Below, in pieces: positions 1-64,000 of a stretch of DNA of 64,000 nt. Source of the DNA: Chitinophagales bacterium (GTDB taxonomy: Bacteria; Bacteroidota; Bacteroidia; Chitinophagales; UBA8649); assembly GCA_020635975.1 (NCBI GenBank), contig JACJYT010000003.1, forward strand, positions 394,655-458,654, read 5' to 3'. Each line of letters opens with the position of its first letter. Position 1 is the first letter of the stretch. Below the pieces are notes generated by a model, which made no database searches, was not told where the DNA came from, and saw only the letters and a program-made list of their open reading frames with translations. Both the position numbers and the translations under genes were made by a program.

Positions 1-899
1 AATTCGGCTGGAGCCTTATCCTCAATAAACATTACATGTGGGTCGAACCAAGTACCTCCAATACCAGTGTACATATACAAAGAGAATTTTCTTGCCTTGA
101 TGGGTCTTCCTTGTTGTTGCGATTTAATATATCTGTTTACACCAAAAACGGTATTACTGATGTTCCAATAAATATTCATGGAACTCGCAATAACATTATT
201 CTTAAAATACACGCCTTTGTTTATACCTGCAGCTTCTAAGTAGTTTCTATCCTCTTTGTGAATAACCAAAGAATCAAATGCTCCTTGAACCACGTTGTAG
301 GATGCTTGGAATTGTAAACCAAAAGCAGCATCAAACATTTTCGTAACTCTCAAACCAGCATTCCATTGATTCTCATTAATTGGGTCGATTGCTCCAAAGA
401 AATCCTTGTAACGGATGTCTGTTACCGGGTTGGTTAATCCACCAAAAACACCTAACGACCAAGTTCTGTATGGTTTGGCAAAACTTCCGCTAGAAGAGCT
501 TCTAGTCGGGCTTGCAGCTTTCTCTTCTTCTACTACAGGGAGTTCTTTTGCTGTTTCTTCTTGCTCTACTTCAACAGCAAGAGGCTCTTTAGAATCTTTT
601 TGTTTTTTATTTTTACTTGCATCTTCCTGAAGATTATCGCTAGCGTCGGCAGGAAGCACTTCTTTCACTTCTTCTAGCACTACTTCCGCTTCTTCAGTCT
701 TTTCTGCAACTTGCTCCGCGCTTTTATCTACTTTAGATTTTTCCGTTTTTTCAACTTTTTCTTTTTTGCTTTTGGTCTTATCTTCTTGCGTTGAACCATT
801 CAACATTTGTTCAATTTCTGCTTGAGTTTGGGCATAAGAATTCAAATTGAAAAGGCACAAACTAAGAATAATTATAAGGGAAGTATAGGTAAGTTTCAT
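1..899 (-). CDS. outer-membrane beta-barrel protein, probably OmpA-family (N-terminal part; 3' end lies outside the window)
   Basis: Own translation of the minus strand from the ATG at 899-897 gives MKLTYTSLIIILSLCLFNLNSYAQ (signal peptide). A Lys/Glu-rich linker follows, then beta-strand-like sequence (YRTWSLGVFGGLTNP, GLQFQASYN). The frame stays open to position 1. It is absent from the ORF track because there is no stop codon in the window. Confidence 0.45.
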   Translation of the reverse strand, partial: MKLTYTSLIIILSLCLFNLNSYAQTQAEIEQMLNGSTQEDKTKSKKEKVEKTEKSKVDKSAEQVAEKTEEAEVVLEEVKEVLPADASDNLQEDASKNKKQKDSKEPLAVEVEQEETAKELPVVEEEKAASPTRSSSSGSFAKPYRTWSLGVFGGLTNPVTDIRYKDFFGAIDPINENQWNAGLRVTKMFDAAFGLQFQASYNVVQGAFDSLVIHKEDRNYLEAAGINKGVYFKNNVIASSMNIYWNISNTVFGVNRYIKSQQQGRPIKARKFSLYMYTGIGGTWFDPHVMFIEDKAPAE

Positions 900-949
900 C
901 TTGGTGTTTTTATAGTCGCGTTCAAAATTAATGAAAATGTTCTGAATAC

Positions 950-1573
950 TTACAGATAGTTAATTTTTTTGTCGTATTCTGCGCTAAAAATATCAATTAT
1001 TTTCTCAAAATCTTCTTCTTTTTTCACAAAATCTAAATTAGAACTATCGAGTATAATTACCTTAGATTTAGTTTGTTGTTTAAAAAAATCGAGATAAGTC
1101 TGATTCAAAGCCTGTAAATAGTCTGATTTTATATCTTGTTCATAGTCGCGGCCTCTTTTTTTTATGTTTTCTAAAAGTAGGTCGTTTGGTTTGTGTAAAT
1201 ACAAAATGATATCGGGTGCTTTGATGTTGGGGTAGATGATATGAAAAAGCATCTTGTATAATTGCAGTTCATCTCCTTTTAAGGTAATATTGGCAAATAC
1301 CAAAGATTTGAAGAAGGCGTAATCGCTTATTATTTTAGATTCGAATAAGTTGATTTTATCTAAGAGCTTGCTTTGTTGCTGATAGCGCTCCGCCATAAAG
1401 TACAATTCTAGAGGAAAGGCATTTTTATCTGGATCTGCGTAAAAATTCTTCAGGTAAGGATTGTCTTCAAAATTTTCAAAGACTGGATTACAAGCAAAAT
1501 GCTTTGCCAACATTTTGGTTAAAGTGGTTTTACCTGCTCCTATGCAGCCTTCTATGGTGATGAAATTATACAA
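950..1573 (-). CDS. deoxynucleoside kinase
   Basis: N-terminal P-loop ITIEGCIGAGKTTL, ~207 aa. An 8-nt overlap with the upstream folK suggests an operon. Confidence 0.8.
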   Translation of the reverse strand: MYNFITIEGCIGAGKTTLTKMLAKHFACNPVFENFEDNPYLKNFYADPDKNAFPLELYFMAERYQQQSKLLDKINLFESKIISDYAFFKSLVFANITLKGDELQLYKMLFHIIYPNIKAPDIILYLHKPNDLLLENIKKRGRDYEQDIKSDYLQALNQTYLDFFKQQTKSKVIILDSSNLDFVKKEEDFEKIIDIFSAEYDKKINYL

Positions 1574-2057
1574 GTGATGAATTATAAATTTGAACCTTGA
1601 GCTTGTCGGGGCAAATATCTAATAATTCTGACACTTTTTTTTGAAGAATAGGGTGTACATAATCTGGAATCAATTCATTGAGTGCAACTAGAGTAAAACG
1701 CCGATTGGGGATTTCTGGATGTGGGATGCTTAAGTTCGTATCTTTCAAAATTAAGTTTTCATAGAATAAAATATCTATATCTAAACTTCGATCTTCCCAT
1801 TTAACTCTTCGTTTTCTACCAGCTTTTAGTTCAATGGCTAAGCAAGCTTGTAGTAATTCTTGTGGATTTAATTGGGTGCGAACTAAAAGTACTTGATTCA
1901 AAAATGCCTTTGTACTTATTTCGCCCCAAGCCTCTGTTTCATATATTTTGCTCTCTTGCACTATGGTCGCGAGATCTCTTTGAATAAAAAATCGTGCAAA
2001 ATCTAAATAGGCTTTTCGGTTTCCTACATTTCCACCTAATAATAAACATGCCTGCAT
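1566..2057 (-). CDS. folK: 2-amino-4-hydroxy-6-hydroxymethyldihydropteridine pyrophosphokinase (HPPK)
   Basis: 163 aa. Motifs LLLGGNVGNR, LDIDILFY and IPHPEIPNRRF are typical of HPPK. Confidence 0.85.
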   Translation of the reverse strand: MQACLLLGGNVGNRKAYLDFARFFIQRDLATIVQESKIYETEAWGEISTKAFLNQVLLVRTQLNPQELLQACLAIELKAGRKRRVKWEDRSLDIDILFYENLILKDTNLSIPHPEIPNRRFTLVALNELIPDYVHPILQKKVSELLDICPDKLKVQIYNSSLV

Positions 2058-2074
2058 TTTAGTAAATATATTCT

Positions 2075-2082
2075 TACTTTTG
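2075..2082 (+). promoter_or_regulatory. Bacteroidetes-type -7 promoter box (TACTTTTG) upstream of sppA
   Basis: Exact match to TAnnTTTG, 23 nt before the sppA ATG. Confidence 0.4.
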
Positions 2083-2105
2083 TTCTAAATTGTAAACATA
2101 AGATT

Positions 2106-3890
2106 ATGAATTTTTTTAAGCAAGTTTTGGCAACAATTGTTGGACTAACCATATTCCAAATCATAAGTCTCATTTTATTTTTCATTTTCATCGGGGCCTT
2201 GGTAGCTTCGGTTAAAACCATGGGGGATGGCTTGGCTTCAGAAAATGTATCGGTGGAAGACAATTCAATTTTGGTTTTGGATTTAGCCTATGATATACTT
2301 GAAAGAGATGCTTTTTCTTCTTTTGATTTTACGGATATAAATAGTTTTCCAAAGGAAAAACCAGGTCTTCAAAGCATAGTGAATGCCATAGAATACGCGA
2401 AAACGGACGATAGGATAAAAGGTATCTATTTAAAAAGTTCGGTAATGCCTAATGGCTATGCCACCATAGAATTGCTAAGAGCTAGTTTAAAGGATTTTCA
2501 GTCTTCAGGAAAATTTGTGCTTGCTTATGGAGAAATGCTCGATCAAAAGTCTTTTTATTTAGCCAGCGCAGCAAGTGAGCTCTATGTAAATCCAGAGGGG
2601 TATATAGAACTTCGAGGTATCGGTGCGCAATTAACTTTCTTTAAAAAATTAATAGAGGAGAAGTTAGAGGCGGAAGTTCAAGTATTTAAGGTTGGTGATT
2701 ATAAAAGTGCTGTTGAGCCCTTCATCCTAGATAAAATGAGCGATGCAAATAGAGAACAACTGAGTTATTTGCTAGGTGGAATTAAAGAAGATTTTGTAAA
2801 TAATATTGCCACAGAAAGAGGGCTTAGTCCGGAGGACTTTAATACCATTTTAAATAATTTAAGCGCTCTACGACCAGATAGTTGTGCGTATTTTGGCTTG
2901 ATTACAGGAACTAGTTATTACGATGAAGTTTTGAGTAATTTAAAAGAAAAACTGGCACTTGCAGAAAAAGAAGATTTAAATACGATTGATGTTGGTGACT
3001 ATGCCTTAGCGACAGCCAAGACATCAAATTCGGAAAATAGAATAGCTGTTGTATACGCAGAAGGAGATATAGTGGATGGGAAAGGAGACGAATCGAATAT
3101 TGGTGGAGAAAGTTTCTCTAAGCAAATTAGAGCCTTGCGCTTGGACGATGATATCGATGCAATTGTATTAAGAATTAATTCTCCAGGAGGAAGTGCATTA
3201 GCCTCTGAAGTGATGTGGAGAGAGCTAGAATTGGCAAAGCAAGTTAAGCCAGTAGTAGTTTCTATGGGAGATCTTGCTGCTTCTGGAGGTTATTACATTG
3301 CTTGTAATGCCAATCGCATTTTTGCCGAGGAAAATACCATTACCGGTTCCATTGGAGTTTTTGGTTTGATTCCTAATCTGGAGAAATTTTTAAACAACAA
3401 GATTGGTGTGAGCTTTGATGAAGTTTTGTTAAACGATCATGCTACATCTACTGGAATTACTAAAAAATTGGACAGTTTCGAGGCAAAGGTTATTCAAAGT
3501 AGTGTAGATGATATTTATGCTACTTTCACATCTAGGGTTGCCGAAGGAAGAGGCATGCCTTTAGAAAGTGTTTTGGAAGTGGCTAGTGGAAGAGTTTGGA
3601 CTGGACAGCAGGCCTTAGAGAGAAACTTAGTGGATGAAATTGGAAGCTTGGATGATGCTATCGCCTATGCCGCTATTTTAGCAGAATTGGATGATTATAG
3701 ATTGATGGAATACCCAGAAATCAAATCGCCATTAGAAGAAATTTTGGGCGATTTGGGTATGCAAGCCAAAGAGAGCAAATTGAAAGCTGAATTGGGCGTA
3801 CTTTATCCTTACTTTGAACAAGTGAAATCGCTGGAAGAAATGAAGGGGAAGGTGCAAGCAAAACTGCCTTATATCTTAGAACTTTACTAA
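2106..3890 (+). CDS. sppA: signal peptide peptidase SppA, 67K type
   Basis: 594 aa with an N-terminal TM segment and two ClpP/S49-like halves (RINSPGGSALASE, DLAASGGYYIA). Confidence 0.85.
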   Translation: MNFFKQVLATIVGLTIFQIISLILFFIFIGALVASVKTMGDGLASENVSVEDNSILVLDLAYDILERDAFSSFDFTDINSFPKEKPGLQSIVNAIEYAKTDDRIKGIYLKSSVMPNGYATIELLRASLKDFQSSGKFVLAYGEMLDQKSFYLASAASELYVNPEGYIELRGIGAQLTFFKKLIEEKLEAEVQVFKVGDYKSAVEPFILDKMSDANREQLSYLLGGIKEDFVNNIATERGLSPEDFNTILNNLSALRPDSCAYFGLITGTSYYDEVLSNLKEKLALAEKEDLNTIDVGDYALATAKTSNSENRIAVVYAEGDIVDGKGDESNIGGESFSKQIRALRLDDDIDAIVLRINSPGGSALASEVMWRELELAKQVKPVVVSMGDLAASGGYYIACNANRIFAEENTITGSIGVFGLIPNLEKFLNNKIGVSFDEVLLNDHATSTGITKKLDSFEAKVIQSSVDDIYATFTSRVAEGRGMPLESVLEVASGRVWTGQQALERNLVDEIGSLDDAIAYAAILAELDDYRLMEYPEIKSPLEEILGDLGMQAKESKLKAELGVLYPYFEQVKSLEEMKGKVQAKLPYILELY

Positions 3891-4002
3891 ACTTTTTTAG
3901 AAGTATTTCTTGAGGAGGATCTCGACTTTTTTAATGCTAAAATACTATTGAAAAAGAATAATTAGTATTATCTTGGAGCTCTAAACCCAAGCCCTTATCG
4001 CA

Positions 4003-4440
4003 ATGTCGAAATATTTTATTTTAGCTACTTTATGTAGTTTAATGAGCTATGTTAATTCTTATGCTCAAGAAGAACTAAAGTCATCATGGATTTTAGACAA
4101 AGTAGAACTTTCTGGTTTTGTTTCCCAAGAACTAAGTTTTACCCAAGAAGAGAGCTTTTTTGCAAACTATTTAGATCCTAGTTTAAGCTTAGATTTAAGT
4201 TCTTCTAAACTTTCCATTGTGGTGGGTGGAGATGAATTAGCCTATACTTACGAAGTGGATGGCGGAACTCTAATTTTTAGTTATCTAAATACGGTTTACA
4301 TTCAATCCAATGCCTTGCTCGAAACAAAGCAAACCAAAGGAAATACCGCCTTTCAATTCCATTTAGATGCAGGTAAGTTAATTCTTCATAGAAAGAACGA
4401 GACCTTCATAGAGAGATATACCTTTAGCTTAGCCAATTAA
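4003..4440 (+). CDS. secreted hypothetical protein (lipocalin-like size)
   Basis: Signal peptide MSKYFILATLCSLMSYVNSYAQ. No recognisable catalytic motif. Confidence 0.5.
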   Translation: MSKYFILATLCSLMSYVNSYAQEELKSSWILDKVELSGFVSQELSFTQEESFFANYLDPSLSLDLSSSKLSIVVGGDELAYTYEVDGGTLIFSYLNTVYIQSNALLETKQTKGNTAFQFHLDAGKLILHRKNETFIERYTFSLAN

Positions 4441-4461
4441 TGATCATCTAATTTTATTCTT

Positions 4462-7400
4462 ATGAAAAAATTATACTCACTATTCTTGTGTGCAATTTTC
4501 ACCAATTTAATTTTTGGCCAATTGGTTAATTATGAGGTAGAAATTATTGCAGTAGAACGAACGAATTATTCAGATTGTGGTGGTTGTGGTGCACCGGATC
4601 CAACCTGGATAATCGATTTGGATGATAATGCTAGTACCACCATAGATAATGTAGGAATTCACGTACCTGCAAACGGTACGGTTTATACACCAGTTAATTA
4701 CTCTTTGAGCAATAGAGTGAATAGCTCCGCTACCAATTTTGTTTTAGCCTTAGATGCTTGGGAGGATAATTGTAATAACGATGTATTTAATTTTAATACC
4801 TATAATTTCTTTACCTGTTTTCCTAGTGTTTTTGGAGATAGTAGAAGATGCCAAAGCTCCAATGTAGCTTCGGTAAACTTCAGAACTTTTGCCCCTTGTG
4901 TTTGGCATAATGGCACCGCTAATTTTTGTGGAGATTATAGATTTACTTATCGTTTTAGATGGTCCTTTAATCAAGCTCCTGTAATAGCTACACAACCTAG
5001 TCCAGCAAACAATAATTTATGTCTTGGACAAACGGTTAATTTTAGTGTTGCTCCAGCTTTAGACCCTAATGGTTGGCCTCTTGGTACCAACTATCAATGG
5101 CAAGTTTCTACGATTACCGATTGCGCCTCTGCTACAGCAGCTTCTTGGACAAATGTTGGTGGGGCTACGAATGCCAATTTCACCCCTCCTCAAACTCCAG
5201 GAACACGCTTGTATCGAGTATTAGTTACCTCTAATTGTACTTCAAATTTTAGTAGTAATACCACTGCTTCAAACTGCGTTCGAGTGACTTATAATCCTTA
5301 TGGCGTTCCTGGCGATTTAGCTCCTGCTATTCAATCGGGAATATGTGGTTCTGTTGTGCTTCCTGGTTCTACTCATAATCTTTCTACTTTACTGCCTCCA
5401 GCGGTAGGTGCCGCAAATGGGGTTTCCTATGTTTGGAGTACCACGGGAGGAAGTTTTTCACAAACCACAGGAACATCCACTGTGTGGACAGCCCCAACAA
5501 CTGCAGGAAATTACATCTTAACTCTAACTTATGTTGATGCTTGTTCTAATGCTGATGCCTTCACCACTTGCGTGGTGGACGTGGGAAGTCCGAATTGCGA
5601 TTTCGCTTATGTGGCTACTACTGGAACCGATGATGTTTTTGCAGGTGGACCAGATAATCCTTACAGAACTTTAGCTTATGCAATATCTCAACTTGCGGGT
5701 AGAAAGTACATCAGAATGGCAGGGGGAACCTACAATGAAAGTAGTGTAATTCAATTACAAAATGATTTGGTAATAGAAGGTGGCTATCAGTTCAGTGCAG
5801 GTATTTGGACAAAAACTAGTGTACAGCAAACCAATTTGGTCTTATCGGGCTTTCAAAATAGTACGGTTACCGGAAATGCAAGTGCAGAACACAGGGTGGG
5901 TATCTATGGAAATAATGACGATCGATTTACCCTTCAGGATTTGAACATTAGCACAACAGCGATAACGGGAACTACATCTAATAACAGAGGAAGATCGAAT
6001 TATGCCATTTTGCTAATTAATGGTTGTGAGAACTATAATATAGTTCGTTGTACTATAGTTTCTGGAAATGCGTCTAGAGGTGCAAACGGAACTACTCCAG
6101 GTACTGCTGGTGGTCCTTCTGGAGGCTCTGGAGCTGGTCAAGGTGGGGTAGGCGCAAATGGATCTGGAAACCCAGGTGGTGGTTCTAGTGGTTCTGGTGG
6201 ACAAACAGCTGCTTATAATGCCTCTATTCATCCTTCTTATGTTTTTCCTGCTGGAGCTAATGGTTCTGGTGGTGCAGGTGGAGCTGGAACGGATAATTGT
6301 CCTGGTGGACCAGGTTGTGGATTCTTTGGACCAAGCGATAGCGGTTGTGATGGTGCCGCAGGAAGTAATGGGAATCCTGGAGCCAATGGTAGAAGCTGGC
6401 AAGCTAATGATCGTCCAGTTGTGGCTATAGCAAACTCTCCTTATTATATTCCAGGAGCGCAGGCAGGTAGTGGACAAGACGGCGGTGGCGGTGGACAAGC
6501 AGCCGGAGGTAACGGCTCTAGAGGTGGGCAATCATCACCTCTCTGTATAGATTGTGATGGTAGAACTGGGGGAATAGGAGGAAATGGTGGACAAGCAGGT
6601 CGAGGGGGAAGTGGAGGCTATGGTTCTGGAGGTTCTTTTGGAATTTATACGAATAACTCCTCTCTTGGTGCGAACATCACCAATGTAAATATTAATGTAC
6701 CTGCAGCAGTAGCGCAAGGCGGTACTGGTGCCAATGGTAGTAGTGGTGTAAACGGAAGTGGCGGATCAAGTGGTTCTTGTAATGGCTGTGTACTACCTGG
6801 AACAAGATGTTCTGGTAGCGGCGGGACAGGAGCAAGAGGAGGAGACGGCGGAAGAGGACGTGATGGCTCGAACGGAGAAAACGCACATTTAGTGGTAGAT
6901 GGGGTAAGTTCAAACCCAAGTACCTCTATACCGAGCTTCCCAATAGTTTCTATAGAATACAATAATGCAAAAGCTTGTATTTATAGTGAAATTAATCTCA
7001 CTAAAGATGGCCCTAACTCTTGGAATATTAACTTACCATTTGTAAAAGATCTAAGTGATAGTCCAGCACCGCTTGTTACCTCTTCATTTTCAAATGGTTC
7101 TCCAGAGGTACAAGTATTTAGTACTACACCTGGTCAAATTGTTAACCTACAAGTAGGTGGCTCAACTTATAATGGCTATTTGAGAATAGCAGATGATGTA
7201 AGAGCTCTTCCTGTTCTTACTGTTTCTCCTTCGAATACAGCATGTATTGGAACAACAGTAGATTTAAGTGCTAGCTCATGGGGAACAGAAGTAGAATATG
7301 ATTGGAGAATTTATCAAGGAACAGATGTAGACAATCCATCTCTAAGTCCTTCTACTTTAGCCGCGCCTAGTTTTAATTTAACTGGTTTAAGTCCAGGTCT

Positions 7401-10335
7401 TTATACCGTTCGTTACCGAGTTAGAGAAATATGCTGTGGTTGGTCCATTCCAGTGTACGATACCATAAAAATTGTAGATAAACCAATAGTATATCAAGTT
7501 CAAGGCGGAGGCGGCTATTGTACCGGATCCTTAGGCGCAACTGTAAGCTTAAGTGGTTCTCAAAATGGGGTAGTTTACGAACTTTTATTGAATGGTGCTC
7601 CAGTTGATACCGTAATTGGTAATGGTGCTCCTTTTGATTTTGACCCACAACTTACTCCAGGAAACTATACGGTTTTAGCATCTAGTCTACTTGCTTGTGA
7701 ACGCCTAATGCAAGGGAGCGTGAATATATTTGTTTATCCTCAACCTAACGATCAAGATGTATTAGGAGATCCCTATATCTGTAATGCTGGCGCTAATACG
7801 ACTACGCTTATTAGTTTAGATGATAGCGAAATAGGAGTGAACTACCAATTAATTTTAAATGATACGGTTCCTTTAGGCGTACCAATTTCTGGAACTGGTT
7901 TTGGAGTTTCTTTCGGCGCTCAGCAACAAGCTGGTCAATATACCGTATTGGCAACGAACAATGCTAGTTCTTGTACTCGATACTTGAGCGATACCTTGAA
8001 TATCTTATTGTTGAATGGTCCAGCTCCTTTTAATGCTCTTGGTGGTGGAAGTTTTTGTGCAGGTACCGCAGGTGTGGAAATAGAACTTTCTTCATCAGCT
8101 GCCAATGTGGCTTATCAATTGTTTTGGAATTATACGGTACCTATTGGACAAGCCATTCTAGGAACGGGCTCTAGTTTAAGTTTTGGTAGCCATAGTTTAG
8201 AAGGAGAATATACTATCATTGCAACAGACGATTTAGGCTGTGAAAGTACCATGCAAGACACTCTTAACGTTAATGAGTTAAATCCGCCAACTTTCCAAAC
8301 CGTTATTGTAGATGCTTTAGATTGTTTTGGAGATTCAAGCGCCTCTATTACCGTTACCGCAACGAGTTATAACGGTAATCTTTCCTATATATTAAATGCA
8401 GATACCAATACCACTGGAGTCTTTAATAATTTAGCTGCGGGTAATTATTTATTGTCTATAGAAGATGATAGTTTATGCTCCAATATTTATCCTGTTACAC
8501 CAATTGCTATAGCAGAACCTGCACCATTAGTAATTGGTTTAGAAGCAATTAACGATGTACTTTGCTTTGGTCAAAACCAAGGGGGAATTGGAGTCAATGT
8601 TAATGGTGGCACACCATTGTATAGTTATTCTTGGACAAGCTCTAATCTTGCTTTTAGCTCTTCGAATGAAGATATTTCAAATCTAGCTGGTGGCGATTAT
8701 TATTTAAGTGTAAGTGATCAGAAGGGCTGTAGTGCAGCTGATACTTTTACGGTAAATGCGCCTACAGCGGCTTTAAGCGGCGTAATTACTACGGTAGATT
8801 TACTTTGTAATGGAAGTAATTCTGGCGAAGCAAGTATTACGGCTTCGGGTGGAACAGCTCCTTATACTTATTTATGGCATACGAATGATACTGCCCAAAC
8901 AATTGTTGGCTTATCGCCAGGCAATGTGAGCGTAACGATTAAAGATGCTAATAACTGTAGTACTTATGTGTCTAGTGCCGTAGCTGGACCAAGCACTCCT
9001 ATAAGCATTACCCTAATTAGAAAAAGCAATGTTAGCTGCTTTGGAGGAAACAATGGCGAAATTTTAATAAGTGTTAGCGGTGGTACAGCACCTTACGATA
9101 TTTTATGGTCGCCGAATGGAGCTAGTACTACCAGTTTAGATAGTTTGGAAGCTGGAATTTATACCGTAACGGTAAGCGATGCTAATTTATGTACCGCTGT
9201 AGCTAGCTATACCATTACAGAAGCTCCAGAAATTCAAACTAGCATAGCACCTACGCAACCTGGTTGCCCAGGAGAGGAAACAGGCTTAGCGGCAATTGGA
9301 GTAAATGGAGGAACAGCTCCATACTCTTATGTTTGGAACACTACACCAGCGCAATTTGGTATTGTAGCAACACAACTTTCTGGAGATAGATGGTATACGG
9401 TAAGCGTTACCGATTTTAATTTATGTGTTAAGGTAGATTCTGTTTTTATCCAAAATCCAGACACCATGATTGTTAATGTTTTACCTGGAAATACGAGTTG
9501 TATAAGCGGTAATGACGGTTATGCTTATATAGAAGTAGTGGGTGGAACGGCTCCATTTAGCTACGAATTGAATGGAAATTATCAAACCGATAGTGCCTAT
9601 ACTGGTTTAACTCCAGGTAGCTATTATATTTTTGTTGAAGACAATAAAGGCTGCGTGGCAAGTTCTCAGTTTTCTATAACACCCACTACCTCTTTAGATG
9701 CTACCTTGTACGCTTCTAGTTTAACTGATTTTAATCAAGTAGATGAAATTTTGGTAGTGAGTGGAGAGCCAATTGATTTGAGAGTAGACCTCGCAAATAC
9801 CAACTCAACAACAGAGGTAATTGCTTATAATTGGTCGCCTTTGGCAAACCTCGACATTACGAATTGCCTAATTGATTCTCTATGCGATAATCCAAGTGCA
9901 AATCCAACGAGTTCGATGCAAGTGGTAGTGGAAGTTATTGAATTGGTTAATGGTGTTGGTTGCTCTACTTTCGATACCATTAATATTGAGGTGAGAACCG
10001 ATTATCCTGTATTTTTCCCTACTGCTTTTTCTCCATTTAGTGACGAATTTAAAACGGATTGTTTGAACGACTATTTTGAAATGAATCTTGCTGGTGCTGA
10101 AAATTTAGATGTTAAAATATTCAATAGATGGGGAGAGTTAGTGTTTTCAAACCCTAATCAAACTAATGGTCCGAGCGATCCTAACAACTTAGATTGTAGT
10201 AATCCAAGAAATGCCTGGGATGGTACATTTAATGGAGAACCAGTTCCGATGGGAGCCTATGTTTATCAGGTGATTGCTACCTACTTTGATGGTAGAGTGG
10301 AAAGCTTTAGTGGAACTGTAACTGTACTTCGTTAA
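4462..10335 (+). CDS. giant cell-surface adhesin-like protein with a T9SS type B (gliding-motility CHU_C-type) C-terminal sorting domain
   Basis: 1957 aa with a signal peptide. A beta-helix-like segment is followed by a ~280-aa Gly-rich low-complexity block. There are four Ig-like C-x-G modules (GGGGYCTGSLGATVSLSGSQNGVVYELLLNG and similar). There are six SprB-type repeats (CFGQNQGGIGVNVNGGTPLYSYSW, CNGSNSGEASITASGGTAPYTYLW and similar). The C-terminus reads FFPTAFSPFSDEF...NRWGELVF...AWDGTFNGEPVPMGAYVYQV. Confidence 0.85.
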   Translation: MKKLYSLFLCAIFTNLIFGQLVNYEVEIIAVERTNYSDCGGCGAPDPTWIIDLDDNASTTIDNVGIHVPANGTVYTPVNYSLSNRVNSSATNFVLALDAWEDNCNNDVFNFNTYNFFTCFPSVFGDSRRCQSSNVASVNFRTFAPCVWHNGTANFCGDYRFTYRFRWSFNQAPVIATQPSPANNNLCLGQTVNFSVAPALDPNGWPLGTNYQWQVSTITDCASATAASWTNVGGATNANFTPPQTPGTRLYRVLVTSNCTSNFSSNTTASNCVRVTYNPYGVPGDLAPAIQSGICGSVVLPGSTHNLSTLLPPAVGAANGVSYVWSTTGGSFSQTTGTSTVWTAPTTAGNYILTLTYVDACSNADAFTTCVVDVGSPNCDFAYVATTGTDDVFAGGPDNPYRTLAYAISQLAGRKYIRMAGGTYNESSVIQLQNDLVIEGGYQFSAGIWTKTSVQQTNLVLSGFQNSTVTGNASAEHRVGIYGNNDDRFTLQDLNISTTAITGTTSNNRGRSNYAILLINGCENYNIVRCTIVSGNASRGANGTTPGTAGGPSGGSGAGQGGVGANGSGNPGGGSSGSGGQTAAYNASIHPSYVFPAGANGSGGAGGAGTDNCPGGPGCGFFGPSDSGCDGAAGSNGNPGANGRSWQANDRPVVAIANSPYYIPGAQAGSGQDGGGGGQAAGGNGSRGGQSSPLCIDCDGRTGGIGGNGGQAGRGGSGGYGSGGSFGIYTNNSSLGANITNVNINVPAAVAQGGTGANGSSGVNGSGGSSGSCNGCVLPGTRCSGSGGTGARGGDGGRGRDGSNGENAHLVVDGVSSNPSTSIPSFPIVSIEYNNAKACIYSEINLTKDGPNSWNINLPFVKDLSDSPAPLVTSSFSNGSPEVQVFSTTPGQIVNLQVGGSTYNGYLRIADDVRALPVLTVSPSNTACIGTTVDLSASSWGTEVEYDWRIYQGTDVDNPSLSPSTLAAPSFNLTGLSPGLYTVRYRVREICCGWSIPVYDTIKIVDKPIVYQVQGGGGYCTGSLGATVSLSGSQNGVVYELLLNGAPVDTVIGNGAPFDFDPQLTPGNYTVLASSLLACERLMQGSVNIFVYPQPNDQDVLGDPYICNAGANTTTLISLDDSEIGVNYQLILNDTVPLGVPISGTGFGVSFGAQQQAGQYTVLATNNASSCTRYLSDTLNILLLNGPAPFNALGGGSFCAGTAGVEIELSSSAANVAYQLFWNYTVPIGQAILGTGSSLSFGSHSLEGEYTIIATDDLGCESTMQDTLNVNELNPPTFQTVIVDALDCFGDSSASITVTATSYNGNLSYILNADTNTTGVFNNLAAGNYLLSIEDDSLCSNIYPVTPIAIAEPAPLVIGLEAINDVLCFGQNQGGIGVNVNGGTPLYSYSWTSSNLAFSSSNEDISNLAGGDYYLSVSDQKGCSAADTFTVNAPTAALSGVITTVDLLCNGSNSGEASITASGGTAPYTYLWHTNDTAQTIVGLSPGNVSVTIKDANNCSTYVSSAVAGPSTPISITLIRKSNVSCFGGNNGEILISVSGGTAPYDILWSPNGASTTSLDSLEAGIYTVTVSDANLCTAVASYTITEAPEIQTSIAPTQPGCPGEETGLAAIGVNGGTAPYSYVWNTTPAQFGIVATQLSGDRWYTVSVTDFNLCVKVDSVFIQNPDTMIVNVLPGNTSCISGNDGYAYIEVVGGTAPFSYELNGNYQTDSAYTGLTPGSYYIFVEDNKGCVASSQFSITPTTSLDATLYASSLTDFNQVDEILVVSGEPIDLRVDLANTNSTTEVIAYNWSPLANLDITNCLIDSLCDNPSANPTSSMQVVVEVIELVNGVGCSTFDTINIEVRTDYPVFFPTAFSPFSDEFKTDCLNDYFEMNLAGAENLDVKIFNRWGELVFSNPNQTNGPSDPNNLDCSNPRNAWDGTFNGEPVPMGAYVYQVIATYFDGRVESFSGTVTVLR

Positions 10336-10349
10336 AATAAAGATAGAGA

Positions 10350-10565
10350 ATGAAAGAAAGTCTGACAGATAAAGTAAGTATGTATGCTGCAATGCTTGTT
10401 TCAGGTATACTAAGTTTTTACTTTATGCTTACCGAATCTGGACCTTTTCTTTTTTTGGCCGAATTACAAGCTGACTATCTCTTTGATGGATCTTATTACC
10501 CGAAATATACTTTTGTTGCCATCTTTTTGGCAATAAGCGGCGTATGTATGTTAGTTATTATTTAA
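10350..10565 (+). CDS. small membrane protein (two predicted TM helices)
   Basis: 71-aa ORF starting 15 nt after the adhesin stop and lying before the terminator, so likely co-transcribed. Hydrophobic segments AAMLVSGILSFYFML and FVAIFLAISGVCMLVI. Confidence 0.4.
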   Translation: MKESLTDKVSMYAAMLVSGILSFYFMLTESGPFLFLAELQADYLFDGSYYPKYTFVAIFLAISGVCMLVII

Positions 10566-10611
10566 GCCGCTTTTTAAGAAGGTATTGAAAGATAATTAAG
10601 CTTTTAAAAAC

Positions 10612-10641
10612 AAAAAGCCCTTCTTTAGAAGGGCTTTTTTA
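10612..10641 (+). terminator. rho-independent terminator of the adhesin operon
   Basis: GCCCTTC (10617-23), loop TTTA, GAAGGGC (10628-34), followed by TTTTTT. Confidence 0.7.
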
Positions 10642-10686
10642 TCAATTTGTCTTGTCCTGGAAAAAGTTGACTCAAACTAAAAAGAA

Positions 10687-11094
10687 ATGAGTAAACAGTC
10701 TAGAGAAGAAAAAACAGCGAAATCCCCCCAAGTTTATAGTGAAGGATTTAAACGAATGATAGTCTCGGAGTATGAATCGGGGAAATCAAGTAAAGCAGGG
10801 TTAAAACGCAAATATGGTATTTCAGGAAACTCTTGTATACCAAGATGGTTAAAAAAATATGGTAAATTTGATCATCCTACCTATACATCAAAAGGAAGAC
10901 CATTGAAAGATATCCAAAAACGAAGAGAGAAAGAGCTAGAACAATCTATTCGAAGTAGAGAAAAGGAGCTAGAAAAGCAATTAGCACTAAAAGAAGCAGA
11001 ACTTCAAGCCTACAAGCAATTTATCTCTATTGCTGAACGAGAATTAAACATTAAGATTGTAAAAAAGTCTGGCGCCAAGCAGTCCAAGAAATAG
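10687..11094 (+). CDS. IS3-family transposase OrfA (HTH plus coiled coil)
   Basis: 135 aa with an N-terminal HTH-like region and a heptad-rich C-terminus (EKELEKQLALKEAELQAYKQ). The slippery site lies in the last 11 codons. Confidence 0.85.
   Translation: MSKQSREEKTAKSPQVYSEGFKRMIVSEYESGKSSKAGLKRKYGISGNSCIPRWLKKYGKFDHPTYTSKGRPLKDIQKRREKELEQSIRSREKELEKQLALKEAELQAYKQFISIAERELNIKIVKKSGAKQSKK
11061..11067 (+). promoter_or_regulatory. programmed -1 ribosomal frameshift heptamer A_AAA_AAG
   Basis: The orfA zero frame reads GT-A AAA AAG TCT. After a -1 slip the frame from 11067 is open (GTC TGG CGC CAA ...) and runs into orfB. The offset 11109-11067 is 42 nt, a multiple of 3, with no stop codons between. 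Confidence 0.75.
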
Positions 11095-11108
11095 CAAAGG
11101 GAAGCAAC

Positions 11109-11981
11109 TTGAGTGTACCTCACTTAAGCAGACTGTTTGGCTATAGTAAGCAAGCCTACTATAAGAGAACATCCACTAAAACCAATATTAGCCACAAAAA
11201 AGAGCTTAAATCATTAGTGTTAGCAGTAAAGCATCAGCTTCCGAAATGTGGCGGCAGAAAGATACACCATATCATCTCAAAGAAGTTGAAAGCTCAAGGG
11301 GTGAAAGTTGGTAGGGATAAGTTATTTGATTTTTTACGTGATGAAAATTTACTTGCTTATAAAAGGAAGAAATACCATAAAACAACGAATTCAAAACATT
11401 GGATGCGGAAGTATCCTAACCAAATTAAAGACCTAGAAATAATACGTCCAGAACAAGTATGGGTTGCGGATATTACATACCTACAAGTAAAAAAGAAACA
11501 CTATTATCTACACTTAATAACAGATGCCTATTCTAAAAAAATCATGGGATATCAATTAGCAAATAATATGATGACTATAGAAACTACCAAAGCTCTAGAA
11601 AAAGCACTAGATAAAAGGATTTATACTAAAAAGTTAATCCATCATTCAGATAGAGGTTTACAGTATTGTAGTAAAGAATATACTGACCTATTAAAATCTA
11701 ATCATATCGAGATTAGCATGACAGAGAACTCCGACCCTTACGAAAATGCAGTCGCTGAAAGGATTAATGGAATATTAAAAGACGAATTTGGTATGGATCA
11801 CATATTTGAAGACTTCTATTCAATGAATAAACAACTTGATGAAGCCATACATATCTATAATGGATTTAGACCACATTTATCTATCCACTTAAACACTCCA
11901 AACCGAGCTCACTTGCAACAAAAAATGAAAATTAAAACCTATAAAAACAAAAAGGGTTCAAAACTAGTTTTGAACCCTTAA
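11109..11981 (+). CDS. IS3-family transposase OrfB (rve/DDE integrase core), probably made as an OrfAB fusion
   Basis: DDE signature: VWVADITY, HSDRGLQY, ENAVAERINGILKDE. The only in-frame start is a TTG, consistent with expression by frameshifting. Confidence 0.85.
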   Translation: MSVPHLSRLFGYSKQAYYKRTSTKTNISHKKELKSLVLAVKHQLPKCGGRKIHHIISKKLKAQGVKVGRDKLFDFLRDENLLAYKRKKYHKTTNSKHWMRKYPNQIKDLEIIRPEQVWVADITYLQVKKKHYYLHLITDAYSKKIMGYQLANNMMTIETTKALEKALDKRIYTKKLIHHSDRGLQYCSKEYTDLLKSNHIEISMTENSDPYENAVAERINGILKDEFGMDHIFEDFYSMNKQLDEAIHIYNGFRPHLSIHLNTPNRAHLQQKMKIKTYKNKKGSKLVLNP

Positions 11982-12050
11982 TTATTCTTGTAATTTTACA
12001 ACCTAATCAGTCAACCTTTTTCAGGACGTTACAATTAACTTAGGCGATGA

Positions 12051-12227
12051 TTAACCTTCGTTTTTAGCACTTTGAACTTCAACTCTAATGTCTTGTGCTA
12101 AACCTTTAAGTTCTTGTAACTTTTTTCTAAGTCTAGTACCAGCAGCTTTGTTTCCTTTACCAAAGAAATTTGCAGCATCATCTGCCATTGAAGCGGTAAG
12201 CTCTTGTAATTGTGTGAATTTTTCCAT
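12051..12227 (-). CDS. histone H1/Hc1-like small DNA-binding protein
   Basis: 58-aa ORF below the ORF-track cutoff: MEKFTQLQELTASMADDAANFFGKGNKAAGTRLRKKLQELKGLAQDIRVEVQSAKNEG. The KGNKAAGTRxRK core is typical of Bacteroidetes H1-like proteins. Confidence 0.7.
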   Translation of the reverse strand: MEKFTQLQELTASMADDAANFFGKGNKAAGTRLRKKLQELKGLAQDIRVEVQSAKNEG

Positions 12228-12391
12228 TTAATAAGGTTTTGAATTTATTAATAATAAAGCGAAGTTACGTAATGCTCTAGTTTAAATGCAAGTAAATCAA
12301 GGCTTTTTGTATAAGGAGTAATCCACAATTCAGCGTATTTATGTTGATTATTTTCATTTTATACTATTAATTCGAGTAAAATCCCAAATTT

Positions 12392-14743
12392 TTAAATTTT
12401 TACTACCGGAATATTTAATTCTCCTAGCTGGATATAGTAAATCCCTGAACTTAAATTTTGCAAATCTATTTTGCTTTCTCGTTTTTCGAGCACCATGGTT
12501 TCTAAAACATTTCCTAGTATATCTCGTATTTCTATTTTAACAGGGAATGCTAGTGTTTCAATAAAAAGAAACTGCTTTGTTGGATTTGGATAGACCTGAA
12601 TGCTAAGCTCTCTTTCCTTTTTGAGATAGATAGATTCAATATTGGAATAGGCATAGCTGCCATCATAATCCAATTGCTTCAAACGATAATAGTTGTTGCC
12701 AGGGCTAGGAGTGTAGTGAGGGGCATAATACTTATGTATTTCATTGGAGTTACCATGGCCATCTAGCCAAGCTATTTTTTGCCAGTTCAATGCATCCAGA
12801 CTGTGTTGCACTTCAAAACCTGCATTATTTATTTCGGTGGCAGTTCGCCAATTAAGCTCAACATAAGAATTTTTATTCCAAGTCGCTGCAAAATACAGTA
12901 ATTCAACAGGAAGCAGCTCTCCATCGCAATTAAGTGAATCGCCCAGTATGATCCATCCATTTTGATTTATCAGCTGATTTCTTGCACTCTCTCCCAAACA
13001 ATACTGCAAGCTATGCGAACCAAGATGAACACTGTCTTGCACATTTTGACTTACCCAAGCTATAAGTGTATTATCGTAGTTTTGTGGTGAAAGACCAGAA
13101 TTGCTAAGCATCATCGTCATGTTAGTTGCCTTACTAATGTCCCAAGCACCTAAATTTTGGTCAAAGCTAGTTGCTTGATTAAACATAAGTTCCATGTTTA
13201 TTGTTGTATCCATTAAGTTTTCGCCAATATTCCATGAACTTAAGTTTTGGTTAAAGCTTGTTGCTCCTTCAAACATTCCATTAAACCAACTTACATTCCC
13301 AACATCCCAGTTGCTCAGATCACCATTAAAACTTGTAGCATTATAAAATGATCGCCAAGCAGATTGCATTGAACTGGTGTTCCAAGCACTGATATCTCCA
13401 TTAAATTTGTTCGCAGCATAAAATGTAAATCCAAAATTTTCTACCTCAGAAACGTCCCAATCGTTTAAGTCTTGGTTGAAATTGGAGCATCCAAAGAACA
13501 TCCCTTGAATGTTTTTTATTGAACTTAAATTCCAATGATTTAAAGGGTCATTGAAAGAATCGCATAGTGCAAACATATTTTGTAGGGACAAAACAGAATC
13601 TAAGATTGGTGCATCCTTAGCAAGTACTTTCAGTTTTTTACATGAACGAAATGAATTAGTAAAATCTTTCCAAGTGATGTCGCCCCAATTTAAGATGGCC
13701 ATGAGTTTACTTTTATCCGTAAAGGCAGTTCCTCCAAATAGAATACTAGGGAAATCTCCATAAATATTAATTATCTGAGTATCTATTGCAGAATAGTTAT
13801 GCGTAATAGAGGAGCTTATATGGTATTGGTCGTAATTGCCGTCATTATCCCAATCAACATGGTAATCATAAACCAAAGTACCATCATTATTTATTGGGAT
13901 ATTGAATGAAGTATTATTGGTAATAGTATTAGCCAAAAAGCCATCGCCTTCTGTATAGATTTTAATCTTAAAAGGATTAGTGATGTAGCTTTCTATACAA
14001 CTCTCTTCAAAACCATCGTCTATGCCGCTATTATAAATAGCTAAGGCGATATTGTCAGCTTGAGCCAGACAAGCATTAGCAAAACCATCGTCTGTACCGC
14101 TTTGATAAATATCTAATGCGATATTGTCAGCTTGAGCCAGGCATGCATTGGCAAAACCATTGTCTATGCCACTTTTATAAATAGCTAAGGCGATATTATC
14201 TGCTTGAGCCAGACAAGCATTAGCAAAGCCATCGTCTATGCCGCTATTATAAATAGTTAAGGCGATATTGTCAGCTTGAGCCAGGCAAGCATTGGCAAAA
14301 CCATCGTCTATGCCGCTTTGATAAATAGCTAAGGCGATATTGTCAGCTTGAGCAATGCAAGCATTAGCAAAACCATCGTCTATACCACTTTGATAAATAG
14401 CTAAGGCGATATTATCTGCTTGAGCAAGACAAGCATTAGCAAAACCATCGTCTGTACCACTTTGATAAATAGCTAAGGCAATATTGTCAGCTTGAGCCAG
14501 ACAAGCATTGGCAAAACCATCGTCTATACCGCTTTGATAAATAGCTAAGGCGATATTGTCTGCTTGAGCCAGACAAGCAATGGCAAAGCCATCGTCCGTA
14601 CCGCTTAGATAAATAGCTAAGGATGAATTATCCGCTTGGGCAAAACATGAAGAAACACTACCATTGCCCATACCTGTATAGTAGATATTTTGTGCATGCA
14701 CAAAATGGAGATAACAACTTAGTAATAGTAGTGTTTTTTTCAT
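12392..14743 (-). CDS. BspA/DUF285-type repeat surface protein with a T9SS type A C-terminal sorting domain
   Basis: 783 aa with a signal peptide and 9.6 copies of a 24-aa repeat. DUF285-like repeats follow (FNQDLNDWDVSEVENFGFTF, FNGDISAWNTSSMQS, FNGDLSNWDVGNVSWFNGMF, FNQNLSSWNI). The C-terminal domain reads VYPNPTKQFLFIE...LSSGIYYIQL. Confidence 0.8.
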   Translation of the reverse strand: MKKTLLLLSCYLHFVHAQNIYYTGMGNGSVSSCFAQADNSSLAIYLSGTDDGFAIACLAQADNIALAIYQSGIDDGFANACLAQADNIALAIYQSGTDDGFANACLAQADNIALAIYQSGIDDGFANACIAQADNIALAIYQSGIDDGFANACLAQADNIALTIYNSGIDDGFANACLAQADNIALAIYKSGIDNGFANACLAQADNIALDIYQSGTDDGFANACLAQADNIALAIYNSGIDDGFEESCIESYITNPFKIKIYTEGDGFLANTITNNTSFNIPINNDGTLVYDYHVDWDNDGNYDQYHISSSITHNYSAIDTQIINIYGDFPSILFGGTAFTDKSKLMAILNWGDITWKDFTNSFRSCKKLKVLAKDAPILDSVLSLQNMFALCDSFNDPLNHWNLSSIKNIQGMFFGCSNFNQDLNDWDVSEVENFGFTFYAANKFNGDISAWNTSSMQSAWRSFYNATSFNGDLSNWDVGNVSWFNGMFEGATSFNQNLSSWNIGENLMDTTINMELMFNQATSFDQNLGAWDISKATNMTMMLSNSGLSPQNYDNTLIAWVSQNVQDSVHLGSHSLQYCLGESARNQLINQNGWIILGDSLNCDGELLPVELLYFAATWNKNSYVELNWRTATEINNAGFEVQHSLDALNWQKIAWLDGHGNSNEIHKYYAPHYTPSPGNNYYRLKQLDYDGSYAYSNIESIYLKKERELSIQVYPNPTKQFLFIETLAFPVKIEIRDILGNVLETMVLEKRESKIDLQNLSSGIYYIQLGELNIPVVKI
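13994..14686 (-). repeat. 72-bp in-frame tandem repeat, about 9.6 copies
   Basis: The protein unit AQADNIALAIYQSGIDDGFANACL is repeated with only a few substitutions. DNA copies are near-identical with scattered synonymous changes. Confidence 0.85.
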
Positions 14744-14777
14744 TTAATAGCTAGTGGAATTCTCCTCGTAAAAGTTT

Positions 14778-16208
14778 TTAGAATGAAATAACCCCTCTTG
14801 CTCCAACATGGGGCTCTCTATTACTTAAATCAAATGAAATTTGAGACCTATCGGCTACATATAATTGATCATAAGAATTCGAAAGAAAACTTCCTCCTCT
14901 CAAACCATAAGCAGTATTAGAAGCTGGAAAGTAAATAGGGTATGTTAAACCTAGAAAATCTCTACCAGCAGGAGTATGACAGTTTACCACTATTTCGGCT
15001 AAATTACCACTCAATTCCATAACGCCGTAATAGCTAGCTCCAGTTTGAAACCTCCCTGGTGAGTTATTGCCAAAGCTACCAACGCGAATTGGTAAAGGAA
15101 AACTATAATTACAATTTGCAAGTGAATCACTTGGTATTTCATTTGCAGCGTCAAAATTATTAATTCCATTTAATGGAAATGGTAGACTTGTTCCCCATGC
15201 AAAACTATTGGCGGGAGCAGAAGCAGGTCCTTTGCATACTTTCTCATATTCCATTTCAGACATAGGTCGTAAGCCAATCCAGGCGAGGTATGCCTTCAAA
15301 TCGTCTATATTTAAACTGTTAAGTGGTAAGTGCGGTGAGTTGGTATAATAATAATGGAATGCTGCGTTATAGAATATGCCTTCTCTATATGGACCTGAAC
15401 CCATATAACGAGCATTAGCATCTGTAGGGGAGAGTTTGTTTAAGTATTCGGTATATTGCCCTTGTGTAATCTCGTGTTTCATACAGTAAAAGGCCTTAAA
15501 TCCATTCGGATAATATTGACCAGGATTTAAGGAATTCTCTAAGGTCCATGGTGAAGGTGCCCCAGGAATATATAGCGAATTAGGTAAATTGGCACTTGAG
15601 CCACTAGTAGAACTTGTTATGGAATAGACTCCCGAGTAGATTTGACTTTGTTGAAATTTATCTTGTTCTGTTCCTAAATTGCTACCTAAAGGAAAAGAAC
15701 CTTCTGGAATGTATACCATTTCAATAGCGAACAAACAAATTTCTAAACTGTCAGCATCACTCAATCCGATTTGTAAATAATTCCATTCTAGCTCAATATT
15801 AGAATGGCTCACCATTGGCGTTATTCCAGGATAGAGGTCGGTATTTGAATAAACCATAACGCCTCGAGAAAAGTTTGTGCCAGATAAATGCGCTACACTA
15901 TTAATTACAGTAGTAGTGGTGTCATAGAGGTGACCATCAGCCAGACCTGTACCATTTATATAACTAAAGCCAACATTAGCCCAATCTTCGCTCGTTTTTT
16001 TTCTTACTTTAGCAAATATCCAAGCTGCATCCCAATTAGAAGGTCCTGCGTTCGTTCGCCAAGAATTCTCCCAGCTTACATCAAATTTTACTCTGATAGT
16101 TTTTGCTACAACATCTTTTCCGGTTAAAGAAATATTGCTTATGGTAATATTGTTCGCATATGTACTAGTCGTAATTAGTATTAAAATGCTTATAACTATT
16201 CTTTTCAT
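14778..16208 (-). CDS. secreted FGE-sulfatase (SUMF1/GldJ-like) domain protein
   Basis: 476 aa with a signal peptide. Motifs FYCMKHEITQGQYTEYLNKL and YGLRGGSF resemble the formylglycine-generating-enzyme fold. It lies 34 bp upstream of the BspA-like gene on the same strand. Confidence 0.6.
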   Translation of the reverse strand: MKRIVISILILITTSTYANNITISNISLTGKDVVAKTIRVKFDVSWENSWRTNAGPSNWDAAWIFAKVRKKTSEDWANVGFSYINGTGLADGHLYDTTTTVINSVAHLSGTNFSRGVMVYSNTDLYPGITPMVSHSNIELEWNYLQIGLSDADSLEICLFAIEMVYIPEGSFPLGSNLGTEQDKFQQSQIYSGVYSITSSTSGSSANLPNSLYIPGAPSPWTLENSLNPGQYYPNGFKAFYCMKHEITQGQYTEYLNKLSPTDANARYMGSGPYREGIFYNAAFHYYYTNSPHLPLNSLNIDDLKAYLAWIGLRPMSEMEYEKVCKGPASAPANSFAWGTSLPFPLNGINNFDAANEIPSDSLANCNYSFPLPIRVGSFGNNSPGRFQTGASYYGVMELSGNLAEIVVNCHTPAGRDFLGLTYPIYFPASNTAYGLRGGSFLSNSYDQLYVADRSQISFDLSNREPHVGARGVISF

Positions 16209-16359
16209 GCTTTAATATTTTTTATTGCAATATTAAAGGCATACTAGGAGTGGAAAAAACCAAAATATAGACTTATATTTATTTTTAACAGAGTTGATGT
16301 TTGTTTAAAGAGCTAATTATCAATGTTTTAAATCCTAATTTTATTAATTTTTTAAGGCT

Positions 16360-17802
16360 ATGGAACCCATCTTTGAATTAGTACATTCTATGAATAAAAA
16401 TGAAAAGGCTCATTTTAAGAAGTATAATGCACTGCGCTCTTATAAAGAAAAAAACAACTTGTTTCGCTTGTTTGAGTTCATAGACAAGCAAGAAGTTTAC
16501 GATGAAAATCAACTGAAAATCAAACTTAAGGATAAGAATTTTTCGCTCACTAAATTTTCTCTATTCGAACAAATTCATGCTTCCCTTAGGAATTTTCACG
16601 AAGATAGTAGCTCCACTTTAAAAGCTAATGCCTTACTCAACTCGGTGGAAATCATGGTGAGTAAAAACATGATTCAACATGCAGATTTCCTGAATAGCAA
16701 AGCTAAAAAAATTGCTCTAGATGAAGGACACCAAGAACTTTTACAAAGAGCCCTCTTTAATGAGTTGTATTTTTTAATGGTTCCTGAAAAATTACCAAAA
16801 AATATAGAGCAGCACAATGCCCTATTTGAGGAATTAAAGCAATGTAATAGTCAGCTGCAACACAGAAACGAGTATATTTATTTGCTTGCTATAGTTATGT
16901 TACCTATCCGACAAGGCATCTCCTTAAGTAATCCGCTCCACAAGGAAGTTTACGATATCTTTCTTGAAAGTAAAGCCCTTCAACTTGCCGATGATCTCTT
17001 AAGTCCAGAGTATCATATCTATAAATATAGAGCACTATCCATGTTAAGTACCTTAGAAGGGGATCTTCAAAAATCTTTAGATTTTAACTCGAAAATTGCC
17101 GAAATTTTAGCCAATAAAAAGGATATCCTTAAAAATAATGCGCGTTCCTTGATAGCCGCTTACAGAAATGTATTGGGTGGAAGTGTACTATTGAAAGATT
17201 GGACTAAAGGGGAGAATGCCTTAAAAATGCTGAGAAGCTTTATCCAGCATCCTGATATTGTTAAAAATAATTCACAACTAATATATGCTACCGAGTCTTA
17301 CTTTGTTTCGGTGGGTTATTTTTATGCCAGTCTACCTTCCTTTACAATCGAAGCAAAAGAAACCCTCGAAGAGCTTAGAAAAAGTATGATAGAATACAAG
17401 GAGTATATTAATCAATCTAGAGAAGATACCTTGGTTATTATATATTATTACTTTGCCTTGATTGAATTGCGCAAAGGAAATTTTGAAAACGCCCTGCAGT
17501 ATGCAAATGATTTTTATCTAAACAGAAAGGATCTTAATCGCTTCCAAAGCTTAGTGTTTAGTATCGATTTAGTTAAAATACTATGCTTTTATAAATTGGA
17601 AGAAACAGAAGTGGCTACCAATTTACTGAGATCGGTAAAGCGACAGTTTAAAACACAAATTGAAACTAGTCCGTTTTTAAAGGAAGCGGTTTCCCTAATT
17701 AGCTCAAAACTAAGTAATAGTTTGTCTAAAAATACGCCGCTTAACGCTAGTCCACAAAATGAACTTGAGTTAGCAATCCATTCCGGCCTTGAACACATGT
17801 AA
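16360..17802 (+). CDS. hypothetical all-helical (TPR-like) protein
   Basis: 480-aa ORF with no catalytic motif recognised. It is divergent from the FGE-like gene. Confidence 0.45.
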   Translation: MEPIFELVHSMNKNEKAHFKKYNALRSYKEKNNLFRLFEFIDKQEVYDENQLKIKLKDKNFSLTKFSLFEQIHASLRNFHEDSSSTLKANALLNSVEIMVSKNMIQHADFLNSKAKKIALDEGHQELLQRALFNELYFLMVPEKLPKNIEQHNALFEELKQCNSQLQHRNEYIYLLAIVMLPIRQGISLSNPLHKEVYDIFLESKALQLADDLLSPEYHIYKYRALSMLSTLEGDLQKSLDFNSKIAEILANKKDILKNNARSLIAAYRNVLGGSVLLKDWTKGENALKMLRSFIQHPDIVKNNSQLIYATESYFVSVGYFYASLPSFTIEAKETLEELRKSMIEYKEYINQSREDTLVIIYYYFALIELRKGNFENALQYANDFYLNRKDLNRFQSLVFSIDLVKILCFYKLEETEVATNLLRSVKRQFKTQIETSPFLKEAVSLISSKLSNSLSKNTPLNASPQNELELAIHSGLEHM

Positions 17803-17877
17803 AAGTGCCATATAAGGCATCTGCAACTTGTTCATGGAAAAGATGAAAAGAGTATAAGGAGGACTATACAAAATGTT

Positions 17878-17885
17878 TATCTTTG
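17878..17885 (+). promoter_or_regulatory. -7 promoter box TATCTTTG upstream of valS
   Basis: Exact TAnnTTTG match, 19 nt before the valS ATG. Confidence 0.45.
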
Positions 17886-17904
17886 CGGCGTCAATTCCGT
17901 ATAC

Positions 17905-20562
17905 ATGAGTAGAAAAGCATATAATCCAGCAGAAGTAGAATCCAAGTGGTACCAATATTGGATGGAAAACAAGGTTTTTAGATCGATTCCCGATGATAGA
18001 GAAGCCTATACCATTGTTATACCTCCTCCGAATGTAACGGGTATTTTGCATATGGGGCATATTCTAAATAATACCATTCAAGATATCTTAATTCGTAGAG
18101 CGAGAATGTTGGGTAAAAATGCTTGTTGGGTTCCAGGTACGGATCATGCTGCCATTGCTACAGAATCTAAAGTAGTTAATTTACTTAGAGAAAAAGGGAT
18201 TTCTAAAGGCGATATAGGAAGAGAAGAGTTTTTAAAACATTGTTTTGAATGGAAGGATAAGTATGGTGGTATTATCATCGACCAGCTTAAAAAAATGGGT
18301 GCTTCTTGCGATTGGGATAGGGAGCGTTTTACCATGGAGCCTAAATTGAATACTGCGGTTACGGAAATATTTAATATTTGGTACGAAAAAGGCTATATCT
18401 ACCGAGATTGGAAAATTGTTAATTGGGATCCTAAAGCACAAACTACCCTAAGTAATGAGGAAGTATTGCGAAAAGAAGTTCAATCGAATCTTTACTATGT
18501 TAAGTATAAATTGCTAGATTCTGAGGACTTTGTAACCGTGGCAACCACTCGTCCGGAAACCATTATGGGAGATACCGCTATTTGTGTGCACCCAGATGAC
18601 CCACGATACCAGCACTTGCATGGTAAGAAAGTTTTGGTTCCGATGATTAATAGAGAAGTTCCAATAATTTGTGATGATTACATTGATATGGACTTTGGTA
18701 CGGGAGTGCTAAAAGTAACACCAGCTCATGACACGAATGATTATGAAATTGGACAAAGACATCAGCTTGAAATTATTGATGTTTTTAATGCCGATGGTAC
18801 TATAAGCGAGGCTGGACAAATCTTTGTTGGAGAAGATAGATTTATTGTACGTAAAAAAGTTGCCAAGCTACTAGAAGAGAAAGAGCTCTTGTTAAAAACG
18901 GAACAACTTACGAATAATGTGGGCTATTCCGAAAGAAATGCAGATACGGTTGTAGAACCTAGGTTGAGCTTGCAATGGTTTGTGAAAATGGATGAAATTG
19001 TTAAACCTGCCCTAGAGAATGTGCTTAACGATGAAATTCAAATTTTACCCAACAAGTTTAAAAATGTTTACAAACATTGGTTGGAGAACATCAGAGATTG
19101 GCCTATATCTAGACAACTTTGGTGGGGACATCAAATACCGGTTTGGTATTATGGAGAAGAATTTGTTGTGGCACGTTCTGAAGAAGAAGCACTAGAAAAA
19201 GCAAGACTGCGATTTTCTAATGCAACCTTACAATTAAGTGATTTAAAACAAGATAACGATGTATTAGATACTTGGTTTTCTTCTATGTTATGGCCGATTT
19301 CAGTATTCGATGGTTTCGAAGAAGATAAGAGCGAATTTAATTACTACTATCCAACGAATGTACTAGTTACCGGTTGGGACATCATTTTCTTCTGGGTGGC
19401 AAGAATGATTTTTGCTGGCTATGAGTTTACTCCAACATTCCCACTTGCCGATGGTTCTCCGCGACCACTAGAGCTCCAAAAGCCCTTTAAAGATGTATAC
19501 TTTACTGGAATGGTAAGAGATAATCAGCGTAGAAAAATGTCGAAGTCTTTAGGTAATTCGCCAGATCCTTTACAGCTTATTGCTGATTATGGAGCGGATG
19601 GCGTACGTTTCGGCATGATGAGTTGTAGCTCTGCTGGTAATGATTTACTTTTCGACGATAAACTTTGTGACCAAGGGAAGAAATTTTCTAACAAGATATG
19701 GAATGCCTTTGGCTTAGTACAAATGTGGGCGGAAAATGCAGAATCTAAGCCCAATCAGAATCAACATACTTTTGCCTGGTTCGAAGCTAAGCTAAATGAA
19801 ATGATAGTTTCTGTAGATAAATCTTTAGAAGAATATAGAATTTCTGAAGCCTTAATGAACCTGTATAATTTTGTTTGGAACGATTTCTTTAGTACTTACC
19901 TAGAGTATGTTAAACCAAATTATGGCGATAGTCAGGATAAAGAAACCTTAGATAAAACCCTAGCTTATTTTGAGAAAGTACTACAAGTTCTTCATCCTTT
20001 TATGCCCTTTATTACGGAAGAATTATGGCAAGAATTAAGCCCTAGAACGAAAGGAGAATCTATTAATTTAAGTTCTTGGCCTAAGGCAGAGAATTTTGAT
20101 GTGATGGAGCTTAGCAAGGGAGAATATTCTAAGGAAATCATTTCTGCTATAAGAGATATTCGTTTAAAGAATAAAGTAAAAAATGCCGATAAACTCAAAG
20201 CTTATGTGCTGGAGGGAAATGAAGAAATTTATGAAGATTTCCTAGGAACCATTATCAAATTAGGTGGACTAGAATCACTTACAAAGGTTTCAGCTGAAAT
20301 TTCTGGGGCCGAATCTTTTATTGTAAAAGGACAGCAATTTTTTGTTGAATTAAGCAAGGATATTGATATTGATGCGAAAAGAGCAGAACTTCAGAAAGAA
20401 TTAGATTATACTAAAGGTTTTGTGCTTAGCGTAGAAAAGAAACTAGCGAATGAGCGCTTTGTTCAAGGAGCTCCAGAGCAAGTTATAGCAAACGAAAGAC
20501 AAAAATTAGCTGATGGTTTAGCCAAAATAAAATTGTTGGAGGAGAGCTTGCAAGCTTTATAA
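17905..20562 (+). CDS. valS: valine--tRNA ligase
   Basis: 885 aa. Class I motifs PPPNVTGILHMGH and KMSKSLGN, with a C-terminal coiled coil. Confidence 0.97.
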   Translation: MSRKAYNPAEVESKWYQYWMENKVFRSIPDDREAYTIVIPPPNVTGILHMGHILNNTIQDILIRRARMLGKNACWVPGTDHAAIATESKVVNLLREKGISKGDIGREEFLKHCFEWKDKYGGIIIDQLKKMGASCDWDRERFTMEPKLNTAVTEIFNIWYEKGYIYRDWKIVNWDPKAQTTLSNEEVLRKEVQSNLYYVKYKLLDSEDFVTVATTRPETIMGDTAICVHPDDPRYQHLHGKKVLVPMINREVPIICDDYIDMDFGTGVLKVTPAHDTNDYEIGQRHQLEIIDVFNADGTISEAGQIFVGEDRFIVRKKVAKLLEEKELLLKTEQLTNNVGYSERNADTVVEPRLSLQWFVKMDEIVKPALENVLNDEIQILPNKFKNVYKHWLENIRDWPISRQLWWGHQIPVWYYGEEFVVARSEEEALEKARLRFSNATLQLSDLKQDNDVLDTWFSSMLWPISVFDGFEEDKSEFNYYYPTNVLVTGWDIIFFWVARMIFAGYEFTPTFPLADGSPRPLELQKPFKDVYFTGMVRDNQRRKMSKSLGNSPDPLQLIADYGADGVRFGMMSCSSAGNDLLFDDKLCDQGKKFSNKIWNAFGLVQMWAENAESKPNQNQHTFAWFEAKLNEMIVSVDKSLEEYRISEALMNLYNFVWNDFFSTYLEYVKPNYGDSQDKETLDKTLAYFEKVLQVLHPFMPFITEELWQELSPRTKGESINLSSWPKAENFDVMELSKGEYSKEIISAIRDIRLKNKVKNADKLKAYVLEGNEEIYEDFLGTIIKLGGLESLTKVSAEISGAESFIVKGQQFFVELSKDIDIDAKRAELQKELDYTKGFVLSVEKKLANERFVQGAPEQVIANERQKLADGLAKIKLLEESLQAL

Positions 20563-20707
20563 TTTTTATTCTACTTGACCTGCCCTCAGCTCTTGTATAG
20601 AATGAAGAGAGCTCTCTCAGATTTCGACTAAGGTGCATTTATGTGACCTTCTATGCCGTAATTTCAATTTCTTTTTTTATTTTAACGCTCTACTAAACCC
20701 TGATTTT

Positions 20708-21067
20708 ATGTCCCACGGCGAAAATAACAAAGAGAGTAGTCGAAAAAGAATGCACTTTTCTCCCAATTTGCTTTCTTGTATGACTAATGCAGTAGATAAC
20801 AAATTACTTCTTACTATAGAATATGAATCTAGGGAAAGTGAGTCGACGACTAGAAAAGTAGAGCCCATGGGCTTAATTTATAAAAATCGCAAGCGACATC
20901 TAGTGGGCTGGTGCAAGCTAAGGGAAGATTGGCGAACCTTTAGATTGGATAGGGTAGAAATGGTGAAGTTACATAGAGATAGCTTTACGCCTAGAGAGGG
21001 TTTTAATCTTAGCGATTTTGAAGTAGATGATCCAAGTTTTGAACAAGAAGAAAGCGAAGAAAATTAA
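20708..21067 (+). CDS. small stand-alone WYL-domain protein
   Basis: RKVEPMGLIYKNRKRHLVGWCKLREDWRTFRLDRV matches the WYL-domain core. The tail is acidic. I prefer the ATG at 20708 over the Phe/Cys-rich track start at 20633. Confidence 0.55.
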   Translation: MSHGENNKESSRKRMHFSPNLLSCMTNAVDNKLLLTIEYESRESESTTRKVEPMGLIYKNRKRHLVGWCKLREDWRTFRLDRVEMVKLHRDSFTPREGFNLSDFEVDDPSFEQEESEEN

Positions 21068-21078
21068 CTTGTAAATTT

Positions 21079-22131
21079 TTAATGCATTTTCTTTAGAAGC
21101 ATCTCCCTTGTTTTTAGTCGATTTATTTTAGTATTAGTCTCGGGGAACTTTTCTATAAAGAATATTCTCTTTGGTCGCTCATAGTTTTTCAGTTCGCTAA
21201 AAGCCTCTTCCTTAATTTCTCTTTTTTCACCTTCAACCACGAGTACCAGCTCATTATTCAAGCTAATGGAAGGTAGTGAACTAATGATTATTCTTTCTTT
21301 AAAAGCGCTTTCTAATTTCCGTTCAATTTGCTCCGGATGCATTTTAAGTCCACCAGATTCTATGGCAAAATCGCTTCTACCTAACCACTTAAATTTATCT
21401 TTTCCCTTTAGTTCAATAAGGTCATTGGTTTCTAGCTTCTCATCTAATAGAGTGGGGGCTTTCAATATTAAGGTGCCCCTAGCCGATAATTCGATTTCTA
21501 TATGCTCTAAACATTGATAGTATTCTTGCTTACCGATTTCTCGAACGGCAAAATGACTAATACTTTCCGTCATTCCAAAACTACTGAACGCTCGAATATT
21601 ATGTTTAACTAGGGCATCTTCCAGCTGTTTTTGTATGGCTCCACCGCCAATTAAAACAGTTTTTATTCGCTTTAATTTTTCGGGATTTTGAAGCAAACAA
21701 GTTTGTACTTGATAGGGAACCATGGCAACAAAGTCTATGCTTTCTTCTGTAGTTAAAAGCGGATTTGCACTTGCTTTTTGTACTATAAGATTCATACCCG
21801 AATAAAAGGCACGAACAAGCATCATGAGTCCACCAATATGCTTTGTAGATAGGCATAATAGAGCCGTGTGCTTTTCTGAAAGTTCAAAATAACGACAAGT
21901 CATTTTAGCGCTTGCCAGAAGTTTGTTCTTTTCAATTCGTATAAGTTTAGGCTCTCCTGTAGAACCAGAACTTTGCACTTCAATATAGCTTTTATCATCA
22001 ATTAGCTGACCAAGCATGCCCCAAAACTCGAGCAAATAATCTTCCTTTAGCTCCATAGAATGAACATAGCTTTGCAAGTCTTCTTTGCTCCAAATTTTTC
22101 CGTTGAGTTTAAGGGTGTTGAAATCTTTCAT
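21079..22131 (-). CDS. menE: AMP-binding (adenylate-forming) enzyme, O-succinylbenzoate-CoA ligase-like
   Basis: 350 aa with the AMP-binding motif SSGSTGEPKLI. The short length is typical of Bacteroidetes MenE-like ligases. Substrate not established. Confidence 0.5.
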   Translation of the reverse strand: MKDFNTLKLNGKIWSKEDLQSYVHSMELKEDYLLEFWGMLGQLIDDKSYIEVQSSGSTGEPKLIRIEKNKLLASAKMTCRYFELSEKHTALLCLSTKHIGGLMMLVRAFYSGMNLIVQKASANPLLTTEESIDFVAMVPYQVQTCLLQNPEKLKRIKTVLIGGGAIQKQLEDALVKHNIRAFSSFGMTESISHFAVREIGKQEYYQCLEHIEIELSARGTLILKAPTLLDEKLETNDLIELKGKDKFKWLGRSDFAIESGGLKMHPEQIERKLESAFKERIIISSLPSISLNNELVLVVEGEKREIKEEAFSELKNYERPKRIFFIEKFPETNTKINRLKTREMLLKKMH

Positions 22132-22186
22132 AAGTGCTATCCTACAAATTTACTTATATTAGTTTTTAAATTTAAACAAAGCTTTA

Positions 22187-22642
22187 ATGCGGCCCTACTT
22201 ATTCCTTCTCTTGTTCGTCCCTATTTTTTTTAGCTCGTGTAAAACGAGAAAGGAGAATAAGATGGAACAAGCTCGAATGAACGAAGTCGTGGTGAAGTCT
22301 GAGGATGTTCCTTCCGATTTTCAATTTTCTGATTTAGATAAAATTCCGAAAGAGGATTTATTGTACCATATCGAGAAGGTGGAGTTAAAAAATAAATCAT
22401 TAAGTATTGTGGTGCAATATGGGGGTGGTTGTGTAAAACCCCATCACTTTGAATTGCATACCGATGGAAGAATTTCGGAAGAGGGTAATATGAATTTCTT
22501 TCTCTTGCACAAAACAAGAAATGATATGTGCAAGGCCTTAATTATTGAAGAATTAAATTTTGATTTGAGCTTGCTATACCAATTGGAGTCAAAGTTGTTA
22601 AAAGGCATCGTTTTAAATAAAGATTTCAAGCTTAGTCTGTAA
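22187..22642 (+). CDS. hypothetical lipoprotein
   Basis: Lipobox FFSSC. Its stop codon abuts the rnhA ATG (TAAATG). It shares a two-Cys pattern with the product of 40798..41217. Confidence 0.5.
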   Translation: MRPYLFLLLFVPIFFSSCKTRKENKMEQARMNEVVVKSEDVPSDFQFSDLDKIPKEDLLYHIEKVELKNKSLSIVVQYGGGCVKPHHFELHTDGRISEEGNMNFFLLHKTRNDMCKALIIEELNFDLSLLYQLESKLLKGIVLNKDFKLSL

Positions 22643-23116
22643 ATGCAAATTATTATTCATACAGACGGAGCTGCTCAAGGCAATCCAGGTAAAGGAGGCT
22701 ACGGCATCGTAATGCAAGCTGGAAAGCATTACAAGGAACTTTCGGCGGGTTATAGACATACCACTAATAATAGGATGGAGCTTTTAGCTGTAATTGTTGC
22801 TTTAGAAGCAATCTTGATAGAAAACGCCCAAGTTCTGGTGGTTTCTGATTCTAAATATGTGGTCGATTCGATAGAAAAGAAATGGGTTTTTTCTTGGGAA
22901 AAGAAGGGGTTTGCCAAGAAAAAAAACCCCGATCTCTGGAAACGTTTTTTGCTTGTTTACAGAAAACATAAAGTACAATTTAAATGGATCAAAGGACATG
23001 CTGGTCACCCATTAAACGAAAGATGCGATGCTTTGGCTGTACAAGCAGCTTCATCTTCTAGTTTACTAGTAGATGAATATTACGAAACTCATGGAAAGGA
23101 CGAGAGTTTATTCTAG
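22643..23116 (+). CDS. rnhA: ribonuclease HI
   Basis: 157 aa. Motifs HTDGAAQGNPGKGGYG, TNNRMEL, DSKY, GHAGHPLNERCDALA. Confidence 0.9.
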   Translation: MQIIIHTDGAAQGNPGKGGYGIVMQAGKHYKELSAGYRHTTNNRMELLAVIVALEAILIENAQVLVVSDSKYVVDSIEKKWVFSWEKKGFAKKKNPDLWKRFLLVYRKHKVQFKWIKGHAGHPLNERCDALAVQAASSSSLLVDEYYETHGKDESLF

Positions 23117-23853
23117 ATAGAAGAATCGTGCGTCTTAGCAGATGACTCCACCAAATTGTAAATGCCACGCATTTCTTTTTCGCTAAGAAGTCGCCACTTA
23201 CCAATTTTCAAGTCGAGATTAATATTCATTATTCTCGTTCTTTTTAAACTTAATACGCTATAGCCTAAATAATCGCACATTCTTCTAATTTGCCTATTTA
23301 AACCTTGAGTTAGAATAATTTTAAACTCATTTCTTCCCGTTTGCTTAACTACACATTTTTTTGTAATCGTACCTAATATGGGAATGCCATTCGACATCCG
23401 ATCTACAAAATCTTTGGTAATAGGCTTATTCACACTAACTATGTATTCTTTTTCGTGATTGTTTCTTGCACGTAAAATTTTATTCACAATGTCGCCATCA
23501 CTAGTAAGAAAAATTAAGCCCTCGCTTGCCTTATCTAATCGTCCAATAGGGAATATTCGTTTAGGATAGTTTATATAATCGATAATATTGTCTTTTTCCA
23601 CACCAACATCGGTAGTACAAACGATACCAACGGGCTTGTTAAAGGCCAAATAGACATGTTTTTCTTTGGGTTTAGAAACATATTTACCATCTACTTGCAC
23701 ACTATCATTCGGACCTATTTTGCTTCCCATTTCAGGAACTTTCCCATTCACCTTTACCCTTCCTTCCTCAATTAATTTATCTGCAGCACGACGCGAACAA
23801 TAGCCGATTTCGCTAAGATATTTATTGATTCTTTTTTGGTCTTGAGCATCCAT
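23113..23853 (-). CDS. rluF: 23S rRNA pseudouridine synthase F
   Basis: S4 domain (RINKYLSEIGYCSRRAADKLI) plus GRLDKASEGLIFLT and GLNRQIRRMC. It aligns along its whole length with the E. coli RluF sequence as I recall it. Confidence 0.85.
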   Translation of the reverse strand: MDAQDQKRINKYLSEIGYCSRRAADKLIEEGRVKVNGKVPEMGSKIGPNDSVQVDGKYVSKPKEKHVYLAFNKPVGIVCTTDVGVEKDNIIDYINYPKRIFPIGRLDKASEGLIFLTSDGDIVNKILRARNNHEKEYIVSVNKPITKDFVDRMSNGIPILGTITKKCVVKQTGRNEFKIILTQGLNRQIRRMCDYLGYSVLSLKRTRIMNINLDLKIGKWRLLSEKEMRGIYNLVESSAKTHDSSI

Positions 23854-23861
23854 AATACTGG

Positions 23862-23869
23862 CAAAGATA
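23862..23869 (-). promoter_or_regulatory. -7 promoter box (TATCTTTG on the minus strand) upstream of rluF
   Basis: Plus-strand CAAAGATA, 8 nt before the rluF ATG. Confidence 0.4.
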
Positions 23870-24045
23870 TAAAATACTGCACTAGAATAAATTAGTTATT
23901 TATTAGCGCTTTACCATTACCACTACAAGCGCCAATTAATACATAGTTTTTATTATTTAGAAACTAGGAAAACTAAAAAAAGTTTAATTGCCAATTTAGA
24001 TTGTTATTTTCGAAGAACAAAAAGAAATTATATTTACAGCAACAA

Positions 24046-25473
24046 ATGCCTAAAGGACTTTTTAAAAATATTTTTGTACTGCTTTTAGCCAATTTACTTA
24101 TTAAGCCTTTGTGGATTTTTGGAGTAGATTTAAAAGTACAGAATATTCTAGGCGCCGAAGAATACGGACTCTATTTTGTTGTTTTTAATTTCTCCTTTCT
24201 ATTCCATATTCTTTTAGATCTTGGCATTAATCAATTTCATAATCGCGAACTAGCGCAAAACCCAAGTTTGTTAGAAAGCCATTTTGGGAAGCTTTTTGTT
24301 TTGAAACTTTTGTTTTCTTTTGCCTACTTTGTAATTACTTTTCTACTCGCTTTAAGCTTTTCCTATTCACCCGAAAAAATGCAATTGCTTTTCTTTTTGG
24401 CTCTACAACAAGTACTGCATTCCTTTATTCTATTTAGTCGAAGCAATTTTACCGCCTTACAATGGTATGCTTGGGATGCTTTCTTTTCGGTATTCGAGAG
24501 GTGCTTAAGTATTTTGTTTTGTCTGGTACTGCTTTATTCTAATTTCTTTGTAGAGTTTAAACTTCTCTATTTTATATATGCGCAAAGTCTTGCCTTGGCA
24601 CTAGGAGCTATCGGCTCGGTTCTCGTCGTCGTTTTTAAAGGGAAGCTAAGGTGGCCAAGTCTAAATTTTGATGGCATTTTGCCTTTAATAAAATTAGCTC
24701 TTCCATTTGCTTTAGTGGTTTTATTGATGACCATTTATACTAGAATTGATGCCGTGATGCTCGATAAGCTTTTGCCTCAAAGTGGCGATGAGGAAGCAGG
24801 TATCTATGCGGCTGGTTATCGACTCTTAGATGCGGTTAATATGATACCTTTCTTGTTAGCATCGCTGCTCATTCCGAATTTCGCGCGCCAATTAAAAAAT
24901 TCAGAAGATTTTAAACCAATTCTTTGGACAGCCTTTGATTTGTTTATAGCCTTATGCATTCCTTTCGTACTTTTCATAGCCTTTTTCTACCAACAGCTAC
25001 TGGATTTTCTCTACCCAAGTAATAGTCCAATTTGGAACCTAAGTTTTCGCTTTTTACTTTTCAGCTTCCCAGCTATTTTTCTCTCTTATATTTTTGGTGG
25101 CTTTCTTACCGCAGCTGGCAGAATGAATTTAATTAGTTTCTTCGCCTTGCTTACTATTTTACTCAATTTAACTTTGAATCTTATTTGGATTCCCAAATAC
25201 GGCGCGAGTGGCGCAGCGGTAGCTACTTTCATTTCACAATACCTAATGGCTTTTGCACAAATGTTCTATGTAATTTATCATTGGAAATTGAAATGGCAAG
25301 TGGTTAAACTTGTTAAAGCAGTAATTTACCTGCTTTTACTTTCTGTATCCCTCTTCTTAATTTTAGAATTGAATAGTACTTGGATCTTGAAATTCTTATT
25401 CTTTACTTTTATTGCCATACTTTTGTCTTTAGCTTTGCGTTTGATTGATGTACAAAAACTACTCAAGCTATAA
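24046..25473 (+). CDS. wzx: polysaccharide/oligosaccharide flippase (Wzx, MOP superfamily)
   Basis: Polytopic membrane protein of ~475 aa. The ATG at 24046 (MPKGLFKN) is preferred to the TTG at 24001 because a TATATTTA -7-like box sits at 24029-24036. Confidence 0.65.
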   Translation: MPKGLFKNIFVLLLANLLIKPLWIFGVDLKVQNILGAEEYGLYFVVFNFSFLFHILLDLGINQFHNRELAQNPSLLESHFGKLFVLKLLFSFAYFVITFLLALSFSYSPEKMQLLFFLALQQVLHSFILFSRSNFTALQWYAWDAFFSVFERCLSILFCLVLLYSNFFVEFKLLYFIYAQSLALALGAIGSVLVVVFKGKLRWPSLNFDGILPLIKLALPFALVVLLMTIYTRIDAVMLDKLLPQSGDEEAGIYAAGYRLLDAVNMIPFLLASLLIPNFARQLKNSEDFKPILWTAFDLFIALCIPFVLFIAFFYQQLLDFLYPSNSPIWNLSFRFLLFSFPAIFLSYIFGGFLTAAGRMNLISFFALLTILLNLTLNLIWIPKYGASGAAVATFISQYLMAFAQMFYVIYHWKLKWQVVKLVKAVIYLLLLSVSLFLILELNSTWILKFLFFTFIAILLSLALRLIDVQKLLKL

Positions 25474-25487
25474 TTAAACCCTATTCT

Positions 25488-26372
25488 ATGAATTCAGATT
25501 TTAATTTGATTGCCGTTATAAAAACCTTGTTAAAATGGAAATGGCATATTCTTGCTTTTACACTTTTCTCCTCTATAGCCGCGGTTATTATGACAGTCTT
25601 TGTGATGAAACCCTACTATCAAAGTTTTGCTTTAGTGTATCCTACCAATCAAAGTATGGCAGATAGAAGCTCCTTATTTGGAAACGAAGCAATTGATGCA
25701 GAGAATTACTACTATGGCTCCAAGCACGATGCGAATAGAATAATAACCATAGCCACTGCTTCGAATTTGGTGCAATACATTATCCAGAAATATAATTTAG
25801 TAGAACACTACGAATTTAAAGGAAAAAAGTACGAAGCAAGCAATACTACCGAAGAGTTTATGGAGAACTATCAAGTGTACAAAACGGATAAGGATGCGAT
25901 ACGAATTAATTTGATAGACACAGACCCTGTGCTAGCCGCAGAAATAGTAAATGAAGTAGTGGCAACTATTGCCAATGAAACGACTCGTCCGATAGAAGCA
26001 AATAAGCAGCAATTGGCAGATTTATTTGCACAAAAAGCCCTAGAGAAAAAAGCGCAAAGTGATTCCTTGCAAAGTGCTTTAGAAACGACCTCTTTAAATT
26101 CGAATACTTATGCCATTCAAAAAGCCTTGTATGAAAATAGTTTAGAAGAATATTACGAAATTTCTAAGCTTGCAGAAGAGTATGAAATGGCAGCACAGCA
26201 AAGCATGGCTGGAATAGAAATTATAGAACATGCCTACCCTGCAGAGAGAAAACTGAAGCCTGTGCGGTCAAAGATCTGTATAGCTGTTAGCTTACTATCT
26301 TTTCTTCTTGCCTGTTTAGGCGCTTTAGGAATGGAGCAAATTGCATATATCCAAGAAGAACTGAAGAAGTAG
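25488..26372 (+). CDS. Wzz-like chain-length determinant protein
   Basis: N-terminal TM with a Wzz-like motif (LLKWKWHILAFTLFSSIAAVI...KPYYQS), a coiled-coil middle region and a C-terminal TM. Confidence 0.6.
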   Translation: MNSDFNLIAVIKTLLKWKWHILAFTLFSSIAAVIMTVFVMKPYYQSFALVYPTNQSMADRSSLFGNEAIDAENYYYGSKHDANRIITIATASNLVQYIIQKYNLVEHYEFKGKKYEASNTTEEFMENYQVYKTDKDAIRINLIDTDPVLAAEIVNEVVATIANETTRPIEANKQQLADLFAQKALEKKAQSDSLQSALETTSLNSNTYAIQKALYENSLEEYYEISKLAEEYEMAAQQSMAGIEIIEHAYPAERKLKPVRSKICIAVSLLSFLLACLGALGMEQIAYIQEELKK

Positions 26373-26383
26373 CAAAGAGCTCC

Positions 26384-27826
26384 ATGTTAGCGGAACTTCA
26401 CATAAAGCAAAAACATTCGTATTTATACTTGGGCTTTGCTATGCTTAGCACTTTATGTTTGCTTGCAGCATTTTATTTTGAGCAAAAAGCCTTGTTGGCT
26501 CTTCCCTTTGTGGCGCTCTTAGGACTTTGGGCTATCGTAAATTTTAGAACTTTGTATTTTTTTCTGCTTGCTTTAATTCCCTTATCCATAGAGTTTGATG
26601 TAAGCGAAGGCTTAGCTACAGATTTACCAACTGAGCCCTTAATGATGGGTTTTTTGCTAATTTCAAGTGCTTACCTCTTACAAAATCTTAGAAAAATAGA
26701 TTTCTCTTTCTTCAAAAATCCAGTAATGCTCTTTTTAATTCTGCATTTAATCTGGATACTCTTTGTTTCTATTTTCTCTACTGTTCCCTTATTCTCTTTC
26801 AAATTTATCTTAGCAAAGTGGTGGTATGTAAGTGCTTTTCTTTTAACGAGCGCTGTAGTACTTCGCGATATGAAAGATTTAAGAACCGCTTTTTGGTGCG
26901 TTTTTATTCCCCTAAGTTTTACCGTAGTTTTAAGTCTTGTGCGACATGCCCTGGCCGGTTTTGCCTTCGATGCCATTAATCCCGTATTGCGCCCTTTTTA
27001 TAGAAACCATGTTAATTATGCTGCGATATTAAGCGTTTTTCTTCCTTTTGTAATCTTTGCACGTACATGGTATGCCAAGTATAGTTTCAAGTATTTCATC
27101 TTAGTGTTTTCTGTTGTTCTCTTTCTTGTTGGAATTTATTTTTCTTATACTAGGGCTTCCTATTTAGCTGTATTGGCGGTTTTTGCTGCCTACTTTATTT
27201 TTCAACATAAGCTTACAAAATTGGCGGTATTAGCATCTTTTGTGGTCTTGTTTTTTGTTGGACAATTTATCATTCATCAGAATCACTATTTAGCCTATAC
27301 GCCTTCTACAAAAACCGTATCGCAACACGAATTGGGAGATTTGGTAGATGCCACCTTTAAGGCAGAAGATGTTAGTAGTATGGAGCGAATTTATCGTTGG
27401 ATAGCTGCTATTCATATGATAGGAGATCGTCCGCTTGTTGGTTTTGGTCCGAATGCTTTTGTAGAGAATTATAAAAATTACACTGTCTTTATATTTGAAA
27501 CTTGGATAAGTGATAACCAAGAGCGGAGTGGGGTTCATAACTATTTTCTAATGACCGCAGTAGAACAAGGTTTGCCTGGACTTCTAATTTTTATTGGTTT
27601 ACTAGTTTCCATTTTTGTTTGGGGAGAAAAACAATTGCATCAATTAAGTGGCAATCTTAAACCAATGTATATGGCAGTAATGCTCTCTATGATAGCCTTG
27701 CTAGTTAACCTACTTTTCAGCGATATGATAGAAGTAGATAAAACAGGTTCTTTCTTCTTCTTCAATCTAGCTCTTTTAATTCTATTGCCAAGAGCATTTA
27801 AAGGATTGGTACAAGAAAAGCAGTAG
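26384..27826 (+). CDS. O-antigen ligase/polymerase family membrane protein (Wzy_C-like)
   Basis: 480 aa with about 10 or more TM segments and a large loop with YSYTRASYLAV. Confidence 0.6.
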   Translation: MLAELHIKQKHSYLYLGFAMLSTLCLLAAFYFEQKALLALPFVALLGLWAIVNFRTLYFFLLALIPLSIEFDVSEGLATDLPTEPLMMGFLLISSAYLLQNLRKIDFSFFKNPVMLFLILHLIWILFVSIFSTVPLFSFKFILAKWWYVSAFLLTSAVVLRDMKDLRTAFWCVFIPLSFTVVLSLVRHALAGFAFDAINPVLRPFYRNHVNYAAILSVFLPFVIFARTWYAKYSFKYFILVFSVVLFLVGIYFSYTRASYLAVLAVFAAYFIFQHKLTKLAVLASFVVLFFVGQFIIHQNHYLAYTPSTKTVSQHELGDLVDATFKAEDVSSMERIYRWIAAIHMIGDRPLVGFGPNAFVENYKNYTVFIFETWISDNQERSGVHNYFLMTAVEQGLPGLLIFIGLLVSIFVWGEKQLHQLSGNLKPMYMAVMLSMIALLVNLLFSDMIEVDKTGSFFFFNLALLILLPRAFKGLVQEKQ

Positions 27827-27880
27827 ATAATGGTCCATTTTGGCTCTAATTTTTATTTCTAAGGAATATAATGTTTGAAT

Positions 27881-27888
27881 TATCTTTG
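27881..27888 (+). promoter_or_regulatory. -7 promoter box TATCTTTG upstream of the proline dehydrogenase gene
   Basis: Exact TAnnTTTG match, 18 nt before the ATG at 27907. Confidence 0.45.
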
Positions 27889-27906
27889 CAGCTCCTAAAC
27901 TAATCT

Positions 27907-29088
27907 ATGAGCACCAATACCAGCAAAATCTCATTCCAAAATACGGAAATAGCTTATGCGCATTTTTCCAACCATGGCTTAAAAAAAGCTGCCGGAGTTT
28001 ATCAGCTTTTGGGAAATAATTTCTTAGTGAATCTTGGAACCGTGCTAACTAAAGTTGCCCTAGCTATACATTTCCCTATTCGGCCCTTTGTGAAGCCACT
28101 TATTTTTAAACAATTTTGTGGTGGGGAAAGCTTGAAGGAATGTTTGCCAAGCATCCACTTATTAGAACAAAAGAGGGTAGATGTAAATCTAAATTATGGC
28201 GTAGAAATTAAAAAGTCGGAGAGGGATTTCGATAAAAGTTTTTGCAAGAATAAAGGAGCTTTAGAGTTTGCCGGAAGAAAGAGAAATGTAAAAGTAGTGT
28301 CGTGCAAACTTTCTGGATTGGGGAATTTTGATTTGCTAGAGAAAAAGCAGAATGCCCAAAGTTTAAGCTCGAAGGAAGAAGCTGCTTTTGAACGAATGAG
28401 AAAGCGCATGGACGATCTTTGTGCTATTGCTAAAGAACAAGATGTTGCTATTTATTGGGATGCCGAAGAAAGTTGGGTGCAAACAGAAATAGATCGCTTG
28501 GTAGACGAGTTCATGCAAAAGTACAATACAGAAAAGGCCATTGTGTTTAATACTTTCCAACTTTACCGAATAGATAAGTTACAATATTTAAAAGATAGTA
28601 TTGAACTAGCAAAAGAAAAGAATTACTTTTTAGGCGCTAAGTTGGTTCGCGGAGCGTATATTGAAAAAGAAAATCAATGGGCAGAAGAGCACGAAGAGGT
28701 TTCTGTATTGCATAGTAAGAAAAAGGATGTGGATCAGGATTATAATGCGGCTTTAGCACTTTGTTTAGATAACATAGATAGGGTATCTTTTTGTGTTGCA
28801 TCGCATAATGAAGAAAGTAATCTTTGGACGGCCAATGAAATGCTAAATAGAGGCATTGCAGCTAACCATCCGCACGTTTCTTTTTCTCAACTATACGGCA
28901 TGGGCGATTTCATTTCCTTTAATCTCTCAGAAGCGGGCTTTAATGTGGTAAAGTACATGCCCTTTGGACCTATAGAAGAAGTTATTCCTTACTTGATTCG
29001 AAGAGCACAAGAAAATTCTAGCGTAGACGGTCAGACTAGCAGAGAATTGAGCATGCTAAAGAAAGAAATTCAACGTAGAAAACTTTAA
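27907..29088 (+). CDS. proline dehydrogenase (monofunctional PRODH)
   Basis: 393 aa. Motifs FKQFCGGES, KLVRGAY, QLYGMGD, RRAQENSS. Confidence 0.75.
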   Translation: MSTNTSKISFQNTEIAYAHFSNHGLKKAAGVYQLLGNNFLVNLGTVLTKVALAIHFPIRPFVKPLIFKQFCGGESLKECLPSIHLLEQKRVDVNLNYGVEIKKSERDFDKSFCKNKGALEFAGRKRNVKVVSCKLSGLGNFDLLEKKQNAQSLSSKEEAAFERMRKRMDDLCAIAKEQDVAIYWDAEESWVQTEIDRLVDEFMQKYNTEKAIVFNTFQLYRIDKLQYLKDSIELAKEKNYFLGAKLVRGAYIEKENQWAEEHEEVSVLHSKKKDVDQDYNAALALCLDNIDRVSFCVASHNEESNLWTANEMLNRGIAANHPHVSFSQLYGMGDFISFNLSEAGFNVVKYMPFGPIEEVIPYLIRRAQENSSVDGQTSRELSMLKKEIQRRKL

Positions 29089-29145
29089 GATATCGCCTAT
29101 AAACTCCTCATATCAGCTAGCAATGATCCCTTCTATAATTTAGCT

Positions 29146-29958
29146 TTGGAAGAATACTTACTAGAAAATTTAGATACACGTACTAGCGATTATTTTCTTC
29201 TTTATGTCAACACCGATAGTGTAGTTGTAGGTCGGAATCAAAATATATTTGAAGAAGTAAATCTTGCATATTGCAAGCAGCATCAAATAGATATTTGTAG
29301 AAGAATTAGTGGGGGAGGAACCGTTTTTCATTTTTTAGGAAATCTCAATTGGTGCCATATTAGTTCTTTCTCCTTAACTAAGGTAAATCGCTACGATTGG
29401 GCTGCAGCGCCGATAATAAACTATTTACTTAGCTTAGGATTAAAACCTTATTTAACGCCAAGAAATGCCATAGAGGTAGGTGCTTTGAAACTTTCTGGAC
29501 AAGCACAATTTACCAATAGGAAAAATGTTTTGAGTCACGGCACCTTGCTCGTAGAGCCAGGACAAAGTAAACTTCAAGCGGCAATTGAAGCTTCTAAATC
29601 TTTAAAAATAAGATCAAAAGCGGCTAGCTCCGTACGAAGTAAAACTAGCTCTATTAGCGAAGTTCTTCAACAAGAACTGAAACTAAGTGCTGTGTTGGAG
29701 TATTTTAGAAATAATGAAAATTTTATAGAGGAAACACTTCCTAAGCTTCCAGTTAATTATCAAAAATTCAGGTCGCACGAATGGATATGGCAACGTTGTC
29801 CGAATTTTTATGCCCAACATAAGTTTGCCGAAGAAGAATTAGAATTGCAAGTAAGCAAGGATAAGATCATAGCTATAAAAAATGAAAAGGGCCATCTCTT
29901 GGTAGATAGCCCTTTCCTGAATCAAACCTATGAAAGTTTTCTTGAATCTTATGGTTGA
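29146..29958 (+). CDS. lplA: lipoate--protein ligase A-like protein (coordinates are the minimal ORF from the first TTG; the true start is probably upstream and non-canonical)
   Basis: RRISGGGTVFHFLGN, KLSGQAQF, SHGTLL and SVRSKTSSI match LplA motifs. The conserved N-terminus KLLISASNDPFYNLA is encoded at 29101-29145, upstream of any ATG, GTG or TTG. Confidence 0.65.
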   Translation: MEEYLLENLDTRTSDYFLLYVNTDSVVVGRNQNIFEEVNLAYCKQHQIDICRRISGGGTVFHFLGNLNWCHISSFSLTKVNRYDWAAAPIINYLLSLGLKPYLTPRNAIEVGALKLSGQAQFTNRKNVLSHGTLLVEPGQSKLQAAIEASKSLKIRSKAASSVRSKTSSISEVLQQELKLSAVLEYFRNNENFIEETLPKLPVNYQKFRSHEWIWQRCPNFYAQHKFAEEELELQVSKDKIIAIKNEKGHLLVDSPFLNQTYESFLESYG

Positions 29959-30572
29959 GAGTATGCAGTTGTTGCAGAACCTTCGATTAAATGATCGTAA
30001 GGAATTCTAGAACCATTAACATATTTCGTTACAAAGGCATCTTTAATTTTCAATTTTCTTATGTTTTGAGCAAACTCGTAAGCCTCATCAGCATCTTTCC
30101 AAGAACCTAAAAAATAATGAATTACGCCATTTACATTTTCGTAGCCTATGGGTTGGTTAAACTTCAATAATTGAGTAAAGTCGAAATAACGGTAAGCACC
30201 AATTTGAACTCTATATTCTGTTCCAGAACTAGCATACATGCTTTTTTCTGTACTTGTTTCTACATTAGCAGGAGCAGTCTGCATATTTTGCATTTTAGCT
30301 TGAAGCTCCATAATACTGTCGTAATAAAGGGTTCTTAAGTAATCTGCCTTGTAGTAATCTTCTTTTACTTCGTTTAATTCTACATCGTAAGCATCAATTT
30401 GCTCTTTGTAGTTTTTAATCATTTTTCTATAAGAACTCGGATTCTTAATATATTCTTTAAGTTCCGCTTTGGTTTTTTTGTCCATTTCTTTCATGGTAGT
30501 TTGTGCACTAGCTTCTTGGATATAACAAAAAGATAAAATGGAAATTATTGCAATGTTTAAGTAAAGCTTCAT
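29949..30572 (-). CDS. secreted protein with a C-terminal SPOR-like domain
   Basis: Signal peptide and coiled-coil region, then EYRVQIGAYRYF...FLGSWKDADEAYEFAQ. It overlaps the convergent lplA-like gene by 10 nt. Confidence 0.45.
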   Translation of the reverse strand: MKLYLNIAIISILSFCYIQEASAQTTMKEMDKKTKAELKEYIKNPSSYRKMIKNYKEQIDAYDVELNEVKEDYYKADYLRTLYYDSIMELQAKMQNMQTAPANVETSTEKSMYASSGTEYRVQIGAYRYFDFTQLLKFNQPIGYENVNGVIHYFLGSWKDADEAYEFAQNIRKLKIKDAFVTKYVNGSRIPYDHLIEGSATTAYSQP

Positions 30573-30717
30573 AGTTAGTTATTTAGTATCACAAACTTAC
30601 TTGCATTTTAAAGCCCAAAAAAATCGCTAATTGTTGATAATGATACTAGGGTATAGTTTATAGGACAACTTTTTTTTGTATCTTGCTAGGAATTTTAAGC
30701 ACCTAAAATAAAATAGA

Positions 30718-31191
30718 ATGAAAACTGCAAACGAATGGTTCGAAGCTTACGGAGCGAGTCACCAAAACAAAACCAATAAATTTATTCACTGGGTTTGTAT
30801 TCCGCTTATTATGTTTAGTCTCTTTGGTTTACTGATGGCTATTCCTATGCCGGCCGACTTATTTAGTTTTTACTTTAATGCAGCAAGTCTCGTTTTAGTT
30901 GCTGCTCTAGTTTTTTATTTCCGACTTTCCCTTAGTCTCTTTTTAGGTTTTCTATTTATCGGATGGCTTATGTTATTGGGTAATTATTTCTTATTCATGA
31001 AATTGGGCATGAATAACGGCATGTTAGCTATTGTTTCTATAGCGATCTTTGTATTAGCTTGGGTTGGTCAGTTTATCGGACATAAAATAGAAGGCGCTAA
31101 ACCTTCTTTTTTTGAAGATTTACAATTTTTATTAATTGGTCCAGCTTGGTTACTTCATTTTATCTATAAAAAAATTGGACTAAAATTCTAG
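30718..31191 (+). CDS. Mpo1-like (DUF962) membrane protein
   Basis: HQNKTNKFIHWVCIPLI and GHKIEGAKPSFFEDLQFLLIGP are characteristic. Confidence 0.65.
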   Translation: MKTANEWFEAYGASHQNKTNKFIHWVCIPLIMFSLFGLLMAIPMPADLFSFYFNAASLVLVAALVFYFRLSLSLFLGFLFIGWLMLLGNYFLFMKLGMNNGMLAIVSIAIFVLAWVGQFIGHKIEGAKPSFFEDLQFLLIGPAWLLHFIYKKIGLKF

Positions 31192-31252
31192 CTTTGGCAT
31201 AATACTTGCCTTAACTTTACTCGTTCAATTTTAACCACTTAGATTATACTTT

Positions 31253-32089
31253 ATGAGAAAATATTTTTTGCTTGCAATAAGCATATTTACCTTGAATTTA
31301 TGCTTGGCTCAAGATGCAGCAAGTGTAGTAGACAAAATGATTAATGCACTGAGTGCTGGAAAAACCTTCGAGTATACTATGGCTCAAACAGAGCGAATTA
31401 ATGGCACCATGCATAAGAATAAAATATTTACCAAGGTACAGGAAAGTCCAAAGAAGGTTTTTATCGATAACATTGAAGGAGCAAATAAAGGCGTTCAAGT
31501 AATGTATGCCACTGGCGAAAGAGATAACAAGGCCTATGTAAATAAATTATTTGGAGTAAAGCTAAGTCCGTTTAATGGCATGATAAGAAAGAACCAGCAT
31601 CATACCTTACTCGAAAGTGGTTTTGGTTTATTGCTTCGTTCGATTAAAGATGCCAAGAAAAGAGCCTTGGCCGAAAATGCCTTCGATAAGGTGTTTAGCT
31701 TAGAGGGTAGCGTAACTTTTGATGGCAAATCTTGTTACAAGCTAGTCTTAAACGACCCAACATTTAGCTATGTTAATTATACTATCGCCGCTGGCGAAAC
31801 GCTTTACAGTATCAGTATGAAAAAGAATATTTGCGAGCAGTTAATCTTAGAAGCAAATAGTAATTTGAATAGCTTCGACGATGGTAAGGCTGGAAATGTC
31901 ATTAAGATTCCTAGCTCTTATGCTAAGAAAACTATTCTTTATATCGACAAGGCAACCATGTATCCCATCTACCAAGAAATGCACGACGACAAAGGACTTT
32001 TTGAAAAGTATGAGTTTTACGGCATGAAGGTAAATCCTGCTTTTAGCGCTATGGATTTCTCTACCGACAATCCTGCTTATAATTTTTAA
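31253..32089 (+). CDS. secreted LysM-domain protein
   Basis: Signal peptide. LysM-like YTIAAGETLYSISMKKNICEQLILEANSNL...GNVIKIP. Confidence 0.5.
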   Translation: MRKYFLLAISIFTLNLCLAQDAASVVDKMINALSAGKTFEYTMAQTERINGTMHKNKIFTKVQESPKKVFIDNIEGANKGVQVMYATGERDNKAYVNKLFGVKLSPFNGMIRKNQHHTLLESGFGLLLRSIKDAKKRALAENAFDKVFSLEGSVTFDGKSCYKLVLNDPTFSYVNYTIAAGETLYSISMKKNICEQLILEANSNLNSFDDGKAGNVIKIPSSYAKKTILYIDKATMYPIYQEMHDDKGLFEKYEFYGMKVNPAFSAMDFSTDNPAYNF

Positions 32090-32094
32090 GTGCT

Positions 32095-32592
32095 ATGGAA
32101 AGGCATATCTGGATATTCCGTCATGCGAAATCCTCTTGGACTAATGCTGGAGTCTTAGATGATATTGATAGAACGCTTACACCAAGAGGCGTTCAGGATG
32201 CCTATAACATGGGAGAGCGTTTATTAGCCAGTGGCAAGTTACCTAGTTGTATTCTTACTAGTCCTGCCAACAGGGCTTTGCATACAGCAGCCATCATTGC
32301 CAAAACAATAAATTTTAAATACGAAAACCTATTGCTCGAAGCCAGCTTGTATCATGCAAGTGCCGAAGAGCTAATGCGAGTTTTGCAAAGTTTTCCCAAA
32401 GAGTGTACGCATATAGCTATTTTCGCTCATAACCCTGGAATTACAGATTTTGCTTGGCAAAGTGGTGAGGAGATTCTAAATGTATCTACTTGTGGCGTCT
32501 TACACTACAAAACAGAGCTTGAAAGCTGGAGCGATTTGAATTTTTCGAAGCTAAAGTTTCTCTCTTACGATAGTCCTAAAAAGCTCTTATAA
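32095..32592 (+). CDS. sixA: phosphohistidine phosphatase SixA-like (histidine phosphatase superfamily)
   Basis: 165 aa. Motifs IWIFRHAKS and SPANRALHTA. Confidence 0.65.
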   Translation: MERHIWIFRHAKSSWTNAGVLDDIDRTLTPRGVQDAYNMGERLLASGKLPSCILTSPANRALHTAAIIAKTINFKYENLLLEASLYHASAEELMRVLQSFPKECTHIAIFAHNPGITDFAWQSGEEILNVSTCGVLHYKTELESWSDLNFSKLKFLSYDSPKKLL

Positions 32593-34173
32593 GCGAAATA
32601 TTTTCATTTCTTGTTCGAGCGGGTTAAAGCTAGAAAGAAGGCTATCCAATGCCGTAGCTGAATGGCGAATATACCATTCTAAAAAATTGGTTCTTCTTTC
32701 TTGTAGAGTCTGCTCTGGAAAAAGTTTCTCTTTTATTTTTTCTAGCTGATTCAATTTTTGCTCATGCAGTTTCTTTTCTGCTCTTAAGAGTTTTGCTTCT
32801 AAATTGCTGAAGGAGTTGAGTACTTTTTGTTGCTCTGCTTCAACGCTTTGACTAAGATTTTTTTCGATTAAACTAGCTGTGTGCTTAATTTTCTCAAATA
32901 AGGCTATCAATGCCTCTCTTTCTTCATGTAACTCTAACTCGTGCTCTGTGTCGGCCTCTACTAATGCTTTTTTTAGCTGGTCTAAATCTTCAAACATACG
33001 CTCAATTCCAAGCCCCCAAGAGCTAAGTTTATCGAGTTGATTGGCGGCTAAGTTGATGGCCATATCGCGAAGTAGTATCACAGGTTCTTGAATCTGGTGT
33101 TTCGCAAAAAGATCCTTTAACTGCAACCAATATGAAACTTCCCCTGGTCCACCTATGAAAGCAATATTGGGTAGCACGCTTTCTTGATATAAAGGGCGTA
33201 AAATTACGTTTGGACTAAAAGCCTCAATTTGCTCTTTTAGGGCAGTTTTCATTTCTGTTTCGCTGAATGACATTGAAGTATTAACGAGATGAAATTCTGA
33301 ATCTTTTCGCTCTATTCTTTCTCGCTTGTTTTCGCTTAAATAAAAGACATTTATCTCTCTAGAATTGGCTTGAACATGGTAATTTTCAGCAAGGAATTTT
33401 TCATTTTTTTCTAAAGCGAGATTAGCGCTATTGTTAAAAATCTCATCTTCTAATACCGCTTTAAAACTTTTCTTGAGTAAAGCATCATCTTGATCTAGCA
33501 CCAATAAGCCATAAGATGAAAACAAACTTAGTATCCACTCTTGGAAAGCCTTTCCGTAGCTAATTTCTTTCTGGAAATACTTGGCGATATTCTGGTAAAT
33601 AAATTGGGCTTCCTCACTGCTACCAAGAACTTGTTCGAGCTCTTGTAAAACAAGATCCATGCCCTCTAAGGAAAGTCGACCAACAGCACCTGTACTTGCT
33701 CTGTTCCACTCTAATTTTTTAGCATAAATATAGGTGTGATTTACCTCTTCAAAATCATGGTCTTCGCTGCCCATCCAATAAACTGGAACAAAATTATCCT
33801 CCGGAAATTTTTCTTTACATAGTCGAGCTAATTTTATAGCACTAAGTATTTTATAAATAAAATACGAAGGACCTGTAAATAGGCATAATTGATGTGCCGT
33901 GGTAATCGTAAAGGTATTTGCAGCTTGGAGGCTAGTCAAATTGTTTTCTTGTTCTACGCTTAGTTGAAAGTTAAGGTATTGCCCCCTTAATGCTCGGTAT
34001 AAGTTATCTCTTGAAGTGAAATTTGCCTTGGCCTGTTTGGCTAGAGCTAAGCCTTCCCAAGAGGGAGCAAAGCTATACAGTTGCTTTAGTTTTTCCTCCT
34101 GACTCAAATAATCTTGCACCAAGCTTGGTAATAAGCCGAGTTCAGAAAGCGCTATTTTCTTTTCTAAAATCAT
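32587..34173 (-). CDS. bshC: bacillithiol biosynthesis cysteine-adding enzyme BshC-like
   Basis: 528 aa. The N-terminal LPSLVQDYL, the GGPGEVSYW motif and the C-terminal coiled coil fit my recollection of BshC. A 4-nt overlap with rimO suggests an operon. Confidence 0.6.
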   Translation of the reverse strand: MILEKKIALSELGLLPSLVQDYLSQEEKLKQLYSFAPSWEGLALAKQAKANFTSRDNLYRALRGQYLNFQLSVEQENNLTSLQAANTFTITTAHQLCLFTGPSYFIYKILSAIKLARLCKEKFPEDNFVPVYWMGSEDHDFEEVNHTYIYAKKLEWNRASTGAVGRLSLEGMDLVLQELEQVLGSSEEAQFIYQNIAKYFQKEISYGKAFQEWILSLFSSYGLLVLDQDDALLKKSFKAVLEDEIFNNSANLALEKNEKFLAENYHVQANSREINVFYLSENKRERIERKDSEFHLVNTSMSFSETEMKTALKEQIEAFSPNVILRPLYQESVLPNIAFIGGPGEVSYWLQLKDLFAKHQIQEPVILLRDMAINLAANQLDKLSSWGLGIERMFEDLDQLKKALVEADTEHELELHEEREALIALFEKIKHTASLIEKNLSQSVEAEQQKVLNSFSNLEAKLLRAEKKLHEQKLNQLEKIKEKLFPEQTLQERRTNFLEWYIRHSATALDSLLSSFNPLEQEMKIFRL

Positions 34174-35483
34174 TCTACTAATTCACCAATTAAATCGAAA
34201 TCGCTACAATCTGTAATTTTTACCTCAGCGAATTCTCCAATAGATAAATATTGTTGGGTGGCATCTACAAGCACTTCGTTATCTACATCCGGACTATCAT
34301 ATTCAGTTCTACCAATAAAATAATCGCCTTCTTTCTTATCGAAAAGTACTTTAAAGCTTTTGCCTACTTTCTCTTCATTTAATTGGTAAGATATTTCTTG
34401 TTGAACTTCCATCAGTTGATTGGCTCGTTCAATCTTTAGTTCTTCCGGAATATTATCTTCTAATTTATAGGCATGCGTTCCTTCTTCGTGAGAATAGGTG
34501 AAAATGCCAAGTCGCTCAAAGCGCATTTCTTCTATAAATTCTTGCAATTCAGCAATGTCCGCATCCGTTTCATTAGGATAGCCAACTAACATGGTGGTTC
34601 TGATGGCTATGTCGGGTAAAATACTTCTAATTTCTTGGATGGTATTTCTAGTATCTTGATTGGTAAGATTTCTTCGCATACTTTTCAGCACCTTATTGGC
34701 TGCATGTTGTAGAGGAATATCTAGGTAGTTACAGATTTTGTCTTGTCGAGCCATCGTTTCGATAACATCCATCGGAAACTGGGCAGGATAAGCATAATGT
34801 AAACGAATCCATTCTATACCTTCAATTTCGCAAAGAGTATCTAAAAGGGTAGATAGCGAACGTTTTTTATATATGTCGAGACCATAAAAAGTTAGCTCTT
34901 GTGCAATGAGCATGATTTCTTTCACGCCTTTTGCGGCCAGATTACTTACTTCCTTTACAAGCTCTTCTGTAGGTTTGGATATATGCTTACCGCGCATAAT
35001 TGGGATGGCACAAAAAGAGCAAGTTCTATTGCAGCCTTCCGAAATTTTCACATAAGCGTAATGTTGCGGTGTGGTTAGTAGGCGTTCGCCCACTAATTCG
35101 TGCTTGTAATCGGCTTTAAAAGTTTTTAGCAAGGCAGGAAGCTCTCTAGTGCCATAGTAGGCATCCACTTCTGGTATGGCTTCTTCTAAATTGTCTTTAT
35201 AACGTTGCGATAAACAGCCAGTAACATATAATTTATCAATAGCTCCATTCTTCTTAGCTTCAGCATATTGAATAATGGTATTAATAGATTCTTCTTTGGC
35301 TTTATCGATAAAACCACAAGTATTAACGATTACGATGTTGAAATCGTCGTTTACCGATTCGTGCACTACGTCTATTTGGTTGCCTTGCAGCTGACTCATC
35401 AATACTTCTGAATCTACTACATTTTTAGAGCAGCCTAAGGTAACCACGTTCACCTTATTTTTTTTGAGTGTTCTTGTTTTCAT
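34170..35483 (-). CDS. rimO: ribosomal protein S12 methylthiotransferase
   Basis: MTTase N-domain (KVNVVTLGCSKNVVDSE), radical-SAM CNRTCSFC and a C-terminal TRAM domain. The start is set to the ATG at 35483 because a TACCTTTG -7 box lies at 35495-35502, inside the longer track ORF. Confidence 0.85.
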   Translation of the reverse strand: MKTRTLKKNKVNVVTLGCSKNVVDSEVLMSQLQGNQIDVVHESVNDDFNIVIVNTCGFIDKAKEESINTIIQYAEAKKNGAIDKLYVTGCLSQRYKDNLEEAIPEVDAYYGTRELPALLKTFKADYKHELVGERLLTTPQHYAYVKISEGCNRTCSFCAIPIMRGKHISKPTEELVKEVSNLAAKGVKEIMLIAQELTFYGLDIYKKRSLSTLLDTLCEIEGIEWIRLHYAYPAQFPMDVIETMARQDKICNYLDIPLQHAANKVLKSMRRNLTNQDTRNTIQEIRSILPDIAIRTTMLVGYPNETDADIAELQEFIEEMRFERLGIFTYSHEEGTHAYKLEDNIPEELKIERANQLMEVQQEISYQLNEEKVGKSFKVLFDKKEGDYFIGRTEYDSPDVDNEVLVDATQQYLSIGEFAEVKITDCSDFDLIGELVE

Positions 35484-35494
35484 AATTTGCGTAG

Positions 35495-35502
35495 CAAAGG
35501 TA
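35495..35502 (-). promoter_or_regulatory. -7 promoter box (TACCTTTG on the minus strand) upstream of rimO
   Basis: Plus-strand CAAAGGTA, 11 nt before the ATG at 35483. Confidence 0.45.
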
Positions 35503-35628
35503 AACAATGTTTTAGAAGTATGAGAAGAATACCATAATCCTAGACTTAGTTTGAAAGACTTGCAAGCCATAACCCCTAAGCTTGAAATTTAGTTCTTTAA
35601 AGGCTTGTCTTTCCATGTAGATAGCCCT

Positions 35629-36093
35629 TTAAGCTAGTAGTTTTTTTAGTAAGCTTACTTGTCCGAGGTGGTAATAACTGTGTTCTATGAGTCCTTCGAT
35701 GTTTCTTTCGTAAGAACCGTATTTCGGATCATGGAAGTCTTCTTGAAGTTTTTCTCGACTTAATTTTTCGAGTGCAAGAGCAAAGTTCTCGGCATTCGTT
35801 TCTAATTCAAGAACCAATTGTTGCCATGCTTTTTCACTTTCTATTGGTGAAGCATCTAAACTGTATTTATCGCTTATTGTCAAAGGTCCACCTTGAAGAA
35901 CCTGAAGCACGCCAGCTAAGTAGTAATTAACATGAAAATAGAGTAGTGCTATGCTATTGTGCTTACCGGTGGTAGCACGAGCAAGTTTCCAATCGATACT
36001 TTTGGCTAGCTTCGAGAAATTCGTATTGGCTATCCAAGTTCCGTTTAAAAAGACTTCTCTAATTCTATTGGCTAGTTCTTGATTGCGGTTCAT
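35629..36093 (-). CDS. DinB-superfamily protein
   Basis: 154 aa, four-helix-bundle-like, with the conserved His pattern (FHVNYYLAG ... IEHSYYHLGQ). Confidence 0.55.
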   Translation of the reverse strand: MNRNQELANRIREVFLNGTWIANTNFSKLAKSIDWKLARATTGKHNSIALLYFHVNYYLAGVLQVLQGGPLTISDKYSLDASPIESEKAWQQLVLELETNAENFALALEKLSREKLQEDFHDPKYGSYERNIEGLIEHSYYHLGQVSLLKKLLA

Positions 36094-36221
36094 GTTCTTT
36101 TTTTATGGAAGAAAATACGAGAATAAAGCTACGCGAAGTAAGGAGCTTTTCCAAGTGCCATTTATTCTTAGTTCTTGAGGAATTATATTGTTCAATAGGA
36201 GCGCAACAAATACAAATACAC

Positions 36222-36229
36222 TATATTTG
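36222..36229 (+). promoter_or_regulatory. -7 promoter box TATATTTG upstream of porQ
   Basis: Exact TAnnTTTG match, 29 nt before the ATG at 36259. Confidence 0.45.
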
Positions 36230-36258
36230 TTTTTTTTGCGTTTAGCATAGTACAAAAC

Positions 36259-37353
36259 ATGCAGGTAAGAGTAGTCATTTTATTTTTGATTTTAGGTGTA
36301 AGCAGCATTCAAGCACAAATAGGAGGGAAGAGCACTTATCAGTTTTTGGCTATGCCTGTTTCGGCAAGAGCCACAGCACAAGGTGGTATTTATAATCATC
36401 TTTACGAAAATGATGCAAGTTTAGCTTTAGGAAATCCTGCAATGTTGCAAGCTTCTATGCATAAGTATATGGGACTATCTTATGCACCTTATTTTGCTGG
36501 AAGTCATGCGGCGAGTTTTTCTTATGTACATGCCTTTAAATTGGCGAATTTTCAATTTGGCTCGCAGTTTATGAACTACGGCAAGATGATAGAGTACGAT
36601 GAGTTAGGAAACGATCAAGGTTTGTTTAATGTTACGGATATGGCCCTAATAGTTGGGGCGGGTAGGGCATATAAGGAGAAGTACAAATTTGGAGCGAATG
36701 CAAAGTTGGCTTATTCGCAAATAGAAACGTATTCAAGCTTAGGTATGGCCTTCGATTTATCGGCAATGTATGTCGATTCTGCTAAATATTTTTCTGCCTC
36801 CTTAGTTATACGAAATGTGGGCTTTCAAATGAAGGCTTATACTAAGGGAAAGGGGAGTCAAGAGTTGATGCCGACCGATATTCAATTTGGCATTTCTAAG
36901 CGATTTAAATTTTTACCATTTAGAATTAATGTAACGGCCCACAACTTTACCAGGTGGGATGTGCGCTATGACGACCCGAATGCCAATACCCAAACATCCA
37001 GTAATATTTTTGATCAAGAAGAAGCGGAGCCTAAGAAGGCTGCGGTCTTCTTTGATAATTTTATGCGTCATTTAATAATTGGAGGCGAATTTCAATTTGG
37101 GAAAGCCTTTAACTTGGGCTTCGCCTACAACCATCATCGTAGAGCCGAACTGGGCTTGGCGGGCAGAGGCGGACTTTCGGGCTTTAGTGCAGGCTTTGGA
37201 ATCAAAATTAAGCGCATACAAATTCAATATGGTGTCGCTAAATTTGCAGCTAAAGGCAGTTCCAATCAAATTAGCTTTAACATCAATTTAGGCGAGCAAG
37301 TAAAAACTAAAAAAGCAAAAACTTCTAATCATGGCGAAAATACCTCTAACTAA
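36259..37353 (+). CDS. porQ: T9SS outer-membrane beta-barrel protein PorQ-like
   Basis: Signal peptide followed by GGKSTYQFLAMPVSARATAQGG, the hallmark PorQ N-terminal motif, then alternating beta-strand sequence. Confidence 0.6.
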   Translation: MQVRVVILFLILGVSSIQAQIGGKSTYQFLAMPVSARATAQGGIYNHLYENDASLALGNPAMLQASMHKYMGLSYAPYFAGSHAASFSYVHAFKLANFQFGSQFMNYGKMIEYDELGNDQGLFNVTDMALIVGAGRAYKEKYKFGANAKLAYSQIETYSSLGMAFDLSAMYVDSAKYFSASLVIRNVGFQMKAYTKGKGSQELMPTDIQFGISKRFKFLPFRINVTAHNFTRWDVRYDDPNANTQTSSNIFDQEEAEPKKAAVFFDNFMRHLIIGGEFQFGKAFNLGFAYNHHRRAELGLAGRGGLSGFSAGFGIKIKRIQIQYGVAKFAAKGSSNQISFNINLGEQVKTKKAKTSNHGENTSN

Positions 37354-37987
37354 GGAAGAAGAAGATTTATCAGCTTATATTGCCAATAAATGGATTAGCA
37401 TTATCTCAGCAGGTGCATTTTTTGGTCTCGGTGTTTGGATGCTTATTAGTCCAGCAAAACCCAAGCACGCCTACATAGAAAAGGCTACGGTTTCTTTGCT
37501 TAAAGATTTGTGGGGGGTACCTTTCGGTCTAATTATTTTAGCCATTAGTTTGCCCATCATTATTTATGCTATATTTAGAATTTCTAAGTTGCGAAACTTT
37601 GTGTGGATGCGATTAAAAGATGGTTATTATTTGTTTGAGGGGGGACTGCGAATAAGCGGACTGAATTCCATTCGAGATAAGAAGCATTTGTTGGTTTTTT
37701 ATCCAGAAAAGCAAAAAGTTTTGCAGTTGAGTAATTATTATGGTGGCAAGTATATGCGCTATGAAGAAGCTAAAGAGGTGAAGGACCTTAACAATGAGCA
37801 GATCTATTGGAGCGCCTATGATAATAGTTATACGATTATCCATCACGGTAGGAATTTAGCTAATTCTACTTATGAATTTAGAGTAAATGACCTAGTGGTA
37901 AGTGCAGATGGGCTTGGCTATAAATTACTTCTAAAGGAATATAAATTGCTTCAAGATGGCGAGTTGCGACTTGCCCAAAAACTCTAG
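37331..37987 (+). CDS. hypothetical membrane protein
   Basis: 218-aa ORF with two TM segments near the N-terminus. It overlaps the porQ end by 23 nt. Confidence 0.4.
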   Translation: MAKIPLTKEEEDLSAYIANKWISIISAGAFFGLGVWMLISPAKPKHAYIEKATVSLLKDLWGVPFGLIILAISLPIIIYAIFRISKLRNFVWMRLKDGYYLFEGGLRISGLNSIRDKKHLLVFYPEKQKVLQLSNYYGGKYMRYEEAKEVKDLNNEQIYWSAYDNSYTIIHHGRNLANSTYEFRVNDLVVSADGLGYKLLLKEYKLLQDGELRLAQKL

Positions 37988-38039
37988 TTTTTTCTTGTAA
38001 TATTTACCGCGAAAAACTAGTTTTTGTTTAATTATTCCT

Positions 38040-38047
38040 TACCTTTG
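38040..38047 (+). promoter_or_regulatory. -7 promoter box TACCTTTG upstream of rpsA (long 5' UTR)
   Basis: Exact TAnnTTTG match, 109 nt before the ATG at 38157. Confidence 0.4.
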
Positions 38048-38156
38048 CAGCCCAAAAATTTATTTATTTATAACCCAGTTTTTTGAAAAACTAGCAAATC
38101 GCTCGAGGTGCTTGCACTTAAAGCCTTGATAGCCAAAGAACTACAAACAAAACAAA

Positions 38157-40241
38157 ATGTCAGAAAAAAAAGACGACTTAAAAGCGATTAATGGTGTAGG
38201 CCCCGCTTTTGAAAAAAGATTGAATGCTTTAGGTATTCATACTTATGCAGATTTAATTGCATTAAGTGACGAAAAAATCGCTGAATTAGAAGAAAGCGAT
38301 TCGATGACTAGCTTAGAAGAATGGCACAGATGGATGGATGAAGCAAAAACTTTATCTACTGCTGAGGCTGCTCCAAAAGCAGAGAAAGAAGAAGCAGCTG
38401 TAGTGGAAGCTCCAGTAGCTAAAGCTAAGGCTCCTGTAAAGGAAGAAGTTATTGAAACAGCTCACGACGATTTCGATTGGTCTATCGACAAAAGAAATGT
38501 TAGCTTGTATAAGCCGGAGACTAGAGCGGAAATGGAAGAAACTTATTCTAAGTCTTTAACTACGTTGGAAGAAAGTACAGTGGTTAAAGGTACTGTGGTA
38601 AGTATCACTTCTACAGATGTAGTATTAAACGTTGGATTCAAATCGGATGGTTTAGTAGCTAAGTCTGAGTTTAGAGACATGGAAAACTTAAAAGTTAACG
38701 ATGTTGTAGATGTTTATGTAGTTACTACAGAAAACAAAAAAGGTCAATTAGAATTATCTCGTAAGAAAGCTAAATTGCTTACTGCTTGGGAAAATATCAA
38801 ATCGGCTTACGAAAATGATGAGATTGTTAAAGGTCTTATTACTACTAAAACTAAAGGTGGTTTAATTGCAGATGTATTTGGTTTAGAAACTTTCTTACCA
38901 GGTTCGCAAATTGATGTGAAGCCAATTATTGATTACGATGTATACGTAGGTAAAACTATGGAGTTCAAAGTAGTTAAAATTAATGAGTCGATTAAAAATG
39001 CGGTAGTTTCTCACAAAGCATTGATCGAGTCGGATATTGAAGAGCAACGTCAAGAGATTATTTCTCAATTAGAGAAAGGTCAAGTATTGGAAGGTACAAT
39101 TAAAAACATTACAGATTTCGGTGCATTTATCGATTTAGGTGGTGTGGATGGTTTACTTTACATTACAGATATTTCTTGGGGAAGAATCAATCATCCAAAT
39201 GAAGTATTAGAATTGAACCAAAAAATTAACGTGGTTGTATTAGAATTTGACGACAACAAGAAACGTATTTCTTTAGGTTTGAAACAATTGCAACAACATC
39301 CTTGGGATGCTTTTGGTGAGAAGATTGAAGTTGGACAAAAAGTTAAAGGTAAAATCGTAAACGTAGAAGATTACGGTGCTTTCTTAGAAATCAACCCAGG
39401 TGTTGAAGGTTTAATTCACGTAAGTGAAGTTGCTTGGAGCAATGAGCCAATCAATGCTAGAGAATTCTTCAAATTAGGTGATGAGCACGAGGCTGTGGTA
39501 ATGACTATTGATAGAGAAGACAGAAAAATGTCTCTTTCATTAAAGCAATTAACTCCAGATCCTTGGAACGAAATTACTACCACTTTCCCTATTGGTTCTC
39601 GTCATACTGGCGAAGTGAAAAACATCACTCCTTACGGTGTGTTTGTTGAATTGCAACAAGGTATTGGTGGTATGGTTCATATTTCTGATTTATCTTGGAC
39701 AAAGCGTTTCAATCACCCATCAGAGTTTACTAAAGTAGGTGAGCAAATTGAGTGCGTAGTTCTAGATATCGATAATGAAAACAGAAAATTATCTTTAGGA
39801 CATAAGCAAATTGAAGAAGATCCATGGGATACTTTCCAATCTGTTTTCCCTGAAGGTTCTGTACACGAAGGTACTATTCTAAGCAAAGAAGATAAAGGTT
39901 CTATTGTGCTTTTACCTTACGGTTTAGAAGGTTTTGCTCCAACACGTCACTTGAAGAAAGAAGATAATTCTGAGCCAAAAGTGGATGAGAAATTAGATTT
40001 TAAAGTTATCGAGTTCAATAGAAACGATAAGAAAATCATTCTTTCTCACGCGGTTATCTGGAATGATAAATTGGAGGAAGAGAAAGCTGAGAAAACAAAA
40101 GCTGCTAAGAAAAATGCAGATACTACAGAGAAAGCAGTGAAGAAATTGCAATCTAGTATTGAAGCATCTACTTTAGGAGATATGGATGTTCTTTCAGAAT
40201 TGAAAAAGAAAATGGAGTCTGACGAAAAGAAAGCGAAGTAA
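38157..40241 (+). CDS. rpsA: 30S ribosomal protein S1 with an extra N-terminal helix-hairpin-helix extension
   Basis: Six S1/OB repeats (GTVVSIT, GLITTKTKGGLIADV, GTIKNITDFGAFIDLGGVDGLLYITDISW and similar). Residues 1-100 are additional. Confidence 0.93.
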   Translation: MSEKKDDLKAINGVGPAFEKRLNALGIHTYADLIALSDEKIAELEESDSMTSLEEWHRWMDEAKTLSTAEAAPKAEKEEAAVVEAPVAKAKAPVKEEVIETAHDDFDWSIDKRNVSLYKPETRAEMEETYSKSLTTLEESTVVKGTVVSITSTDVVLNVGFKSDGLVAKSEFRDMENLKVNDVVDVYVVTTENKKGQLELSRKKAKLLTAWENIKSAYENDEIVKGLITTKTKGGLIADVFGLETFLPGSQIDVKPIIDYDVYVGKTMEFKVVKINESIKNAVVSHKALIESDIEEQRQEIISQLEKGQVLEGTIKNITDFGAFIDLGGVDGLLYITDISWGRINHPNEVLELNQKINVVVLEFDDNKKRISLGLKQLQQHPWDAFGEKIEVGQKVKGKIVNVEDYGAFLEINPGVEGLIHVSEVAWSNEPINAREFFKLGDEHEAVVMTIDREDRKMSLSLKQLTPDPWNEITTTFPIGSRHTGEVKNITPYGVFVELQQGIGGMVHISDLSWTKRFNHPSEFTKVGEQIECVVLDIDNENRKLSLGHKQIEEDPWDTFQSVFPEGSVHEGTILSKEDKGSIVLLPYGLEGFAPTRHLKKEDNSEPKVDEKLDFKVIEFNRNDKKIILSHAVIWNDKLEEEKAEKTKAAKKNADTTEKAVKKLQSSIEASTLGDMDVLSELKKKMESDEKKAK

Positions 40242-40260
40242 GCAGAAACCTGAAGCTAAG

Positions 40261-40297
40261 AAAGCCCCATCGAAAATCGATGGGGCTTTTCTTTTTT
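40261..40297 (+). terminator. rho-independent terminator after rpsA
   Basis: GCCCCATCGA (40264-73), loop AAA, TCGATGGGGC (40277-86), followed by TTTTCTTTTTT. Confidence 0.75.
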
Positions 40298-40315
40298 ATA
40301 GCGGCTTTGAATATT

Positions 40316-40753
40316 CTATTTCGCTAATCCTTGACTGTTTGGATCGTCGATAAGGGCAATATGGTAATAAACAAACTCGAGCTTTTCGAAATCTTCTTCC
40401 TGATTTTGGTAGGCTTCGAAATTGCTAAATTTACCCCACACCTGAATCCAGAAATTATCTTGAAGTCCTCGTATACTCGCATAAGCATTGTAAGAAGAGC
40501 TAGCGTAGCTATTTAGTCCTTCGCCACATTCGATCAGATAAATAGGGCAGGCAATGCCCAGACTGTCGTTGCTCGTGCTTTTAAAAAGTAATTCTTGCTT
40601 GGTGTTGAGTACTAGGGTGCCTATTAATTCTATAGCAGCTGTATCTGTTTCAAGAGTAGTGCAAAGGCTTAGATCATTGTTAGCATTTTGTGATGACTCT
40701 TGTTGGCAAGCAACTAAGCTGATAAGGAAGAATAAGGCAAGATAGCTTTTCAT
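40316..40753 (-). CDS. hypothetical lipoprotein
   Basis: Signal peptide with lipobox LVAC. Confidence 0.45.
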   Translation of the reverse strand: MKSYLALFFLISLVACQQESSQNANNDLSLCTTLETDTAAIELIGTLVLNTKQELLFKSTSNDSLGIACPIYLIECGEGLNSYASSSYNAYASIRGLQDNFWIQVWGKFSNFEAYQNQEEDFEKLEFVYYHIALIDDPNSQGLAK

Positions 40754-40797
40754 TTCATTGTAGTTAGAACTAGTAATACATGCATCAATATAGATAC

Positions 40798-41217
40798 TTA
40801 ATATTCGTATAACACACCTTGATTGCTATCGCTTAGATTCAAATAAACCCGATCGCCATCTACTTGTAAATTAGAAATATCGAAGCTTAATTCTTTGGTA
40901 AAATAAGCTAGGCATAACTCGTCATTTTTAAGCGATAATCTTAAATTTCTTTGTGGTGGGTAGGACTCTAAAATAGCCTCAGAATCAATAAGTTTCACTT
41001 CCCAGCTATCGCCGCTGCAGCCACTCGCGCCAAAAATTAGATGCAAGCAGTTATCTTCGATCCAGATGCTGTCTATGCTTACTAAATCGGAAGGAGCGTT
41101 ATTGTATTGAGCTATGCTGCTTATGCTTGCTAAATCGCAAGTGCTGTTGATGTCTTTGTTTTTGCTGCAAGCCAAGAGACTAAGAGCCAAGAAACTGAGT
41201 ACTAGTGTATATTTCAT
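40798..41217 (-). CDS. hypothetical lipoprotein (paralogue-like to the product of 22187..22642)
   Basis: MKYTLVLSFLALSLLACSKNK. I prefer the start at 41217 to the track start at 41241. Confidence 0.45.
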   Translation of the reverse strand: MKYTLVLSFLALSLLACSKNKDINSTCDLASISSIAQYNNAPSDLVSIDSIWIEDNCLHLIFGASGCSGDSWEVKLIDSEAILESYPPQRNLRLSLKNDELCLAYFTKELSFDISNLQVDGDRVYLNLSDSNQGVLYEY

Positions 41218-41228
41218 AATCATAGGTT

Positions 41229-41405
41229 TTAATTTGTCCAAGTCACTTTTAATCGGGCATCTACAAAGTCTTTCCCGTCAAAAATACAGAGACCTTGCCA
41301 AGTTCCAAACCAAAGGAAGCCATTTTTATCTTCAAAGATACTTTGAACTACATTGGTCCTTAGGCTATCTTCGCTAGTGTAAGTCATAAATTTAGTTTTC
41401 GGCAT
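41229..41405 (-). pseudogene. 58-codon remnant resembling one blade of a two-component-regulator propeller (Reg_prop) domain
   Basis: Own translation: MPKTKFMTYTSEDSLRTNVVQSIFEDKNGFLWFGTWQGLCIFDGKDFVDARLKVTWTN. The motif SL..N.V.SI.EDKNGFLWFGT..GL..FDG is one propeller repeat, which is too short to fold alone. Confidence 0.3.
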
Positions 41406-41594
41406 TTAGGGTTTAAACCCCGCCTTAGTTATTGAAGATAGTATTTTTTTATATATTTAAGAAGGAGCTCTAGCTCTTTAACAAAAGCTAAACCGATTGG
41501 GCTTTTTGTTTGGCTAGTTTATTGTTTTTTCGCTGAGCTACTGAGATGAAAAAAGTAGGAAGGATAAAAAAGATTCCGAGAGCTATCCCCCCCC

Positions 41595-42008
41595 CTAAAA
41601 ATAATTTTTATCTTCCAATCTGGTAGAAAGCCACCAATAGTTGCCAGAGGGGTCTTGGATGCCCGATTGTCTATCGAGGTAGGGCATGTCTTGCGGGGCA
41701 AAAACTTCTTTCGCACCAAAGCTCAGGGCTCTTTCGTGCATAGCATCTACATCTTTAACATAGAGATAGTAAGTGCCTGGCATGGCTGGAAATTCGTCTG
41801 AAGCTTCGGATATCATGAAGCGAGCATCGCCCAAAGCAAGAATGGAGTTAGCGAGTCGGTTTTTAACTTCATCTCGAGTAATTTGAAGGATTTCTGCGTA
41901 AAAGGCTTGTTCTAAAAATTGAAGCAGCTCCATAGGTCGGTCCACAATCATATAGGGACTTACACTAGAAAATCCATCGGGTTTGTAGCATAGGTAGATT
42001 GGGTTCAT
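41595..42008 (-). CDS. VOC/glyoxalase-fold (PhnB-like) protein
   Basis: 137 aa. The pattern ...SVSPYMIV...LGDARFMISEA...YLYVKDVDAMHERAL..GAKEV...DPSGNYWWL is typical of the family. Confidence 0.55.
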   Translation of the reverse strand: MNPIYLCYKPDGFSSVSPYMIVDRPMELLQFLEQAFYAEILQITRDEVKNRLANSILALGDARFMISEASDEFPAMPGTYYLYVKDVDAMHERALSFGAKEVFAPQDMPYLDRQSGIQDPSGNYWWLSTRLEDKNYF

Positions 42009-42128
42009 GGCTTAATAAGTTTATACGATTAAATATAATTAGGTTAAGCTAAACTAAGTAATCTAGAGGAAAAATTCGCTTTTGTAAGTGTAGCGGATTC
42101 TTAAAAATTTCTTTATCCTCTTGTCTAA

Positions 42129-43043
42129 TTACATAGTTTCTAGTGCATCTTGCTTCTTGTCGCCCAGCTCGTCTGGCTCAATATGAATGAGCACATGACC
42201 AAGGTCTGGAATATTGGCAAGCAAGTGATCTTTTAAGTCGTGCGATAGGGCATGACCTGCTTTTACGCTGATGTTGGCATCTACTACCGCGTGCAAATCT
42301 ACATGATATTGCATGCCCGCTTTACGAATGAAGCACTTCTCAGTATTTTTAATGCCTTTTACTTCGAGGGCTTTTTCGCGAATATCTGCTAAGAGATCAT
42401 CGTATAAGTGTTCGTCCATAATTTCGCCAAAAGCAGGACGAAAAATTAGATAACTATTATATAAAATAAAGGCAGAAGCAAGCAAGGCAGCCCAATCATC
42501 GGCACTTTCATAGCCTTCACCAAATAGCAAGGCGATAGAAATTCCAATAAAAGCCATAATAGAACTAATGGCATCGCTTCTATGATGCCAAGCATCCGCT
42601 TTTAAAGAAGAACTATTGCTTTGCTTCGATTTTCGAATAACAATTTGATAGGAAACTTCCTTCCAAAGGATGATAGCTGCAAGTACAAGGAGGGTCCAAG
42701 CCTTTGGCGCGCTATGTGGTGTTCGTATATGTTGAATGCTTTCGTAGGCAATAATACTGGCAGAAAACACTAAAAAAGCCACTACTAAAAAAGTGACCAA
42801 AGCTTCCATCTTGCCATGACCATAGGGATGGTTCTCGTCGGCAGGTCGATTAGAATATTTTATCCCCAATAAAACGAGAATAGAAGAAAAGATATCGGTA
42901 GTAGACTCTATGGCATCAGCTATTAAGGCATAAGAGTTTCCGAAGAAGCCAGCTAGAGCCTTAACTAGAGCCAAAAAAGCATTACTCATTATGCTAAAGA
43001 AGCTTGCCCTTAGGGCTATTTCCTCCTTACTTAACTTAGCCAA
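42129..43043 (-). CDS. cation diffusion facilitator (CDF) family metal efflux transporter
   Basis: Six TM segments. Motifs LIADAIESTTDIFSS and HHRSDAISS, with a C-terminal cytoplasmic domain. Confidence 0.85.
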   Translation of the reverse strand: MAKLSKEEIALRASFFSIMSNAFLALVKALAGFFGNSYALIADAIESTTDIFSSILVLLGIKYSNRPADENHPYGHGKMEALVTFLVVAFLVFSASIIAYESIQHIRTPHSAPKAWTLLVLAAIILWKEVSYQIVIRKSKQSNSSSLKADAWHHRSDAISSIMAFIGISIALLFGEGYESADDWAALLASAFILYNSYLIFRPAFGEIMDEHLYDDLLADIREKALEVKGIKNTEKCFIRKAGMQYHVDLHAVVDANISVKAGHALSHDLKDHLLANIPDLGHVLIHIEPDELGDKKQDALETM

Positions 43044-43514
43044 TTAGTTTTTTTCGAAGGTGAGATAATCGGTGCCGCCATTACCGCCACTTACATCTAT
43101 TAACTCGATTTTGTTAGCAGATTGAGAAATAAAATCCCAATCGTCGTTTAAGTCTTCAAAATCGTTCGTTAGATTGAACTGAATATTAAAATCTAGATCG
43201 TCTTGACTATCATCATTGCTATTGCTATCGCTTATGCTCCAAGTGCCCGTATAGCTAGTAGAACCATTGCTGGCTGTTAATACGCCCGAACTATTAAAGC
43301 TAAAGTTATAGGAAGTAAAGTTGCTCGTTTCATCCGAGCCAGAATCTATAAAGCTTGTTATTCGCCAAGTACCATCTTGCACATTGCTAATAACTGTATT
43401 TTGAATATTGTCGCTTGGATTGTCATCCTCTTTAGAACAAGAAGCTAGTATGAATAAGCCTAAAAATGCCATGTAAAAGATGAAGCTTTGGGTAGTGCGT
43501 TTTCTATTTTTCAT
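43044..43514 (-). CDS. hypothetical lipoprotein (lipocalin-like), directly abutting the CDF gene
   Basis: Lipobox ILASCSKEDDN with an Asp/Ser/Asn-rich body. There is no gap to the downstream CDF gene. Confidence 0.5.
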   Translation of the reverse strand: MKNRKRTTQSFIFYMAFLGLFILASCSKEDDNPSDNIQNTVISNVQDGTWRITSFIDSGSDETSNFTSYNFSFNSSGVLTASNGSTSYTGTWSISDSNSNDDSQDDLDFNIQFNLTNDFEDLNDDWDFISQSANKIELIDVSGGNGGTDYLTFEKN

Positions 43515-43815
43515 TGTATTTGCTTTAATATTTATAAATCTTACTTTCTTCTAAAAATCAAAATCTAAGCTTTAGCTACACCTTTGGTCTTAGCAAGATC
43601 AGAAGCCAATTTAAAGATAGCGAGTCTATTTTATTTGCTAAAATATTACTTCGTCAATTTTTTTTCGGGATGCAAGTTGAGCTTTTCGTTCTTTGACTTG
43701 CTCAATAGTAGTTAAAGAAAAGAGGCTGCGCCTAGATAAGTGTTAATTACTTTAAAAATTTAACTCCTTGATTAAAAAATATTTCCATCCTACTTTTATT
43801 ATCTAAATCAATTCC

Positions 43816-43823
43816 TATATTTA
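43816..43823 (+). promoter_or_regulatory. -7-like promoter box TATATTTA immediately upstream of the cys leader ORF
   Basis: 7 of 8 match to TAnnTTTG, ending 5 nt before the ATG at 43829. This implies a leaderless or near-leaderless transcript. Confidence 0.35.
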
Positions 43824-43828
43824 CCACC

Positions 43829-43894
43829 ATGTTTAACTCATCCATTTTAACTATCTGTTGTTGTACTGCTTATCTCGGTAAGGAGGACGTATAG
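43829..43894 (+). CDS. candidate cysteine-rich leader peptide (21 aa, MFNSSILTICCCTAYLGKEDV)
   Basis: ATG...TAG ORF with TGT TGT TGT at 43856-43864. It lies between a divergent upstream gene and the cysE-cysK operon and is followed by a terminator. Confidence 0.5.
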   Translation: MFNSSILTICCCTAYLGKEDV

Positions 43895-43916
43895 CTATAT
43901 TTAAAATTTAAATTAT

Positions 43917-43960
43917 AAAAGCCCCTTCTTAGTTTTTCTTAGAAGGGGCTTTTTCGTTTT
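43917..43960 (+). terminator. intrinsic terminator/attenuator in the cysE-cysK leader
   Basis: AAAAGCCCCTTCT (43917-29), an 11-nt loop, AGAAGGGGCTTTT (43941-53), with a T-rich tail to 43960. The cysE ATG is at 43963. Confidence 0.65.
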
Positions 43961-43962
43961 AT

Positions 43963-44787
43963 ATGAAAAATTTAATCGACAAAATTCAATCTTACAATGC
44001 CGTTTACATGGCAAAATTGCCGGCTACTTCGGACATAGAGCAGTTCGTGGATAGCTTAATTGATTTTCTATTTCCCATGCGACTTGGAGCTAGCAGCGCT
44101 CGAATGTCGACTTTAGCAGATGTAGAGCTTTTAGAGGAGAAGTTTCTTACCCTCATTACATCTGTGGTAGATGAAGATAAAAGGCTTCCTTTAAGCCAAG
44201 ATTTCTTTTCTAAGCTAGAATCCATTTTTGAAAACTTGCATTTAGATGCCGCAGCTATTTTAGAATTTGACCCTGCAGCTAATTCTCTTCTTGAGATAGT
44301 AAGTGCTTATCCGGGCTTTTACGCAGTTGCCGTGTATCGTATTGCCTCCGAAATGGAACAATTAAAACTGCCTTATATACCAAGACTCATGAGCGAGTTG
44401 GCGCATAGTAAAACGGGTATAGATATCAATCCAAGAGCACGAATAGGAGAATCGTTTTTTATTGATCATGGTACCGGAGTGGTTATTGGCGAAACAACCG
44501 TAATAGGGAAGCAAGTGAAGCTCTATCAAGGGGTAACATTAGGTGCACTTCAAGTCAGTAAAGAACTGGCTAATACCAAAAGGCATCCTACTATTGAAGA
44601 CGGGGTGATAATCTATTCGGGTGCTACCATCTTAGGAGGGGAGACCATTATAGGTTCCAATTCTGTAATTGGAGGGAATGTATGGCTAACGGAAAGTGTA
44701 CCATCTAATTCTATTGTATTTACCCAACACGAGACCAAGATTAGAGACAAAAAAGAATATGTACAAGCGATTGACTTCGTAATTTAA
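43963..44787 (+). CDS. cysE: serine O-acetyltransferase
   Basis: 274 aa with a left-handed beta-helix hexapeptide region (GIDINPRARIGESFFIDHGTGVVIGETTVIG...GVTLG). Confidence 0.8.
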   Translation: MKNLIDKIQSYNAVYMAKLPATSDIEQFVDSLIDFLFPMRLGASSARMSTLADVELLEEKFLTLITSVVDEDKRLPLSQDFFSKLESIFENLHLDAAAILEFDPAANSLLEIVSAYPGFYAVAVYRIASEMEQLKLPYIPRLMSELAHSKTGIDINPRARIGESFFIDHGTGVVIGETTVIGKQVKLYQGVTLGALQVSKELANTKRHPTIEDGVIIYSGATILGGETIIGSNSVIGGNVWLTESVPSNSIVFTQHETKIRDKKEYVQAIDFVI

Positions 44788-44808
44788 TTAATTATAAAAA
44801 ATAGTAAA

Positions 44809-45720
44809 ATGAAATTTAACAATGTCTTAGGTGCTATAGGAAATACACCACACGTAAAAATTAACAAGCTTTTTTCTTCAGATTATAAGGTTTATGCCAA
44901 ATTGGAAAGGCAAAATCCGGGTGGTTCTATTAAGGATAGAATTGCATTAGCTATGATAGAAGATGCCGAAGAAAAGGGCTTGCTAAACAAGAATAGTGTT
45001 ATTATTGAACCCACTTCTGGAAATACTGGAATTGGCTTAGCACTAGTAGCAGCCGTCAAAGGCTACAAGCTTATTCTAGTTATGCCAGAATCTATGAGTT
45101 TAGAGCGTCGTAGATTAATGCGCGTTTACGGGGCTGAGTTTGTTCTTACTCCAAGAGAATTAGGCATGAAGGGTGCCATAGAAAAGGCAGAAGAGCTTGC
45201 TGCTCAAACAGAGAATTCTTGGCTTCCTCGACAATTTGATAATCCTGCCAATATTGGCATACATGAGAAAGCTACGGCTCAAGAAATAATAAAAGATTTT
45301 CCAGAAGGCTTAGATTATGTAATAACCGGTGTAGGAACAGGTGGACATATAACGGGAGTGGCCAAAGTTTTGAAGGAGAAATTCCCTAAATTAAAGGTGT
45401 TTGCTGTTGAACCCGAAGCTTCGCCCGTAATTTCTGGAGGTGCTCCAGGTCCACATCCCTTGCAAGGAATAGGTGCAGGTTTTATTCCTAAAAATTTGAA
45501 TGTGAATTACCTCGATGGGGCTATCGCCGTTGGTAAGGAGGAAGCTTTTGACTATGCACAAAGAGCAGCTAGAGAAGAAGGACTTTTTGTTGGCATATCT
45601 TCAGGTGCTTCTTTAGCCGCTGTAGCAAAGAAATTAGCGGAACTTCCGAAGGGAAGTAAAGTACTTACTTTTATATATGATACTGGCGAGCGTTATTTAA
45701 GCGTAGAGGGTTTGTATTAA
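44809..45720 (+). CDS. cysK: cysteine synthase A (O-acetylserine sulfhydrylase)
   Basis: PLP-enzyme motifs [31 protein letters not shown]. Confidence 0.92.
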
Positions 45721-45785
45721 AATAGATGATTTGTAGATTCTAGGCCTTTAATTAAGAAGAAGACTACCTCTAAGCCTAAAACAAA

Positions 45786-45817
45786 AAAATCCTTGTTCAT
45801 TGCTGAACAAGGATTTT
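45786..45817. terminator. bidirectional hairpin terminator between the convergent cysK and LRR genes
   Basis: AAAATCCTTGTTCA, loop TTGC, TGAACAAGGATTTT, flanked by an A-run and a T-run. Confidence 0.6.
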
Positions 45818-45836
45818 AAAACATGATGAAAAAAAA

Positions 45837-47552
45837 TTAGTTTATTACCAACTTGTATCGATCGCCTTCGGCGCTTATCAAGAAATACAAGCCACTAGGT
45901 AGAAGTTCTAAGTACACTTGATTGAAACCAGCAGTTAATTCTAATTCTTGGTATACTGAACCAAAGAGATCTACAATTTGCACTGCTAGCGCTTTGTTGC
46001 TTTCTACTCGAATGAAATCTTTTACCGGGTTAGGATAAACGGAAGAGAAATTACTAGCATGGAGTTCGCTAATGCCAGTTGCTGTACAGTCTTTATTAAA
46101 ACTGTGTTGTGCATCGAAAATATAGGGATCTTCATTAGCTAGAATACCATTAATCCAATTGTTGGTGCTGTATTCCGTACTATCTACCAATATGCAATCT
46201 AAGTTTGGATTGTTGTGGATCCATAAATAATCGAGGTTTTCGTTGTTACCATTAGCAAGGTTCAAACTGCTTAAGATGCCATTGTGCGCATAAAGCGAAG
46301 TTAGATTGCTATTCTGACTTAAATCTAGACTAGGCATTTGTAAGTCGTGACAGAAAACACTGCTTAAATTGCTTAACATACTTAAGTCTATAGAGGTGAT
46401 ATTCGTTTCGTTGAAGGCTATATTAACCAAATTGGGTACGGTACTTAAATCAATAGAACTAATTGGGTTTTGAGCAAAGTATAAATTGAATAGGCTTGTT
46501 GAACTACCTAAGTTGAGGCTGCTTATTTGATTGTTATTACAATTAAATTGTCCAATATTCGGATTGTTACTAATGTCTAAACTGCTTAAGTTGTTATTAT
46601 AACAAACTAAGCTTTGTAAATTAACATTCTGACTTAGATCTAAACTGCTAATTTGGTTACCCACTATGATTAGATTGATTAGAGCTGTATTATTACTAAT
46701 GTCAAGAGAGCTCAGTTGGTTATTAATTGCTTCAAAGGTTTGTAATGCGGTATTCGCACTAAGATCAACACTGCTAATATTATTATAAGAGCAAACTAAA
46801 CCTTTTAGGTTAATGAATTCTTCAATACCGGTTAGGTCGCTGATGTTTAAACTGGCACAAGCAATAAAGGCATTAAAGTTGTTTGCTTCACTAACTTGAA
46901 TTTCGCTATCATTGTTGGTGTTTATTGCAGAATTGCCAACTAAATAGGCTTTAAAATTGGCATCTGGAATATTCACCACTGCTGGACCACAGTTATTGCT
47001 AAAGGAAACGCCAGCATCAAATTCAAAGCTTGGACCTGTCCAATTGTACGAACTTGTATCGGCATCATCAATTTGTATGCAGCTTAAATTTGGAGTAGAA
47101 GCTACAGCCAACAAGCTAAGATTGGCATTGTTGCCATTGGCAATGTTCAAGTAGTTTAATGGCGTATTTAAACCAACTGCTATAGAACTTAGAGCTGTAT
47201 TTGCACTAAGATCCAAACTGCTTATTGCGTTGTTTTGACAGTTAAGGGTAGTAAGAGCTAAGTTATTACTTAAGTCTAAACTAGTTAAAAATGAACTCCA
47301 GCAAACCAATCCAGTTAAGGATGTAAAAGCTTCGATACCCGTTAAATCGCCCATGTTTTGGTTAGCACAATTAATAGTGCCGGTAAAGGCTTGGGCTTCG
47401 CTTACTTGAATTTCTCCGTCATTGTTGGTATTGATGCTCGTATTTCCTACTAGATAGGCCTTGAAGCTAGCACTCGGAATGTTTACGTTTTGCGCAAAAT
47501 TTTGGCTAAAAGCAATAATAAGTACCGCTGTGAAAAGTAATTTTTTAATCAT
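45837..47552 (-). CDS. leucine-rich-repeat surface protein with a T9SS type A C-terminal sorting domain
   Basis: 571 aa with a signal peptide. It has a duplicated N-terminal module (NIPSASFKAYLVGN... and NIPDANFKAYLVGN...) and many 22-aa LRRs (LxxLDLSxNxxLxxLxCxxNxIS). The C-terminal domain reads VYPNPVKDFIRVE...LPSGLYFLIS. Confidence 0.75.
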   Translation of the reverse strand: MIKKLLFTAVLIIAFSQNFAQNVNIPSASFKAYLVGNTSINTNNDGEIQVSEAQAFTGTINCANQNMGDLTGIEAFTSLTGLVCWSSFLTSLDLSNNLALTTLNCQNNAISSLDLSANTALSSIAVGLNTPLNYLNIANGNNANLSLLAVASTPNLSCIQIDDADTSSYNWTGPSFEFDAGVSFSNNCGPAVVNIPDANFKAYLVGNSAINTNNDSEIQVSEANNFNAFIACASLNISDLTGIEEFINLKGLVCSYNNISSVDLSANTALQTFEAINNQLSSLDISNNTALINLIIVGNQISSLDLSQNVNLQSLVCYNNNLSSLDISNNPNIGQFNCNNNQISSLNLGSSTSLFNLYFAQNPISSIDLSTVPNLVNIAFNETNITSIDLSMLSNLSSVFCHDLQMPSLDLSQNSNLTSLYAHNGILSSLNLANGNNENLDYLWIHNNPNLDCILVDSTEYSTNNWINGILANEDPYIFDAQHSFNKDCTATGISELHASNFSSVYPNPVKDFIRVESNKALAVQIVDLFGSVYQELELTAGFNQVYLELLPSGLYFLISAEGDRYKLVIN

Positions 47553-47618
47553 CTTTTTAAGTTTTAAGTTTCTTTAATACTGCAAAGGAAGTTGACTAAG
47601 TTGAGATATCTAGTCACT

Positions 47619-47652
47619 AGTTTGTGAGTGGCACAATTAAGTTTGTGAGTGG
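47619..47652. promoter_or_regulatory. 13-bp perfect direct repeat AGTTTGTGAGTGG x2 with a 21-bp period, upstream of the LRR gene
   Basis: Copies at 47619-47631 and 47640-47652, which is 67-100 nt upstream of the LRR gene ATG (47552, minus strand). Confidence 0.3.
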
Positions 47653-47687
47653 TATTTTAAATTAAGCTTCTAAGAGAATTCTAAGAA

Positions 47688-48923
47688 TCAAGCTTTAAGT
47701 AAAGCACTTAAGCGTTGCACTAAGGGAGGGTGGGAGTAGTGCACAAAAGTGTAAATTTTATTGGGAGTAAGGTTGCTTAAATGGTTTACCGATAATTTCT
47801 TTAAAGCACTTATCAGACTTTCGGCTTGATAGGTTTTCTTTGCAAAAGCATCTGCTTCGAATTCGTTCTTTCTAGAATACATGTTCATGGCAATGCCAGT
47901 AAGTAAAGAAATTGGAGAATACAGCATCGAGAAGCCAAGTAATGCAATATGAAAGCTAATGGCATTGGTGCCTAGAGCATTGGCAAGAGCCTCACTATGG
48001 GCCAAAGTTCCAAAGATAAAAAGTAAAACCCCAGTTTGTACAATGGATAGTAGCATAGACTTCTGCACGTGTTTCATCTTATAATGACCTACTTCATGCG
48101 CTAGAATGGCCGTCAATTCTTCTTCTGTATTATCTTTCATTAAGGTATCGTAAAGCACGATGGCCTTTTTCTTGCCAATTCCACTAAAGTAGGCATTAGC
48201 TTTACTTGAACGCTTAGAGCCATCAATTACGAAGATATTGGTAAGGGGAAAATCAACGGTCTTAGCATAAGCTTCAATAGAGCTTCGTAAACTCCCTTCT
48301 TCTAGGGCTTCTAATTTATTAAATAGGGGAACGATAAGCGTGGTATAGAAACTCATAAAGAACAAACTAAAGCCAGTTACAATAAGCCAAGCAATCCACC
48401 AAAACTTATCTGGCATTAAATGGAAGACCCAAACGAGAGCACTTAGTAGGAGTCCACCAATTAGAGCACCCAAAGCCAAACCCTTTAAAAAATCGAAGAT
48501 AAAGGTCGACTTGCTCGTTTTATTAAAACCATATTTCTCTTCGATAACAAAGGTGCTATACCAAGAGAAAGGTAATTGAATAAGGCTACTAGCTAAAGAA
48601 AGTATGCCGAAGAAATAGAGACTTTGCAGAATAGGGGAGCTTGTCCATTCGTGAACTAGCTTATCTAAACTAGCAAAGCCTTGTGCGAACAACATCACTA
48701 AAAGAATGAGTAAACTTAGTACTGCAGATGTTAAGCCTAGCTTAGCATTTGCTTTGGCATAGGCTTTTGCCTTTTGATACTTCTCTTCATCGTAAAGATC
48801 ACGAACTAAATCGGGTAATTTCGTATCCCAAGATTTTGCATTTAAAAAGTCAAGAACTTTGTCGAAAACGAATTCAACAAGAATAAATGCCACAATCAAA
48901 ATAAAGATGCTATCGCCGCTCAT
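47688..48923 (-). CDS. M48-family (Ste24/HtpX-like) membrane zinc metallopeptidase
   Basis: 411 aa, multi-TM, with HEVGHYKMKH (HExxH). It lies 6 nt downstream of the giant metzincin gene. Confidence 0.85.
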   Translation of the reverse strand: MSGDSIFILIVAFILVEFVFDKVLDFLNAKSWDTKLPDLVRDLYDEEKYQKAKAYAKANAKLGLTSAVLSLLILLVMLFAQGFASLDKLVHEWTSSPILQSLYFFGILSLASSLIQLPFSWYSTFVIEEKYGFNKTSKSTFIFDFLKGLALGALIGGLLLSALVWVFHLMPDKFWWIAWLIVTGFSLFFMSFYTTLIVPLFNKLEALEEGSLRSSIEAYAKTVDFPLTNIFVIDGSKRSSKANAYFSGIGKKKAIVLYDTLMKDNTEEELTAILAHEVGHYKMKHVQKSMLLSIVQTGVLLFIFGTLAHSEALANALGTNAISFHIALLGFSMLYSPISLLTGIAMNMYSRKNEFEADAFAKKTYQAESLISALKKLSVNHLSNLTPNKIYTFVHYSHPPLVQRLSALLKA

Positions 48924-48929
48924 AAATTT

Positions 48930-51900
48930 TTAGTCTTTTATTAGCTTTAAAATACTAGAACCTTGCTTAGATCGGATGTCGAGCAAGTAAAGTCCTTGAC
49001 TCGCATTTAGATTAATTTCCATAGCGCTTGCTTGATCCGCATACTGAGCTTGTATTAATTTTCCTTCCACCGTGTAGATTCTAAGTTCTAAATCTTCTAG
49101 GCTTAAGCTAAAATTCAAATAAAAAGTTCCAGATGAGGGGTTAGGGTAAACGCTAATGTAAGGAGCTAAATCATTTTCCTTTATACCAATAACCGTAAGC
49201 GGTACACAAGACGAAAGTTCTACACAGCCTCCTAAACTTATTTCAACAGCGTATAAACCACTTGCACTTGTAATAAACAAAGAATCAGTTTCTCCTAAAA
49301 GTTCTAAATTACTGTTGCAATCTATCCATTGGTAGGTGGCTCCAAGCTGATTAGCCAGAGCGGTATCATTAAACACCGTTAGACTAGTATCTATACTAAT
49401 TACATTCAGATTAATAATGTGGGTGCTATCACAAAAGTTGCTTCCGCTAAAAGTTGCGCTAAGCTGTTGTGAACTTGTATATACTTGTCCATTATAACTT
49501 AGTGAATCGCAGCCACTTAGACTTTGGTAAGTAGTAGTATCGGTTCCAATGAATACATTAGAAATATGGGTAGAATCGCAACCATTAGCAGCTACAAAAC
49601 TATTACTAAAACTAGTAGAGGAGAAGTACCAAGAACCGTTTAATTCTAGAGAATCGCAGCCATAAATGCTCTGTGAAGTGGTAAAACTAGGAAGTAAGCT
49701 AGTTGTTGTAATTACCAGCGAATCGCAGCCGTTTGCATTAGAATAAAGCTGGGTGGTGGTTCCTACATTATTTGGATCACAGCTGCTTAAATAGATTTGA
49801 TTTGGACTAGAACTATTCGATATACTCAAATGGAAGGTATGTGTAGAATCACAGCCATTTTGAGCACCATAATTTATACTTATTGCTTGAGAATTATAAT
49901 ACCAAGAACCAGCTATGAATGCAGAATCGCAAGTTGCGAGGTTACTAGAAGTAACAAAGCTGCTATTAATTTGAATGTTAAAGGTATGGGTAGAATCGCA
50001 GCCCAAACTATTAATATAGCTTTGGCTAATACTTTGAGAGCTATAATACCAATTTCCTAGTACGAAAGCCGAGTCGCAAGCAACTACCGCACTGCTACTC
50101 GTTTCACTAGCATGAATAGTAAGATTATAGGTAACCACAGAATCACAGCCGTTGGCAGCTACAAAGTTGTTGGTGAAGCTAGTTGTGTTAAAATACCAGT
50201 TTCCTAGAACTTGTAAAGAATCGCAGCCAACTTGGTTTTGCATAGAACTTGAGCTTGGTGAAAGTGTAGTGGTGGTAATTACTATCGAATCGCAACCCAC
50301 ACTGTTAATGAACAATTGGGTTATGCTTCCTACATTAGCAGGATTACAGCTTGTTGCGGCTAAATTGGTGACAGGGGAACTTTGGTTTATCACGAGGTTG
50401 ATGGTGTGAATAGAATCGCAGCCCCCAACCGCACTAAGCGTAGTTGTAATGGCCTGAGAGCTACTATACCATGCTCCCAGTACGAAGGCAGAATCGCAAC
50501 TCACCAAGCTAGAGCTAGTATTAATGGCAGGGTTAATTTGAATGTTGAAAGTGTGGGTAGAATCGCAGCCTGCACTGCTGTTGTAACTCTGGCTGATGGC
50601 TTGCGAACTCGTGTACCAATTGCCAGCCACAAAAGCGGAATCGCAAGAAGCAACTACACTAGAACTCGTTTTGCTTGGGTTTACTTGGATTTGAAAAGTT
50701 GCCAAAGAATCGCAGTTGTTAGCTGCTACGTAGGTATTCGTAAAACTAGTAGAACTATTATACCAATTGCCTAGTACTTGCACAGAATCGCAGCCAATAA
50801 AACTCTGTGTGCTGCTAGCACTTGGCAGTAAACTAGTTATAGTAGTTACCACAGAATCGCATCCATTGGCGTTAAGAAAGGTTTGGCTACTAGAACCAAC
50901 TTGGTTTGGATTACAAGTTGTTAAGTTGATTTGTGTTGGAGTAGAACTTTGCTTGATGCTTAAATTAATAGTGTGGATAGAATCACAATTATTACTAGCA
51001 GTAAAGTTACTCGAAATTGCTTGCGAACTAAAGTACCAGTTGCCATACACAAAGGCCGAATCACAAGCCGTTTGGTTGCTGCTTGCACTAAGTCCATGGT
51101 TTATGGTAATATTTATAGTGTGAGTAGAATCACAGGATGCATTGGTGCTTAAGTTTTGAATCAGAGCTTGAGAGCTAGTATACCAAGTTCCTGCAACTTG
51201 AACCGAATCGCAAGCTACTAGTGTGCTACTGGTGTTTTTCGATGAGTTAATAGTAATGCTATATACCATAATAGAATCGCAGCCTGCAGCAGCGCTTAGT
51301 GTATCGTAAGCTAATGTGCTGCTATAGTACCATTGCCCATTGCTAAAAGCGGAATCACAGCCAGCCACAAAAACACTATCGAAACTAGTTTGACAAGGAG
51401 GAGCGCTAAGGCAAATTTCTATAGCCCATGCGTTTAAATTTCCTCCATCTTGATTGGCAACATCTTGTATGGTTAAAGTCCAAGTTCCATTAGCATCTTC
51501 TCCATTAAAAGCACTTAAGGCTTCCTCTGGGATATAGCTGGCACCATTGGTTGGCGGACAAGGGTAGTTGTTGTTTGCGGCGGCATCATCAAATTGGATG
51601 TCGAAATTGTTTTGACTGCCACAAATTCTATCTAAAAGAATTACATCGGTACCATTCGGACTGCTTAGGGTGAAAATCAAATCGTTGATATAGGTATGTG
51701 TACCACTTAAATCGACCACATTAAGGTCGGTAATAATACCTTGTAAACCGCTAATCGTTAAATCTGAAGTGATAGTTGGTGTTCCAGAACTACTTATACT
51801 AACCGGAATGTCGGTGCTTGCGTATACAGCACAATTTTCGGTAGTGAAACTAAATACAGCGCTAAACATTTCATCGCAAATGTTTGAAGCTCTTACTCGC

Positions 51901-54425
51901 CAATAATAGCTGGTGTTAGTATTTAAGCTGGTGCTGGTGTAGCTGTTGCTGCTTAAGCCACTAGCAGTTTCTACGATGTTAGTAAAGTTTGCTGTAGTAG
52001 ATATTTCAATTTCATAGTTGGCATTTGCAATATTTGTCCACGAGAAGTTCGTCGCTACAGGAATACCACTCGCCCCATTGCTTGGACTCGTTAAATTTAG
52101 AGCACCACTCAAACTAGGAACAATAGTTAAGCTGAAATTTAAAGTTTTGCTTCCGCTAGTACTTGTTGCTTGTACGCTGAAATTATAGGTGCCTGGTGCG
52201 ATCCCCCCAGTATTTGTTAGCTCTAGCTCAGAATTAAAGCTTGGTGGATTTCCATTAGCTGAAAAACTGGCATTTAGTCCAGCTGGCAATGCGCTTACAC
52301 TTAGATTTACATTATTATTAAAAGTACCAATTAGACCGATTTGAAGGCTGTATCTTGCGGTATCACCCAAACAAATGGAATTGGCGGAAGAAGAGCTTGT
52401 AAAGCTAAAATCATTAGTGATGGCAGTTATCGTAAAACTATTGTTGCTTACATCATAAAAAGTTCCGTTGGCACATTGCACAATAATTAGAGCATTATTA
52501 GTGGCAATATTTGGCACAAGTACACTTTGACTACCATCGTTACTTACATTGCTAGCAAGGGTATCGGGGAAACTTAAGCCGCCATTGTAGGATATCAGAA
52601 TGTTTACATTAGCACAGCTAATTGGGGCAGCGGTGGTGTTGGCTACGCTCCAAGTTACCGTTTGAGTTGAATTTCCAGCCCATGTTATTCCTATGTTACT
52701 CGGCGAATTTACCACAAAAGGTCCGGCACTTCCTACTACATTCACGCTTACATCTTCGTGGTCGTTGCATCCACCTCCAGGCGAATTATCTCTTACCACC
52801 ACTCTAAAATTCATGCTTCGGCTAACGGATGACAACACTTCCCAAGTAGGCGAATTGCCTGCAATAACATCTGCTAAGTTAGGAAAGTAACGCGTTGGAT
52901 CAGTACTTGGGTCCAAACTACGAAAGTTGGGTCCAACTGTAGAGGTAGAAACTGGTGGCATAGTTGCTATGCCGTTATCCATCTGTTCCCAACAATAGGT
53001 AAGCACATTGCTTGCATTTGGATCACTTCCAAAAGCAGTTAAGCTAAATGGGGTATTTGCTGGAATAGAATAAGTGGTAGCTGGAACGCTAACGCTAGGC
53101 GAGGCATTAGGAAGCGGTGTTTTTACTGCACAAGAGTTGCCTGTTCCGGTAATAAAATCGCCCATTTCTTCCATATTAATACCGTGAAAATAATCATCGC
53201 TATTGTTTTGAACATTCGGGTTACAAATTCCAGCATAGCCCATAATAGAAGATGCGCTACCTGGTTCCATGGCTGTTGCATTGTTTCTATTTCCACCACA
53301 GGAATTGTTAAAAGAGTGATTTGCGCCATATTGATGCCCCATTTCGTGGGCTACATAATCGATGTCAAAGGGGTCTCCTACAGGAGCAGAACTTCCAGTT
53401 ACTCCTCTAGCCTTGTTCGTTCCACATGGGGAACGCAATTGGGCAAGACCACCGCTATTCGTACCAAAAACATGTCCAATATCATAGTTAGCACTGCCTA
53501 TTACTGCATTGGTATTCGTTTGGTTTTCATTTATCATGGTTCCTGGAGTACCATTAGTAAAAGGGTCAGTACCGCCATTAGTATAAATAATTAAGTTGTT
53601 ATTGGCTATGATGTTCATGTGAATGGCCATGTCTTTTTCGAATACTCCATTCACTCTATTCATCGTGGTTACTTGAGCCGCTGCAGCCAATGCTACGGTT
53701 CCACCTTGAAAGGCTGTATATTCTCCTGTGGCAGAAACTGCTAAACGATAAGTTCTTAATTCGCAGGTTCCAAAACTCTTAATAATGCTTGGGGGGCTGG
53801 TTTCTTCCACCTCGTTAATGATGCTTTCTACTTCGCAAACCATTTGTTCATTTGCTCTTTGATAATCTTTCTTGTAATAAACAAAATAGTTTTCTGTGTC
53901 TAAACCCGTATGCGATACTGGGTCTATATACACAGAGCCTTTTTCCGTACCTAATATCAAGGCATGAAATCCTTGAGGCGTAATGTCTAAACGAGTATAC
54001 CATTCCGGATGGTTAGGGCAATAGGCTAAGAAGGTTTTGATGTCTGGAAAGATCTCTCTAAATCCCAATTCATAACTCGGTGATTCTACCACCTTGAAGT
54101 TCTCAAAAGAGCCATCTGGTAGAGGAAGGGCAATTTCAAAAGAGCTGGAAGTAACATTGCCGAATAAATCTTGCATGGGTGCTGCAAAGAGATAAGATTT
54201 CATTTGCAAATAATCCAAATTATAAACTTCAAAGGAGTTGGGGTAGATATACCTTGGTCCATTAATTACAATGCTATTCAAATTGCTTTGAGTCCAATAT
54301 TGATTTTGGGCGGAAAGACTAAATAAAAAGAAAAGTTGCGCTAGAGCTAGTAATTTTAATTTCACACAATTTGGTTTGGCTGCTAAAGGTACAGAAGATT
54401 TAAAAAAAGAATAAACATTGAACAT
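48930..54425 (-). CDS. giant secreted reprolysin/metzincin-like zinc metalloprotease with a proprotein-convertase P-domain, a Cys-Asp-Ser repeat array and a T9SS type A C-terminal sorting domain
   Basis: 1831 aa. HEMGHQYGANH (HExxHxxGxxH). P-domain-like THTYINDLIFTLSSPNGT...GEDANGTWTLTIQD. There are 25 CDS tripeptide motifs in 669 aa. The C-terminal domain reads VYPNPSSGTFYLNF...GLYLLDI. Confidence 0.85.
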   Translation of the reverse strand: MFNVYSFFKSSVPLAAKPNCVKLKLLALAQLFFLFSLSAQNQYWTQSNLNSIVINGPRYIYPNSFEVYNLDYLQMKSYLFAAPMQDLFGNVTSSSFEIALPLPDGSFENFKVVESPSYELGFREIFPDIKTFLAYCPNHPEWYTRLDITPQGFHALILGTEKGSVYIDPVSHTGLDTENYFVYYKKDYQRANEQMVCEVESIINEVEETSPPSIIKSFGTCELRTYRLAVSATGEYTAFQGGTVALAAAAQVTTMNRVNGVFEKDMAIHMNIIANNNLIIYTNGGTDPFTNGTPGTMINENQTNTNAVIGSANYDIGHVFGTNSGGLAQLRSPCGTNKARGVTGSSAPVGDPFDIDYVAHEMGHQYGANHSFNNSCGGNRNNATAMEPGSASSIMGYAGICNPNVQNNSDDYFHGINMEEMGDFITGTGNSCAVKTPLPNASPSVSVPATTYSIPANTPFSLTAFGSDPNASNVLTYCWEQMDNGIATMPPVSTSTVGPNFRSLDPSTDPTRYFPNLADVIAGNSPTWEVLSSVSRSMNFRVVVRDNSPGGGCNDHEDVSVNVVGSAGPFVVNSPSNIGITWAGNSTQTVTWSVANTTAAPISCANVNILISYNGGLSFPDTLASNVSNDGSQSVLVPNIATNNALIIVQCANGTFYDVSNNSFTITAITNDFSFTSSSSANSICLGDTARYSLQIGLIGTFNNNVNLSVSALPAGLNASFSANGNPPSFNSELELTNTGGIAPGTYNFSVQATSTSGSKTLNFSLTIVPSLSGALNLTSPSNGASGIPVATNFSWTNIANANYEIEISTTANFTNIVETASGLSSNSYTSTSLNTNTSYYWRVRASNICDEMFSAVFSFTTENCAVYASTDIPVSISSSGTPTITSDLTISGLQGIITDLNVVDLSGTHTYINDLIFTLSSPNGTDVILLDRICGSQNNFDIQFDDAAANNNYPCPPTNGASYIPEEALSAFNGEDANGTWTLTIQDVANQDGGNLNAWAIEICLSAPPCQTSFDSVFVAGCDSAFSNGQWYYSSTLAYDTLSAAAGCDSIMVYSITINSSKNTSSTLVACDSVQVAGTWYTSSQALIQNLSTNASCDSTHTINITINHGLSASSNQTACDSAFVYGNWYFSSQAISSNFTASNNCDSIHTINLSIKQSSTPTQINLTTCNPNQVGSSSQTFLNANGCDSVVTTITSLLPSASSTQSFIGCDSVQVLGNWYNSSTSFTNTYVAANNCDSLATFQIQVNPSKTSSSVVASCDSAFVAGNWYTSSQAISQSYNSSAGCDSTHTFNIQINPAINTSSSLVSCDSAFVLGAWYSSSQAITTTLSAVGGCDSIHTINLVINQSSPVTNLAATSCNPANVGSITQLFINSVGCDSIVITTTTLSPSSSSMQNQVGCDSLQVLGNWYFNTTSFTNNFVAANGCDSVVTYNLTIHASETSSSAVVACDSAFVLGNWYYSSQSISQSYINSLGCDSTHTFNIQINSSFVTSSNLATCDSAFIAGSWYYNSQAISINYGAQNGCDSTHTFHLSISNSSSPNQIYLSSCDPNNVGTTTQLYSNANGCDSLVITTTSLLPSFTTSQSIYGCDSLELNGSWYFSSTSFSNSFVAANGCDSTHISNVFIGTDTTTYQSLSGCDSLSYNGQVYTSSQQLSATFSGSNFCDSTHIINLNVISIDTSLTVFNDTALANQLGATYQWIDCNSNLELLGETDSLFITSASGLYAVEISLGGCVELSSCVPLTVIGIKENDLAPYISVYPNPSSGTFYLNFSLSLEDLELRIYTVEGKLIQAQYADQASAMEINLNASQGLYLLDIRSKQGSSILKLIKD
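49389..51395 (-). repeat. coding repeat array: ~47-aa two-Cys modules arranged in a 189-aa (567-bp) higher-order repeat, about 3 copies
   Basis: CNPNQVG, CNPANVG and CDPNNVG recur exactly 189 residues apart. CDSAFV.GNWY.SSQAIS modules also recur with the same period. Confidence 0.8.
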
Positions 54426-54463
54426 GCTATTTTGTTCGCTTGAGAAATTCCATAAATTCTCTT

Positions 54464-54471
54464 TACATTTG
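54464..54471 (+). promoter_or_regulatory. -7 promoter box TACATTTG 5 nt upstream of the GH3-like gene ATG
   Basis: Exact TAnnTTTG match. The ATG is at 54477, which implies a leaderless or near-leaderless mRNA. Confidence 0.4.
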
Positions 54472-54476
54472 AAGGG

Positions 54477-55982
54477 ATGAGAATTTTATCCTTCTTTATA
54501 CGGCCTCTTGCTAAGATAGTTACAAATCTAATATATAGTAAGCATGCAAAAGCTACTGATATACAATTAGATATATTAAGTCAATTAATACAAAACTCTA
54601 AACACATTTCTTTCGGAAAAGATCATGGTTTTGATACTATTAGAACTTATGATGATTTTAAAAAGAAGCTAAAACTTCAGGATTATGAAAGTTTAAAAAA
54701 GTACATTGATCGATGTCGAAAGGGAGAAAAGGATGTTTTGTGGAAAGGCAAAGTCTTGTATTTTGCCAAAACTTCTGGCACAAGTTCGGGTTCTAAATAC
54801 ATTCCTATAAGTCGCGATTCTATGTCGCACCACATTAGTGCTGCCCGAAATTCCTTGTTTGCTTACATCGCAGAAACTGGGAAAGCGGATTTCTTTAATC
54901 GAAAGATGATCTTTCTTCAGGGAAGTCCAGTAATGGATCAAGAACATGGTATTCCAATCGGGCGTTTATCGGGCATTGTTTACCACCATGTTCCTGCATG
55001 GTTGCTAAGCAATAGACTTCCGAGCTATAAAGCCAATTGCATAGAAGACTGGGATGAAAAAGTGGCTAAAATAGTGGATGAAAGCTTAAGAGAAGATATG
55101 AGCTTGCTAAGTGGTATCCCTCCTTGGTGTTTGATGTATTTTCAATCTTTGCTTAAGAAATCGGCTAAAGAAAACTTGAGGGCTCTCTATCCTAATTTAC
55201 AATTATACGTACATGGTGGTGTTAACTATGCGCCATATAAAGATCGGATGTCACAACTCTTGGGAGAAGGAGTGGATACCATAGAGACTTATCCAGCATC
55301 CGAAGGTTTTTTTGCTTATCAGGATAGTCAACAGGAAGAAGGCTTGCTTTTAAATATAGATGCCGGAATCTTTTATGAGTTTGTAGCACTAAGAGATTGG
55401 CACACAGAAAACCCACCTCGTTTGCATCTTGGCGAGGTGCGCTTAAATGAAAATTATGTTTTGATAGTTAGCACCAACGCGGGTTTGTGGGCATATAATA
55501 CTGGAGATACTGTGAAATTTGTTCATTTAAATCCATATCGGATAGTGGTAAGCGGAAGGACTAAGCACTTCATTTCAGCTTTTGGCGAACACGTTATTCA
55601 AGAAGAAGTAGAAAAGGCCATTAGCCTAGCCTCTACAAAGCATCATTTAGAGTTTGTAGAGTTTACTGTAGCTCCCAATATTCAAGAGGAGAAGGGGAAG
55701 TCATGTCATCTTTGGTACATAGAGTTTAAGCATCAAGACGGCAAAGATAGAGCAGCTTTTATGCAGGACATAGATGCGCTTATGCAAGAGCAAAATGAAT
55801 ATTACAGAGATCTTAGAGAAGGGGGGATGCTAGCCCCAGCAACTTTAATAGAGTTGAGTGCAAATGCTTTTCGTTCTTACTTTGAGGAGAGTGGCAAGCT
55901 AGGCGGACAGAATAAAGTGCAGCATTTGGCAAACGACAGAATTTTAGCAGATAAGCTAGAAGTATATGTGAAAAAGGGTTAA
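54477..55982 (+). CDS. GH3-family (acyl-acid amido synthetase-like) protein
   Basis: 501 aa. FAKTSGTSSGSKYIPIS and YPASEGFFAYQD are characteristic of bacterial GH3 homologues. Confidence 0.75.
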   Translation: MRILSFFIRPLAKIVTNLIYSKHAKATDIQLDILSQLIQNSKHISFGKDHGFDTIRTYDDFKKKLKLQDYESLKKYIDRCRKGEKDVLWKGKVLYFAKTSGTSSGSKYIPISRDSMSHHISAARNSLFAYIAETGKADFFNRKMIFLQGSPVMDQEHGIPIGRLSGIVYHHVPAWLLSNRLPSYKANCIEDWDEKVAKIVDESLREDMSLLSGIPPWCLMYFQSLLKKSAKENLRALYPNLQLYVHGGVNYAPYKDRMSQLLGEGVDTIETYPASEGFFAYQDSQQEEGLLLNIDAGIFYEFVALRDWHTENPPRLHLGEVRLNENYVLIVSTNAGLWAYNTGDTVKFVHLNPYRIVVSGRTKHFISAFGEHVIQEEVEKAISLASTKHHLEFVEFTVAPNIQEEKGKSCHLWYIEFKHQDGKDRAAFMQDIDALMQEQNEYYRDLREGGMLAPATLIELSANAFRSYFEESGKLGGQNKVQHLANDRILADKLEVYVKKG

Positions 55983-56033
55983 TTCTGATTTTTATTGCTC
56001 AAATTTTCGTAATCTTGCGCTTTAATTTTTTTG

Positions 56034-57377
56034 ATGGCAACGTTTATTACAGTAATACAATTTTTTGCAGGTTTATCGATTTTGATTATCCTTCACGAAT
56101 TAGGACACTTTTTGGCAGCAAAGTATTTTGGTGTAAGAGTGATTAAGTTTTATCTCTTTTTCGATTTTCTTTTCCCTTTTCCAGAAGTAGCCAAGTTTTC
56201 TTTGTTTAAGAAAACCGTTGGTGAAACAGAATACGGCATAGGTTGGTTTCCCTTTGGAGGCTATGTTCAGATGGCAGGAATTATGGATGAAAGCATGGAT
56301 GAAGAAGCCCTTAAACAACCAGCACAGCCCGACGAATTTCGTTCTAAACCAGCTTGGCAGCGTTTAATTATTTTACTAGGTGGTATCATTGTCAACGTAT
56401 TGGTGGCTTTTGTTTTGTATTCTATTTTAGCCTTTGGTTGGGGCGATTCTTACTTAGCGGTTGATGATCAGGTACATGGTATTTATTGCGATTCTACGGC
56501 CTTAGATTTAGGTTTAAAGAATGGGGATATTATTACTCATGTTAATGGTAAGAAGGTAGAAAATGCCGACAAAGTAAAGATAGAAATGTTGTTTGCCTTA
56601 GCAGATAACATTACTTATGTAAGAAATGGACAAGAAGGTCAAATTGTAGGCATTGATAAGTTGTTTTATAAGAATGTAATTGATAATCCAGAGATTGTTT
56701 TATTCGAAACAGCAACGCTAAGTGTAGTGGATACCATTACCAATGAGGATTTGAAAGCTTCTGGACTTCAAAAAGGCGATAGAATCATTGCTTTTGAAGG
56801 AAAGCCCGTGGCCTATCAACAAGATTTAGCTTTATTGAAAAAAGGCTATGAAAATAAAGAAGTTAGCTTTTCTGTTCTTCGCGGCGCGGATACCTTAAAC
56901 TTGTCGGCAAGCCTAGATGATAAGGCTATGTTTGGTTTTGGAGTGAATATGGATGAGTTTAAAATGACGCATCGTTCGTATAATTTCTTTCAAGCTATTG
57001 TTGCTGGTCCAGTGAAAACTTGGAATACTTTGAAGTTTTATATTGCTCAATTTAAGCTAATGTTTGATCCTGTGGTTAAAGGTTATCGCCAAATCGGTGG
57101 CTTCGGAACCATTGCGCAATTGTATTCTGGTGGTTTTTCTTGGTATGCCTTTTTATCTAAAACGGCCTTTATTTCTATAGTTTTAGCATTTATGAATTTA
57201 TTACCTATTCCTGCCTTAGACGGTGGTCATGCGGTTTTTACTATTTATGAAATGGTCTTTAGACGTCCAATGCCAGAAAAAGTGATGTACTATGCTCAGA
57301 TAGCAGGAATGGTACTTTTGTTTGGTTTGTTGATCTATGCTAATGGTAATGATTTATTCCGTTGGTTTACTAAATAA
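56034..57377 (+). CDS. rseP: RIP site-2 zinc metalloprotease RseP (M50)
   Basis: HELGHFLAAKYFG (HExxH), PDZ region and the C-terminal NLLPIPALDGGH motif. ATG at 56034 is preferred to the TTG at 56031. Confidence 0.9.
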   Translation: MATFITVIQFFAGLSILIILHELGHFLAAKYFGVRVIKFYLFFDFLFPFPEVAKFSLFKKTVGETEYGIGWFPFGGYVQMAGIMDESMDEEALKQPAQPDEFRSKPAWQRLIILLGGIIVNVLVAFVLYSILAFGWGDSYLAVDDQVHGIYCDSTALDLGLKNGDIITHVNGKKVENADKVKIEMLFALADNITYVRNGQEGQIVGIDKLFYKNVIDNPEIVLFETATLSVVDTITNEDLKASGLQKGDRIIAFEGKPVAYQQDLALLKKGYENKEVSFSVLRGADTLNLSASLDDKAMFGFGVNMDEFKMTHRSYNFFQAIVAGPVKTWNTLKFYIAQFKLMFDPVVKGYRQIGGFGTIAQLYSGGFSWYAFLSKTAFISIVLAFMNLLPIPALDGGHAVFTIYEMVFRRPMPEKVMYYAQIAGMVLLFGLLIYANGNDLFRWFTK

Positions 57378-57404
57378 GTGAGCTTAGAAATTCGAATTTA
57401 TTTT

Positions 57405-57437
57405 AAAACCCAATACTCTGTGTATTGGGTTTTTTTA
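57405..57437 (+). terminator. rho-independent terminator after rseP
   Basis: AAAACCCAATAC, loop TCTGT, GTATTGGGTTTT, followed by a T-run. Confidence 0.7.
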
Positions 57438-57562
57438 TTCTAGGAATATAGTTTTCATGTCTACATGCTCTTGTCTCAATAAAGCATAAAACTTCTGACA
57501 AATTTTAGAAAGAAGTGCAAGCTTAAGAAGTAAATCTTAGCATTTAGTTCTAACTTTATCCA

Positions 57563-58141
57563 ATGAATTTATTAAACAAAATAGGGGAACTTAAGCGAAG
57601 CAATATAGAGTATTACTATGCGCTTTGCCTACTTTCTGTTTATGGTATTTGGAAAATAGTAAAGTTAGTTTCCGCGGCAATAAGTTCTTTAGACAAATTT
57701 GGAACTAGTTTTAATGAAGGACTAGCAAATATTTATGTTCAAGCCATCGCAAGTTTGTTAAAGTTATTTTCTATAGAATATAATACTTTTCTTACCACAA
57801 CATCCTATGGCGAGTTTATCACGATTGCTATAGATGGCGCTCCTGGCATCTACGTAGCCTACCATTGTTTAGGAATTACTGCTTCTTTGGTTTTTGCCCT
57901 TACTATCGTTTTGTTGCCGGGTTCTTCGCTACGCAAATTGTTTTTCATTACTTCAGGATTAGCAACGATGTTTGTCATGAATACCGCGCGTTTAGCAGTT
58001 TTGGTGGTGCTCGATAAATATGTAAGCAGATTTTGGGTAGAAATGAACCATTCTGTAATTTTTGTAATCATGTTTTATAGTATTTTACTACTATTTCACT
58101 ACCTGTTTTTGAAGCCCTATCTTCAAAAAATGAAAGCATAA
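57563..58141 (+). CDS. exosortase/archaeosortase-family membrane protein (XrtF-like size)
   Basis: 192 aa, multi-TM, with putative Cys-Arg-His catalytic residues in the expected order (YHCLGITA, MNTARLAVL, EMNHSVIF). Confidence 0.5.
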   Translation: MNLLNKIGELKRSNIEYYYALCLLSVYGIWKIVKLVSAAISSLDKFGTSFNEGLANIYVQAIASLLKLFSIEYNTFLTTTSYGEFITIAIDGAPGIYVAYHCLGITASLVFALTIVLLPGSSLRKLFFITSGLATMFVMNTARLAVLVVLDKYVSRFWVEMNHSVIFVIMFYSILLLFHYLFLKPYLQKMKA

Positions 58142-58175
58142 AAAAAGCTCTTTTGCATTGCAAAAGAGCTTTTAA
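58141..58175. terminator. bidirectional terminator between the exosortase-like gene and sqr
   Basis: Perfect palindrome AAAAGCTCTTTTGCA / TGCAAAAGAGCTTTT around 58158. Confidence 0.7.
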
Positions 58176-58178
58176 GTT

Positions 58179-59438
58179 CTAAACGTTTTCTCCTTTCATC
58201 ATTTTTTCCCAATACAAATAAGGAAGGATATATTTTTTAAGCATCCATAAACGCCAATGTTCTTTAGAGGAATCGAAGATTAACATTTGTTTTAATTTTG
58301 GATCTGGAGTAAAGTTAGAGTCGTAGTCGAACTCTGCTAGTATCATTTTGCCATAGCCTGTAACTAAAGGACAAGAGGAATAACCATTGTAAGATTTACT
58401 TCCTAATTGTTGCTTGTCGATTAGTTGTATCAAGTTGTCTACCACTATAGGCACTTGCTTTCTAATGGCAGCTCCAGTTTTTGCAGTAGGCAATGCAGCC
58501 ACATCCCCTAAACCAAAGATATTTGGATACTTTTTGTGCTGCATGCTATGAATATCAACATCCAACCAACCAGCCTCATTCACTAAATCCGATTCTTTAA
58601 TAAATTTCGGCGCGGTTTGAGGAGGAGCTATGTGCAGCATATCGAAAGGCATTTCAATTACGGAATCTCCAGAAAGTTTTTCCTTTAGCACATTGTTTTC
58701 ATTGATTACACATTGATTATCTCCAGCATTAACTTGTTTGAAGGTGATGATTCTATTTTCACCATCTATTTTAATAGGAGCGTAGTGAGGCTTAAAATGT
58801 ATGCCATAATTCAGAATTACTTTTTCCAAACTTTGCTTGATTTCTTTAACGCCAAATACCACGCCTCCTGGAGTTGCAAATACCACATTCGATTGATTCG
58901 AAATACCATGTTTTTTAAAATAGTCTGCGGCGAGATAGGCAATTTTTTGAGGCGCACCTCCACACTTGATAGGGGTAGTAGGTTGGGTGAAAATAGCATT
59001 TCCCCCTTTAAAGTTTTTAATTACTTCCCAAGTATGTTTTGGATCGGTATAGTTGCTACAAACTACTCCTTTTCCTAAAGATTCACTTAAGCCTTCAATT
59101 AGACTAGTGTCCATTATTAAGCCGGGAGCAACTACCATGTAATCATAGTTAATTGTTCCAGAATTTTGGGTAGCCACTTGCTTTTCTTTTGCTCTTATTT
59201 CTGTTGCAAAATCTTGTATCCAGGTTACCCCCTTCGGAATAAGACTCGCCATTGGTCGCTTAGTCTTTTCAAAGTCATAGGTGCCAGCACCAACTAAGGT
59301 CCATGCAGGCTGATAATAATGGAATTCGGCGGGATCTAAAATGGTGATTTTAGCCTTGCTATGCTTTTTTAGCAGTTGGCTTGCTACCATGATGCCAGCA
59401 GTGCCAGCCCCAATGATAAGAATTTGGGTGTCTTTCAT
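58179..59438 (-). CDS. sqr: sulfide:quinone oxidoreductase (type II, SQRDL-like flavoprotein)
   Basis: ILIIGAGTAGIMVA FAD-binding fold, HYYQPAWTLVGAG and GDVAALPTAKTGAA. Start set to MKDTQ at 59438 rather than the track start at 59543. Confidence 0.8.
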   Translation of the reverse strand: MKDTQILIIGAGTAGIMVASQLLKKHSKAKITILDPAEFHYYQPAWTLVGAGTYDFEKTKRPMASLIPKGVTWIQDFATEIRAKEKQVATQNSGTINYDYMVVAPGLIMDTSLIEGLSESLGKGVVCSNYTDPKHTWEVIKNFKGGNAIFTQPTTPIKCGGAPQKIAYLAADYFKKHGISNQSNVVFATPGGVVFGVKEIKQSLEKVILNYGIHFKPHYAPIKIDGENRIITFKQVNAGDNQCVINENNVLKEKLSGDSVIEMPFDMLHIAPPQTAPKFIKESDLVNEAGWLDVDIHSMQHKKYPNIFGLGDVAALPTAKTGAAIRKQVPIVVDNLIQLIDKQQLGSKSYNGYSSCPLVTGYGKMILAEFDYDSNFTPDPKLKQMLIFDSSKEHWRLWMLKKYILPYLYWEKMMKGENV

Positions 59439-59586
59439 GTTCTTGTTGATTTGGTTTACAGATAAAGCTATAAAATGAAATTCTTTTGCATTGTATCCAA
59501 GGTTACATAGGCGACTTTGACTGGAATTATCTTGCTTTCTCAAGCATCTTTTTCAAGGCTTAGATAAATAATTCAAAATCTAGTTT

Positions 59587-59594
59587 TATATTTG
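59587..59594 (+). promoter_or_regulatory. -7 promoter box TATATTTG upstream of tRNA-Leu
   Basis: Exact TAnnTTTG match, 12 nt before the tRNA 5' end. Confidence 0.45.
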
Positions 59595-59606
59595 CACTCC
59601 CTTAAG

Positions 59607-59690
59607 GCCCGAGTGGCGGAATTGGTAGACGCGCTGGATTCAAAATCCAGTTTTCGCAAGGAAGTGCGGGTTCGATTCCCGCCTCGGGTA
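59607..59690 (+). tRNA. tRNA-Leu (anticodon CAA)
   Basis: GCCCGAG acceptor stem paired with CTCGGGT. Anticodon arm CTGGA-TTCAAAA-TCCAG, a long variable arm and T-arm GCGGG-TTCGATT-CCCGC. No encoded CCA. Confidence 0.9.
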
Positions 59691-59697
59691 CTGCCAG

Positions 59698-59728
59698 AAA
59701 AGCTCAACAGAAATGTTGGGCTTTTTTA
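59698..59728 (+). terminator. rho-independent terminator after tRNA-Leu
   Basis: GCTCAACA (59702-09), GAAA tetraloop, TGTTGGGC (59714-21), followed by TTTTTT. Confidence 0.65.
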
Positions 59729-59824
59729 TTAGTCGAAATCCAGCTTAAATTATTTAAAGGAAAGAATTTAATGCAGAATAGCATCCTATAGCCGCAAAGA
59801 GAGCTTAGTAAAAGTAGAACGATT

Positions 59825-61648
59825 TTATTTTTCTAAAAAACTAGTATCGCTTAAGGCCTTCAAAAAATTAACTAAATCGCTTTTTTCTTGTTCACTTAAA
59901 TTCAGTGGTTCACTGTCTAAGCTTTGTGAAGGTAAATCCATTCCTTGTCCTTTACCTCCACCTTTATTGTAGAAGTCTATCACTTCTTCTAGACTAGCAA
60001 AAACACCATTGTGCATGTAAGGTGCACTTAGTTCTATATTTCGCAAAGCTGGAGTTTTAAACGCAAATTGGTGAATTTCTAATTTAGTGTTTCCATACCT
60101 GCCTACATCTGAATCAATAATACTAGGATTCTTCTTGTCTTTTGGAACCCCTAAAATTTCAGATTCTGTGTCGGTATAATGCGGCGGAACTAAACCATTA
60201 AACAAAGGGAAAAAATGACAAGTAGCGCATTTCGCTTTGCCCGCGAACAAATTGAATCCATTTATTTCCGATTGATTCAAAGCAGTCTTGTCTCCTGCAA
60301 AGTATTGGTCCAATTTAGAATTCCTACTTGTAAAAGTACCAATATACTCGGCTATTGAGGTAGCAAGTTTATTCGCATCGATTTCTCCGACATAAGCTTT
60401 TTTGAACAATTCTGCATATTCTGGTTTTTGTTTTAGGCTATCTATTATAAGAGATAAGTTGCCGCCCATTTCTAAGTCGTTATGAATTACATTGATAACT
60501 TGGGTCTCTAATTTCTTTGATCTAGAATCATAAAAGAACTTAGTTTGATAGGCCACATTGATTAAGGATGGCGTATTTCTTAAGAGGCTTGTTTCTCCAT
60601 CGATACTAAGATTTTTAACTAAGCCATCGGTGAATGCATATTCTTTAATATGACAGCTAGAACAAGCTCTAGTATGGTTGGAGGATAAAAGTTTTTCTTC
60701 AAATAATTTCTTTCCAATGGCAAGGCTGTGCTCGGATTGTAGGGGTGCAAAGTAAAGTTGGTTCAAGCTATTCGGGTCGAATAAATAGCGGGCCTCTCTG
60801 TTAATGGCATTCTTGTTAGAAGGGAATTCATAATTCAGTTCTTTTGTAAGCGTATATAGATAAGAAGAAAGAGGATGCAAGTGCCTATCCATAAATTCTA
60901 GCCTATTAAATTTATCGAAGTCTTGGTTTTTCTTTAAATAGTTTATCGCCTTTTGAGTGGTTTTTATTCCATACGAATAGAGAGCTTTTTTATTGTTTTG
61001 AACAAAAAGGGCTTTGTAAAAGGAAAGTACTTTTTTGAGAGATTCCAAATTCGCATGCGCTTCTGCTAGCGAGTTTTTGGATCTTACTCCATCGAATCCA
61101 GTGATTCCAAGTGCCTCTAATCGGTATACTTCAACTCGTAAGGCATCTATAACGATGGTGTTAAATAAGTGAGAATTTTCGGGCTTTCTACTTTGAGAAA
61201 TTTGGATTTCCTCTTGAACAAGTTTAATAAGTAGGACTAGTTCCTGTTTTAAATTGGCGCGACTTTCTTTATCTGGCTTGTAGATTAAATCTTCAATAAC
61301 TTGGAGTCCATGTGCTGCTATTACATCCGACTCTAGATTCGATTCATAAGCACTAAGAACATTGGGTGAGTTATAATTTTTATTCTTGAAATTATCGGTA
61401 TAGACTACAAGAAATTCTACGTATTTGAAGGCTATTCGACAAGCTAGGAAACTATTTTTAAGATCGCTTTCGGGAATATTTTGCTGCTCTAGGTCTTGTA
61501 GTTCAAGGAGCTTAGCTTCGAAGGAGTTTAATTTTTCTAAATGGTACTTACTAATGCTCTCTGCAATTGTTTGCTCAGTGCTTTCCTCCATTAGATTAAG
61601 AGAAAAGGCAAACATGACTAAGAAAATTGCAGCTTTAATAAAATTCAT
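59825..61648 (-). CDS. di-haem cytochrome c peroxidase/MauG-family protein with a long N-terminal extra domain
   Basis: Two CxxCH motifs (CSSCH, CATCH) and PYMHNGVF. At 607 aa it is much longer than a ~340-aa classical CCP. Confidence 0.75.
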   Translation of the reverse strand: MNFIKAAIFLVMFAFSLNLMEESTEQTIAESISKYHLEKLNSFEAKLLELQDLEQQNIPESDLKNSFLACRIAFKYVEFLVVYTDNFKNKNYNSPNVLSAYESNLESDVIAAHGLQVIEDLIYKPDKESRANLKQELVLLIKLVQEEIQISQSRKPENSHLFNTIVIDALRVEVYRLEALGITGFDGVRSKNSLAEAHANLESLKKVLSFYKALFVQNNKKALYSYGIKTTQKAINYLKKNQDFDKFNRLEFMDRHLHPLSSYLYTLTKELNYEFPSNKNAINREARYLFDPNSLNQLYFAPLQSEHSLAIGKKLFEEKLLSSNHTRACSSCHIKEYAFTDGLVKNLSIDGETSLLRNTPSLINVAYQTKFFYDSRSKKLETQVINVIHNDLEMGGNLSLIIDSLKQKPEYAELFKKAYVGEIDANKLATSIAEYIGTFTSRNSKLDQYFAGDKTALNQSEINGFNLFAGKAKCATCHFFPLFNGLVPPHYTDTESEILGVPKDKKNPSIIDSDVGRYGNTKLEIHQFAFKTPALRNIELSAPYMHNGVFASLEEVIDFYNKGGGKGQGMDLPSQSLDSEPLNLSEQEKSDLVNFLKALSDTSFLEK

Positions 61649-61836
61649 TGCTATTTAGAGGCATTATACGGATGCTAAAATATGCAAATAGTTTAAAGCA
61701 AAGCTTAGTTTTTGTTTATCAAATTTGAATATGTACAATTTTAGGAAGTATTTTTTTGTTCTCCTGAGCAGCTAGATAAAGACACAAACGGGCCTAGCAT
61801 GTGACTCTTTTTACAGGGCTGTCTAGCTTAACAAGC

Positions 61837-62883
61837 TTAATTCTTTGGATAGTATTTCTGCTTCCAAAATAAAGCGAGTTTAACCAAGAGGATGAGCGCT
61901 GGTACTTCGATTAAGGGACCAACCACTCCGGCAAATGCCTGACCGGAATGCAAGCCAAAAACCGCAATGGCAACGGCAATGGCAAGTTCAAAATTATTGC
62001 CAGTGGCAGTGAAAGAGATACTAATATTTTCCTCGTAATTAGCGCCAAAAAATTTGCTCCAGAAGAAGGAGATGACGAACATTAGACTAAAATAGATTAC
62101 TAGGGGAAGTGCTAGTCGCAATACATCCAAAGGAATGTTGATTATTACTTCGCCCTTTAGAGAAAACATGACTACTATAGTAAAAAGTAGCGCAAGGAGA
62201 GTTAAGGGCGAAATTTTTCGAAGGTATATCTTTTGATACCATTCTTCCCCTTTTATTGTGATTAGAATAAATCTTGAGGCAAGGCCTAAGAAAAATGGGA
62301 TGCCTAGATAGATGGCTGTGCTTTTTGCAATACTCAGTACAGACACGTCAATCAAATCTCCTGAATAGCCAAATAGAGGAGGGAGTTTGGTGATGAAAAG
62401 CCAAGCGTAGAAGCTGTAAGCAAAGACCTGGAATATACTGTTTAAGGCAACTAAAGCTGCTGCATATTCTTTACTTCCTTCAGCGAGATCATTCCAAACG
62501 AGCACCATGGCAATACATCTGGCAAGTCCAACAAGAATTAAACCGGTCATGTATTCGGGATAGTCGTGTAAAAAGATTAGCGCCAAAACAAACATTAGAA
62601 TTGGACCAATAACCCAGTTTAAAAGAAGAGAGCTTACTAGGATTTTAGGGTTTTGAAAAATCTTGGTGAGGGAGCCGTAATCTACCTTGGCTAGGGGCGG
62701 ATACATCATAAGTATTAAGCCTATGGCGATAAGGATGTTGGTGTTTCCGCTTTGAAAGGAATGAATAAAGCCAGCAGAGCTTGGAAGAAAGTAGCCAATC
62801 GCAAGACCTAGAACCATTGCGGCAAAAATCCAAAGACTTAGATATTGATCTAGAAATTTTAAATTTTTCTTTGTTGTACTCAT
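61837..62883 (-). CDS. acr3: ACR3-family arsenite efflux transporter
   Basis: 348 aa, 10-TM. The N-terminus [24 protein letters not shown] and the [11 protein letters not shown] motif are typical of Acr3. Confidence 0.9.
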
Positions 62884-63485
62884 TCCATTTTTTTGACCTT
62901 AGAAAATACATAAAACATTTCTTCGCCAATTTGATAGGCGCGTTCTAAATATCTACTGTCTTCTTCTTCTGTGTTATCGTAAATTTTCGGATCCTCGTAA
63001 GGGAGAGATACTTTAGCGGTGGCTCTAAAAGTTAAGGGACAATTTTTATCGGCGTCTGAACAGGTCATTACGGCAATATAGCGATTGGGAAGGGTGAGAT
63101 GATCTAAACGCTTAGAGTGAACCATGAAGGCGCTATTAAAATTGTGAAATTTCACCAAATAGTTATCTCTGGTATTCTCCAATTTAAAAATTAGAAACCC
63201 TAGAGTTTCCAGAGCCTTTTTGGTTCCTGGGTAAATCATGGTCGGCTCCATCCCACTAGAGAACATTTCGGAAACAATGCCATAATGGCTTGCGGCAGTA
63301 TGTGCCCAAATTTGGGCCATAATACTTCTTCTAGAGTTATGGGTGCATATAAAGTTTAGATGCACTCTTTGAAAAGTATCAATGCTTTTTTGAATGGCTT
63401 TTACTAATTCATCTAGCACCTTTTTTCTTTCTTCACTTATGTTTTCTGAGTTAAAACCTTCAATGGTTTCATCAATTATCATCAT
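62880..63485 (-). CDS. arsC: low-molecular-weight phosphatase-family arsenate reductase-like protein
   Basis: CX5R P-loop [10 protein letters not shown] 4-nt overlap with acr3. Confidence 0.65.
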
Positions 63486-63506
63486 GGTAGATTCGTATTT
63501 TTTTAT

Positions 63507-63977
63507 TTAACAACAGCCTGAATTTGGTGCACAGCAAGCTTTACTCTCCTGTAGGCTAGCAAGATCTTTTTTCAATTTTTCCTGTGGAATACCACACTTG
63601 TCTTGAGCTAAACAATCGGTGTGGGTATTGAGCAAATGAAAGACCCCATCGCTATAACTTAGTTGGTATTTTTCGATAGTCGATCCTTGATATTCCACTT
63701 CTATTTCTCCATCTATTAATTGCAGTTTATCCTCTGCTAAAGCAATAATGCTTAATAGTTTACTTGCAGCTAGTCGGTGGTCGTAATCGTTTGCTGTCCA
63801 AAGCTGAAAAGTAATGGAACTTTGCTTTCTTAAAGTACCGCCGCAGTCGATGAAGCTTTTATCTAATTGACCAATTTCTGTTAGATGGAAATGTTCGGGT
63901 AGTAGCTCGCCATTGGGCATTATAAAGCGCACGTGGTCAAGATTTTCTAGGTTTTTTTTAATTTCGCTTAGTTTCAT
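63507..63977 (-). CDS. DUF6428-like ars-operon protein with a Cys-rich C-terminal tail
   Basis: 156 aa. The PEHFHLTEIG motif and the tail ...SKACCAPNSGCC. It is the first visible gene of the ars operon on the minus strand. Confidence 0.5.
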   Translation of the reverse strand: MKLSEIKKNLENLDHVRFIMPNGELLPEHFHLTEIGQLDKSFIDCGGTLRKQSSITFQLWTANDYDHRLAASKLLSIIALAEDKLQLIDGEIEVEYQGSTIEKYQLSYSDGVFHLLNTHTDCLAQDKCGIPQEKLKKDLASLQESKACCAPNSGCC

Positions 63978-64000
63978 ATTCTATTTATTTACAACAGTTA

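Follow-up and report, generated by a model that had tools for sequence, protein, structure and literature searches.

In the textbook account, the control of cysteine biosynthesis is assigned to proteins (CysB, CymR) or to S-box and T-box RNAs, and in Bacteroidota, where translation initiation is not led by the Shine-Dalgarno sequence, the regulators of sulfur assimilation are largely uncharacterised. The classical leader-peptide attenuators are trpL, hisL, thrL, pheL, leuL and the ilv leaders (Rfam Trp_leader, His_leader, Thr_leader, Phe_leader). Transcript maps of Flavobacterium psychrophilum, which belongs to the same phylum, are reported to show leader-peptide attenuators of ilvE and hisG and, before the trp operon, a Bacteroidetes Trp peptide leader RNA (PMC9723704 and supplement), and no cysteine leader is listed for F. 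psychrophilum (PMC9723704). A preliminary description of the DNA analysed here was not aware of any Cys-codon leader family, but such leaders have been described. In mycobacteria, polycysteine leaderless sORFs control cysteine operons, including cysK1-cysE in M. tuberculosis, and according to the same paper uORF-mediated cysteine attenuation was undescribed before 2020 (Canestrari et al. 2020, bioRxiv 10.1101/834739). Actinobacterial Cys leaders had been predicted earlier (Seliverstov et al. 2005, PMC1262725), and for uORFC-8-2 of Rhodobacterales cysS ribosome-mediated attenuation of transcription has been predicted (Brewer et al. 2021, PMC8632094).

The locus studied here lies in a stretch of 64,000 nucleotides (the window, to which all positions refer; features are on the plus strand unless stated otherwise) that comes from a Chitinophagales MAG and not from the Flavobacteriia, as had been supposed. 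It comprises cysE, coding for an EpsC-type serine O-acetyltransferase (43963-44787; NCBIfam NF041874, 151.4 bits against a cutoff of 150), and cysK, coding for cysteine synthase A (44809-45720; TIGR01139, 406 bits against a cutoff of 351). An exact look-up of the window CysE retrieved no entry, and in a homology search it was 100% identical to a protein of a Chitinophagales MAG. The two genes are 21 nt apart and presumably co-transcribed, and their pairing is retained in all close relatives. A hairpin of 14 pairs followed by a T run, found by a terminator scan at 45786-45817 and not assigned to a strand, separates cysK from the convergent minus-strand gene at 45837-47552. On the other side the gene at 43044-43514 is on the minus strand and is thus divergent, as first described; among close members this upstream neighbour varies, being a TetR, thioredoxin-like or DUF6435 gene. 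When the preliminary description was checked coordinate by coordinate, all its statements about the sequence proved correct.

Upstream of cysE there is a short ORF of 21 codons (MFNSSILTICCCTAYLGKEDV, 43829-43894), the predicted leader, which has no in-frame start codon further upstream and whose codons 10-12 are three consecutive TGT codons (43856-43864); both the reading of the ORF and the position of the Cys codons agree with what had been noted. The stop codon TAG (43892-43894) is 5 nt 3' of a segment that we call region 2, and, judging from the usual footprint of a ribosome on mRNA, a ribosome at this stop codon would cover region 2. The Cys triplet alone is not unusual, as TGYTGYTGY occurs 6 times in the window compared to 4.25 expected, and the significance of the leader rests on its context and its conservation and not on the triplet. 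The ORF is preceded by a -7 box of the Bacteroidota sigma-A type (TATATTTA, 43816-43823; consensus TAnnTTTG), which in the alignment is invariant as TATATTT(A/G) in 8/8 close family members, and the distance of 5 nt to the leader ATG that had been noted in the window is exactly 5 nt in all eight; in L092 and L093 it is 4 nt. In Flavobacterium the sigma-A box is found at -12 to -5 from the transcription start (PMC9723704), and therefore transcription is predicted to start 0-1 nt before the AUG, which in the window is 43828 +/-1 nt, that is, 1 nt 5' of the ATG. By this reckoning the window clade probably has a leaderless mRNA, or one with a 1-nt leader, from which the ORF would be translated, and a leadered mRNA is probable for the Flavobacterium and L097 types. 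Leaderless mRNAs are a minority of about 5.5% in flavobacteria (PMC9723704), and this counts against a leaderless start here. Just 5' of the -7 box is a block, AAATCAAT (43805-43812), that is kept in the family alignment and is possibly promoter context or an operator.

Between the leader ORF and cysE, AAAAGCCCCTTCT (43917-29) pairs with AGAAGGGGCTTTT (43941-53) in 13 perfect pairs, and past a T-T mismatch there are two extra pairs (A43931-T43939 and G43932-C43938), which leaves a loop of 5 nt. The 5' arm of this hairpin, region 3, is AAAAGCCCCTTCTTAG (43917-43932), its 3' arm, region 4, is CTTAGAAGGGGCTTTT (43938-43953), and the U-rich tail TTTTTCGTTTT (43950-43960) ends 2 nt 5' of the cysE ATG, which leaves a promoter no space between the terminator and cysE. 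The earlier observation of a strong hairpin and a T-rich tail just before the cysE ATG was thus correct with respect to the arms, the end of the tail at 43960 and the ATG at 43963. The segment 43905-43962 folds at -22.8 kcal/mol (z = -7.0), and none of 200 shuffles was as stable. In all lineages that carry such leaders the stem runs into a U tract. Since the terminator helix, of which region 4 is a part, shows compensatory changes across 23 members, we take the hairpin and U tract to be a real intrinsic terminator. The possibility that the hairpin is a repeated or mobile element was rejected, as a 12-mer of its arm matches exactly only here. In region 3 the segment GCCCCTTCTTAGTT is invariant in the family, including its TTAG, which is in the terminator loop of 7/8 members and is required only for the pairing with region 2.

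Region 2 (GTAAGGAGG, 43878-43886), the putative antiterminator strand, has two alternative partners, region 1 or the terminator 5' arm, of which it is the 3' half (43924-31) that is involved. The pairing of TAAGGAGG (43879-86) with CCTTCTTA (43924-31), claimed in the preliminary description as 8 bp with one G-U, is present exactly so, and it is kept in 64/64 cells of the family alignment. Region 2 varies in the close family (A/G) only at positions that face U, and these changes are nonsynonymous (E to K and K to R); changes that alter the peptide and yet keep 64/64 pairs indicate that the constraint on region 2 acts on the RNA and not on the peptide. While the RNA is being made and the 3' arm is still missing, this pairing is the minimum-energy fold at -8.4 kcal/mol, which is no better than that of shuffles (z = 0.12) and is weak, as had been stated, compared to the -22.8 kcal/mol of the terminator. 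In 10 representative sequences a region-2 segment is complementary to each sequence's own terminator 5' arm with an empirical p of 0.004-0.09 per sequence; the Fisher combined p is 1.2e-7 (n=10), from sequences that share ancestry and hence are not fully independent, and shuffle tests agree. In the window alone the p for this complementarity is only 0.06-0.12. Region 2 begins 10-18 nt past the last Cys codon in 13 sequences and 13-14 nt past it in the window; in the 10 representative sequences the distance is usually 13-18 nt. It was also considered whether AAGGAGG could be a Shine-Dalgarno sequence or a pause site, and this was rejected because half of the family has AAGAAGG or AGGAAGG. Inspection of the alignment showed that these variants keep the pairing with the terminator arm and not the anti-Shine-Dalgarno pairing, and since such G-to-A changes would break the latter, a Shine-Dalgarno role for region 2 is unlikely.

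Folding also revealed a hairpin that was absent from the preliminary description, in which region 1 (CTGCTTAT, 43866-43873) pairs with region 2 as a candidate anti-antiterminator. This helix is 92% paired in the family. It is weak in the window (-5.4 kcal/mol, with one internal G-G mismatch), it is a perfect 8-bp helix in L087 and it is also strong in L089, L092 and L042; in several lineages the 1:2 pairing is not significant compared to shuffles. The compensatory changes across the 23 members were in the terminator; in the close family two-sided compensatory changes were not found in helix 1:2 or in helix 2:3, where column-wise covariation is uninformative as the sequences are too conserved.

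When close relatives were gathered by a homology search with the window CysE, seven distinct relatives (CysE 66-70% identical) were found to share the whole unit of promoter box, sORF, hairpin, U tract and cysE, that is, the -7 box at its distance of 5 nt, the ORF of 21 codons with CCC at its centre, a hairpin that is rich in GC and has a U tract, and a cysE that begins about 10 nt after it. The start, stop, frame and 21-codon length of the sORF are kept in all seven, and the Cys run is invariant in the close family as TGT TGT TG(T/C). Among the 8 members the 148-nt leader is 83% identical, compared to 48% for cysE third codon positions and 58% for the next 150 nt upstream. This conservation is far above neutral and indicates that the leader is under selection. 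The preliminary description had proposed to look for a conserved short Cys-run ORF with a terminator upstream of cysE orthologues, and besides the seven close relatives this was observed in more distant lineages, as a Cys-run sORF and terminator of different sequence are present in other Chitinophagales, Chitinophagaceae, Bacteroidales and Flavobacterium. The leader architecture recurs in L092, L093, L005, L006, L042/58/64/68, L097/102 and L104/114, and in these lineages the stretch that begins with the ATG and ends with the U tract always measures 125-143 nt. In L105 a Cys-run leader precedes a sulfite-reductase-like gene. Some further forms were also seen: the leader before the sulfite-reductase-like gene is a tandem-duplicated version, Marinifilaceae, with Ancylomarina, Marinifilum and Labilibaculum as candidate carriers, have a separate type of poly-Cys sORF with up to 12 Cys, and Flavobacterium strains carry a MKSNFFHNSICCCFSK leader.

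In an unbiased Bacteroidota-wide survey of 80 cysE loci from species-representative genomes, sORFs with at least 3 consecutive Cys within 400 nt upstream of cysE were found at 10/80 loci in the sense orientation and at 0/80 in the antisense orientation. Close relatives were absent among these species-representative genomes, the best identity being 53-64%. About 65 of the 80 surveyed loci were without such a leader, and therefore the Cys leader is not general in Bacteroidota. In L090, with its promoter box kept and cysE and cysK intact, the Cys codons are gone together with region 2 and the two arms of the terminator. A DNA-pattern scan of metagenomes gave 18 loci, 5 of which were true members; in the other 13, which were rejected, TGTTGTTG lies close to a GCCCCTTC/GAAGGGGC terminator by chance. 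The covariance model R1 recovered the distant lineages only at marginal E-values and mixed with ordinary terminators.

The sequence parts described above are present and conserved, their geometry is right and the complementarities hold. We consider it likely that they constitute a leader-peptide attenuator of transcription, of the ribosome-mediated kind, in which charged tRNA-Cys is sensed and read-through into cysE-cysK is controlled accordingly, with cysE, as part of the same reading, the likely first gene under leader control. Transcription would start at about 43828, as placed by the TATATTTA box, and translation of the 21-codon leader would begin almost at the 5' end of the RNA. With ample Cys-tRNA, the ribosome would pass region 2 and reach the stop codon at 43892, region 2 would be covered by the ribosome or paired again with region 1, regions 3 and 4 would form the hairpin before the U tract, and RNA polymerase would terminate 2-10 nt 5' of the cysE ATG. 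When Cys-tRNA is scarce, the ribosome would stall on the TGT codons and cover region 1, and the free region 2 would pair with CCTTCTTA once the terminator 5' arm is made; this 2:3 pairing would delay the terminator hairpin and the polymerase would read into cysE-cysK.

Control could instead be at the level of translation only, as in mycobacteria, with the hairpin hiding the cysE start region and Cys stalling opening it, and with no termination. That the hairpin ends 10 nt 5' of the cysE AUG in the window clade, that initiation in Bacteroidota depends on unstructured upstream RNA and that the mycobacterial Cys sORFs act translationally (bioRxiv 10.1101/834739) would fit such control. However, a GC-rich stem directly before a U tract, which is the signature of intrinsic termination, is found in every lineage, in other lineages at least 25-50 nt separate the hairpin from the cysE start, too much for it to mask the start, and hairpins of the same style end other, ordinary genes within the window. 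We regard translational control by itself as improbable, and a second layer added to attenuation, in which the hairpin also hinders initiation at cysE in the window clade, is a speculation that may hold because the hairpin ends so close to the AUG. A little less probable still is that the real cysteine sensor is a DNA-binding regulator and the hairpin a fixed partial terminator or insulator. Such a regulator would act at the AAATCAAT repeats, for in relatives the conserved block 5' of the -7 box recurs as a direct repeat, AAAATCAATTTT, with a spacing of 33 bp that takes it across the promoter in several of them; but this would leave unexplained the Cys codons and their fixed distance to region 2, and also why region 2 is complementary to the terminator arm in lineages that have different promoters. 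Such a regulator and attenuation could well coexist.

The peptide itself bears on another explanation, namely that the sORF and its terminator form a gene of their own, which encodes a Cys-rich micropeptide, and that cysE is expressed by constitutive leak-through, with no sensor at all. Outside the CCC the peptide changes freely, charge reversals included, while the RNA pairing stays, and the Cys run is all that peptides of different lineages have in common. The conservation of the ORF, its length and its CCC run is what a micropeptide gene would predict, but it would give no reason for the link to cysE or sulfite reductase or for region 2 being complementary to the terminator arm, and in L090 the sORF and the terminator were lost together. 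We consider this explanation less probable again. As for a chance ORF beside an ordinary terminator, TGYTGYTGY is not over-represented in the window and the antiterminator energy is unexceptional, as would be expected by chance; conservation far beyond neutral, the enrichment in the sense orientation in the survey (10/80 compared to 0/80) and the recurrence of the architecture in several lineages go against it, and it is hardly credible, being in effect refuted by the comparative data.

With respect to described RNA families, searches against Rfam 15 of the region (E up to 10), of the whole window and of 11 loci with related leaders gave no family at gathering except for one tRNA in the window; all else was generic terminator-like sub-threshold matches. 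A literature search, subscription journals aside, found no Bacteroidota Cys leader, and leader control of cysteine genes by Cys codons does not seem to have been described for Bacteroidota. With slightly better than even confidence, we would regard the element as the first classical terminator/antiterminator attenuator of cysteine biosynthesis and as a member of an undescribed family of sensors of tRNA-Cys charging in at least 3 Bacteroidota classes (Chitinophagia, Bacteroidia, Flavobacteriia), with a leaderless version in the window clade, a tandem-duplicated version and a related poly-Cys form in Marinifilaceae. If this is true, a classical attenuator for Cys, conserved in Bacteroidota, would close a gap that the textbook account leaves for this phylum, a recurrent unannotated sORF would receive a functional label and the leader would be a compact 130-nt part that reports tRNA-Cys charging. 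It would also be a test case for coupled transcription-translation and leaderless initiation in bacteria without Shine-Dalgarno use.

Compared to the classical attenuators, the locus is alike in having a short ORF with tandem codons for the end product, a terminator directly before the first biosynthetic gene and a putative four-region layout of 1:2, 2:3 and 3:4 pairings, and read-through upon ribosome stalling is predicted here as well. It differs in that the amino acid is cysteine, the host belongs to the Bacteroidota and a leaderless mRNA is probable for the window clade. By sequence it is unrelated to them, with scores of 19.7 bits for Thr_leader and 20 bits for Phe_leader compared to a gathering threshold of 55. 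The F. psychrophilum and Bacteroidetes leaders are from the same phylum, have the same predicted mechanism and are likewise upstream of amino-acid biosynthesis operons, but they are for Trp, His and Ile and control different operons; their 5' UTRs are ordinary and they are not leaderless, and transcript maps support structured 5' regions. Like our locus, uORFC-8-2 has tandem Cys codons and a terminal U run, but it precedes the gene for cysteinyl-tRNA synthetase in alphaproteobacteria, its two Cys codons, at 14-15, are inside the first stem and its sequence is unrelated. In the mycobacterial sORFs cysteine is also sensed through the Cys codons of a leaderless upstream sORF, leaderless being a prediction in our case; there, however, the codons of a C-terminal Cys tract pair with the Shine-Dalgarno region of the gene that follows, regulation acts on translation and an intrinsic terminator is absent, whereas here the CCC is in the middle of the ORF, the competition is for a terminator arm and there is a terminator with a U tract. 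The window element thus represents a related principle and is not a member of the mycobacterial polycysteine family.

The leader ORF (43829-43894, + strand; product MFNSSILTICCCTAYLGKEDV), which has no earlier in-frame start codon, carries three consecutive Cys codons, TGT TGT TGT, at 43856-64. Downstream on the same strand lies a perfectly paired hairpin stem, AAAAGCCCCTTCT at 43917-29 with AGAAGGGGCTTTT at 43941-53, which gains two extra pairs past a T-T mismatch, has a 5-nt loop and is followed by a tail, TTTTTCGTTTT, that stops 2 nt short of the ATG at 43963. This ATG is the start of cysE, the first gene after the leader, which encodes an EpsC-type serine O-acetyltransferase, and cysK, encoding cysteine synthase A, follows 21 nt after cysE on the + strand. 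When the window sequence was re-read, the ORF, the TGT triplet and the hairpin arms were all as the preliminary description had given them, and so was the divergent orientation of the upstream gene (43044-43514). The strength of the hairpin is far above chance, its folding energy being -22.8 kcal/mol (z = -7.0) and none of 200 shuffles folding equally well. It shares its AAAGCCC...GGGCTTT style with hairpins ending other genes in the window; such hairpins with T tails are found at gene ends at 10613-10638, 40261-40289 and 45786-45817, which indicates that this genome uses intrinsic terminators of this kind. Nothing in Rfam matched the leader region, and in the whole 64-kb window a tRNA gene at 59607-59690 (+) was alone in exceeding the gathering score.

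The CysE of the window is 100% identical to a protein from a Chitinophagales MAG, so the source organism is not a flavobacterium and its earlier placement among Flavobacteriia has to be corrected. Only about a dozen proteins in a collection of 5.8 billion are more than 60% identical to this CysE, and contigs were retrieved for most of them. Seven distinct relatives (L081, L082, L084, L085, L087, L089 and L091), whose CysE proteins are 66-70% identical to that of the window by direct comparison, have the same unit with both the Cys codons and the hairpin kept. In this close family of eight, AAATCAAT is followed by 3 nt, TATATTT(A/G), exactly 5 nt and the leader ATG; the ORF has 21 codons, M-[FL]-x-x-x-[IV]-[LF]-x-x-C-C-C-[TA]-[AST]-Y-L-x-[KR]-[KE]-[ED]-x; and then come an AU-rich spacer, GCCCCTTCTTAGTT ... 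GAAGGGGCTTT, and the cysE ATG about 10 nt further. The gene 5' of the unit varies among relatives (a divergent TetR gene, a thioredoxin-like gene with its own terminator, or DUF6435) and thus the unit travels with cysE-cysK and not with that neighbour. The 148-nt leader has a mean pairwise identity of 83%, while cysE DNA averages 72%, its third codon positions 48% and the 150 nt preceding the leader 58%; hence the constraint at the nucleotide level is stronger on the leader than on the enzyme gene.

Region 2, TAAGGAGG (43879-86), is complementary to region 3, CCTTCTTA (43924-31), as had been proposed, and region 1, the codons right after the Cys triplet (CTGCTTAT, 43866-73; CTTCTTAT in relatives), can pair with region 2, forming in L087 a perfect 8-bp hairpin, CTTCTTAT-TTGT-ATAAGAAG. 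Region 1 is similar in sequence to region 3, as is region 2 to region 4, the 3' terminator arm, so that the predicted layout matches the classical 1:2 / 2:3 / 3:4 design. Pairing within the close family was kept in 64 of 64 cells for helix 2:3 and in 92% for helix 1:2. The only variation in region 2 is A/G at two U-facing positions, and these changes, neutral for pairing, are nonsynonymous (E to K, K to R), which argues that the constraint is on the RNA and not on the peptide. Reading AAGGAGG as a Shine-Dalgarno-like site was rejected, since by inspection the region 2 changes would break anti-Shine-Dalgarno pairing. The TTAG of the terminator 5' arm is invariant even though 7 of the 8 members have it in the terminator loop, and it is needed only for pairing with region 2. 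When region 4 is left out, the minimum-energy structure of the nascent window RNA is helix 2:3, and when it is included the terminator prevails at -22.8 kcal/mol. Helix 2:3, the proposed antiterminator, is weak in the window (-8.4 kcal/mol, z = 0.12), and no pair of helices 1:2 and 2:3 had two-sided compensation in the close family, which is too conserved for this test.

A decayed but recognisably homologous leader was found at L090:1525-1690, on a contig that, coming from the very large assembly GCA_023268315.1, may belong to a host-associated bacterium. Its CysE is 68% identical, cysE and cysK are intact, and the -7 box (TACATTTA) and the 5-nt spacing are kept. The codons TGT TGT TGC have become CGG TGT GGC, a 12-nt deletion has removed region 2, and both terminator arms are mutated; this joint loss is consistent with a single functional unit.

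Two further Chitinophagales clades have the layout of the window with different sequences, namely L092 (CysE 61% identical; leader MSIQTQVLTNCCCSSFLRRSDF) and L093-L096 (58%; MISTNLISCNICCCTYYPEGCW). In an unbiased survey of 80 cysE loci from species-representative genomes, ORFs with at least three consecutive Cys codons were found within 400 nt upstream at 10 loci on the sense strand and at none on the antisense strand. A GC-rich stem and U-tract terminator was present in four of the ten, L005 (Chitinophagaceae), L006 (Bacteroidales), and L042 and L068 (Flavobacterium). Shorter Cys runs with the same terminator layout were seen in L058 (Flavobacterium, CICC), L003 (Bacteroidales, CC) and L064 (Flavobacterium, C-Y-C). 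In L064, a MAG (2808-2938), C-Y-C replaces CCC (MQLVYITFCYCFPQLLRSDLL) before the same terminator type; this leader was missed by the screen and recovered by the covariance model, so the count of 10 is a lower bound. Short Cys-run ORFs with terminators, whose conservation the preliminary description had put forward as a check, occur in Chitinophagales, Chitinophagaceae, Bacteroidales and Flavobacterium. In all the terminator-bearing loci of other lineages, including those of the metagenome scan below, the U tract ends 125-143 nt from the leader ATG, and the covariance model, which was trained on the close family, recovered these loci at the expected position with marginal E-values. Across the 23 members of its alignment the terminator helix had GC/AU and CG/UA exchanges with pairing close to 100%. 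The other six survey loci are Marinifilaceae (L004, L008, L012, L014, L015 and L023), where an ORF of 50-60 aa, some 100-310 nt 5' of cysE, finishes with a run of 5-12 Cys codons, 12 in L012 (Ancylomarina euxinus); no clear GC-rich stem and U-tract terminator was seen after these six ORFs, and their layout is closer to the mycobacterial C-terminal polycysteine type than to that of the window. A metagenome pattern scan gave five more members, four upstream of cysE (L097, L102, L104 and L114) and the fifth, L105, before a gene with a nitrite/sulfite-reductase ferredoxin-like domain. At L105:263-640 (minus strand) two Cys-leader and terminator units stand in tandem, with leaders MNKKIMICKRKNCCCMVDTSGLVPV and MMINGKPGCCCMIKARGLVPV, so the element also occurs away from cysE and can be present as serial copies. 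A match before a metK-like gene (L099:1073-1176, minus strand, and adjoining upstream sequence; MSTTFMNSNRLFFTSESVTEGHPDK...) was rejected as due to chance; it looks like a candidate SAM-I riboswitch unrelated to the Cys leader.

In every representative a segment of the leader tail is complementary to its own terminator 5' arm: UAAGGAGG with CCUUCUUA in the window, GAGGGCU with AGCCCUU in L093, CUGGAGGG with CCCCUCAG in L005, GAAGGGUU with AAGCCCUUC in L006 and GAGGAGUC with GACUCUUC in L068. When this pairing was ranked against all same-length windows of its own locus, the empirical p was 0.004-0.09 in 10 representative sequences, with a Fisher's combined p of 1.2e-7 that is optimistic because the ten share ancestry; mononucleotide shuffles agreed. 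Region 2 starts 10-18 nt past the last Cys codon in 13 sequences, mostly 13-15 nt. Going by the usual footprint of ribosomes on mRNA, region 2 would begin just beyond the stretch covered by one stalled on the Cys codons.

The -7 box of the window, TATATTTA, is at 43816-23 (+). The Flavobacterium sigma-A box, TAnnTTTG, lies at -12 to -5 (PMC9723704), which would put the transcription start 1 nt ahead of the AUG, at 43828. The leaderless mRNA suggested earlier agrees with this and with the 5-nt spacing from box to ATG in 8 of 8 close members (4 nt in L092 and L093), but some 17 nt separate box and ATG in the Flavobacterium and L097 types, so a leaderless or near-leaderless mRNA is probably a feature of the window's clades and not of all lineages. 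In flavobacteria about 5.5% of mRNAs are leaderless. In several relatives a direct repeat, AAAATCAATTTT(T), with copies 33 bp apart, spans the box (L089:1590-1635; L082:1836-1885), one copy being upstream of it and one within the opening codons of the leader; in the window only the upstream copy (43805-43812) is well preserved. The repeat might serve a DNA-binding regulator as its operator, or it could account for the conserved K-S-I-[LF] in the peptide.

The best explanation, and in our judgement a likely one, is the mechanism proposed at the outset, which the comparative evidence supports: classical ribosome-mediated transcription attenuation that senses charged tRNA-Cys. There is no room for another promoter, and all cysE-cysK transcription must therefore cross the terminator. 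When Cys-tRNA is plentiful, the ribosome would be over region 2 or at the stop codon 5 nt past it, helix 3:4 would form and transcription would end before cysE. When Cys-tRNA is scarce, the ribosome would stall at 43856-64 and cover region 1, region 2 would pair with region 3, and the polymerase would read through.

In the window clade 10 nt separate the end of the hairpin from the cysE AUG, and this may, speculatively, add a translational layer; purely translational control is disfavoured because the U tract is universal whereas the distance from hairpin to cysE is variable. That the ORF is an independent micropeptide gene is likewise disfavoured, as conservation of the peptide does not extend past CCC. 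A regulator bound at the promoter on the AAATCAAT repeats is possible as an extra layer on attenuation. The TGYTGYTGY-type Cys triplet alone is not significant (6 found in the window against 4.25 expected); a chance origin of the whole arrangement is in effect excluded.

The preliminary description was aware of no Cys-codon leader family, but such leaders have been described or predicted. Upstream leader peptides with Cys runs, without terminators, were predicted for actinobacterial cys operons (PMC1262725). In Mycobacterium smegmatis leaderless ORFs with C-terminal polycysteine unmask a Shine-Dalgarno site by a translational mechanism, and in M. tuberculosis one such ORF precedes cysK1-cysE (bioRxiv 10.1101/834739). 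For Rhodobacterales cysS an upstream tandem-Cys uORF with a terminator, uORFC-8-2, was predicted (PMC8632094). In Bacteroidota, hisG and ilvE have been reported to have leader-peptide attenuators, mapping placed a Trp peptide leader RNA before the trp operon, and short CDSs carrying tandem aromatic codons were described as well, with no cysteine leader among the attenuators reported there (PMC9723704 supplement). A full-text literature search, whose coverage leaves out most subscription journals, turned up no account of a Cys leader in Bacteroidota. The finding is real, and the element is best placed among the well-known leader-peptide transcription attenuators, not in a categorically new class; what is new is cysteine specificity for a classical attenuator, together with its occurrence in a phylum from which it was previously unnoted.
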